From the NCBI GenBank assembly GCA_039588275.1, contig JBDHAC010000033.1, forward strand, positions 1 to 36,435: a DNA stretch of 36,435 nucleotides, in the 5' to 3' direction. Within the stretch, counting starts at the first letter, position 1, and each line of letters opens with the position of its first letter. The notes beneath the pieces are model-generated. The model did no database searches and had not been told where the DNA came from. It was given only the letters and a program-made list of their open reading frames with translations. Made by a program: the position numbers and the translations under genes. Below, one piece after another: positions 1 through 36,435 of the stretch. The stretch comes from Gemmatimonadota bacterium. Its GTDB lineage: Bacteria > Gemmatimonadota > Gemmatimonadetes > Palauibacterales > Palauibacteraceae.

Positions 1-1308
1 CCAGATGTGGTGCGGCTGCAGGCCCCAGGTCGCCTGGATGAGCCAGCAGAGCCCGAGCGGCACGACGAGCTGGGAGATGATAGAGATATACAGCGGGCTG
101 CGGGTGTCGCCGGTCCCCTGGAGCCCCCCCGTGTACACGAGCGCGACCGTGATGAAGAAACCCGATGCGCTCAGGAACGCCAATAGCTGGACCCCGATGT
201 CGACCACGGCCGGATCCTCCATCCCGAAGGCTCCCAGCAGTATTCGCGGGATCGTGAGAAAGAGGATGCCCACCGCGGCGGCCACCGTGAGCCCGATCTG
301 GGAGGCGACATGTACGGCGTGCACGGTCCGATCGGGCTTTCCGGCGCCGAGATTCTGGCCGGCGACCGCGGCGGTCGCGCCCATGAGCCCGACCGATGTC
401 CAGGTGATGAGCGAGAAGAGCTCGGTATAGCCGACCGCGTACGCGGCCTGCGCCTCCGCACTCTGCTGGAGCGATCCGATGAACCGGAGGAGCAGAACGC
501 CGCCGATGTTCATGGCCACGCCCTGGAATCCCGCCGGGAGTCCGAATCGGAAGAGTGCCCGAATGATCGACCAATCCGGTCGGAAGCTCATCCCGCGGTG
601 GAGCGCGATGACCCAACGCCTCGAGAACAGTGCGTACGTCGCGTACAGCGTCATCACGCCGCCCGCGATCACCGTCCCCATCGCGGCCCCGGTCGTCCCG
701 AAGGCCGGGACGGGCCCCAATCCGGCGATAAGGACGACGTTGAGCACGATGTTGAGGACGGTCATCACGATGCCCAGACGCAGCGGCGTGCGCGCGTCCC
801 CCGCCGACCGAAGCGCCCCGCCGAGCATGAAGAAGACCATCATGCCGAAGCTGAACACGAACATGATACGCAGGTACGGCAGGGCCTCGACCTGCACCTC
901 GGGCGTGGCGTTCACGACATCCAGCAGCGTGGGTGCGAGGAAGTATCCGGCTGGCGCCAGAATCCCGACGGAAAGCACGGCAGCGGTCAGAAACGCCTGG
1001 TGGACGGTCCGGTTGACCTTCTCGGGGTCATCGGCGCCGGCAAAGCGCGCGACGAGCACGCCCATTCCGGTGAACAGCGACCCGATGAAGACCATGACCA
1101 CGAGAAAGATCTGCCACGACACCCCGATGGCGGCGTTCGCGGTGTAACCGACAAAGTTGCCGACCATCACGTGGTCTACGATGCCCTGCATCCCGCCGAT
1201 CACGTTCTGGAGCATCGTCGGCCACGCGAGCTTCCAAACGGCGCCCGGAATCGGCCCCTCGACGATCGAGCGGTCGAATGATTTTCCTTTGGGCGGAGCT
1301 GGGGGCAT
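1..1308 (-). CDS. MATE family efflux transporter (3' end runs off the window)
   Basis: Absent from the ORF track because it has no stop in the window. Manual minus-strand translation from ATG 1308 gives MPPAPPKGKSFDRSIVEGPIPGAVWKLAWPTMLQNVIGGMQGIVDHVMVGNFVGYTANAAIGVSWQIFLV, a typical MATE N-terminus followed by many hydrophobic segments. Confidence 0.9.
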   Translation of the reverse strand, partial: MPPAPPKGKSFDRSIVEGPIPGAVWKLAWPTMLQNVIGGMQGIVDHVMVGNFVGYTANAAIGVSWQIFLVVMVFIGSLFTGMGVLVARFAGADDPEKVNRTVHQAFLTAAVLSVGILAPAGYFLAPTLLDVVNATPEVQVEALPYLRIMFVFSFGMMVFFMLGGALRSAGDARTPLRLGIVMTVLNIVLNVVLIAGLGPVPAFGTTGAAMGTVIAGGVMTLYATYALFSRRWVIALHRGMSFRPDWSIIRALFRFGLPAGFQGVAMNIGGVLLLRFIGSLQQSAEAQAAYAVGYTELFSLITWTSVGLMGATAAVAGQNLGAGKPDRTVHAVHVASQIGLTVAAAVGILFLTIPRILLGAFGMEDPAVVDIGVQLLAFLSASGFFITVALVYTGGLQGTGDTRSPLYISIISQLVVPLGLCWLIQATWGLQPHHIW

Positions 1309-1519
1309 CGAGCGTGAGCGGGTGCTGGCAGGCTGCCGAAGGCCTGCATCGGGGTCGTCGATTGCGATCGCGAGCGACCGAACATAGCACGGCCGTGCCT
1401 CGCCCCGCAGCGCCCAGCCGGTCAGCGGCGACGGTCGATCAGGTGTTGACTAACTGAGCGACCCGCTCGGCTGTCATGCGGGCAGGCCGCAGTGGCTATC
1501 GAGACAAGGAGGCCGAGCC

Positions 1520-2167
1520 ATGAGGCGCCTACTTGCTATCTTCCTTGCGTTCACCGCATTCACCGCCGTGCCGTCGACCCCGGGTCGGGCCCAGGAGCCT
1601 GCCCAGGCGGAGGGTCTGGACAGACAGGTGCGGGAGTTCCTGGACGGCCACCGCCGGCAATGGCGTGACATGAACGTCCCCGAAGCGGACGGGCAGGCGT
1701 TATACGACCTGATCGTCGAGCACGGATTCACTCGAGCCCTCGAGGTCGGAACCTCGACCGGGCACTCGGCGATTTGGATCGCGTGGGCGCTCTCCAAGAC
1801 GGGCGGTTCGCTGACGACGATAGAGATCAACGAGCGACGGTATCGGGAAGCCCTCCAGAACTTCGAGGCCGCGGGCGTGAGCGACCACATCGACGCACGC
1901 CTCGCCGATGCGCACGAGCTCGTGCCGCGGCTCGAGGGCCCATACGACTTCGTGTTCGTGGACGCGGACAAGGACTGGTACACCCGCTACTTCCAGTTCC
2001 TGCTGCCGAAGCTCGACGACGAAGCGTGCTTCACGGCGCACAACGTGTCGGGCCGAATGCGAGGGATGGGCGGATTCCTGGACGAGCTGGAACGCACCCC
2101 CGGTCTGGAGACCGAGATCGTTCGCGCCAGTCGCTCCGGCCTGTCGGTGAGCTGCAAGACGCCCTAG
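1520..2167 (+). CDS. SAM-dependent O-methyltransferase (Methyltransf_3-like) with N-terminal signal peptide
   Basis: LEVGTSTGHS motif I, YDFVFVDADK motif, AGGAGG RBS, hydrophobic leader ending GRA-QE. Confidence 0.9.
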   Translation: MRRLLAIFLAFTAFTAVPSTPGRAQEPAQAEGLDRQVREFLDGHRRQWRDMNVPEADGQALYDLIVEHGFTRALEVGTSTGHSAIWIAWALSKTGGSLTTIEINERRYREALQNFEAAGVSDHIDARLADAHELVPRLEGPYDFVFVDADKDWYTRYFQFLLPKLDDEACFTAHNVSGRMRGMGGFLDELERTPGLETEIVRASRSGLSVSCKTP

Positions 2168-2206
2168 CTGCGCCGCTCGAGCGGTTCTCCGAGGGAAGCG
2201 TCGCGC

Positions 2207-3643
2207 GTGGACTCCGTACGGGACGGGCCGCGGAACCCCCTGCTCGGGCGGGTTTCGGCGTTCACGGCCGCCTGCCTGCTCGTGTCGAACATGATCGGCA
2301 CGGGCATCTTCGGCACCACGGGGTTCATGGCCCTCGATCTCGGCAGCCCGTCGTGGATCCTGTCGCTGTGGGCGGTCGGGGGCCTGTTCGCCCTGCTGGG
2401 AGCTCTCGCGTACGGTGAGCTCGGTGCAGCCATGCCGCGATCGGGCGGGGAATACATCTACATCCGCGCGGCGTACGGCCCTCTGTTGGGGTTTCTCAGC
2501 GGCTGGACCTCGCTGACCATCGGATTCAGCGCCGCCATCGCGAGCAGTGCCCACCTGTTCGCCGGCCACCTCCTCGAGCTGGTCGCCGCTCTTCGTCCGC
2601 CGACGGCCGCCGGTCAGTCCGCAGCCCTCGAGCCTCCGGGCTCGCGCGCGCTGCTCGCTCTCGGATTGGTGTGGGCCCTCACGCTGGTGCACGCCTCCAG
2701 CGTGGAGAGGGGCGGGCTCCTGCAGCGTATCCTCACGGTCGTGAAGGTGGCTGCGCTGCTCATCCTCGTCGTCGCGGGGTTGACTATCGGAGCCGGGGAG
2801 TGGGGACGCTTCGTCCAGTCGGACCAACCGGCGTCTCCGAGCCTTCAGACCGTACTCGTCTCGTTCATGTTCGTGACGTTCAGCTACACCGGTTGGAACG
2901 CCGCCAGCTACATCGCCGGGGAGATCGAATCGCCAAGTCGCAATCTCCCCCGCGCGATGCTGCTGGGCACGCTGACCGTCGGGGCGCTCTATCTGCTCGT
3001 GAACGTGACGTACCTGTACGCGCTGCCGATGTCGGCGCTAGGGTCGCCTCCGATGGATCTGGTGGGTCACAAGAGCGCCTTCGCTCTCTTCGGTGGTGCG
3101 ATCGGCCCGTGGTTCACGGCCCTGCTGCTGGTGTCGATCCTCGGCGCGGCCAGCGCGATGATCTGGGCCGGGCCACGGATATATCAGGCCATGGCGCAGG
3201 ACCACGTGTTCCCCCGGTGGTTTGCCGGATCATCGGCGAGGGGCGGCGTGCCGGCGCGCTCGATTTTCCTCCAGAGCGCTTGGACCAGCGTCCTGATCGT
3301 CAGCGGCACGTTCGAGTCCCTCGTGCTCTACGCGACCTTCGTGCTGATCGTGTTTACGGCGGTAGCCGTCTCTGCGGTGTTCGTGCTGCGACGCCGCGTG
3401 CCCGAGCTGGAGCGGCCTTACAGGGTGTGGGGATATCCCTGGACACCGGCACTGTATCTGCTGATCTCGATCGCGATCCTGTGGGCGGCGCTCCAGCTGC
3501 GCCCGGTGGAGTCGCTCCTCGGGGTCGCGACCGTGCTGGCGGGGATTCCGTTCTTCCTGTGGTGGAGTCGCGGGACCGGGAGAGCCGGGATCCGGAACGC
3601 TGACCCGACTAGCGAGAGGTCAGTACCGCGGAACTCCGGCTGA
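2207..3643 (+). CDS. APC family amino acid permease
   Basis: NMIGTGIF, YGELGAAMPRSGGEY, FSYTGWN and RPYRVWGYP motifs; about 12 TM segments. Confidence 0.93.
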   Translation: MDSVRDGPRNPLLGRVSAFTAACLLVSNMIGTGIFGTTGFMALDLGSPSWILSLWAVGGLFALLGALAYGELGAAMPRSGGEYIYIRAAYGPLLGFLSGWTSLTIGFSAAIASSAHLFAGHLLELVAALRPPTAAGQSAALEPPGSRALLALGLVWALTLVHASSVERGGLLQRILTVVKVAALLILVVAGLTIGAGEWGRFVQSDQPASPSLQTVLVSFMFVTFSYTGWNAASYIAGEIESPSRNLPRAMLLGTLTVGALYLLVNVTYLYALPMSALGSPPMDLVGHKSAFALFGGAIGPWFTALLLVSILGAASAMIWAGPRIYQAMAQDHVFPRWFAGSSARGGVPARSIFLQSAWTSVLIVSGTFESLVLYATFVLIVFTAVAVSAVFVLRRRVPELERPYRVWGYPWTPALYLLISIAILWAALQLRPVESLLGVATVLAGIPFFLWWSRGTGRAGIRNADPTSERSVPRNSG

Positions 3644-3646
3644 TCC

Positions 3647-4303
3647 TCAAGCGTCCTCGTCGCCGTGACGCATGCGGTCGAACGGCTGAACCACGGTCGA
3701 GGCGATGTTGCTCATGTGCGAGGCGATACGGCGGAAGATCTTGGCCGCCGACGCGTACACGACCGCCATGTCCGCGCTGAGGTCGCTCGCCGCCACGCGC
3801 TTGGTGAAATCGATGAGCTGCGGCCGCAGCTCCTGTTGGGTGGCGATCACCTGCTGGGCCAACTCGAGATCGTCCTCGCGAAACGCCTGCTCGCACACCT
3901 CGAACATCGGCCGCAGGCGTTGCGCCAGGTCGCGGAGCTCGTCGGCGAAAGGCCCGACGCGCGGCTTCCTGGCGAGGGGTGCGATCTCGGCCAGTCCCCG
4001 CGCGAAGTCGCCGATCCGCTCCGCATCCTGAACCATACTGACCAGGATGAGGCTGGTCACGAGATCCTGCTGCGGGTTGACGCTCAAGTGCTGGAGGATC
4101 GTGCGGCGGACCATCCGCTCGCCCTCGTCGACGACATCGTCCATGCTGTCGAGGTCGACCTCCAGCTCCGCGTTCTCGAGCAGCGCGGCGACCGCGTAGT
4201 CGAGCATACGGGCCGCCTGGCGGAACATGCTGCTGACGTCTTCAAAGGCGGCCTCGACGAGGGTGGATCTCTCTTCAGATCCGAGCAGTCGCTTGAGCAT
4301 CAC
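3647..4303 (-). CDS. PhoU-domain protein
   Basis: Two PhoU-like helical repeats (DDVVDEGE...DAERIGD; RRIASHMSNIA); directly downstream of a Na/Pi symporter. Confidence 0.85.
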   Translation of the reverse strand: MMLKRLLGSEERSTLVEAAFEDVSSMFRQAARMLDYAVAALLENAELEVDLDSMDDVVDEGERMVRRTILQHLSVNPQQDLVTSLILVSMVQDAERIGDFARGLAEIAPLARKPRVGPFADELRDLAQRLRPMFEVCEQAFREDDLELAQQVIATQQELRPQLIDFTKRVAASDLSADMAVVYASAAKIFRRIASHMSNIASTVVQPFDRMRHGDEDA

Positions 4304-4340
4304 AAACTCCTTACACCCAGACTTACACCACAGGCTTCGG

Positions 4341-5441
4341 TCAGATCACGCCTGTGAGAAGCAAGAGGACGAAGGGTAGACCGTAAAAGAAGAGCAGGAT
4401 GTATACGCCCGCCAGCGCGCGTCTCCTGCTCGCCAGGCGTCCAAGGAAGCGAGCGCCCGCCAACGGCAACGCGCGTATCGGCTTCGGCATGTAGATGAGC
4501 AGCGCACCGGTCATGTTGAACAGCAGGTGCGAGAAAGCCACGGCCACGGCTGCCGGATTCCCCGTGCTCAGAGCCGCGAGCATCGCGGTGATCGTTGTTC
4601 CGATGTTCGCGCCGATCGTGTATGGGAAGAGCTGCTCGAGCGTGACGACACCGGCACCCACCAGGGGGATCATGACCGACGTCGTGATCGAGCTGCTCTG
4701 TACCATGACCGTCATCACGAGCCCCGCCAGGACCGCGGCGGCTAGCGAACGGAACAACGTGCGGTGCAGGAGGGACTCGGCCTGCGCGGTCATTGCTCGT
4801 TTGAGAAGATCCACGAGCAGCTTCAGGCTCGCGATCAGGAGCAGCACTCCGAGGGCCAGCGTCAGACCGCCCGATTGCCCCAACAGCTCGGCGAACCACT
4901 CGGCGACGGGACGTACGACGGCTCGTAGCGGGTTGAACAGCTGGATACCACCGACCCCCTCCAGCACCCCCTCGAGGAAGAGGGACGCGCGGGCCAGATA
5001 CCCAGTGGCCATCTCGATGGGGAGCAGGACCAGAACGGCCAGCCAGTTGAAGAGATCGTGCAGGGTCGCCCCGGCGAACGCGCGCTCGAACTCCACTCTC
5101 CGAGTCACGTGGGCCATCGACACCAGCGTATTGGTCACCGACGTGCCGATGTTGGCACCCATGATGATCGGTATCGCGCCCTCGATGGTGAGCGCGTCTG
5201 CGGCCACCAAACCGACGGTCATCGACGTGGTCGTCGACGAGCTCTGCACGAGTGTCGTGGCGAGGATGCCGGCGAACAGCCCCACGAACGGATTGGCGGT
5301 CTGCTCGACGAGCGTTTCCGCGAAGCCTCGGCCGAACAGCTTGAACGCGAGGCCCATCAGATCGAGCCCGACGAAGAAGGCGTAAAGAAGTCCCAGCAGG
5401 GCCAGAAGGAGAAGGACCGTGGTGCTCCGGCGTCCGCTCAT
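4341..5441 (-). CDS. Na/Pi cotransporter (NptA/SLC34-like)
   Basis: Two QSSS repeats (LVQSSSTTTS, MVQSSSITTS) and two GANIGT motifs. Confidence 0.93.
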   Translation of the reverse strand: MSGRRSTTVLLLLALLGLLYAFFVGLDLMGLAFKLFGRGFAETLVEQTANPFVGLFAGILATTLVQSSSTTTSMTVGLVAADALTIEGAIPIIMGANIGTSVTNTLVSMAHVTRRVEFERAFAGATLHDLFNWLAVLVLLPIEMATGYLARASLFLEGVLEGVGGIQLFNPLRAVVRPVAEWFAELLGQSGGLTLALGVLLLIASLKLLVDLLKRAMTAQAESLLHRTLFRSLAAAVLAGLVMTVMVQSSSITTSVMIPLVGAGVVTLEQLFPYTIGANIGTTITAMLAALSTGNPAAVAVAFSHLLFNMTGALLIYMPKPIRALPLAGARFLGRLASRRRALAGVYILLFFYGLPFVLLLLTGVI

Positions 5442-5543
5442 CGCTTCGCCCCGAACCCTGTGCTGCTGATCTCACACTCCCTTCGACAAGAAGGTGCGCC
5501 GGCACGTCCCGGCTCGACTCTCTCGGCGCTGAAACGGCGGCAA

Positions 5544-5561
5544 TGTAACGAGGTGGTTACA
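5544..5561. promoter_or_regulatory. Putative transcription-factor site (TGTAAC-N6-GTTACA), possibly a Pho box
   Basis: Perfect AT-rich inverted repeat in a GC-rich divergent intergenic region. On the minus strand GTAAC and GTTAC are 11 nt apart, upstream of the Na/Pi symporter and phoU-like genes. Confidence 0.5.
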
Positions 5562-5695
5562 AAGTCGATACGGACAAAGTCGGCCACCTGGCGCATGTAG
5601 GGATTTCCCCGACATGACAACGCGAAGTGGCCTACATAGGCTAAACGGTGACCGCAATCCGAGTGCACCCCGCGGCCCCAATAGCAGGAGGTTCC

Positions 5696-6733
5696 ATGGA
5701 CCGGAGAGCGTTCGTAAAGAGCACGGCCGGCCTGAGCGGTGCCGCGCTGACGGCGCCCTTCGTCGACGCCGCCGGGATGTTGGAACACATGGGCTCGAGT
5801 GCGCGTGAGCCCTCTGCGGTCAAGGGCTCTGCAGCGTCACGTGTGGCCTTCGTCAAGACCACGGACCGGGCAGCGGGGGTCCGCCGCGCGCTGGAGCTCC
5901 TCGACTTCGATTCGCTGCGGGGGACGGACCTGTTCCTCAAACCGAACTTCAATAGCCATCACGACACTCCCGGCTCGACCCACAACGAAACCCTCGCCAC
6001 CCTGGTTCAGGCCCTTCGATCCCGAGGTGCCGCCCGCATCACGGTCGGCGATCGCTCCGGCATGGGTGACACGCGCGGAGTCATGGAGCGCAAGGAGGTC
6101 TTCCGGATGGCGGAGGACCTGAGCTTCGAGACGATCGTATTCGATGAGCTGGACGAGACGGGCTGGGAGTTGAAGCGCCAGGATGACAGCCATTGGGACG
6201 CCGGCTTCGCGCTACCCCGCCGGGTCCTCGAGGCGGACGGCGTGGTTCAGACCTGCTGCCTCAAGACGCATCAGTTCGGGGGGCACTTCACGATGGCGCT
6301 CAAGAACTCGGTTGGCCTGGTGGCAAAGCAGCTTCCCGGAGAAGCACACGACTACATGCGGGAGCTGCACCGATCGCCGGATCAGCGGCGGATGATCGCC
6401 GAGATCAACGCGGCGTACCGGCCCGACATGATCGTCTTGGATGGGGTGGAGGCGTTCGTGGACGGAGGGCCTCACAGCGGCACCAGAGTGACGGCGGAGG
6501 TGGTGCTCGCGGGCACCGACCCCGTCGCGATCGATGCCGTGGGGGTCGCGCTTCTGCGTCACTACGGTACGACCCCCGAGGTGAGCCGGGGACGGATCTT
6601 CGAGCAGGAGCAGATCGCCCGCGCCGTCGAGTTGGGTTTGGGTGTGAGCGCTCCGGACCAGATCGAGTTGGTGACCGAGGACTCGGCGAGCCGTGCTTAC
6701 GCGCAGCGGATCAGGGAGGTGCTCCTGGCCTAG
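5696..6733 (+). CDS. DUF362 domain protein with Tat signal peptide
   Basis: AGGAGG RBS before MDRRAFVKS (twin-arginine); LKPN, CLKTH...FTMALKNSVG and DPVAID motifs. Confidence 0.88.
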   Translation: MDRRAFVKSTAGLSGAALTAPFVDAAGMLEHMGSSAREPSAVKGSAASRVAFVKTTDRAAGVRRALELLDFDSLRGTDLFLKPNFNSHHDTPGSTHNETLATLVQALRSRGAARITVGDRSGMGDTRGVMERKEVFRMAEDLSFETIVFDELDETGWELKRQDDSHWDAGFALPRRVLEADGVVQTCCLKTHQFGGHFTMALKNSVGLVAKQLPGEAHDYMRELHRSPDQRRMIAEINAAYRPDMIVLDGVEAFVDGGPHSGTRVTAEVVLAGTDPVAIDAVGVALLRHYGTTPEVSRGRIFEQEQIARAVELGLGVSAPDQIELVTEDSASRAYAQRIREVLLA

Positions 6734-6777
6734 GCGGGGGGCGGGCCGGCCGCGATGTCTCAGCCGCTCGCTCAGGA

Positions 6778-8616
6778 TCAGGCGCTGGCCGCCTTCCGGC
6801 GCAGTTCGGGGCCCGGGCGCCAGATCCAGGCCTGCGGCACGCCCTCGCGCAATAGACTCTCGAGATCCGTGACGTTGACCGGTTCCGAGAAATAAAAGCC
6901 CTGGACCAGCCGTCCCCCCAGTTCCCGCAGACGCTCCAGTTGCGTGGGCTCTTCCACCCCCACGACCGTGATCTCCAACCCGAGGAGCTGGGCGAGCCAC
7001 AGACTGCTCCGAACGATCGCCGCCGACGCTTGGTCGACACCGATCGGGAGGACGAATGACCGGTCGACCTTCAGGCCGTCCACGTCAACCTGCTTCAAGT
7101 ACCCGAGCGACGAATAGCCGGTGCCGAAGTCGTGGATGGTCACCCTCACCCCGAGCTCCTTCAGGTCGGCGATCTGCTGCGCGGAGCCACGGATCGCGTC
7201 TTCGGAGACGTCGACCTTCAGGCTGCTTGCCGGGAACCGTTCCTCTTTCAGGATGCGGCGGATATCCTCGACGAGCTTCTCGTCAGCCAGGTGCTGCGGG
7301 GAGAGATTGACGCTCAGGGTGAATCCCTTGCTCTTGATCGCGCCGGCCTGAGCCAGTCGCCGGATGTCTCGACACGCTCTTTCCAGCACCCGGAGGTCGA
7401 CCTGTGTCACGATGCCCGAGTCTTCCGCGAGCGGGATGAAGCGGTTGGGGGAAACGACCCCGTGTTCCAGGTGTTGCCATCGCGCCAGGGCTTCAACCCC
7501 GACGATCTGGCTTCCGGCGATATCGACGACGGGTTGGTAGTGGACGTACAGCTCGTCTCGCTCGATGGCGCGGAGCAGGTCTCCCTCGAGATGTTTCAGC
7601 GATTCCGAGCGCGCCACTTCGAGTTCCTGCGTGTACAGCTTGTGCCGGTTTCCGCCTCGCCGTTTGGCCTCGTACATGGCCACATCTGCCTGTCGAACGA
7701 GGTCTTCCGGCCTGTTCGTGTCGGGAGAGCTCACGGCGAGGCCGACGCTGGCGCTGATATCGAAGTTCCTCCCGTCGCTCCGGAAGGGCTGGCTCAAGAG
7801 CTCCGCCGCGCGCTCCGCGACGCTGACCGCGCCGTCGCTGTCCTCCACATCTTCGAGCAGAACCGCGAACTCGTCACCTCCGACTCGAGCCACGGTGTCC
7901 TCGTCACGTAGGAGGCCTCGGAGTCTCGTAGCCACTTCCCGCAGGACTTCGTCGCCCGTCGGGTGTCCGGCCCGGTCGTTGATGGCCTTGAAGCCATCCA
8001 GATCCAGGTACAGGAGGCCCACGCGTCCACCGCGCCGGGTCGCGCGTCGCAACGCCTGCTCGAGACGGTCGGAGAACAGATCTCGGTTCGCGACTCCGGT
8101 CAGGTGATCGTGGAGGGCGCGAGTCAGCTGATTCTCCAGTTCCTTTTGCAGCGTGATGTTCCGCACGATCTGGTAGGCGCCGACCGTCTTACCATTCACG
8201 ATGATCGGGACGATGGTGAGCTCGATCGCGACGTTGTGCCCGTCCTTCGGGAGCAGCTCGGTCTCGACCTTTGTCGGCTCACCCTCGAAGGCCTCCCTCA
8301 AGGCCGCGCTCACCATTCCGCGATCGTCGGAGGCGATGAGGGAAGCGAACGAGATCCCTTCGACCTCCTTCTCGTCGTACTTGGATAGCTGACAAAAGGC
8401 CGGGTTCACCCGCTCGACCGAGCCGTGTGCATCCACGGCGGCGACGGGGTCGCCATTCCTGAACAACGACTGGTACCGCTTCGTCGCGACCCTCCCGCGC
8501 CTCGTCTCCCTCGAGAGTTGGATCCGCCAGACGACCAGCGCGAGCGCGAGCAAGATGATGAACACGCCTTCCGTGTCACCGAAGAACTCGGGAAGGGGGG
8601 CCATGAAGCCGATCAT
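6778..8616 (-). CDS. Membrane-anchored PAS-GGDEF-EAL protein (EAL degenerate); start uncertain (8604/8616/8706)
   Basis: N-terminal TM, PAS domain, HDHLTGVANR, RDED I-site, ARVGGDEF, EALARW, HDFGTGYSS, QGFYFS. Confidence 0.92.
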   Translation of the reverse strand: MIGFMAPLPEFFGDTEGVFIILLALALVVWRIQLSRETRRGRVATKRYQSLFRNGDPVAAVDAHGSVERVNPAFCQLSKYDEKEVEGISFASLIASDDRGMVSAALREAFEGEPTKVETELLPKDGHNVAIELTIVPIIVNGKTVGAYQIVRNITLQKELENQLTRALHDHLTGVANRDLFSDRLEQALRRATRRGGRVGLLYLDLDGFKAINDRAGHPTGDEVLREVATRLRGLLRDEDTVARVGGDEFAVLLEDVEDSDGAVSVAERAAELLSQPFRSDGRNFDISASVGLAVSSPDTNRPEDLVRQADVAMYEAKRRGGNRHKLYTQELEVARSESLKHLEGDLLRAIERDELYVHYQPVVDIAGSQIVGVEALARWQHLEHGVVSPNRFIPLAEDSGIVTQVDLRVLERACRDIRRLAQAGAIKSKGFTLSVNLSPQHLADEKLVEDIRRILKEERFPASSLKVDVSEDAIRGSAQQIADLKELGVRVTIHDFGTGYSSLGYLKQVDVDGLKVDRSFVLPIGVDQASAAIVRSSLWLAQLLGLEITVVGVEEPTQLERLRELGGRLVQGFYFSEPVNVTDLESLLREGVPQAWIWRPGPELRRKAASA

Positions 8617-9063
8617 GGACGGAAGTCGCCCTGCGGACGGGGGATCCCCCAGTCCGGGTGAAACGAACGGCTCTCGATCTCGACCTCTGCCGAAGCCCAT
8701 CGCCACCAGGTGTGAATTCTCTCTCGGACGCTGTTGACAAATGTTCGTGCCGCATTAAGCGCGCCGATGCACCGACCTGCGGGCGACCTCCGGATATGGG
8801 ACCGCTTTCCTCATGGGATGGAAGAGGTTGCGGTGATAATGGAGGTGGGGGTCATTCTGTCGGGTGCCGCATTGCGCGAGAGTGGGGGGCAGCGTGCATT
8901 TTTTCCCAAAACGAGTGGATCCAGGGCAAGACGTAGGTTCGCGGGTGCGTCGACTGTCCGCGGCGGACAACCGTGTGGGGAGCCTGGGCTGTCAACCGGA
9001 CGGACCACCACGGTACTCGTCCTCGACGATAACCGACCGAACCTCACGAGAGGGAGGAGTCCA

Positions 9064-10563
9064 GTGTTTCGCGCGTCAACCAGCCTATCGATCGGCCTCC
9101 TGATCAGCGCGGCGTTCGCGCCGACGGCGACCGCCCAGCAGCCGGGTGAGACCGGCTACCTCGATGAGTCGGTGATGCCGACCGGCGCCATCGGAGAACG
9201 CATCGCCTCGCTGATCGAGACGTTCAACTCGGGTGATCCCGATCGCATTCAGCGCTTCCTGGACGAGGAGTGTACGGCGGAATTCCGGGATATCGCACCC
9301 CATGAAGAACACGTCGAGGTGTTCGGATCGGTTCGAAGGCAATGGGGTGAGGTGGAGTTCCACAGCATTCGTACCTATACGCCTCCTCGTCCCGATGAGA
9401 CCGTGGTCATCCTGAAGGACACGAACTTCAACGCCTGGCGCGCGTTCACGTTGCGGTTCGACGAGAGTTCCGAGCATCGGGTATCCCGCCTGGCTTTCAA
9501 TGACGCGCGCACGCCCTCGAACGTGGAGGAGCTCTCGCTCACCGACGACATCCTGGTCGACGAAGCGAGCCGGTTGATGGAACAGGTGTGCGATCGAGAC
9601 GTCTTCTCCGGGACAGTGCTGATCGCCCACCGTGAGGAGGTCCTGTTCACGCACGCGTGTGGAGAGGCCAGCAAGCGCTTTCACGTCGCGAACAACCTCG
9701 ATACGCGGTTCAACCTCGGCTCGATGAACAAGATGTTCACGGCGACGGCGGTCATGCAGTTGGTGGAGCGCGGGGTCGTCTCCTTAGAAGACCCGATCAG
9801 TCAGTACGTGGACGAGTCGTGGCTCCCCCGCGAGATCACCGAGGCCGTCACGGTTCACCACCTGCTCTCCCACACGTCGGGTCTCGGCAGCTACTTCAAC
9901 GACACGTACTGGAACAGCTCGCGCGAGCTGTACCGCGATCTCGATGACTACAAGCCGCTGGTCAACGGAGAGGAACTGGCGTTCGAGCCCGGCGCCAGGT
10001 TCCGCTACAGCAATACCGGCATGTTCCTCCTCGGCGTGGTGATCGAGAGCGCGACGGGCCAGGATTACTTCGAATACGTTCGGAATCACATCTACGGACC
10101 CGCCGGCATGCGAGACTCGGACAGCTACGAGATGGACGATCCCGTGGAGAACCTGGCCATCGGATACGATCCTGCGCCGGGCTCCGCATACGGCTTCGAG
10201 AACAACCTATACAAGCACGTCATCAAGGGCGGTCCGGCCGGAGGAGGGTTCTCGACGGTGGGGGATCTCCACCGCTTCGCCGTGGCGCTCGTTTCCGGGA
10301 AGCTCGTGTCCGAGGCGTCCACGGCGCTGATGTGGACCGATCACTCCGACGAGGGCTACGGCTACGGGTTCGGCATCCAGGAAGGCGTGAACGGGAAAGT
10401 GGTCGGGCACGGGGGTGGCTTTCCGGGGATCAACGCGAACCTCGATATCATGCTGGACCGAGGCTATATCGTGGCTGTGATGTCGAACTACGGCCGGGCT
10501 GCGAGCCCCGTGGCACGAAGCATCGCCCAGATGATCGCTCGCGTGCCCGCGGCAACCAGCTAG
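9064..10563 (+). CDS. Serine hydrolase, beta-lactamase/AmpC-like family, secreted
   Basis: GTG start after GGAGGAG; signal peptide; SxxK (GSMNK), LLSHTSG, YSN and GHGGG motifs. Confidence 0.92.
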   Translation: MFRASTSLSIGLLISAAFAPTATAQQPGETGYLDESVMPTGAIGERIASLIETFNSGDPDRIQRFLDEECTAEFRDIAPHEEHVEVFGSVRRQWGEVEFHSIRTYTPPRPDETVVILKDTNFNAWRAFTLRFDESSEHRVSRLAFNDARTPSNVEELSLTDDILVDEASRLMEQVCDRDVFSGTVLIAHREEVLFTHACGEASKRFHVANNLDTRFNLGSMNKMFTATAVMQLVERGVVSLEDPISQYVDESWLPREITEAVTVHHLLSHTSGLGSYFNDTYWNSSRELYRDLDDYKPLVNGEELAFEPGARFRYSNTGMFLLGVVIESATGQDYFEYVRNHIYGPAGMRDSDSYEMDDPVENLAIGYDPAPGSAYGFENNLYKHVIKGGPAGGGFSTVGDLHRFAVALVSGKLVSEASTALMWTDHSDEGYGYGFGIQEGVNGKVVGHGGGFPGINANLDIMLDRGYIVAVMSNYGRAASPVARSIAQMIARVPAATS

Positions 10564-10621
10564 CAGGGCTGAGAGACTTCGGCACCCGCACGACAACGAG
10601 CAACGAGATTCGGGGGAAGGC

Positions 10622-10906
10622 GTGTGCAGGAACATCAAGACGCTATTCAACTTCGATCCGCCTGCAACGGATGAGGAAATCCGTGCGGCGTCCCTTCAGT
10701 TCGTGCGAAAAGTGAGCGGCTTCCAAAAACCGTCGCGCGCGAACGAGGGGGCATTCGAGCGTGCCGTCGATGAGGTCTCATCCGCTGCCCGAGCACTCAT
10801 CGATTCGCTGGTCACGAAGGCCCCGGCCCGGGACCGCGAAGTAGAGGCAGCCAAGGCTCGGGCGCGGGCGGCCAAGCGCTTCGGCCCGGCCCGGCCGGCC
10901 ACGTGA
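10622..10906 (+). CDS. DUF2277 family protein
   Basis: Characteristic MCRNIKTLFNFDPPATDEEIRAASLQFVRKVSG N-terminus. Confidence 0.88.
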   Translation: MCRNIKTLFNFDPPATDEEIRAASLQFVRKVSGFQKPSRANEGAFERAVDEVSSAARALIDSLVTKAPARDREVEAAKARARAAKRFGPARPAT

Positions 10907-10910
10907 GACC

Positions 10911-11468
10911 GTGAATCGCGAACCGGTCACCCGGGGTGCGAGACTCGTCCGCACTCTGTTGATGGCCGCGACCGGCTTTTCGGTATTCGGGTGCTCCGGC
11001 AACGAGCGGTACGAGATGGGGCAAACGATCGAGATGGGACCGTTCACCTTCCGGGTCGAGTCGGCTTCGGCGGCGACAAGCTCGCACGATGGGAAGCCGC
11101 GGAGGGAAATCGCGGTCGAGCTCTGGCAGCTGAACGTCGAACCGGGGGAGAACATTGATCTCGCCCGGTTCCTGATCCCGGGGTCGGAGTTTGCACCGCG
11201 CCCTCAAATCAAGATCCGAGATCGCGAGGGGCACGAGTACCTGGGGAGCGTGGGTCTCAAGCGTGGAGACCGATGGCCGGTCAGCTTCGAGCTCGTAGCA
11301 GGTTCGAGGTTCACGGCCGCGAGCCGTGAAAGGGCGGATCGCTTCGCGGAACAGCAGCTCTCGAAGGGGCCGCGAGACTTCCGCCTCTACATCACGAACC
11401 CCGACCGGCGCGCAGGACAACCGCGCGAGGTATGGCTGCAACTCAGGGATTATCGGCCGACGCGCTAG
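10911..11468 (+). CDS. Hypothetical lipoprotein
   Basis: Signal ending in lipobox-like VFG-C; beta-rich mature part; starts 4 nt after the previous stop. Confidence 0.65.
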   Translation: MNREPVTRGARLVRTLLMAATGFSVFGCSGNERYEMGQTIEMGPFTFRVESASAATSSHDGKPRREIAVELWQLNVEPGENIDLARFLIPGSEFAPRPQIKIRDREGHEYLGSVGLKRGDRWPVSFELVAGSRFTAASRERADRFAEQQLSKGPRDFRLYITNPDRRAGQPREVWLQLRDYRPTR

Positions 11469-11501
11469 CGGAGATCCCCACAACTCCCGGCAAGTCCCGG
11501 C

Positions 11502-12776
11502 TCAACGGAGGCGCGGGCAGCCCGATGCGTCGAAATGTTGATCGATGCCCCGCATCACTTCGGCCGCGCTTCGATAGCTCGAAGGGATAGCCGACTCGCC
11601 TTCATCGCGAACCGCGGCGACCTTGCCCGACAGCGCGATGAAGGCATCATCCGCCGTTCGATAGGCTTCGGACATGCGATCGCAACCCACGCCATTGGTC
11701 TGATACGCCTCTGCGAGATCGTAGTACGCGTAGACCTCGGTTCGAAAAGCATCGTATTCAGACCTGAAGGTGGCCTCGCCGAAGACCTGCGGTAGTTCAT
11801 GGACGGCGAACGGTGCGGAGAACAATGTCGTGTCCGGCGCGGACGATAGCGCGGCTGGGCGTTCCCGGAGAAGGAGCCCCGCACCACCAACGATCAAGAC
11901 CGAAGCGGCCAGGGCGAGGGCCGATCGGCGACCTCGTCTCACCGAGTCCGTGGAGCGGCCGGACGGCGCCATCACCAGCGGTGTGACGAGTTGGCTCCCT
12001 GTATGCCGATTGGAAGGTGGAGGAGAAGCCGGGACGACCGGTGCCGTTGTCTCGTAGTTCGAGAATCCGACACAGGTGAAAGGAGGGCGAGCGCTCGGGT
12101 CGGTCGAGCCGTCGAGCCGCTCGAAGAAGGGCCTGTGTCTATCCGGCTGCAGCCGTTCGCCCTCGTTGCACCAGAATACGGCGCCCTTGGGTGCGGTCAG
12201 GTCGGAGACCATGAGGAGACTGAACTGCCAGGGTTCGCTGAACAGGCGCTTGTGGACCTCTATCTCCGCCTCCGTCAGCGTGCACTCTGACCCGGGGCGC
12301 GTTCGGTACCACCCGACGGGAACGCCGCCCGTCCAACACGGCTCCTCGAACAGCGAGAGCAGGGCATCCTCGAGCGCGTCGGCCGAATCGCCGTGCGCGC
12401 CCGGCTCCACGGCCGAATCGAGCCCCTTTTCGAAGGCGAGCCCGGCACCGATCGAGGCCACCACGTCGACCCACAAGCGCTGGGTGGACGGGCATTCCAA
12501 CACGTGCCCGAGCAATAAACCGGCTGTGCGTCCCTCCAGATCTCGGACCATCTCGTGTCGAAGCGTGACGAACACGCGCTGCTCTATAACGATATCGGGT
12601 TGGTGCTGGGCTCGTCCGTTGGACGCTTCATCCCCACGCGGCTTCCAGCCGATCGAGCCCTCGATGGGGAACAGCTCACGTTCGTATGGGAGGAAATAGA
12701 ATGGATTGGAGCTGTCGAAGGTTTCGCCGCCGCCACCCGGCGCTGCGCGATCGTCGGTCCCGGTCATCGTCCCCAC
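11502..12776 (-). CDS. Membrane-anchored JAB/MPN-like protein, paralog A (JAMM degenerate)
   Basis: AGLLLG...VGWYRTRP...FSEPWQ...PFFE...FSNY; single TM (ALALAASVLIVGGAGLLL); C-terminal GCDRM...SGCPR. Confidence 0.8.
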   Translation of the reverse strand: MGTMTGTDDRAAPGGGGETFDSSNPFYFLPYERELFPIEGSIGWKPRGDEASNGRAQHQPDIVIEQRVFVTLRHEMVRDLEGRTAGLLLGHVLECPSTQRLWVDVVASIGAGLAFEKGLDSAVEPGAHGDSADALEDALLSLFEEPCWTGGVPVGWYRTRPGSECTLTEAEIEVHKRLFSEPWQFSLLMVSDLTAPKGAVFWCNEGERLQPDRHRPFFERLDGSTDPSARPPFTCVGFSNYETTAPVVPASPPPSNRHTGSQLVTPLVMAPSGRSTDSVRRGRRSALALAASVLIVGGAGLLLRERPAALSSAPDTTLFSAPFAVHELPQVFGEATFRSEYDAFRTEVYAYYDLAEAYQTNGVGCDRMSEAYRTADDAFIALSGKVAAVRDEGESAIPSSYRSAAEVMRGIDQHFDASGCPRLR

Positions 12777-13011
12777 CCCTCGTCACTCAGCAGCTCAGCT
12801 CACCGCCCCACGACGCATAAGGCTACGGTAAATGCGGCTCGCGCTCAACCTTGCGCCCCGACGCGTCGTGGACCACACGAGGAAGGCGGGATCGCATCGC
12901 ACGAAGGATGGGCTCTCCCGGGCCATCTCAGGTGTAGGAGCGGAAGTCGACATCCTCGACCGAACGAGAGTGAACACCGTAAAGAGGTCGATCCGTGAGC
13001 CAGCCGAGCCG

Positions 13012-13986
13012 ATGAGGAAAGCCGGATCACGACCCGCGCTATCGAGGACGGTCGCGGTGTGCGCGGCGATCGCGATGGCCGCGGCCTGCGGGGAATCCGG
13101 TCCTACGGGCCTCGAACTGACCCCGGAGATCGAGGGTGCGCTCGCGAGCATTACCGCGGGCGACCTGAGCACCCGCGTGGGTCTGATCGCACACGATTCG
13201 ATGGCCGGGCGCGGCACCCCCAGCACCGAGCTGCAGATGACCGCGGCCTTCGTTGCCGATGAGTTTCAGTCGGCGGGTCTGCGCCCGGGGGGAGAAGACG
13301 GGTACTTCCAGCGCTTCCCGCTCCAGGGCGGATCCGAGGCCACCAACACGATCGGTTGGATCGAGGGCGCCGATCCCGCCTTCCGATCCGAGTACATCGT
13401 GTTCTCCGCACACATGGACCATTTGGGAGTGGGGCTGCCCCTGGAGGGAGACACGATCTACAACGGCGCGGATGACAACGCTTCGGGCACGGCGGCGATC
13501 CTCGAGCTCGCGGAGGCGTTCGGGCGATTCGGCGTACAGCCCCGGCGCTCGGTCGTGTTCATCGGCTTCAGCGCCGAAGAGCTGGGGCTCGTGGGCTCAC
13601 GATGGTACGTGGATCATCCCACCTTCCCGCTCGAGAGCACGTTCGCGAACATCAACCTCGACATGATCGGGCGGAACTGGCGCGATACGATCGTCGCCTT
13701 GCGGTCACCCGATGAGCTGGGGGAGACGGCCGAGCGGGTCGCGCGGGCTCACCCAGAGCTCGGGCTCACGGTCATCGATGACCCGTGGCCGAACCTCTCC
13801 CTCCTGTCCCGATCGGACCAGTGGAGCTTCATCCGCAACGGAGTCCCGGCCCTGTTCTTCACGAGCGGGCTACACGTTGATTACCACACTCCACGGGACG
13901 AGGCGGACCGCCTCGATTACGAGAAGACCGAGCGCGTGACCCGGCTTCTTTTCCTCCTGGCCCTCGAGCTGGCCGGGTCCCAGTAG
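13012..13986 (+). CDS. M28 family metallopeptidase, lipoprotein
   Basis: Lipobox AAAC; SAHMDHLG, NGADDNASG, AEELGLVGS, NLDMIG, RSDQ and DYHTPRD motifs. Confidence 0.92.
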   Translation: MRKAGSRPALSRTVAVCAAIAMAAACGESGPTGLELTPEIEGALASITAGDLSTRVGLIAHDSMAGRGTPSTELQMTAAFVADEFQSAGLRPGGEDGYFQRFPLQGGSEATNTIGWIEGADPAFRSEYIVFSAHMDHLGVGLPLEGDTIYNGADDNASGTAAILELAEAFGRFGVQPRRSVVFIGFSAEELGLVGSRWYVDHPTFPLESTFANINLDMIGRNWRDTIVALRSPDELGETAERVARAHPELGLTVIDDPWPNLSLLSRSDQWSFIRNGVPALFFTSGLHVDYHTPRDEADRLDYEKTERVTRLLFLLALELAGSQ

Positions 13987-14049
13987 CCCGCCTCGCGCTC
14001 GCCCGCCCTGGCCCGCGCTCGCACGGCCCGGCCTCGCCGGGTCTTGGGC

Positions 14050-16098
14050 TTACGGCACCCGCGGCAGGTCGATCGCGGGGTTCCGATCGAAGAAGTCGAA
14101 CGGCCGCAGCTCGAACGCCTGCCAGCTCACCGGCATCACGGGGAAGTCCTCCGCACGCACCACGTGATGCATCCCCACGGTGTACCACACGACGATATCC
14201 TCCGCCGCGATCGAACGGTTATCGGCCGTCCAGCGGGGCAGCCCCTCACCCGGCTCGCTCAACGTCGGATACGTGCCTGCGGCATAGCGCTCCCGAGGTT
14301 CGTATGGAGTCACCCACAGATGGTGGTCGATGAAGCCCGCCCGACCCTGCGGATAGTCCTCGGGGACCATCAGCGAGAGGGCGTTCGAGCGAGGCAGCAG
14401 GTGGTAGCTGACCGGGTAGCCCACGCCGTTGCGGGAGTTCGGGTTGATGACGCGCCATAAGGCGGGTCGCTCGAAGTCCAGCCGACGCTTCGCATCCGCC
14501 TCGCGCTGGGCGATCGTCGGCTCGACCACCCAGATGCTCTTTCTCGGGTGGTCTTCCGCGAGCCGCACCGTCTCGAGCGCGTCCACCTGCAGGCTGTTGC
14601 TCGGGCCGTCGACGTCGAGATCCAGCCGGAAGCTGAAGAAGTGGTCATGGTTCACCGCGACCAGATTCGGGGCCACGAAGCGCCCGTAAGCGTCGGCTCC
14701 GTTCGGCTCGAGCGCGTCCGCACCGTCCGCCGCGCTCATCCCGCTGGCCTCCGAGGCCGCGAAAGCCAGTTCTTGAGCTACCGCCTTCACGTTGCTGATG
14801 CCCGTGGCTGCCAGCCGCACCTCGATCGTCCCGTTCTGCTGGAACACCCAGTCGAACACGTAGTCGTAGTTGCCGAGCACGGCGATCATACGGACCACCA
14901 GGTCTCGCTTGGCCCGTGTCTCCGTCGTCCCCGAGAAGTCGTCCAGGTGGCGCCATGCGATATCGCCGGCGTAGCGCTCGAACACGCACGACGCGTTGGA
15001 CGTCGTAGCCGGCTTTCCGTCATCCCCGGCGACGAGCGCGTCGAACATGACCGCGTTGTCCGGACAGTCGAACCCCGGCGTCATGGGCTTGGCCAGCCCG
15101 CCGGCGCTGTACTCGCCGGAGTCGAGGAAGTTGAACGCATACCAGGGCGTCGCCGGGTCCATGTAGGGGACGAAGATCTCGGACAGGTGCCCCTCGTACA
15201 GGATCGATCGCGAGCGATCCCCGTCGAGGTAGCGCACGTCGGACAGGATCAGCCCGACGCGCGGATCCACCCGATGATGGAAGGTCCACTTCTGCCATCG
15301 GACCACGTGCCCGTCCACCTCGAAGCTCGGGCCCTGCGGCTGGTGCACGCTGATCGGCGTGGGGGCCGGGCGCTGCGGGTCGATCGTCTCATCGTCGTAC
15401 CGATAAGCGACCTCGGGCATCGGGACGATTCCTTCGTCCACGACCTCCAGCACCTCCCGCGAGTCCATGTCCACGTACGCCGCCAACCCCTCGACCACCC
15501 GGTTCCACGGGAAGGTCCGTGCCCCGTGGGTGTCCGCGCAGCTTACCGTCGCGATCCGCCGCCCGCGGCGCTCGGGGCGATCGAAGGTGCCGAGCGGCAG
15601 ACCCCAGCACGCCAGATCGGCGTAGTCGGTGATGCCTCTGCGCTCGAGCGCGGCGCGAAACTCCGGGTCCTCCAGCACGACCGCTGCCCCGGTACCGAAC
15701 TCTCGGTCCAACCAGGTCGGTTGCACGCCTTCGATCCTCTCCCAGCTCTCCACCTCGCGAGAGGCGAGATTCACCACCGCCTCGTACGTATCCGGACCGA
15801 CCTTCAGGATGGCGAACGCGGCGCGTGGGATCGCCGATCCGGGCCGCCACGCCAGGACCTGTTCCTTGGGTGGGGGGCGTAGCGTCACGAGCGTGAACCC
15901 GGTGCCCTCGTCGATGCGCTCACTCTCCCTCAGAGCATCCACGACGGTCCAGTGCTCTTCGTGCGTCAACGGATCCATGGGGTGGGAAGCCGTCTGCGCG
16001 AGCGCGGGGGCGCTCGACGTCGCCAGGGCTCCCGCGAGGGCGGCCAGCGCCGCGAAAGCCCGCGAGTGTCGTGACCAGGATGTGTGCGAAACGTGCAT
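14050..16098 (-). CDS. tynA: Copper-containing primary amine oxidase (TPQ), secreted
   Basis: HPMDPLT, catalytic Asp in FLDSGEY, TPQ consensus GNYDY, Cu ligands HDH and HHVVRAEDFPVMP; signal peptide. Confidence 0.93.
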   Translation of the reverse strand: MHVSHTSWSRHSRAFAALAALAGALATSSAPALAQTASHPMDPLTHEEHWTVVDALRESERIDEGTGFTLVTLRPPPKEQVLAWRPGSAIPRAAFAILKVGPDTYEAVVNLASREVESWERIEGVQPTWLDREFGTGAAVVLEDPEFRAALERRGITDYADLACWGLPLGTFDRPERRGRRIATVSCADTHGARTFPWNRVVEGLAAYVDMDSREVLEVVDEGIVPMPEVAYRYDDETIDPQRPAPTPISVHQPQGPSFEVDGHVVRWQKWTFHHRVDPRVGLILSDVRYLDGDRSRSILYEGHLSEIFVPYMDPATPWYAFNFLDSGEYSAGGLAKPMTPGFDCPDNAVMFDALVAGDDGKPATTSNASCVFERYAGDIAWRHLDDFSGTTETRAKRDLVVRMIAVLGNYDYVFDWVFQQNGTIEVRLAATGISNVKAVAQELAFAASEASGMSAADGADALEPNGADAYGRFVAPNLVAVNHDHFFSFRLDLDVDGPSNSLQVDALETVRLAEDHPRKSIWVVEPTIAQREADAKRRLDFERPALWRVINPNSRNGVGYPVSYHLLPRSNALSLMVPEDYPQGRAGFIDHHLWVTPYEPRERYAAGTYPTLSEPGEGLPRWTADNRSIAAEDIVVWYTVGMHHVVRAEDFPVMPVSWQAFELRPFDFFDRNPAIDLPRVP

Positions 16099-16215
16099 GG
16101 AAGGAACTCCTGTGCTGCGAGGAAGGGCCGGAAAATCGATCGCGGAGTCTACGTCGGACCCGTGACTCGCAGCAACAGAGAGCCAACCGAAGGAGGAGGC
16201 GCCGGGCCTCCACGA

Positions 16216-18087
16216 CTACTTGAGGATCTTCACCTCCAGATATGTCGAGTGGGCCGGCGAGTGGTACACGCGTTGGGTGGCGATGAGGAAGTCGTCCTCC
16301 GTCGCTTCGAAGATGTTGTCGACCCAGCGCTGTGGGTTTCGATCGATGAGGGGGAACCAGGTACTCTGGATCTGCACCATAACACGGTGTCCGCGCTTGA
16401 AGGTGTGGAATACATCCTGTAGCGGCAGCCGCACGGTTGTCACCTCGCCCGGCACGAACGGCTCCGGTCTCTCATAGCTGTTGCGGAACCGCCCGCGCAT
16501 CACCTCGCTGCGCACCATCTGCTCGTATCCCCCGAGCACCACGTGATCGGGCGTATGCTCGTCGTTCTCCTCATCCTCCGGGTAGACGTCGATCAGCTTT
16601 ACGACCCAGTCCGCGTCAGTCCCGGTCGTGGATACCTGCAGGTGGGCCATGATGTCGCCGGCCAGCGTGAAATCGTTTTCCAGAACCGGGGTCTGGAACT
16701 CGATCACGTCCGGCCTCCGGCTGGCGAACCGCTGATCCTCGGTCATGTACAGGCGCGGCGTGATGACGACCCGGATCTCGTCGGTGTAGGGCACCGGCTC
16801 GTTCGGGTCGCTGACGTACTCCGTGAACGGGGGCTCCGACCCTGCAGGTGGCGCGTCGGACAGCCCCTCGTTTCCATGCAGATACAGGCGCTGCGTCTCG
16901 GCGGCGCCCGGCGGCCACATCTCGAACGTCTGCCATTCCTTCAGGCCCGTATCGAACGCCAGCGCCTCGAAGGCGGGCGGCTCTCCTCCGCCCTTGAGGA
17001 AATGCCGGAAGAAAGGAGCCTCCACATCCCGTTGGTACCATTCGGAGATGTCTTCACTGAAATAGATGTTGCCCACCATGTGCGGCGACCGGGACCGCGC
17101 CCAGCCTCCGTGGCTCCAGGGTCCCATGACGAGGATGTTGAAGGTGCCAGGGTTCTCGCGCTCGAGGGTGCGGTAGATGTTGAGTGGTCCGTACAGGTCC
17201 TCCGCGTCGAACCATCCGCCCACGGTCATCACCGCGTGGTCGACTCCGGTGAGGTGAGGAAGGATGTTGCGGGCCTGCCAGAACTCGTCGTAGTTCGGGT
17301 GCTCGACCAGCTGGCGCCAGAAGAAGTTGTCCTCCCCGTAGGTGTCCGAGAGGCGACCGATCCCCTTGTAGAACTGATACCCATCCCATGTCGCCGGCCG
17401 CTGGATTCGGAACCAGCTGGAGGGGGTCGGCTCGGGCTTTTGATACCCGAACACGGGCGTGATCAACCAGTAGCTCAAGAGATACGCGCCATGGTGATGG
17501 AAGTCGTCGAAGAAGAAATCGGAGATCGGCGCCTGCGGCGACGAGGCCACGAGCGCCGGGTGCGCTTCGGGCAGACCGGCCGCCACGTAGAAACCGGGAT
17601 ACGAGATTCCCCACATCCCTACCTTGCCATTGTTCCCGGGCACTTGGTCGACCAGCCACTCGATGGTGTCGTACGTGTCCGAGCTCTCATCGATCTCGGC
17701 ATCTCCCGGTACGTGCGGCCGCATGTTGTCGTAGCTGCCCTCCGACATGTACCGGCCCCGCACGTCCTGGCACACGAAGATGTAGCCCTCCCTCTCCATG
17801 ACCCGGGAAGGACCGATCAGATTCGGGAAGCGCCCCGGACCGTACGGACCGCAGCTGTATGGGGTGCGCTTGAGCACGATCGGCCACGACCGAGACGAGT
17901 CTTTGGGCACGTATACGGCCGCGTACAACTCCACTCCATCCCGCATTGCGATGCGGTATTCGTGCTTGGCGTACCGACCCGGCAGCGGGACTGTCGAGCC
18001 CTCCTGCGCCGCCGCGAAGGACGGAGGCAGGGCGGCGAGGATCACGGCAGCCAGATAACCCACCAGAGAGATGTTCTTCTTGTCCAT
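16216..18087 (-). CDS. CocE/NonD family hydrolase (peptidase S15 / alpha-amino acid ester hydrolase-like)
   Basis: MRDGVEL, RTPY, QDVRGRYMSEG, nucleophile elbow GISYPG, GWFDAED, GPWSHG. Confidence 0.93.
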   Translation of the reverse strand: MDKKNISLVGYLAAVILAALPPSFAAAQEGSTVPLPGRYAKHEYRIAMRDGVELYAAVYVPKDSSRSWPIVLKRTPYSCGPYGPGRFPNLIGPSRVMEREGYIFVCQDVRGRYMSEGSYDNMRPHVPGDAEIDESSDTYDTIEWLVDQVPGNNGKVGMWGISYPGFYVAAGLPEAHPALVASSPQAPISDFFFDDFHHHGAYLLSYWLITPVFGYQKPEPTPSSWFRIQRPATWDGYQFYKGIGRLSDTYGEDNFFWRQLVEHPNYDEFWQARNILPHLTGVDHAVMTVGGWFDAEDLYGPLNIYRTLERENPGTFNILVMGPWSHGGWARSRSPHMVGNIYFSEDISEWYQRDVEAPFFRHFLKGGGEPPAFEALAFDTGLKEWQTFEMWPPGAAETQRLYLHGNEGLSDAPPAGSEPPFTEYVSDPNEPVPYTDEIRVVITPRLYMTEDQRFASRRPDVIEFQTPVLENDFTLAGDIMAHLQVSTTGTDADWVVKLIDVYPEDEENDEHTPDHVVLGGYEQMVRSEVMRGRFRNSYERPEPFVPGEVTTVRLPLQDVFHTFKRGHRVMVQIQSTWFPLIDRNPQRWVDNIFEATEDDFLIATQRVYHSPAHSTYLEVKILK

Positions 18088-18467
18088 GGCTCGTCCGGTA
18101 GGAGAAGAGGTGCAGCCGGTCGCCGGCGTTCTTCAGCGACTGCGTCGGACGCTCGACGACTGTAGTCCATCAGGACGTCCCGGCCCCGGAGGGCCCCGCC
18201 ACAATCTAGAGGGGTGATTGCGTCACGTCTGTAAGGCATTGCCCCTGCACGCTGTGGTGTTTGCTCCTACGGTCGGGTGCAGAGGCTGACCCGTCGCGGG
18301 GCGACCCATGCCGTCTCGCGCTCGGGGGCAATGAAGCACCGGGTCAAGCGTCCGATCACGCTTCAGCCATGACATGGTCACAGAGCGCGATCCGCGGCAG
18401 ATTGAAGCACCTCGGAGCTGCTGGAACGCAAGGACCGATCGGGCTTGGATAGATGGAGGTGTCGACC

Positions 18468-19043
18468 ATGCACGGAGCGGATACCCCGACGGCAGAGTTG
18501 CGCGAGGAGCACCAACTCATCCTGAAAGTCGTGGATGTCCTGGAAGAGATCATCGGTCGTGGCTCGACCCCCGACGATCTAGATCTGGAGGGCGTATCGG
18601 ACTGCATCACCTTCTTCCGACAGTTCACGGATGCGTGTCATCACGGGAAGGAAGAGGGCCTCCTGTTTCCGGAGCTCCAGGCACACGGGATGCCGGCCCA
18701 CGGGGGGCCGATCGCGGTCATGCTGGAGGAGCACCGCATCGGTCGGGCACTCGTCGCGCGTATGGCGGAGTCCGCCGACTCCGTACGCGGCGGGCAGGAC
18801 CGCGGGGAGGGGAGCGCCCGGTTGATCGGCGCGGCCCGCGATTACGTCGAGCTGATCCGGGGCCATATCTCGAAGGAAGATGGCGTCCTGTTCGACATGG
18901 CTGACTTGATGATCGTCGGTCCCGCCTGCGCTCAACTGTGCGAAGCCTACGGGACGACGTGTCTCGGACACCTGGACGGTTACACCCGAGAGGAGTTGGA
19001 GGCTCTGGCCGGAGGACTCGTAGAGAAGTACCTGACCGTGTGA
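18468..19043 (+). CDS. Hemerythrin/HHE domain protein
   Basis: GGAGG RBS; LREEH, HHGKEEGLLFP, MLEEH and HISKEDGVLF motifs. Confidence 0.9.
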   Translation: MHGADTPTAELREEHQLILKVVDVLEEIIGRGSTPDDLDLEGVSDCITFFRQFTDACHHGKEEGLLFPELQAHGMPAHGGPIAVMLEEHRIGRALVARMAESADSVRGGQDRGEGSARLIGAARDYVELIRGHISKEDGVLFDMADLMIVGPACAQLCEAYGTTCLGHLDGYTREELEALAGGLVEKYLTV

Positions 19044-19067
19044 CTGGTTGGATCCACCGGTTCGGGC

Positions 19068-19253
19068 CTACGTCGAGCCTTCACCTCCGACACGATCGGC
19101 GATCTCCATCGCGTTCACCAGCACGTTGTCCAGCGTCTCGCGCTGAAGGTCCATCTGCCTTTGCAGCTCCTCGAGCCGGCTCTCGACTCTGTCGAGCACC
19201 TCGTGGATCCGCTCGAGCCACAAGAGGACTCCATCCGCCTGTTCGGGATTCAC
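19068..19253 (-). CDS. Small coiled-coil hypothetical protein (61 aa)
   Basis: Strong AGGAGGT RBS before GTG; heptad-like LERIHEVLDRVESRLEELQRQMDLQ. Confidence 0.65.
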   Translation of the reverse strand: MNPEQADGVLLWLERIHEVLDRVESRLEELQRQMDLQRETLDNVLVNAMEIADRVGGEGST

Positions 19254-19692
19254 GGCTCACCTCCTCTTCGGTGTCGGCGCGTGCATCTACCTCGCCCGGC
19301 TGAAGTATATACCGCGCGCGCGCCCCCCCGAGTTCTCCCATCCATTTGCCGCGGCAGCTTCCAAGCCGCAAGGATAGCGAGGAGGCGGGTATCCTATTGT
19401 GGCGGGGTGGCCAAGACGTGGCGGGGGTCCCAGTCCGACATGACCCGTGCTCGAGGACGCTCGCGGATGGGACAGTTTGACCCGCGAGCGCCACCCTCTC
19501 TGCGCGCTTCCGCCCGGTGAGTAGTCCCGTCAAAAGCCACAAGATCGATCTCTAACCTTAGCCGCCCCCACCTAGATCGCGTAATATTCATGGTCGCACG
19601 CGATTGCACGCGAAGCCCCGCGCGCGTCGCCACCGGCCCGCCGCTCTGGCACGTAGCGTGACGTGTGCGATCGCCAGAGAGAGGAGGCAAGA

Positions 19693-20175
19693 ATGCCGGT
19701 AGAGAAGTTGAAGGACTTCCTCGAGAGCGAGGGAGTCAAGTACGTGACCATCTCTCACTCCCAAGCGTTCACCGCCCAGGAGATCGCCGCCTCAGCGCAC
19801 ATTCCCGGGAGGGAGCTCGCCAAGTCCGTCATGGTCAAGGTCGATGGCAAGATGGCGATGGTCGTTCTCGCAGCCACCGATTTCGTTAGCCTGGAACGAC
19901 TCAGGGAGGCGGCGGGAGCGGGCGCCGTGGAGCTCGCGTCGGAGAGCGAGTTCAAGGACCTGTTCCCGAATTGCGAGCCCGGGGCCATGCCACCCTTCGG
20001 TAACCTCTGGGATATGGAAGTGTTCGCCGACGAGAGGCTGGCCCAGGATGAGCGGATCGCGTTCAACGCGGGTACGCACACCGAGCTCGTTCAGCTGGCG
20101 TATGCCGATTTTGAAAGGCTCGTGAAGCCGCGGGTGTTCCACGTTTCGACGCGAGAGCTCTCACCCACGGCGTGA
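19693..20175 (+). CDS. YbaK/EbsC (aminoacyl-tRNA deacylase-like) family protein
   Basis: GAGGAGG RBS; LAKSV, CEPGAMPPFG and FNAGTH motifs. Confidence 0.92.
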   Translation: MPVEKLKDFLESEGVKYVTISHSQAFTAQEIAASAHIPGRELAKSVMVKVDGKMAMVVLAATDFVSLERLREAAGAGAVELASESEFKDLFPNCEPGAMPPFGNLWDMEVFADERLAQDERIAFNAGTHTELVQLAYADFERLVKPRVFHVSTRELSPTA

Positions 20176-20276
20176 AGCGGTGCCCTCCGGGGTGCGGCCT
20201 GTTGACCGCGGCCCGGTGCGGCCCGGGTACCCGATAACCGGTTGGCCGCCACCGTCCGCCACGAGATGAGCTTACG

Positions 20277-20495
20277 TCACTCCACGACTTCTTCGACCCT
20301 GCAGCACAAAACGGGTCGAATGTCGGGACACTTGCCTATGCACATCCCGCCCCATGGGCTCCAGTAGTAGCGCAGGAGCTTCTCTCCCTGTGCGTGCAGT
20401 GCAGCCGGCCCACCATCAGCCACTGGACCCAGCGTAGGTGCCAGTCCGGGTGAGAGTGCCAGCAGAACCAGAGCCCATCGCAGATACCTCTTCAT
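20277..20495 (-). CDS. Secreted Cys-rich peptide 2 (72 aa precursor)
   Basis: GGAGG RBS before MKRYLRWALVLLAL; signal peptide; C-x3-C-x7-CC; clearly paralogous to 20548-20754. Confidence 0.8.
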   Translation of the reverse strand: MKRYLRWALVLLALSPGLAPTLGPVADGGPAALHAQGEKLLRYYWSPWGGMCIGKCPDIRPVLCCRVEEVVE

Positions 20496-20547
20496 GTTCC
20501 CCTCCATTTCCAGGTGTCGGAGAGTTCGCGGCGGTCTCGCCTGCGGC

Positions 20548-20754
20548 CTACTCCTCGACGAGATAGACGAGCCTGCAGCAGACCGCTCCCTCGGCGCAGT
20601 CGCTCCAACAGCCTTCGAGCCCCCACCAGTTGAAGTACAGGAAATCCGTTCCAGCGGCTCGCAGCGAACGCGGGCCCCCATCGAATCCCGGGTAAAGCCC
20701 CACTGCGGCCGCGCCGAAAACCAGGCACAGCACGAGTTTCTTGAGTCGATGCAT
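20548..20754 (-). CDS. Secreted Cys-rich peptide 1 (68 aa precursor)
   Basis: TAAGGAGG RBS; signal peptide MHRLKKLVLCLVFGAAAVG; C-x3-C-x5-CC. Confidence 0.82.
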   Translation of the reverse strand: MHRLKKLVLCLVFGAAAVGLYPGFDGGPRSLRAAGTDFLYFNWWGLEGCWSDCAEGAVCCRLVYLVEE

Positions 20755-20814
20755 TCTCTTCCTCCTTACTGCGAATGAGATCGTACGAGCAGTCTCTATG
20801 TAGAAAGCGGTCGT

Positions 20815-21336
20815 CTAGTCGCGTCCCCTCGATCGGGCGATCAGATGCGCGACCATCTCCCGCAGGGTGGGATCCGACCCGGCGCCGTCCCACGCCGCGC
20901 CTCGGCCGGGTCTCCAGAGGCCTCGGATCGTGTCGCGGAGACTCAGGTACAGCGCTGGAAGCTCCGTGCGCCCGAACGCCTTGCGGTACGCGTCCATGTC
21001 CAGCGAGCGATGGACCGTCTCGATTCGCTCCCGCTTCAGGAACGGCCTGGCCAGGTCCCCGGGGTCTTGCACCGCCACCGTCCAAAGCCGGAGGCGATCT
21101 CCATGTTCCGCCTGCAAGCGCCTCAGATCGTAGGCGGGCGTGAAGCAGCTCAGGCAGTCTTCGCCCCGGAACACCCAGGCGACCACGGGTGCCGTTCGAT
21201 CCGCTCCCCGCCAAGTCCCTGGCGTGGGGTCTCCCTGCCGTAGCCCGTCACCGTCACCGAAGCGCCCGATCGCGGCCGCGGACAGGGTCAGGATCGCCAT
21301 GAGCGCTATCGAGGCTTTAGAACGCCGAATTGCCAT
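20815..21336 (-). CDS. Exported thioredoxin-like (TlpA/ResA-like) protein
   Basis: N-terminal hydrophobic segment; VVAWVFRGEDCLSC (beta strand then CxxC); later TELPALYL at the cis-Pro-like position; overlaps the upstream gene. Confidence 0.75.
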   Translation of the reverse strand: MAIRRSKASIALMAILTLSAAAIGRFGDGDGLRQGDPTPGTWRGADRTAPVVAWVFRGEDCLSCFTPAYDLRRLQAEHGDRLRLWTVAVQDPGDLARPFLKRERIETVHRSLDMDAYRKAFGRTELPALYLSLRDTIRGLWRPGRGAAWDGAGSDPTLREMVAHLIARSRGRD

Positions 21337-22361
21337 CGGTTAGGCACCATCGCTCGAGGGTCGAGAAAGAAGATCGTGTCGCCGCGCGTGCTGAGGATCT
21401 GACCCCCGTTGCGCAGCTCGAACAGCGGCGCGCCGTCCCTGGAGAAGTGTGTCCAATGCCAGAGGTTCTCCGGCCCTTGCCTCTCGCCGAACAGCACCAG
21501 GAACGAGCGCGGCATGACGTGTACGGCCTGGATCGGGGTGAGTTGCGCTATCCATCGCTGGCGTGCCTCCACGGATCTCGACACGTCCTGTTTCGGCGGG
21601 ATGATCGTAAAGCCCTGAATGGGCACCGGAGTCTTACCGATCGGTCGGGGCGGCGACGCGGTCAGGCTGAACGCGTACACCGTATCCGTGAGCGAAAAGG
21701 TCGCGAATAGCGTGTCGGCCCGCCGGTCGAGACCCACAAAGCCGAGCGACAGCGCGGTGGCGGAAAGCTCGGGCGCCACGGGAACGGGAAAAAAGCTGGC
21801 CTCGATCCTCTCGCTGCCGAGGTTCCATACGTGAAGCAGCCGGGGCCGTGGGGAGCCCGGCTGTCGTCCCGCGAGCAGCAGACGCTCCGAGCTCAGGGGG
21901 AGCGCGTTGTACAAGGGAAACAGAGGTGGATCCTGCGTGTCCAGGACGGAGTCCGCGTTCGCCGTGAACACGGTCAGCCGGGCGTTCACGAAATCACCGG
22001 TCACCAGGCGTCCGTCCGGGAGCCGGTGCACCATGGCTGGTGAGCGGAACTCCCCAGGTCCGTCCCCCGGACCGCCGACCGCCGCGCGCAGAGAGCCATT
22101 GCGCCTGTACAGACGGACCTGGCTCTCCTTGAGATCCGCGACCAGGAACCCACCGTCTGCGTCATCGAAGAAGATCGGGGCCACGTTGATCACGCGGTCG
22201 TTCTCCTCCGCCTGGATCTCGCCGCGAAGGTCGACGACTTCCGTGAGGCTGACGGTCGGGCCTGCCGGATCCGCAGCCGGCGTCGGTACCGGGTGGTCGT
22301 CATCCCCGCAGGCCCCGAACGCCACCGCCAGGGCGAGAGTTGTCCGTGTGAGTTCACGCAT
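21306..22361 (-). CDS. Beta-propeller (6-bladed/NHL-like) lipoprotein
   Basis: Lipobox FGAC after MRELTRTTLALAVA; FLVAD...VRLY...GGPGDGPGEF NHL-like blade; repeated beta motifs. Confidence 0.82.
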   Translation of the reverse strand: MRELTRTTLALAVAFGACGDDDHPVPTPAADPAGPTVSLTEVVDLRGEIQAEENDRVINVAPIFFDDADGGFLVADLKESQVRLYRRNGSLRAAVGGPGDGPGEFRSPAMVHRLPDGRLVTGDFVNARLTVFTANADSVLDTQDPPLFPLYNALPLSSERLLLAGRQPGSPRPRLLHVWNLGSERIEASFFPVPVAPELSATALSLGFVGLDRRADTLFATFSLTDTVYAFSLTASPPRPIGKTPVPIQGFTIIPPKQDVSRSVEARQRWIAQLTPIQAVHVMPRSFLVLFGERQGPENLWHWTHFSRDGAPLFELRNGGQILSTRGDTIFFLDPRAMVPNRWQFGVLKPR

Positions 22362-22550
22362 GGGTGTGCCTTCTTCCTGGCGACGCGTCGTGGAGGGCGC
22401 ACCCCTCCACCGCGAACGCACCCCGAGGGTGCCGTCCGCCATCAACGGAATGTCAAAGCGGATGGGAGACGAAGTGACGGTGTGCGGGAGGTGAGGTGGC
22501 GGTGTGTGGGAGGCGAAGTGCCGGAGGCCGCGTGAGCCTCGCGGCTCCGC

Positions 22551-22868
22551 TCATGCCGTTTCGTCGGTGCCGGGCTCGGGGAGTGCAGCACGCTCGCGGT
22601 GGGAAAGGAGGTTCTCGACGAACTCCTGGCGCTCACCGATGAGATCGAGTTGTCTCTCGAGTGATTCGAACGCGCTCCTCAGCTCGGCGATCTCACCGCC
22701 GATCTTCGCGACCTGGCCTTTCTCGAGGCGGGCTTCGCGACGTTCCCGGACCGATTCCTCCATGAGCCCGCCCAGCCGCTTGAGAATCGGGGTCGTGATG
22801 ATGAAGCCTCCGATGATGAGGACCATGACGACGGTGAAGATCATCGCCCCGACTGTGTACGGATCCAT
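22551..22868 (-). CDS. Small membrane protein with C-terminal coiled coil
   Basis: GAGG RBS; one TM (MIFTVVMVLIIGGFII); heptads ending ERQEFVENLL. Confidence 0.75.
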   Translation of the reverse strand: MDPYTVGAMIFTVVMVLIIGGFIITTPILKRLGGLMEESVRERREARLEKGQVAKIGGEIAELRSAFESLERQLDLIGERQEFVENLLSHRERAALPEPGTDETA

Positions 22869-22996
22869 ATGCCGACCTCTACCCAAGCTCGCGTGGCTCA
22901 CCACCGGCACATTGGCGGGCAAACTTCAAGAAGCTACGGGAATCGCGGTGTGACGAACCAGAGTTGCCCGGCGAAGGCCAGGCTGGAGGAGGGGAT

Positions 22997-23030
22997 GAAG
23001 AAAGAGCCCCGGAGCCTGTCCGGGGCTCTT
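22997..23030 (-). terminator. Intrinsic terminator after the MPN paralog cluster
   Basis: Perfect 12-bp stem AAGAGCCCCGGA / TCCGGGGCTCTT with a 5-nt loop and a T-rich tail on the minus strand, about 70 nt after the stop at 23104. Confidence 0.75.
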
Positions 23031-23103
23031 CTCGCGCGGAGGCTGAAGCTCGGGAAGGGCGCGGTGACCGTCGCCAGGCCCACCCTGACCTTAACGCGGC
23101 CGA

Positions 23104-25332
23104 CTACCCACCTCGCGGCGGCGGACACTCCGACAGCTCGTAGTGAACGTCGATGACGGTTGCCTGTCGCCCCGCGCTGCGATATGCCTGAATTCCCGGT
23201 CCGGCGAACTGATCCCGTGCCGCCTCGAAGCGGCTGCCTAGTCGCCGGTAGGCATCCCTGACCGCCCGGTAGGACAGGTTCAGCGCGTTGCACCCCGCGA
23301 GCAGATCGTCGAACGCGATCCGCAGCGAGTCGTAGCGCGTCACTTCCTTGCGGAAGATCGTGAACGCGTCTTCGAAGGCCGCCACCGTGGGGTCGTCCAG
23401 CTGGAGTCCCTCGAGCCTCAGCAACACCGAGGTGTCGACAGCGGCAGCCACCGCCGGCGCTGCATCTGCTGAAGGGGACTCGGCGGCGGGAGTATTCTCT
23501 CGCTGTGAATCCGCGCTCGCGGCCGCGTCTTGCTCCGGTGTGGCGGTCGCCGGGGTCGCCTGCGGAGGAGCCTCTTCGAGCGCCGGATCGGCCGGTCCTG
23601 TCGCGCCCAAGCCCTCACGGTCGCTCTGCAGCGCCTCCTCCGTGGCCGAGGCTCCTCCGGTAAAGGAGCTGTCCCCCTCGGCCGTGATCGCGTCGGCCGT
23701 GATCGCTGCCGCGGGCATCTCTGGACCGACCCACAGGAACTCGGCCTCGGCTGTCTCGAGGGCGCCCGACCCGCGCGGGAACAGAGGCCCTTGACCGAGC
23801 GTCACGCCGGCCATCGATGCGTCGCGATCCTGGGTGGTCGGCAGCTCCCCCGTCGCGACGGGCAGCGGCGCATCTTCACGCGCGGACGCATCGCGTGCAC
23901 CACCCAGTCGCTCCAGGACGAGCCAGCCGCTACCCAGGAGGGCGACGAGGCCGGTCGCCGCCAGGGCGACTGTCCGCACCGGGATACGCGACTTGCGTCG
24001 AGATCCGCCGACCAACGTCTCGATGCTGTCGAAGGATGCCTGAGCGTCGGGCGGCTCGAGTCCGATGTACTCTGAGCTGACCGGCGGAAGCTGCACCGAA
24101 TCCGGTGGTACCCGCTGGCTTCGCACCGGCTCCGGAGTCGCGGGTACTGAACCGATCGGCTCCTTGCGGACGGACTCGGTCGAAGTCGCTCGGGATGCGG
24201 GAGCTGCAGCAGTGGGTGCGGCGTCGCGGGGCTCGGCGCTGATGGGGTCGGGGGGCGCGGTCGTCGCTTCCTCGTCCTCGAGCTCGACCGGGCTTGCGTC
24301 GGGAGTCGGTAGCTGAGCACCTAGACCGGTGGCAGCCGATGGCCCCAGCGTTCTCCCGACAGCGCTGAGCGACCGTCTGATCTGTACCTCTGACCAGCTC
24401 TCCTCGGCCTGGTCGGTCTCGTCGGTGGCGTCGGCGCTAACTGGAGCCGCCTCAGCGGTGGGTGTCGGGGCCGCGTGGACGGTCGGCCCCGGAGCCGGGT
24501 GGACGACCGGCACCGGATCTACCTCGGCGCCCGGCGCTTCACGAGGTGGAGATGACGTCCGCTCGAGCGGCTCGATGGGGGCGGGTGCTCGGTCGGCTCC
24601 GGGCTCGCTGGGGACCGGGCCGTCGGAATCAGTTTCGCGGGCTTCCTGGGTGGCTTCCGGGTCGGACGGGATAACCGAAGAAACGCCCGCCTTACCGGCC
24701 AGCGCGACCGAGAGGTCGGTTTGGTAGTTGGACCAACCGGCGAAGGTCCGCTTCCAACCTGGTGCAAACTCCGAGCTCGGATCGATCAGCTCGAAGAACG
24801 CGGCATACCCGCTCCTGCTCAACGCCCCGGTTTCGGTGCGCTGGAAGACTCCCCCGACCGGGTGTTCCGGGGTGCCCGCGAGGATCACCGCGCACTGCCA
24901 GGGCTCGCCAAAGCGAGTCTCCTGGAGTCGTGCCTCCTGCTCGGAGAGATAGACACCTGTGAGGGCATGCGTGCGGTACCAGCCGACGACCCTGTCGGCC
25001 TGCGCGGGGTCGATGACCTCCGCCAAGGCCGCCCACAGAATCTCCGCAGACGACTCCTCGGGGAGCAGTCGTCTCGCGCGAACGGCGACTTCCACGAGTA
25101 CCCACTTGCGCCCACAAGTCGGATCCTCGCGGACCCGACCGAGAAGGACACCCCCGACGGGCGCGTTTGGAGACGAAGACGCGTGCTCGCGCGCCTGCTT
25201 CAGAGCCGGTTGGCTGAACACGAGGTCCGCCCCAGCATCCGGAGCCACGCCGGTCGCCAGCTTTCGTGGCGTCCACAGGATGCTCTGGACAAAGGGCGGG
25301 GCTTCTGGCTGCCCGCTCTGACCGCCCGTCAT
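23104..25332 (-). CDS. Membrane-anchored JAB/MPN-like protein, paralog B (JAMM degenerate); alternative start 25485
   Basis: ILWTP, VGGVLLG, VGWYRTH...LSEQE, FGEPWQ, GGVFQR, FFE, WSNY; Pro/Ala/Glu linker; TM; GCNAL...SECPPP. Confidence 0.82.
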   Translation of the reverse strand: MTGGQSGQPEAPPFVQSILWTPRKLATGVAPDAGADLVFSQPALKQAREHASSSPNAPVGGVLLGRVREDPTCGRKWVLVEVAVRARRLLPEESSAEILWAALAEVIDPAQADRVVGWYRTHALTGVYLSEQEARLQETRFGEPWQCAVILAGTPEHPVGGVFQRTETGALSRSGYAAFFELIDPSSEFAPGWKRTFAGWSNYQTDLSVALAGKAGVSSVIPSDPEATQEARETDSDGPVPSEPGADRAPAPIEPLERTSSPPREAPGAEVDPVPVVHPAPGPTVHAAPTPTAEAAPVSADATDETDQAEESWSEVQIRRSLSAVGRTLGPSAATGLGAQLPTPDASPVELEDEEATTAPPDPISAEPRDAAPTAAAPASRATSTESVRKEPIGSVPATPEPVRSQRVPPDSVQLPPVSSEYIGLEPPDAQASFDSIETLVGGSRRKSRIPVRTVALAATGLVALLGSGWLVLERLGGARDASAREDAPLPVATGELPTTQDRDASMAGVTLGQGPLFPRGSGALETAEAEFLWVGPEMPAAAITADAITAEGDSSFTGGASATEEALQSDREGLGATGPADPALEEAPPQATPATATPEQDAAASADSQRENTPAAESPSADAAPAVAAAVDTSVLLRLEGLQLDDPTVAAFEDAFTIFRKEVTRYDSLRIAFDDLLAGCNALNLSYRAVRDAYRRLGSRFEAARDQFAGPGIQAYRSAGRQATVIDVHYELSECPPPRGG

Positions 25333-25532
25333 CTGTCCTTGATTCCCAGTCTTAGACACCGTGGCCTCGGCAAAAAATTCCGCTACCTCGCTACTTCGTA
25401 ACGGGGCGTACGATCCGGTCCGGCCCGTGGCAGCGCCCTGGTCGCACCGAATCGTCTTGTAGGACGCGCTTTCCTCCGATCTCATGCCTCGTCCAGGCGC
25501 GTGAAATCGCCCGTCATCCGAGGCTTGGGAGG

Positions 25533-25548
25533 TGCAAGAACGTGGCCG
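25533..25548 (-). promoter_or_regulatory. Possible sigma-54 (-24/-12) promoter
   Basis: Minus strand reads CGGCCACGTTCTTGCA, with GG-N10-GC spacing and TTGCA, in the gap upstream of paralog B. Confidence 0.35.
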
Positions 25549-25605
25549 CGTTCGGCAGCCGGAAAGGGGGGCGTTGCGGTGCTCTTGTCGGCGCTCCGAC
25601 CGGTG

Positions 25606-26910
25606 TTACGGCCGGTCGCAGCCGGAGCCTGAGAAGTGGCTGCTCACGTCGACCACCCGCAGTGCAGCCGCCTCGTATTCCGCACGTCCGTCACCCGGGG
25701 TGGCCAGGCTGAGGGCGGCGTAGGCCATGGCGGCCGCGCGGAAGTCCCGTTCGGCCCGCGACAGGCCCGAAGCGAGTGCGTCACACGAAGCCTCCGGGGG
25801 ACCCTCGAGCCTCGCGTACGCGTCCAGGGCGCTGCCAAGACTCGTCATGGCGCTGAGGAACGCGGCCTCCGGTGACGGTGGCTCGGAACGGTCCAATCCC
25901 GAGGCGTCCGCCTCGGTCGGCGCGGAGAACTCGAGCGCCGGCCCCAGACTCGGGCCAAGCCGCTCCCACCCGTACCAGCCGGCCAGGAACAGGGCGGCTG
26001 CAGCGACGACTGTGACGATGACTCCTCGCCCCCGAGATCGTCGAGAGCCCGTCGCGGGCGCATCGAGGCCGTCGTCCCCAGTCATCCAGACCAGGTCCTC
26101 CCGCGAGTCGGGCGTCTCGCCCCGCGATCGTCTGGGCCGGGTCGCCGGACCGCCCAGCCGCGGTGGAAGGACCCCCGCGCTTCCCGATCGAGCCTGACCG
26201 GACGCCAGATCCCGAAGTGAAGTGGGATCGATCAGATGAACGCGGTTGTCGGTGGTGTAGTTCTGCCAATGAATCATCGTCTGGCGGCTGCCGTCCGATC
26301 TCACCGTCCGCGGCAGCTCATAGAACGGTGCATACGCGGTGCGGGAGAACACCCCGCCTGGTCCTCGCTGGAACACCCCTCCGGCCGGATCCGAGCGCGC
26401 CACGAGGATGAGCGCGAACTGCCAGGGTTTCGAGAATTCTCGCTCGTGAAAGCGGCTTTCGGATTCCGTAAGGGTGACTCCGACGCGCGCATGACTGTGG
26501 TACCAACCGACGCGCACCAGAGTGCTGTCGTCCGCGTCGAACGCAGCCGGACCAAGCGCGGCCGTCAACGCGCGCGCATCACACGCTTCGGAGAGGGACA
26601 CGGTAGAGCGCCATACGGAATCAGCGCGCACCCACCGCCGGCCCGAGGTCGGGCAGCGGAATAGTCTGCCCACCAGGACCCCGCCGACATCCGAGTCCCC
26701 CCGCAGCACCTGTTCGAGGATCGTGGCGAGGGCAGACTGCGTGAGCACGATGTCCCACGCGGCAGCGATAGTCGTCTCCGTCACCCACAGCTTCCATGGG
26801 GTCCACAGAATGGCTTCCTCCCCGGGGTGTGGTCGCGGCCGAAGCGGTGGCACAACCGCCTCGCGTCTTTCCGCCTGCGGCTTCGAGGCCGATCGCGGCC
26901 GGTCGCTCAT
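25606..26910 (-). CDS. Membrane-anchored JAB/MPN-like protein, paralog C (HxH kept, other JAMM residues altered)
   Basis: ILWTP, DVGGVLVG, VGWYHSH...LTESE, FSKPWQ, GGVFQR, PFYE, WQNY; TM; SCDAL...SGCDRP; TGATG coupling to the upstream gene with AGGAGG RBS. Confidence 0.85.
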   Translation of the reverse strand: MSDRPRSASKPQAERREAVVPPLRPRPHPGEEAILWTPWKLWVTETTIAAAWDIVLTQSALATILEQVLRGDSDVGGVLVGRLFRCPTSGRRWVRADSVWRSTVSLSEACDARALTAALGPAAFDADDSTLVRVGWYHSHARVGVTLTESESRFHEREFSKPWQFALILVARSDPAGGVFQRGPGGVFSRTAYAPFYELPRTVRSDGSRQTMIHWQNYTTDNRVHLIDPTSLRDLASGQARSGSAGVLPPRLGGPATRPRRSRGETPDSREDLVWMTGDDGLDAPATGSRRSRGRGVIVTVVAAAALFLAGWYGWERLGPSLGPALEFSAPTEADASGLDRSEPPSPEAAFLSAMTSLGSALDAYARLEGPPEASCDALASGLSRAERDFRAAAMAYAALSLATPGDGRAEYEAAALRVVDVSSHFSGSGCDRP

Positions 26911-29174
26911 CAGGCGGACCCTCCTGCCTGGCCCTGAGTCCGTTCACACCCGGACCCCTCGAACTGGTTACGCACCTCACGCATGTCGTCGGCGAACGGC
27001 CGGAAGTCGACCGAGCCCGCCGGAGCCAGCGCCACGTGCTGGGACAGCTCACCGAACGCCGCTGACAGGACCTCGTACCCCGTCGCGAGTCCGGTACAGT
27101 CGATCCGCCCGAGCTGGAAATCCGCCTCCCGCTCTTTGTACGCGGCGAGCGCTGCGGTGAACTCTCCGGAGAGGCGGATGAACTCCGGTGCCTGCGCGGG
27201 AGGGCGGACCGTCGGCGGAGCGACGGTCGCGGGTGTCTGAAATGCAGGCTGCGGAGGCTGTTCCCGCCCGAGCAGGAACCAGGCTGACACCGCCGCGATG
27301 ACCATGGCGGCGGCGATCAGCGCCCGGTCCCGCTTGCGACGAAGCGACGGAAACCAGCCGAGACCGTCTTCGGTTGGCATGACCACCGGGATCTCGGCCA
27401 GGCGATCCTCGTCCGGATCCTCGCTGACACCCACGAACGCGGACCGCGGCTGGCGCCCGGTTGGGGGCGCTGCAGTCTTTGCCTCGGACGCTGGCATCAT
27501 CACCTGAACCGGCTCACTGGGGTCGCCTGGCGGCGGCGCATCCTCATCGCCCCCCGCGTCCGGCGTCTCGACTTCGTCTGCCGCGATCTCCGCCGATTGC
27601 TCCGCGGCTTCGGAGTCTGTCCGCTCGGTAGGCGCGAGTCCCTCGGCCAGCGTTTGCTCCACCAGACCCAGGAGCCACTCGAGCGAGCCAGCGGCCGAGT
27701 CCGCCTCCGGTGGCTCCGCGCCGAGGGCTCCGTCCCGCGTGCCGACCTCGGGCAGGATGCCGGTTCCCTCGAGCGTGGCGTCCATCTCCGCCGCCTCCGT
27801 CGGCATGAGCTCCCGATATAAGGGGAGCTCCAGAACAGATGCCTCGTTCGCCTCCGGCTCGAACGGTGCGGGCCCCCAGATGGCTTCCAGGAACTCCGCG
27901 ACCTGGCCATCGTCGGCGTCCAACGAAGGACGCACCGGCCGGCTCTCGGCGGGTGCTTCATCGGGCTCGAGGTCCAGCGCACTAACGGCTTCGTGAAACT
28001 CGCCGCTGAGATCGGCCGCTGTCGCCGCCTGCTCGTCGCCGGGCGGTTTGGCCTTCTTGGTCTTTGCCGCCGACTTGGCTTTCGAGGTGCGTTTCTTCTT
28101 CCGTGCAGGCTTGACCTTGGCGGTCGGCTTCGCCTTGGGCGCGGACTTCTTCGATGCGGGTGTGCTGCGCTTCTTCCAGCGCTTGGCCGGCGGCCCACTG
28201 CGGGGCTCCGACTTGGTCTCCGCTTCCCCGTCCGCGTCAGTCTCGGGCCGGGCCTCGTCACTCTCATCGTCCTGTACATCGGGCGTCGGGCGGGGGCGCC
28301 GGGAAGGGACAGGCCACGTCGCGGGAACGACCTCCACCCGCTCTTCGGCCCGGTAGTTGGTCCAATCCACCACCGATGGCTTCTTGCCGTCGATCAGCTT
28401 CGCGTCAAGATCGATCAGCTCGTAGAAGCCACTGATGCCCTTCCGGTACAGGCTGGCTCGCCCGGTACGCTGGATGAAGCCCCCCACCACGCCTCGCTGG
28501 CCTGGTACGATCAGGAGCGCGCAGTGCCACGCCTCTGGGAAAAACTCCTCCTGCAGTTGAAGATCCGACTGCGAGAGGTGGAGCCCGAGAACGCCATGCT
28601 GGTGATACCACCCGATGATTTGACCGCGCCTTCGTCGGGCCTCACGCGAAGCGGATGCCCACGAACGACGAAAGGAGTCCACGTCGCCGCTGTGGGGGGC
28701 GTCGTGTGTCTCCCGGCGGGCGGCATCGATGACTACGTAGGGCGCTCGCGTCCAGGGACAGTACACGACGTGACCCAGCAAGAACCCATACGGCTCGCTG
28801 TTCGCCGAACCGATGAGATGCGCCCGAACCTCTCGCAAGACCGATTGTGCGACGAACAGCTCGTGGGGCTGGGATCGGTCCCGGACATGCGCCCGCCGCC
28901 CCTTGGAAGGGACCCAAGCGATCGCCCGCGAATACGGCTTGGGTCGCTTGCGGAAAGGAAGGCTCGGCGGCCACTCGTCGGGTTGATGCCGCTCGCCGGT
29001 ATCGCCCGGGTCCGGCACCGGCAGCAACACGCCGCGCGAGCGGCGCTGCCACCAGGCGACCACTGCAGAGCCAGTCTTTTCGAAGCGCGATTCCACCAGA
29101 TAGACCTCCAGCAGACCGCCGAAGTACTTCATCAGCCGGCTGCGAAGCGCACCGATGCCCGAATATCGAGTCAT
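26910..29174 (-). CDS. Membrane-anchored JAB/MPN protein, paralog D (intact JAMM); start uncertain (29132/29174/29312)
   Basis: EPYGFLLG and IGWYHQHGVLGLHLSQSD give E...HxH-x7-S-x2-D; Lys-rich then acidic linker; TM; DCTGL...SGCER. Confidence 0.85.
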   Translation of the reverse strand: MTRYSGIGALRSRLMKYFGGLLEVYLVESRFEKTGSAVVAWWQRRSRGVLLPVPDPGDTGERHQPDEWPPSLPFRKRPKPYSRAIAWVPSKGRRAHVRDRSQPHELFVAQSVLREVRAHLIGSANSEPYGFLLGHVVYCPWTRAPYVVIDAARRETHDAPHSGDVDSFRRSWASASREARRRRGQIIGWYHQHGVLGLHLSQSDLQLQEEFFPEAWHCALLIVPGQRGVVGGFIQRTGRASLYRKGISGFYELIDLDAKLIDGKKPSVVDWTNYRAEERVEVVPATWPVPSRRPRPTPDVQDDESDEARPETDADGEAETKSEPRSGPPAKRWKKRSTPASKKSAPKAKPTAKVKPARKKKRTSKAKSAAKTKKAKPPGDEQAATAADLSGEFHEAVSALDLEPDEAPAESRPVRPSLDADDGQVAEFLEAIWGPAPFEPEANEASVLELPLYRELMPTEAAEMDATLEGTGILPEVGTRDGALGAEPPEADSAAGSLEWLLGLVEQTLAEGLAPTERTDSEAAEQSAEIAADEVETPDAGGDEDAPPPGDPSEPVQVMMPASEAKTAAPPTGRQPRSAFVGVSEDPDEDRLAEIPVVMPTEDGLGWFPSLRRKRDRALIAAAMVIAAVSAWFLLGREQPPQPAFQTPATVAPPTVRPPAQAPEFIRLSGEFTAALAAYKEREADFQLGRIDCTGLATGYEVLSAAFGELSQHVALAPAGSVDFRPFADDMREVRNQFEGSGCERTQGQAGGSA

Positions 29175-29475
29175 GCTCGGGGATCTCGAACTTTCCGAGC
29201 CCTTCAATATACCTCCGAGACGGTCGAAACGCCGCGTTGGTGGCAAGGCCTGGCCCGAATCCGGCAACTCGGCACGCACCGTGCCCCACTCGCCCCTCGC
29301 ATCGTGACTCATCGGCGGGTCGCGTCGCCTGCGTAGGGCGTCACGGCGTTTTCGTCCTATGTACGTAGTCGTGCCCGCGCGAGGCGATCTAAACGGTGGT
29401 GCGGGCAAAGTGCGGCAAGCCCTGACCTTTACCGGGCATCCGGGTCTGGGGCGGCATGCAGGAGGGAGAGATCGC

Positions 29476-31581
29476 TTGAAGGGCGATCCGAGGGACGACG
29501 GCGTCTCGCAGGCGGCAGGCCTTCTTGGCCGGGCCGTCCAACAGCACCGCATCTATCCAGCCGCCAGCCCCCTGTGCTTGGAGTCCATCAACAACTGCCT
29601 GTCGGCGTTGGAGCAACTCTCGGGCGAGGCCCTCGAGCTTCGCGTTGCGCCGCGGCAGATCTTTCATGGCGCCGATCCCCTCCCCGGGACGGCGGCGCTC
29701 AGCGAGCTGGCCGACCGGCTCTTCCGCGCCGACGTGGAGGAGTTGCGCGTCAACCGGGAGACCCCGGCCAAAGAGCTCGGGCGGTTCTGCCGTCAGCTCG
29801 CCACCTGGGACCGCCGGAACGAACGGGACGGCTCGTTCGCCGAGATCCTCGGAGAGCGGGGGGTCAACTCCATCACCGCGCGGGCGGCGGACAAGCTGGA
29901 GATCCTCGAGGTCGACGTGATCTCCAACGAGAGATTGGCCCAGTTGAGCGAGGAGCGACGGGCGCGAGCACCCGAAGACCAGCCCCGTGAGGGCGACGGA
30001 AGTCACCAGGCATGGATCCAGGTCGATACCGATTGCGATGTGGAATCCATCGATCTCGTCGATCTGGCCTTTCTCGTCGAGAACCAGGCAGACCTCGCCC
30101 AGGTGCTCTACGACATCGCGGAAGGAGGTGCTCAACGCGCATCGGGCGCCGAAGCGCTCCGCGAGAACATCGCCGAGCTCATCGAGCTGTACAGCTCGCT
30201 CAGCCCGCGTGTTGCCGAGAACCGATTTGACGACCTCGCGCGGACGCTCATGACGCTGGATCCGGAGACGCGGGAGGCCCTGACGCAGGATGTGCTCATG
30301 CCGGACCTCCTCGAGACCGGCAAGGCCGCCCGCCTGCTGCAGTTACTCCCGGACGAGGAGATGGTCGACGCCATCCGTACGCTGGGGGAGCTCGAGGTCG
30401 GGGCGCCGGGCCTGGTGAAGCTCGCGTTCGATCGGCTCGCGCTCCCGGACGAGCGGCGCGTGGCCCTCGCGAGAACGGTCGACGAATCGCTCCACCCGGG
30501 TCCCGAGGAGGGAGAGTCCGACTCGACCCACGTAAGACTCTCGGCGGATGGATCAGAGAGTCAAGATCTTCAGGAGTACACCGCTCACGAGCTTTCCGTG
30601 GACGAAGAGACGGCTGCGGAGCTGGACCGCATCAAGACCGCGGTCGAGGCGGTCCAGCCGGCCGAGGGGGGGTCAGAGTGGCTGCGCGGCTGCGCCAATC
30701 TCGTTCGTCACGTTCGTAACCCCGACCATGTCGAGGAGATGCTCGAGCTTGCCGCGGAGGCACTGGTCTCGCTGATTCGCTCGGATGCCGGGAAGGCCGC
30801 GGGGGCTGTCGACGACCTCTGTTCCGCGGCCGATGCCGTGCGCGACCACAGGCCGGAGGTCGCCGAGGCCGTGGATGGGCTCATGCTGTCCATCTGCTCT
30901 CCGTCTTTCCTGCGGGCCCAAGCGCAGGACTGGCTCGGCCAGGAAGACCCGGATTCTGCCGGGCGGGCCCTTCTGCTGGCCCTGGGGACCGCTTCGATAG
31001 AAGCCTTCGTGCGCTTCCTCGATGAAGAGCCGTCGCGGGCCGTACGGCGACGAGTGATGGACTTCATGTGCGAGAACGGACGCGCGCTCGCCGCCGTGTC
31101 GATCCCTTATCTGAGCGACGAGCGCTGGACCGTGGTGCGCAACATGGTCCGGATCATCGGGTTCGCCGGCCCCGGACATGAGGCACAGCTGGCTCCCCTC
31201 GTCGGGCACCCGGAAGACCGCGTTGCCAGGGAGGCGCTTCTCGCACTGGCACGTATAGGGTCACCGGAAGCCGCCAAGCTGGTGGTCGGAAGGCTCGAGG
31301 AAGAGAACCCATCCCGACGAGCGATGGCGGAGGAGTCGATCCGCACCTTCCCGGTGGAGGAAGGTCGCCGCCAGGCGCGCCGACTGCTCGCGGACCAGAG
31401 ACTCCTGCGTCGCTCCCCCGAGCTTGCCCGTAGCCTCGTCGAGCGATTCGTCGCGACCGATCGAACGGGCTGGGAGGATGTTCTCTCTCCGATCCTGTCG
31501 CTGCGCTTCCGGTTCTGGAATCGCAGGCAGATGGCGCTGGGCCGGGCCGCAGCGGCGGCGCTCAAGGGGAGTCGACGGTGA
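29476..31581 (+). CDS. HEAT-repeat domain protein
   Basis: TTG start after GGAGGGAGAG; C-terminal HEAT repeats (DERWTVVRNMVRIIG, HPEDRVAREALLALARIG); GTGA overlap with the next gene. Confidence 0.85.
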   Translation: MKGDPRDDGVSQAAGLLGRAVQQHRIYPAASPLCLESINNCLSALEQLSGEALELRVAPRQIFHGADPLPGTAALSELADRLFRADVEELRVNRETPAKELGRFCRQLATWDRRNERDGSFAEILGERGVNSITARAADKLEILEVDVISNERLAQLSEERRARAPEDQPREGDGSHQAWIQVDTDCDVESIDLVDLAFLVENQADLAQVLYDIAEGGAQRASGAEALRENIAELIELYSSLSPRVAENRFDDLARTLMTLDPETREALTQDVLMPDLLETGKAARLLQLLPDEEMVDAIRTLGELEVGAPGLVKLAFDRLALPDERRVALARTVDESLHPGPEEGESDSTHVRLSADGSESQDLQEYTAHELSVDEETAAELDRIKTAVEAVQPAEGGSEWLRGCANLVRHVRNPDHVEEMLELAAEALVSLIRSDAGKAAGAVDDLCSAADAVRDHRPEVAEAVDGLMLSICSPSFLRAQAQDWLGQEDPDSAGRALLLALGTASIEAFVRFLDEEPSRAVRRRVMDFMCENGRALAAVSIPYLSDERWTVVRNMVRIIGFAGPGHEAQLAPLVGHPEDRVAREALLALARIGSPEAAKLVVGRLEEENPSRRAMAEESIRTFPVEEGRRQARRLLADQRLLRRSPELARSLVERFVATDRTGWEDVLSPILSLRFRFWNRRQMALGRAAAAALKGSRR

Positions 31582-32981
31582 GTGGGCTGGCCCGAGACTC
31601 GAGAACGTTGACGCCGCTCGTCATCCTGCGGGCGTTGAGCGGTCTTCGCAGGAGTCTCGCGCTCTACCCCTCCGGCCACACGGTGATCGAACAGGCGATC
31701 GATGAGTTGGAGCGCGTGCTCGAGCAGGTCTTCGTGGAGCACGACAGGGTCCGCATCGAGCTCGTCGACAAGACCGCGCACCTCGAGGGATACCCGTTCC
31801 GGGTCGAGAGCCACTCGAACGCCGATGCCCTGGAAGAGTTACAGCGACTCGAGATCGAGTGTCTGCAGATCGAGCGTGGCGTGGAAAGGGACGAGCTCGC
31901 GGAGATGGCGGGCCTCCTCCATAGATTGGGGGATCGTGTCCCAGAGGATTCGATGCGCGGCCTCCTGCTCGCCGAGGGGGTGAAACGGGTGACCATGACT
32001 CGACTCGTCCCGGTCGAGACCCGTTTCCAGTCGTTCGAGTGGCCCAGTGAGCCCGAGAGTATCCTGGAGCCGGGGTATGCCAGAGCGCTCGATGACGCGC
32101 ACGACTCCATCGGTGCGATCTTCGAGGGTGGGACGCCGGACGCACAGTCGCTGCACCAGCTGCTGGCGTGGATTAGCGAACAGGTCGCAGACAGCACCTC
32201 CGCCCTGAGCCAGATCCTCTCCGTGAAGAGATACGAGAACCACACCTACTGCCACTCGGTGAACGTGGCGACGCTCGCGATGCTCCTCGGTCGCCGGATC
32301 GGACTCGAGGAAGCCGAGCTGATGTCGCTCTCGGAGGCGGCTCTCCTCCACGACGTAGGTAAGCGCCAGATTCCCTCGGACATCCTCACGAAACCGGGCC
32401 CGCTCAACCGGCGTGAGTGGCGCATCGTGCAACGTCACCCCGTCATAGGCGCGAGCATCCTCACGCGCGCGAGCGGTTTCGAGCCCCTCACGCCGACGGT
32501 AGCCCTCGAGCACCATCGAGAGTACGGAGGTGGCGGGTACCCGGATCTGGAGGAACAGAGACCGCATCTGTTGAGCCAGATCGTCGCGGTCGTGGATACG
32601 TACGAGGCACTCACCGGAGCCCGGCCCTACCGCGAGCCGTTGGTTCCGGAGGAAGCATGTCTCATCCTCGCCCGGATGGCCGGGGAGAAGCTGAATCCGG
32701 CATTGGTGAAGGCGTTCGTGAGCCTGGTCACGTTCTTCCCGCTCGGCTCGGTGGTGCGAACCTCTCTCGGGGAGATCGGGGTGGTGATCGACACGTCGGA
32801 AGACGACCCGCTCCACCCCGTGATTCGATTGGGTGGTGGCGGTCTGGACTCGCCGGGGACGAGGATCGATACCGCCGACCGGGATGCCGGGGGAGAGTAC
32901 GTGCGACACATCGTCGAGACGCTGCCCCGGTCCGTCGCCGATCCGGATCCGGAACCGGAGCCCCTCGCCGCCTCCGCCTGA
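31578..32981 (+). CDS. HD-GYP domain protein (cyclic dinucleotide phosphodiesterase family)
   Basis: TYCHSVNV, LLHDVGK, HP..G, EHHREYGGGGYP, VDTYEALT..RPYR. Confidence 0.92.
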   Translation: MSGLARDSRTLTPLVILRALSGLRRSLALYPSGHTVIEQAIDELERVLEQVFVEHDRVRIELVDKTAHLEGYPFRVESHSNADALEELQRLEIECLQIERGVERDELAEMAGLLHRLGDRVPEDSMRGLLLAEGVKRVTMTRLVPVETRFQSFEWPSEPESILEPGYARALDDAHDSIGAIFEGGTPDAQSLHQLLAWISEQVADSTSALSQILSVKRYENHTYCHSVNVATLAMLLGRRIGLEEAELMSLSEAALLHDVGKRQIPSDILTKPGPLNRREWRIVQRHPVIGASILTRASGFEPLTPTVALEHHREYGGGGYPDLEEQRPHLLSQIVAVVDTYEALTGARPYREPLVPEEACLILARMAGEKLNPALVKAFVSLVTFFPLGSVVRTSLGEIGVVIDTSEDDPLHPVIRLGGGGLDSPGTRIDTADRDAGGEYVRHIVETLPRSVADPDPEPEPLAASA

Positions 32982-33025
32982 GTCGACGCAGCGGCCTTCC
33001 ACACGCCGAAGCGCAGCCTATACCT

Positions 33026-33064
33026 CGGTTGGAGGGGCCCGAGTCCCGGTTGGAGGGGTCCGAG
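33026..33064. repeat. Short tandem direct repeat (18 bp x2, 21-bp period)
   Basis: CGGTTGGAGGGGCCCGAG and CGGTTGGAGGGGTCCGAG, one mismatch, just upstream of the tRNA. Confidence 0.8.
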
Positions 33065-33091
33065 GCGCCCGCTATATTCGCCTCCCACCCA

Positions 33092-33165
33092 GGCCCCGTA
33101 GCTCAGGTGGATAGAGCGCGGGATTCCTAATCCCGAGGCCGCAGGTTCGAGTCCTGCCGGGGTCA
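33092..33165 (+). tRNA. tRNA-Arg(CCT), CCA not encoded
   Basis: Acceptor GGCCCCG/CGGGGTC, D-arm TAGCTCAGGTGGATAGAGC, anticodon arm CGGGA-TTCCTAA-TCCCG, T-arm GCAGG-TTCGAGT-CCTGC. Confidence 0.96.
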
Positions 33166-33489
33166 CTCGCAACCACGCGGGTTTTCGGCTGTTACAACGG
33201 CACCGAAAGCCCGGATGGGAACCGTTTTGGGAACGATTCCGCCCCCCGGGTCCCAGACGAGAGGACGCACCCCCACAGCAGTCCGACGCCCGGGCTTGAG
33301 GACGGGATCGAGACTTACGTCCCCGAGTTCGGTTTGCAGACGGTCTGGTACGACGATCCCTAGACGCACGCTGCCTCTGCTTGCCACTCGCGGCTGATCC
33401 TCGGCTCCTTGGGGATCGCCTCGGACTTGGGTGGAAATGTGTGGGATATGGCCACCCCACTGCTCCCCTCGTCCTCCGGTCGCGGTGTA

Positions 33490-33840
33490 ACACAAGAAGC
33501 GATCGGGGGTCCGACGGATGGACCGATTCAGGGCGAGATCGTTTACCCACGACGTACCATCGTGAGCGAACCGATCGTGGTCCTAATCAACAACAACATC
33601 ACTGACAGGCAGAGGCCTCTGGTCGAGGCCTTCACGGACTATCTCTGGAGCCGAGAAGCCCAGCAGCTCCTTGTCGACTACGGCTTTCAGAGCGTCCTGG
33701 AAGAGCTGAGTAGTCCCGACCAGTTTATGGATGCCGAAGATGCCTTCACCCTGGAGGACCTCGGCGGGGCTAGGGTCGCCAGGCGGGAGATTCTCGAGGC
33801 CGTCTGGAAAGACAGGGTCCTCCCTGAGGTGGAGCGCTAA
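33490..33840 (+). pseudogene. C-terminal fragment of a sulfate/thiosulfate ABC substrate-binding protein (Sbp/CysP-like)
   Basis: QEA...EIVYPRRTIVSEPIVVLI...EAFTDYLWSREAQQLLVDYGF matches the Sbp C-terminal third; no signal peptide or N-terminal part, and no room for it after the tRNA. Confidence 0.7.
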
Positions 33841-33933
33841 ATCCGGCATGCCGAACGCATCGTCCTGACGCACGTGCTCGGTGGCGACCCTTCGGTGCAT
33901 CGTCGAGTCCGACAACCTCCACCTACGCGGATC

Positions 33934-34359
33934 TCACGGCTCAGGCCCCCGCCTCGGGCTCGGGTTCGAGATCGTCGAGAACATCACGCCGTATTGACGG
34001 ATAGTGTCCTTGATGCACGGTAACTCGGGATGCTCCATTGCGTCCACGAGATTGTCCACGAACGACTGATCCGCCGCGTGAGACTGTCCCAGCGCGAAGC
34101 TCTCAGCCAAGCTGTAGCGAGACCACGACTGAACCTGCAAGATCCGGTGTCCGCAATCCCGATACGCTCTGTAAAGAGCCAAGAACGCGCTGAAGAGAAC
34201 GTCAGGCGGGCACCGACTTCGATCGAACCAGCGGTCAGCCTGTGAGCGTGCACCGCGCAGGGTCGCGCGGGCCGGCAGGAGCGAGTCGTGAAGCGTTCTC
34301 TCGGCAGGCTCGCGACTGTTACGGAGTACCGTGAGCAGGTTCTTGAACGCGGACTCCAT
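33934..34359 (-). CDS. Hypothetical protein or gene remnant
   Basis: 141-codon ORF filling the gap with protein-like helical composition; no recognised motif. Confidence 0.4.
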   Translation of the reverse strand: MESAFKNLLTVLRNSREPAERTLHDSLLPARATLRGARSQADRWFDRSRCPPDVLFSAFLALYRAYRDCGHRILQVQSWSRYSLAESFALGQSHAADQSFVDNLVDAMEHPELPCIKDTIRQYGVMFSTISNPSPRRGPEP

Positions 34360-34619
34360 CCATCGCCGCCTCGCCAGGGTCTCGCCGACGCCGAGATCTA
34401 GGGATTCCTCTCTGACATCTAGACGACGCGGACGGGTTGCTACTCGGAGATTCTCACCTTCCGCGACAGTGTTGTGGCCGAACGTGGAGACGTCCTAGAT
34501 TTGCGTCAGCCACGCACCCAGAATTGCCGCTAGGGGCAGGACCAGGATTGACTCACGGCCTCCGGGGACGGTGTTGCTGGAGCTCCACCGACTCCAATCG
34601 CTCGCGGGGAGGCCCTCAA

Positions 34620-35222
34620 GTGGAAGAGTTCAAGGAATCGCGCCTTGCCTCCGGAGCCGGGGAGCTGTGGGATCTCGCTACGCGCGCTGAGTTCCTCGAC
34701 GCGGTCGGCGATGGATCCCTGCCCGAGGAGGCGTTCAATCGCTGGCTCGTGCAGGATTACCTGTTCGTGCGTGGCTTCACCCGCTTCGCCTCCCTGACGA
34801 TCGCCAAGACGCCGCGGCCGGGTCAGAGCGTCCTGATTGGGGGCCTGGCGGCTCTCGACGAGGAGCTCAACTGGTTCGAGGCGCACGCCCGGGCCAGGTC
34901 TCTGGATCTCTCCTCCGCCCTTCATCCCGTCTGCCGGCGCTACGCGGACTTCCTTCTCAGCTCCGCCTACTCGGAGCCGTTTCAGGTGCTCCTGGCCATC
35001 TTCTACGGCGTCGAAGTGGCCTACACCGTCGCATGGGGCAGGCTCGAGCCTCAGGGACCCTACGAGGAGTTCATCGACCGATGGACGCACGAGGACTTCG
35101 TCGCGTACGTTCGCGCCCTCCTCGCGCTCGTGGACGAGCATCCCCACCCCCGGCAGCAGGCGATGTTCAACGAGGTGATGCGTCATGAACGAGGTTTCTG
35201 GCGCATGACCTGGGAAGGCTGA
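34620..35222 (+). CDS. TenA family protein, Glu-type (lacks catalytic Cys)
   Basis: GGAGG RBS before GTG; FNRWLVQDYLF, DEELNWF, YGVEVAY, FIDRW and ERGFW motifs. Confidence 0.87.
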   Translation: MEEFKESRLASGAGELWDLATRAEFLDAVGDGSLPEEAFNRWLVQDYLFVRGFTRFASLTIAKTPRPGQSVLIGGLAALDEELNWFEAHARARSLDLSSALHPVCRRYADFLLSSAYSEPFQVLLAIFYGVEVAYTVAWGRLEPQGPYEEFIDRWTHEDFVAYVRALLALVDEHPHPRQQAMFNEVMRHERGFWRMTWEG

Positions 35223-35229
35223 GCCCCAC

Positions 35230-35868
35230 ATGCCTGCCCAGCCGCTCCACGCCACCCTCTGGAACCAGAATCGAGCCCTGGCCGAGGCGTGTCTGGCCCA
35301 TCCGTTCGTCCGCGGGCTGGGAGAGGGCGATTTGGATCCCGAACTGTTCAAGCGTTATGTGGCCCAAGACGTGTTCTTCCTGCGGGCGTTCTTCAGCGCC
35401 TACGCCCTGGCAGCCGTCCGGGCGATGGCGGGACGTGGGGTGGTAGAGCGACTTCACCGGCTCATGGGGGGCGTCCTTGATGAGCTGGGTCTGCACGAGG
35501 GTTACGCCGAGAGTCTGGCAATCCGTCTGGAAGACATCCGACCCCACCCGGCCACCCGCGCTTACACTGATTTCTTGCTGCGGACCGCGTGGACCGCCGA
35601 TGTAGGCGAGATCATGGCGGCGATGACGCCGTGCATGCGGCTCTACGCCTGGTTGGGTCAGCGGTTGGCAGTGAGTGACCTGTCTCGGAATCCATATCGA
35701 GAGTGGATCGAGACCTACTCGACCGACGAGTTCGAGGCGCTGGCGGTCGAGCTCGAGCGGCTGCTGGACTCGTTCGCCGACGACACCGCCGAAGTCGCCG
35801 CCGCCTACGGCTACGCCATGCGCTGTGAGCTCGACTTCTTCTCTGCCTCTCTTGCCGAGGCTCCATGA
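35230..35868 (+). CDS. tenA: TenA family protein, Cys-type (thiaminase II / aminopyrimidine aminohydrolase)
   Basis: HPFV, YVAQDVFFL, YTDFL, MTPCMRLY, NPYREWIETY and ELDFF motifs. Confidence 0.9.
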   Translation: MPAQPLHATLWNQNRALAEACLAHPFVRGLGEGDLDPELFKRYVAQDVFFLRAFFSAYALAAVRAMAGRGVVERLHRLMGGVLDELGLHEGYAESLAIRLEDIRPHPATRAYTDFLLRTAWTADVGEIMAAMTPCMRLYAWLGQRLAVSDLSRNPYREWIETYSTDEFEALAVELERLLDSFADDTAEVAAAYGYAMRCELDFFSASLAEAP

Positions 35869-36197
35869 TCAGCACGGCTCGACATGTTGCGGCGATCTCA
35901 CCGCTCTTGTGCATCTGGAGGAGATTGTGGCGGAGCGGGGCCGAAGACGGCGTAGTCGCCCCGATACGAACGTCAAAGATGTTGTCGTGGTGTTTAGACA
36001 GAGTGCCCGAGGAGAAGACGAAGACTTGCCGTGGGACGGCGGCAGCCGCGCAGATCCGCGCCCTCGAGGACACATGGTGTTGCGACATGGCTGCCGAGAG
36101 CTTCGCGGAGACGGTTGAGCAGGTCGTCGCCGTCGCGACAACAGGCCGTGTCTGAACTGGGTGCATCGGGCGCGTCGTCAAGTGTGGAGTGCGCGCG

Positions 36198-36435
36198 ATG
36201 GGCAAGCGGGAACGCGCCATGACTACGTCATCTCTTGAAGCTTTCATTCGAACCGCAAGGAACATCGTTGGCCGGGATGCGTGTGATGCATTCTCTCTTG
36301 AAGATATCTACTCCCTCGCCTACCAACTTGGATTGAGTGGTGTGCTGTTTCTTGAGAAGTTGGAGGACAGCCGACATGTGAGCGTCCTGTTGGGTCTGGA
36401 TGAGAGCAGCGTGGTACTCTACGATCCGCTGTCCG
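36198..36435 (+). CDS. Partial hypothetical protein with cysteine-protease-like His...Asp strand motif (runs off the window)
   Basis: GGAG RBS; manual translation MGKRERAMTTSSLEAFIRTARNIVGRDACDAFSLEDIYSLAYQLGLSGVLFLEKLEDSRHVSVLLGLDESSVVLYDPLS, open to the window end. Confidence 0.55.
   Translation, partial: MGKRERAMTTSSLEAFIRTARNIVGRDACDAFSLEDIYSLAYQLGLSGVLFLEKLEDSRHVSVLLGLDESSVVLYDPLS

Follow-up and report, generated by a model that had tools for sequence, protein, structure and literature searches.

What do membrane-anchored proteins with an MPN domain do at a locus where no ubiquitin-like (Ubl), E1 or E2 gene stands beside them? This question is raised by the window, the whole stretch of 36,435 nucleotides of Gemmatimonadota DNA that was analysed, in which a cluster of three genes that share one orientation (D, C and B) is accompanied by a fourth paralogue, A, elsewhere. 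The initial annotation, which had also remarked on the missing neighbors, read the three genes as an isopeptidase system in which an outside domain controls a cytoplasmic MPN domain. The evidence described below leans by a small measure toward another answer, in which the family would be an envelope-spanning adaptor, exapted from a membrane deubiquitinase encoded in a ubiquitin operon of bacteria and largely non-catalytic.

Layout of the paralogues and their domains

All features of the locus described here are encoded on the minus strand. Gene D, the MPN+ paralogue that heads the cluster, spans positions 26910-29096 and encodes about 728 amino acids from the GTG codon at 29096, which is its probable start and is preceded by a GGAGG ribosome-binding site; the alternative start is an in-frame ATG at 29174, and the frame is open up to 29552. 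Gene C (25606-26910) is an open reading frame of 434 amino acids. The TGATG stop/start overlap leading from D into C (26908-26912), with AGGAGG ahead of it, predicts that the two genes are translationally coupled. Gene B (23104-25332, about 742 amino acids) probably starts at the ATG at 25332, the methionine of which is conserved in two same-genus orthologues, and its frame is open up to 25485. The hairpin downstream of B (23000-23031), which was proposed to be a terminator, is a real 13-bp stem with a weak U tail, but it was not called by the terminator scan and its folding z-score reaches only -1.17. Gene A (11502-12776) is an open reading frame of 424 amino acids. The orientation of the three clustered genes, the overlap and the seven shared motifs were described correctly in the initial annotation, with each motif found in all of D, C and B. 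No plasmid match was found. The names ybaB, recR, mglA, CysO and Mec are used in this analysis for the genes which we take to be these.

The N-terminal domains fall below the Pfam JAB cut-off (E 0.002-0.02), including that of PF14464, and the proteins lack the features of the Mec type, which is small, soluble and encoded beside CysO or MoeZ. A profile of five paralogues finds Rpn11 in the PDB with an E of 6e-8, and a profile of 133 rows finds archaeal Rpn11 with an E of 2e-11. The AF2 model of the D domain (pLDDT 91) retrieves archaeal Rpn11 in Foldseek (E 1e-7) and is superposed by VIA on yeast Rpn11 with a Z of 13.1 and an rmsd of 3.9 over 151 aligned residues; D aligns with the Rpn11-type JAMM proteins at the glutamate and at every zinc ligand. 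The MPN assignment of the initial annotation was correct in this respect, as profiles and models together confirm an Rpn11-like MPN/JAB fold, as predicted, for the N-terminal domains. D, C and B, together with A, are a real and uncharacterised family within the JAB/MPN superfamily, and no curated family exists for their architecture.

The MPN domain is followed by a linker, a single transmembrane (TM) helix and a C-terminal domain with two cysteines. The linker is of low complexity, as was said; it was also said to be long, which is true of D (329 amino acids) and B (237 amino acids) but not of C, where it has only 63. Each protein contains a single hydrophobic 19-mer, with KD values of 2.32 in D (27267-27323, with a basic cluster ahead), 1.93 in C (25969-26025) and 2.05 in B (23914-23970), while the next best segment reaches at most 1.44; the helix of A is at 11868-11924. 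A KD of 1.6 is passed by 137 of 161 proteins of the family and near-family, and 147 carry the C-terminal bundle. The K/R count is 3.9 ahead of the helix and 1.3 after it, and it is higher ahead in 120 of the 137 proteins and lower in three. With one TM helix, a positive-inside bias and no signal peptide, the proteins have the hydropathy and charge features of bitopic inner-membrane proteins. This charge bias points to an N-in topology, in which the MPN domain would be cytoplasmic and the two-cysteine domain extracytoplasmic, in agreement with the receptor-like arrangement proposed before.

The full-length model of C is composed of the MPN domain, a disordered linker, a helix at residues 295-318 and a three-helix bundle (3HB) at residues 347-429. 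In the fold search with this model, the bundle resembles spectrin repeats with a Z of 10.5, a likeness generic for helical bundles. The bundles are encoded at 26937-27185 in D, 25609-25869 in C, 23113-23382 in B, where an outside spacer of 171 amino acids precedes it, and 11505-11774 in A. Neither of their two cysteines varies in any of 30 rows, and the pair would form a disulfide. No match to the 3HB, or to the N-terminal domain of the exported partner discussed below, was found in Pfam, NCBIfam, the PDB sequences or the ESM Atlas.

The TM-3HB part also occurs by itself. Eight such MPN-less genes are scattered over a 62-row 3HB tree, from which split and partial genes were left out, and account for six changes, of which at least three are forced; none of 200 bootstrap trees unites them. 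This distribution indicates that the MPN domain has been lost repeatedly and the TM-3HB part retained. The proposed control of the MPN domain from outside does not agree with these losses, nor with the 63-329 disordered residues that separate the two domains. The length of the disordered linkers makes conformational coupling across the membrane unlikely.

The metal site and its decay

The state of the five JAMM positions differs between the paralogues. The MPN domain of D (28326-28955) has the complete motif, E-H-H-S-D, with the catalytic glutamate codon at 28794-28796 and the H-x-H-x7-S-x2-D stretch at 28563-28604, and it is the only intact one among D, C and B. The domain of C (26230-26841) reads D-H-H-T-E and is without the catalytic glutamate. 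The MPN- domain of B (24700-25311) reads P-R-H-S-E, and that of A (12033-12686) reads R-R-R-T-E, with both zinc-binding histidines replaced by arginine. The representative search gave 227 clusters at E <=1e-30 and 753 at E <=1e-10, of which the best 150 were listed. Among the best matches, 155 family-type domains were audited, with three near-duplicates included and seven tandem-JAB proteins set aside; 20 of the 155 have the intact E-H-H-S-D motif, 39 have the glutamate and 92 have H-H-D. Along the FastTree phylogeny, the glutamate was gained or lost 18 times. The family is present in 22 of 41 relatives, eight of which have an intact copy and 14 of which have none (MAGs 81-96% complete, with every listed copy retrieved); these counts exclude the weak matches in G032, G035, G038 and G039, which represent a different, soluble JAB. 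The reading as an isopeptidase system is only partly supported, as the complete motif of D is missing from C and B and from most members of the family.

Loss of the motif is not accompanied by relaxed evolution of the domain. The dN/dS of the MPN domain is 0.09 in D, 0.15 in B, 0.16-0.18 in C and 0.19-0.20 in A, values that place the degenerate domains of A, B and C under purifying selection. The invariant residues of the family fall outside the metal site, and the glutamate of the FYE motif is invariant. The D clade is intact throughout at the five catalytic residues at 39-63% identity (support 0.91), and these kept residues, together with the lowest dN/dS, argue for real catalysis in D, which may retain some protease activity. 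Seven genomes (the source genome, G001, G002, G004, G015, L045 and L046) have a tandem of degenerate paralogues with an intact gene of the D type at its head; the B gene of G002 is split between frames. Paralogues of the active and the inactive type are thus encoded together in these seven, which is a feature of MPN+/MPN- heterodimers. Most genomes have dispersed copies without an intact partner.

The best sequence and fold matches of the family are Rpn11/PSMD14, CSN5, BRCC36 and the Caldiarchaeum Rpn11 (PF01398; E 2e-11 to 6e-8, Z 13.1). Unlike the window proteins, Rpn11, CSN5 and BRCC36 are soluble subunits of the proteasome, the signalosome and BRCA1-A, and they act on ubiquitin or NEDD8. 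The same fold with lost catalytic residues is found in the MPN- proteins Rpn8, CSN6, Abraxas/KIAA0157, eIF3f and Npl4 and in the MPN domain of Prp8 (Z 8.6-12.3), and proteins of the Rpn8, CSN6 and Abraxas type are eukaryotic and soluble, which again sets them apart from the window proteins. In eukaryotes, MPN- subunits serve as scaffolds alongside an MPN+ partner. The tree suggests that the dead MPN domains of bacteria arose independently and many times. The soluble bacterial JABs share the fold as well, with a Z of 11.6 for the BilC complex (8tyy) and 10.6 for Cap3 (9ild); Mec, BilC and CBASS Cap3 (PF14464) are small and soluble and adjoin their own Ubl or E1 gene, whereas the window proteins do not.

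Ties to ubiquitin-like operons

The close relatives of the family and its nearest ESM Atlas clusters are labelled Gemmatimonadota. Seven of the top matches are tandem JAB-JAB-TM proteins, in which 13 of 14 domains are intact and one of which (P0049) is named Acidobacteria. A metagenome scan with the tandem JABs gave 69 loci with the gene order ThiF, YukD-like Ubl, UQ_con E2, JAB, vWA/RING and TM-FHA; a Ubl or E2 gene was recognised by motif in 53 of the 69, and the remainder are mostly short contigs. The clade of the window family (support 0.81) is sister (0.989) to these membrane-anchored JAB-TM and JAB-JAB-TM proteins. The statement that bacterial JABs are generally soluble is contradicted by this sister clade, which is itself membrane-anchored and sits in complete ubiquitin-like operons. 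Such bacterial E1-Ubl-E2-JAB-vWA/RING operons were reportedly described by computational means by Burroughs, Iyer and Aravind in 2011.

The sister JABs (L096-L122) share with the window family the W-x-P N-terminal extension, the Cys-Pro hairpin, the FYE and WxN motifs and the layout of MPN domain, linker and TM helix. They keep the JAMM motif, have E1, Ubl, E2 and RING genes as neighbors and carry neither the 3HB nor the exported partner, whereas the window family has departed from the operon and for the most part lost catalysis. In the comparison set, 71 of 75 domains are intact (70 of the domains from the sister loci and five of other JAB types), a fraction that is inflated because the scan pattern for the sister clade contained the first histidine. 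No E1/Ubl/E2/RING operon was found beside any family gene, the sole trace being one ThiF-like gene that G009 carries on the opposite strand. Profiles of the sister-operon Ubl, E2 and TM-FHA proteins found nothing in the source genome (86% complete), and the Ubl was found in none of 24 same-family genomes. The E2 was found in two of 151 genomes of the phylum, one of them a family-bearing genome with its own separate operon, by a search that did recover genomes with an operon of their own. In the source genome, no match to a 20S proteasome or to ubiquitin was found, with one match consistent with HslV, and the Pfam ubiquitin, UQ_con and Prok-E2_B searches there recovered no control and carry no weight.

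Three ThiS/MoaD-like proteins that end in Gly-Gly are encoded in the source genome, each in a thiamine, molybdopterin or MoeZ setting, together with one E1 of the MoeZ type, and D is the sole Prok-JAB match there. Replacement of a missing soluble Mec by D was considered and rejected, since D coexists with a soluble Mec-like JAB in both same-genus genomes.

The literature search found no account of the family; the 2011 paper, which deals with RING-finger ubiquitin systems of prokaryotes, may mention related architectures. Bacterial JAB/E1/E2 operons are described in the accessible part of PMC1779556, where a membrane JAB is not mentioned. The portions seen of three further sources present JAB peptidase activity as confined to Ubl tails (PMC3239186), prokaryotic JABs as intracellular, with toxin JAB clades among them (PMC3482391), and BilC together with further uncharacterised Ubl operons (bioRxiv 10.1101/2023.09.26.559546).

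An exported partner and possible roles of the family

The 3HB is linked to an exported protein composed of an uncurated N-terminal domain with two cysteines, Ig-like domains and sometimes TPRs, the signal peptide of which was assessed by eye. In the fetched loci, all 25 partner domains lie directly behind a 3HB gene, and only 25 of the 67 3HB matches have an adjacent partner. Among 151 genomes of the phylum, for which the searches scored part of the first-look candidates, the MPN domain is strong in 23 and the 3HB is found in 23, with 22 in common, and all 19 genomes with a strong partner match fall among the 23 with the 3HB. These co-occurrence profiles were built from loci picked for carrying the family, and the kin among the genomes are not independent. 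Three relatives have the partner and no family MPN domain, and in each of them an MPN-less TM-3HB gene lies directly upstream of the partner. The partner was not found in four of the 22 family-bearing relatives, including the triplet genomes G004 (87% complete) and G015 (91%), nor in four of the 23 family-bearing genomes of the phylum sample. None of the window genes D, C, B and A adjoins a partner gene, and the two partner copies of the source genome (L094 and L095) are unlinked.

A further shared element lies on the other side of the membrane. About 20 residues ahead of the TM helix, 61 of 143 full-length members have a motif of three hydrophobic residues followed by proline, against an expectation of 9.6 from shuffles and two of 75 upstream control windows. 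It is present in all eight MPN-less TM-3HB genes. Among the paralogues of the window, D has it (27375-27392), A has a near variant, and B and C do not. B carries instead a clade-specific motif (23995-24015), which contains Gly-Gly in seven of 14 members and Gly-Arg in the other seven, and the Gly-Arg members weaken the idea that the Gly-Gly of B is a Ubl-like cleavage site. The proline motif as a ligand of the groove of the family's own MPN domain is likewise weakened, since it survives in G070, G010, G011 and G021, in which no family MPN domain was found.

The reading slightly favored by these results, that of an envelope adaptor derived from an operon deubiquitinase, would work as follows. 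The disulfide-closed 3HB would face the periplasm and bind the N-terminal two-Cys domain of the exported partner, and the juxtamembrane motif would provide a docking site for some cytoplasmic protein. A flexible tether of 60-330 residues separates the MPN domain from the membrane, and this domain is likely an optional module for binding peptides or proteins. In the lineage of the source genome, the intact D would be co-expressed with C and B, and these degenerate copies would probably be its MPN- pairing partners. Catalysis would be optional, with D possibly a residual enzyme. Comparable adaptors, by analogy, are GltJ/GltG of Myxococcus, TonB/TolA and the pseudokinase EssB/YukC, which combine a cytoplasmic module, a flexible linker, one TM helix and a small outside domain. 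The outside domain of such adaptors presumably contacts an exported protein. No sequence or fold relation between them and the window family was found. Several observations go against the adaptor reading, namely the partner being unlinked in the source genome, its not being found in four of the 22 family-bearing relatives, the limited share of 3HB matches with an adjacent partner, the juxtamembrane motif missing from B and C, and the signs of real catalysis in D.

The arrangement of the cluster could also serve catalysis itself, if D were a working JAMM protease that depends on C and B as its MPN- partners in a membrane complex of the Rpn11/Rpn8 or BRCC36/Abraxas kind. Its substrate would be something other than ubiquitin, perhaps a stretch near the membrane like the Gly-Gly motif of B. 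This explanation, which overlaps with that of the adaptor and differs in making catalysis the purpose of the cluster, draws on the intact gene at the head of the seven degenerate tandems, the coupling of D and C, the D clade being intact throughout and the tandem MPN-MPN fusions known from P0015 and the sister clade. It is nevertheless unlikely, as the B motif with its equal share of Gly-Arg does not resemble a cleavage site, the dispersed copies have no intact partner in most genomes, and JAB activity is said in the portion seen of PMC3239186 to be limited to Ubl tails. A broader version is quite unlikely. It would make D, C and B a membrane-tethered MPN+/MPN- complex that arose from an orphaned ubiquitin-operon deubiquitinase as an independent counterpart of Rpn11/Rpn8 or BRCC36/Abraxas, with disulfide-closed bundles coupling it to the exported Ig-like/TPR protein and with D cleaving a non-Ubl substrate.

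Two other explanations differ in what the MPN domain would be for. The domains could be cytoplasmic sensors of zinc or small ligands, or slowly decaying passengers on a TM-3HB protein that works wholly outside the cytoplasm, and both the better retention of H-H-D than of the glutamate and the repeated loss of the whole domain would fit; this is very unlikely, given that A and B have lost zinc ligands and are still under purifying selection and that the metal site is not where the invariant residues are found. The least probable of the readings considered is the one first proposed, in which a ligand bound to the outside two-Cys domain activates the MPN isopeptidase and frees a ThiS/MoaD-like protein from its targets. 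The topology is compatible with it, the genome does encode Gly-Gly-ending ThiS/MoaD-like proteins and a MoeZ-type E1, and D is the only Prok-JAB match there; against this stand the missing catalytic residues in two of the three genes, the biosynthetic contexts of the Ubl-like genes, whose products already end in Gly-Gly, the ordinary soluble Mec-like JAB found besides D in same-genus genomes, and the dispensable MPN domain.

If the adaptor reading is right, a bacterial deubiquitinase left its ubiquitin operon and was recycled as an envelope adaptor found across the phylum, which gave up catalysis on many occasions and shed the whole MPN domain on several. The family would then offer a small natural model for the emergence of MPN- pseudo-enzymes beside MPN+ partners, a pattern otherwise taken from eukaryotic complexes. 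The two-Cys 3HB and the two-Cys N-terminal domain of the partner, both uncurated, are here defined as a testable pair of the Gemmatimonadota envelope, which has been little studied. The two halves of the architecture are also found apart in the source genome, where one further copy (L001) consists of the MPN domain only and another gene (L002) encodes a TM-3HB protein without it.

Genomic surroundings of the family genes

The cluster of the paralogues D, C and B is flanked by two genes encoding a HEAT-repeat protein and an HD-domain protein (29359-32981), which diverge from D, and the same pair adjoins D-C-B-type clusters in three related genomes (G001, G002 and G004). After B lies a small gene (22551-22922) encoding a TM helix and a coiled coil, for which Pfam returned zero families above the cut-off; its homologues are found close to family genes in six genomes. 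Two TenA/PqqC-family genes are located side by side at 34437-35868.

In one Gemmatimonadota family, dnaX lies immediately downstream of the family gene and is followed by a gene run closing with mglB and a small GTPase gene (loci L078, L081-L083, L085, L086, L088 and L091). This order may reflect inherited synteny alone.

Variation in domain composition

The genome of the window also carries a copy resembling gene A, with its catalytic residues lost, which ends ahead of the TM helix (locus L001, 916-1740). The counterpart in G002 (L067) is full length, and that of G001 (L068) is truncated as in L001; because the truncation recurs, a dead MPN domain may have been retained in soluble form. The MoeA-DacB-barrel-SH3 locus of the window's own genome (L002) contains a gene for the TM helix and three-helix bundle without MPN (6483-7109), whereas in G016 and G020 this locus holds an MPN-bearing gene. 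Four genomes (G013, G014, G023 and G012; L030-L033) encode family proteins of 1,400-1,600 aa, in which the MPN domain is degenerate and the linker very long.

Ubiquitin-like, pupylation-like and sulfur-carrier loci

In G035, G039, G032 and G038 (L061-L064), the gene for a ThiF-like E1 shares an operon with that for a soluble JAB in which a Cys-x-x-Cys insert follows the zinc histidines. The operon also has a gene for a proteasome-type AAA ATPase, a pair of Dop/PafA-like genes and a small ORF with a Gly-Gly-Gln end. This operon is a hybrid of ubiquitin-like and pupylation-like systems. The window's own genome encodes a CysO-like sulfur carrier and a MoeZ-type E1 (L051, 1435-2887); a soluble JAB is absent next to this pair. 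In several metagenome loci (L099, L103, L105, L108 and L119), the sister-clade E1-Ubl-E2-JAB(TM)-vWA/RING-FHA operon has genes of a Tad/Flp pilus (CpaB, secretion ATPase, T2SSF) as neighbours, and the Ubls of this operon type end in Ala-Gly, not Gly-Gly.

Follow-up and report, generated by a model that had tools for sequence, protein, structure and literature searches.

Can a bacterial locus that encodes one complete JAMM protease beside degenerate copies of it be a counterpart of the eukaryotic MPN+/MPN- heterodimers? The question arises from a 36,435-nucleotide stretch (the window) of a Gemmatimonadota genome (G000), for which a sequence-only reading had proposed a membrane complex of one catalytic subunit and several pseudo-enzyme partners resembling Rpn11-Rpn8. 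We refer to the paralogues as D, C, B, A and E. D, C and B are three successive ORFs on the minus strand, and A is a distal paralogue on the same strand, probably separated from the D-C-B cluster. The features of the locus, and two related genes elsewhere in the genome, are as follows.

26910..29096, minus strand: gene D, with a likely GTG start near 29096 (from orthologue N-termini; open frame to 29552); in order, a short N-terminal segment, an MPN domain with a complete JAMM motif, a long acidic/basic disordered linker, a TM helix and a C-terminal three-helix domain
28317..28946, minus strand: D MPN domain with its beta-rich extension
28796 (Glu), 28604 (His), 28598 (His), 28574 (Ser) and 28565 (Asp), minus strand: D JAMM codons
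27267..27323, minus strand: single TM helix of D, from hydropathy, with a basic run before it (predicted N-in topology)
26940..27191, minus strand: three-helix bundle at the C-terminus of D, predicted to be periplasmic; it has two invariant cysteines and matches no Pfam or PDB family
26912-26908, minus strand: TGATG, in which the stop of D overlaps the ATG of C
25606..26910, minus strand: gene C, with a degenerate MPN domain (D/H/H/T/E) at 26221-26835, TM from 26025 and a C-terminal domain as in D
25370..25402, minus strand: conserved non-coding motif just upstream of the likely start of B, present in orthologous loci
23104..25359, minus strand: gene B, with a likely GTG start at 25359 (from orthologue N-termini; open frame to 25485)
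24688-25305, minus strand: degenerate MPN domain of B (P/R/H/S/E), with TM from 23970 and a C-terminal domain as in D
23001..23031, minus strand: GC-rich hairpin and short T run after B, noted by eye
11502..12776, minus strand: gene A, with a degenerate MPN domain (R/R/R/T/E) at 12018-12677, TM from 11924 and a C-terminal domain as in D
G000:C19:916-1740, on another contig: copy E, a fifth degenerate MPN copy, with no TM
G000:C55:16482-17108: MPN-less protein with the family C-terminal domain

The motif upstream of B may be a promoter or a regulator site, and the hairpin after B did not pass a terminator scan.

Direct reading of the translations bore out the motif states that had been claimed for the four proteins. 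D has E-P-Y-G followed by H-Q-H-x7-S-Q-S-D (28604 to 28563), which is the canonical ExnHxHx7Sx2D arrangement. The equivalent residues are D-V-G-G and H-S-H-x7-T-E-S-E in C, P-V-G-G and R-T-H-x7-S-E-Q-E in B, and R-T-A-G and R-T-R-x7-T-E-A-E in A. All four have weak Pfam JAB matches (E 0.002-0.02, below the cut-off), and in tblastn they match one another at E 1e-5 to 1e-34 across some 150-200 residues. The pattern GW[YF]HxHx7[ST]xxD occurs a single time in the 6.09 million six-frame residues of the genome. The resemblance is accordingly not due to chance. The best solved match to a profile built from 53 family domains is Rpn11 (E 5e-11), followed by archaeal Rpn11, BRCC36 and CSN5, and an AlphaFold2 model of the D MPN domain (pLDDT 90.7, pTM 0.89) retrieved CSN5, Rpn11 and the BRCC36 complex as top Foldseek matches (E about 1e-7). 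D is likely to be a zinc protease, while B, C and A are likely to be catalytically dead yet conserved binding heads. Residual metal binding by C is possible, as it keeps both histidines and shows only Glu/Asp exchanges.

D, C, B and A share a common plan, in which an MPN domain with a beta-rich extension is followed by a low-complexity linker, a basic run leading into a TM helix, and a tail of 85 residues. Linker lengths range from 35 to over 1000 residues. The two cysteines of the tail are invariant in 95 of 95 aligned rows. The tail was modelled as a three-helix bundle (pLDDT 96.6), and comparison with family libraries, including Pfam and PDB, returned no matching family. From sequence we infer an N-in topology, a periplasmic tail and a tail disulfide. 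As a feature it is real and conserved, and the family represents a variant of JAMM/MPN proteins with an architecture not described so far.

Relatives with taxon names belong to Gemmatimonadota. A search with P0001 gave a match in 23 of 41 related genomes (the match in one of these, G017, is not a family member), and the family MPN profile matched 37 of 251 genomes of the phylum (E 1e-15). Among 237 non-redundant family domains (representatives with no taxon name were included by homology), 42 are complete, 111 retain His-His-Asp but not the Glu at its canonical position, and 84 have no zinc triad. A Glu is found one residue earlier in 29 of the 111 Glu-less domains and might serve in place of the canonical one. 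Where the first His is lost, it is replaced by Arg in 44 of 61 cases. Loss of zinc ligands is repeated in several clades, next to a copy that retains them. In the window's order, 8 of 22 genomes gave a complete copy. Two other families contributed 31 genomes, none with a complete copy and 19 showing just one copy; three further matches, read later, proved to be two degenerate copies and a tail-less JAB of the outgroup type. In the tree, all D copies form one clade and B, C, A and E form one wholly degenerate clade, the sister rows of which are complete (SH-aLRT 92 and 93; FastTree 0.93 and 0.92). By this topology, the D and B lineages both began as enzymes and their pairing represents approximately one event. 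Within the D-B clade, degeneration is confined to the copy adjoining D.

To describe the pairing we use D lineage for the 13 top loci of a locus search, which make 14 genomes together with G000. The search demanded the His pair by one of two words and did not select for the Glu, Ser, Asp or the neighbouring gene. A complete D followed by degenerate copies was found in all 13 loci, and the five JAMM residues of D are invariant across the lineage. All 13 loci have a B-lineage copy, which directly follows D in 11 of them, and C lies between D and B in only two, both from the window's genus. In whole-genome searches, each of the 14 genomes proved to have one complete family copy and no more. The adjacency of D and B is retained though all flanking genes differ between subclades, and synonymous sites are near saturation across the compared pairs. 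Approximate dN/dS values are 0.04-0.16 for D and 0.10-0.41 for B (12 pairs each), and 0.16-0.19 for C, 0.19-0.21 for A and 0.33-0.56 for E (3 pairs each). B, C and A have intact frames, the TM helix and both cysteines; E is cut off before the TM helix in two genomes. D and B form an enzyme and pseudo-enzyme gene pair, and all of B, C and A show the features of MPN- pseudo-enzymes, namely absent catalytic residues combined with MPN homology and dN/dS constraint. The active/inactive pattern that the sequence-only reading had seen in one genome is conserved in orthologous loci, and it passed on two of the three points at which that reading had left it open to refutation, as the D motif is conserved in orthologues and the dead copies are under purifying selection rather than neutral. 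The translational coupling of D and C, which had been offered as a sign of a stoichiometric complex, is not a conserved link, given that C follows D in 2 of 13 loci and the B-lineage copy, with its own upstream motif, is present in 13 of 13.

A conserved gene pair leaves the physical relationship of the two proteins to be considered. Eukaryotic and archaeal MPN dimers are built on helices 1, 2 and 4, as described in excerpts of PMC4140821 and PMC6043591. Three helices are present in the D model, and beyond residue 142, ahead of the low-complexity linker, it consists of strands alone; a helix 4 after the MPN core is absent from this prediction. Across 14 sequences, the mean pair identity of D is 0.65 in helix 1 and 0.57 in helix 2, versus 0.57 overall. 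Across 14 sequences of B the values are 0.33 and 0.22 versus 0.45 overall, a measure that a co-varying interface could escape. Helices 1 and 2 are the least conserved parts of B, and its former active site (0.57) and extension (0.52) are better conserved. The expectation of an Rpn11-Rpn8-type interface is not supported by these results. Nor is it supported that dead copies generally require an active partner: active and dead copies occur together in all 14 D-lineage genomes, but G009 (92% complete) has a degenerate copy of the B lineage on its own, the 31 genomes from the two other families have no complete copy, and dead copies have partner genes of their own (below). The 150 best representatives and another 62 homologues include 11 proteins with tandem MPN domains before the TM helix; six have both domains complete, four combine a complete and a dead domain, and in one both domains lack the canonical Glu. 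The four dead tandem domains cluster together in the tree, and one tandem protein is named as Acidobacteria. A complete motif without any fused partner is seen in about 50 membrane-anchored relatives that have a single MPN domain.

The nearest outgroup of the family is a soluble complete JAB of about 225 aa found in Chloroflexota loci. In 55-60 of 64 of these, its flanking genes read as E1, Ub-E2, Ub, FHA-membrane and vWA (labels taken from the sequence). Other related proteins are fused to YukD, E2 or TIR domains. We compared seven proteins of the outgroup operon against the Gemmatimonadota family loci and none matched, save for a repressor-domain match in an unrelated locus. A Ub-E2 query gave one weak match in the 14 D-lineage genomes, which are drafts, and a strong match in the positive control. 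The Ins-1 strand, which pairs with the ubiquitin tail, is kept in the outgroup JABs and is absent in the D and B lineages. This role of the strand is supported in the excerpted text of PMC4140821. The lack of linked ubiquitin operon genes, the near-absence of Ub-E2 and the missing Ins-1 strand of D together suggest that a ubiquitin-like substrate for D is unlikely, and no E1, E2 or Ub gene linked to family loci speaks for such a substrate. G000 (86% complete) has three ThiS/MoaD-family genes and one MoeB/ThiF gene, no YukD was found in it, and D is its sole Prok-JAB match. An anti-phage JAB system (CBASS Cap3, Bil and similar) was also considered and is not supported; none of the four window domains matches PADLOC at E 0.01, which the outgroup JAB does, and there are no defence genes among the conserved neighbours of family loci.

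We clustered the neighbours of family genes. In 10 genomes, one family lineage has a gene for a secreted protein downstream, and in 12 genomes an SH3 gene lies upstream together with a probable outer-membrane gene. The secreted partner has a signal peptide, a 65-residue helical N-domain with two cysteines (no match in the libraries) and Big_1 Ig domains, in many cases with TPRs as well; its C-terminal part may be a barrel. In the 251-genome sample the MPN domain was detected in 37 genomes, the tail in 34 and the partner N-domain in 29; 28 of the 29 are also tail-positive, although the partner profile was built from neighbours of tail genes and favours detection in those same genomes. The partner match lies 36-305 nt downstream of a tail match in 33 of 41 cases. 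Each of eleven zinc-dead copies is directly followed by a partner gene of its own, and tail-only genes without an MPN domain (one with an MPN remnant) also precede a partner gene. This co-occurrence, and the presence of the partner beside zinc-dead and tail-only genes, suggests that the link between tail and partner is the core of the system and the MPN head is accessory. From sequence, the tail is predicted to bind the partner. The partner gene adjoins none of the D-lineage clusters and was detected in only 6 of the 14 D-lineage genomes (draft genomes, 70-residue profile), so that this lineage may have lost or altered the envelope link. G000 itself has two partner copies, at C4 and C19.

The reading that we prefer, with a rough probability of 0.45, is that the family proteins are envelope-spanning adaptors, in which the tail would dock on either the partner or sister tails, reach would come from the linker, and the MPN head would recruit a cytoplasmic client. 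It builds on the observed architecture, motif states, conservation, D-B gene pairing and tail-partner gene linkage in relatives. The family would have originated from the JAB of an E1-E2-ubiquitin operon that was later lost, and become an envelope-spanning adaptor. D, C, B and A would be inner-membrane anchors with predicted periplasmic tails that dock on the secreted Ig/TPR partner or on each other. The tail-partner link may be the old core function, with the MPN head serving as an accessory module for cytoplasmic recruitment that was kept active, lost its Glu, lost its zinc ligands (usually by change of the first His to Arg) or was deleted, depending on the lineage. D and B would act in one pathway, in which B may hold or present the same non-ubiquitin client that D would cut. 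Contact between D and B need not take the form of an Rpn11-Rpn8-type MPN dimer. As a separate observation, the tandem fusions of complete and dead domains (4 of 11) and the single complete copy (14 of 14 genomes) fit a true MPN heterodimer equally well.

Such a heterodimer, with D as the catalytic subunit and B (perhaps also C and A) bound MPN-to-MPN as an activating or scaffolding pseudo-enzyme of independent bacterial origin, is a tentative alternative that we consider rather unlikely. The adjoining D and degenerate B-lineage genes in 13 of 13 loci and the window, the solitary complete copy in the D-lineage genomes, the purifying selection on B, the 11 natural tandem proteins (four of them complete plus dead) and the zinc-ligand losses beside ligand-keeping copies in several clades all speak in its favour. 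However, all D-B loci come from one clade and therefore count as approximately one event, and the dead tandem domains are also one group. The D model is without helix 4, one of the three helices that make the eukaryotic and archaeal dimers, and helices 1 and 2 of B are poorly conserved. A degenerate B-lineage member also occurs without D in G009, the B lineage has complete sister members, and the approximately 50 complete single-domain relatives are anchored in the membrane with no fused partner. A more detailed form is similarly doubtful: D and B would dimerise through a non-eukaryotic, beta-rich MPN interface, signals received by the periplasmic tails would act as a switch for a cytoplasmic JAMM protease cutting a substrate other than ubiquitin, and the His-to-Arg losses and tandem fusions would be independent reruns of the step that gave rise to Rpn8, CSN6 and Abraxas.

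It is improbable that the copies are independent paralogues from tandem duplication, each with its own periplasmic ligand and cytoplasmic client and no cooperation of D with B. Each paralogue in two other families has its own locus and partner gene, B is preceded by its own conserved motif, A and E no longer sit in the cluster, and linker lengths vary widely, all as this explanation would have it, but the adjacency of D and B has outlasted the change of flanking genes, with synonymous sites near saturation, and only the copy beside D has degenerated in their clade. Less probable again is that D is a membrane-tethered, desampylase-like isopeptidase or maturase of ThiS/MoaD-type small proteins, whose conjugates the dead copies would bind. 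D is the only Prok-JAB match in a genome with three ThiS/MoaD genes and one MoeB/ThiF, and characterised JAB peptidases act on ubiquitin-like tails (excerpt of PMC3239186). Against this, the family loci examined have no ThiS/MoaD-type gene nearby, Gly-Gly is already the C-terminus of the two ThiS/MoaD proteins whose full sequences were read, D is without the Ins-1 strand of the ubiquitin-operon outgroup, relatives use a separate stand-alone JAB, and G000 is 86% complete. The idea that the degenerate copies are functionless, decaying duplicates is almost certainly wrong; it matches the truncated E with its higher dN/dS, but for B, C and A, with intact frames, TM helix, both cysteines and dN/dS of 0.10-0.41, decay is rejected.

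The adaptor reading recalls the FecR-type anti-sigma factors of cell-surface signalling, in which a cytoplasmic head, one TM helix and a periplasmic domain that touches the N-domain of an outer protein are combined. The likeness is in layout only; the family proteins have no sequence match to FecR, TonB or LysM families, and there is no sigma factor gene among the conserved neighbours. LysM-associated bacterial JAMMs do exist (PMC6043591, legend of Fig. 1). The JAB peptidases of bacterial E1-E2-ubiquitin operons, described in excerpts of PMC1779556, PMC6043591 and PMC7159879, include the nearest outgroup (Chloroflexota), with which the family has the whole 200-residue domain in common, including the extension. 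The operon JABs are soluble and nearly all complete, whereas the Gemmatimonadota family is without such neighbours and mostly without the Glu. Membrane-anchored Mov34/MPN proteins of the Acidobacteria type (P0003-P0008, P0050, P0053, P0077, P0152 and P0153-P0204, few of which have a taxon name) also have the order MPN, linker and TM, and tandem forms including complete plus dead. They differ in their other C-terminal parts (no match to the tail domain), in keeping Ins-1, and in some being fused to TIR, YukD or E2. CsRpn11 of Caldiarchaeum is likewise a prokaryotic Rpn11-like JAMM (E 6e-10 to the family profile). According to the excerpted text of PMC6043591, it is soluble, monomeric in solution and processes archaeal ubiquitin, with no inactive partner, and inactive MPN partners are a eukaryotic feature not known in archaea. 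A literature search, with subscription papers and supplements outside its scope, found no published account of the Gemmatimonadota JAMM/tail family. The two unclassified cysteine-paired helical domains, of tail and partner, would form an undescribed envelope link in approximately 1 in 7 sampled Gemmatimonadota genomes, and in D the family offers a candidate JAMM protease whose action is likely to be independent of ubiquitin.

Close comparators are the eukaryotic pairs Rpn11-Rpn8, CSN5-CSN6 and BRCC36-Abraxas/Abro1, which share with the Gemmatimonadota proteins the MPN fold and the presence of one complete JAMM beside constrained degenerate paralogues. Unlike the eukaryotic pairs, the Gemmatimonadota proteins cross the membrane once and have a predicted periplasmic tail; the model shows no helix 4, and there is no PCI or coiled-coil scaffold. 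Their dead copies arose from complete JAMMs inside the family, and the dead-copy profile matches Rpn11 better than Rpn8 or Abraxas. The bacterial family shows every stage in living genomes, from the complete motif through loss of the Glu, loss of the zinc site and deletion of the head to the fusion of active and dead domains. Together with the conserved active-dead gene pair, this makes the origin of JAMM pseudo-enzymes, which eukaryotes display in Rpn8, CSN6 and Abraxas, testable with two small soluble domains.

The following features lie within or beside the window's cluster of neighbouring genes D, C and B:

22551-22922, small gene encoding a TM segment and a coiled coil, downstream of B
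25370-25402, minus strand, motif in non-coding DNA 5' of B
29359-32981, divergent pair of a HEAT-repeat gene and an HD-GYP-type gene
33092-33166, tRNA-Arg gene, next after the divergent pair

The non-coding motif is kept in at least seven orthologous loci and does not fit the sigma-70 consensus. The divergent pair is syntenic with the cluster in three other genomes (G001, G002 and G004) and with the lone degenerate B-lineage copy in G009. The small gene stays close to the cluster in G001, G002 and at loci L125 and L133.

A DUF362 gene is situated beyond the distal paralogue A (window 5648-6733), and a DUF362 gene is also located directly 3' of the third cluster gene in genome G015 (L036:6485-7591). 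This suggests that A was formerly part of the cluster. The further paralogue E, on another contig of the window's own genome (G000:C19:916-1740), has a stop immediately after the MPN domain, at a position identical in G001; the TM helix and tail are retained in G002. E may be a soluble dead MPN protein or a decaying copy.

The same genome encodes a protein consisting of TM helix and tail without an MPN domain (L349, G000:C55:16482-19085). Upstream of it lie an SH3 gene and a divergent gene for a probable outer-membrane protein. As 12 related genomes also have family genes flanked by this SH3 context, L349 may be an old locus that has since lost its MPN head. At L325 (G259:C72), three consecutive tail-domain genes, two of them without MPN, are followed by a single gene for the secreted partner. 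Two copies of this partner, with its unclassified cysteine-paired N-domain, were identified in the window's genome (G000:C4:31162-33465 and G000:C19:79790-80893), the latter being short, with one TPR-like part and without the long C-terminal region.

Elsewhere, two complete JAB genes lie side by side in a Chloroflexota locus (L143), and a metagenome locus (L279) has a pair of adjacent MPN genes that are both fully degenerate. One subfamily (L085, L094, L098 and L108) has lost the second His and retains Glu (or Asp) and the first His, a pattern opposite to the common Glu-less one. The dead copies L041, L042, L046 and L060 carry linkers of approximately 1000 residues in which alanine, glutamate and arginine abound, so that they resemble TolA in composition.
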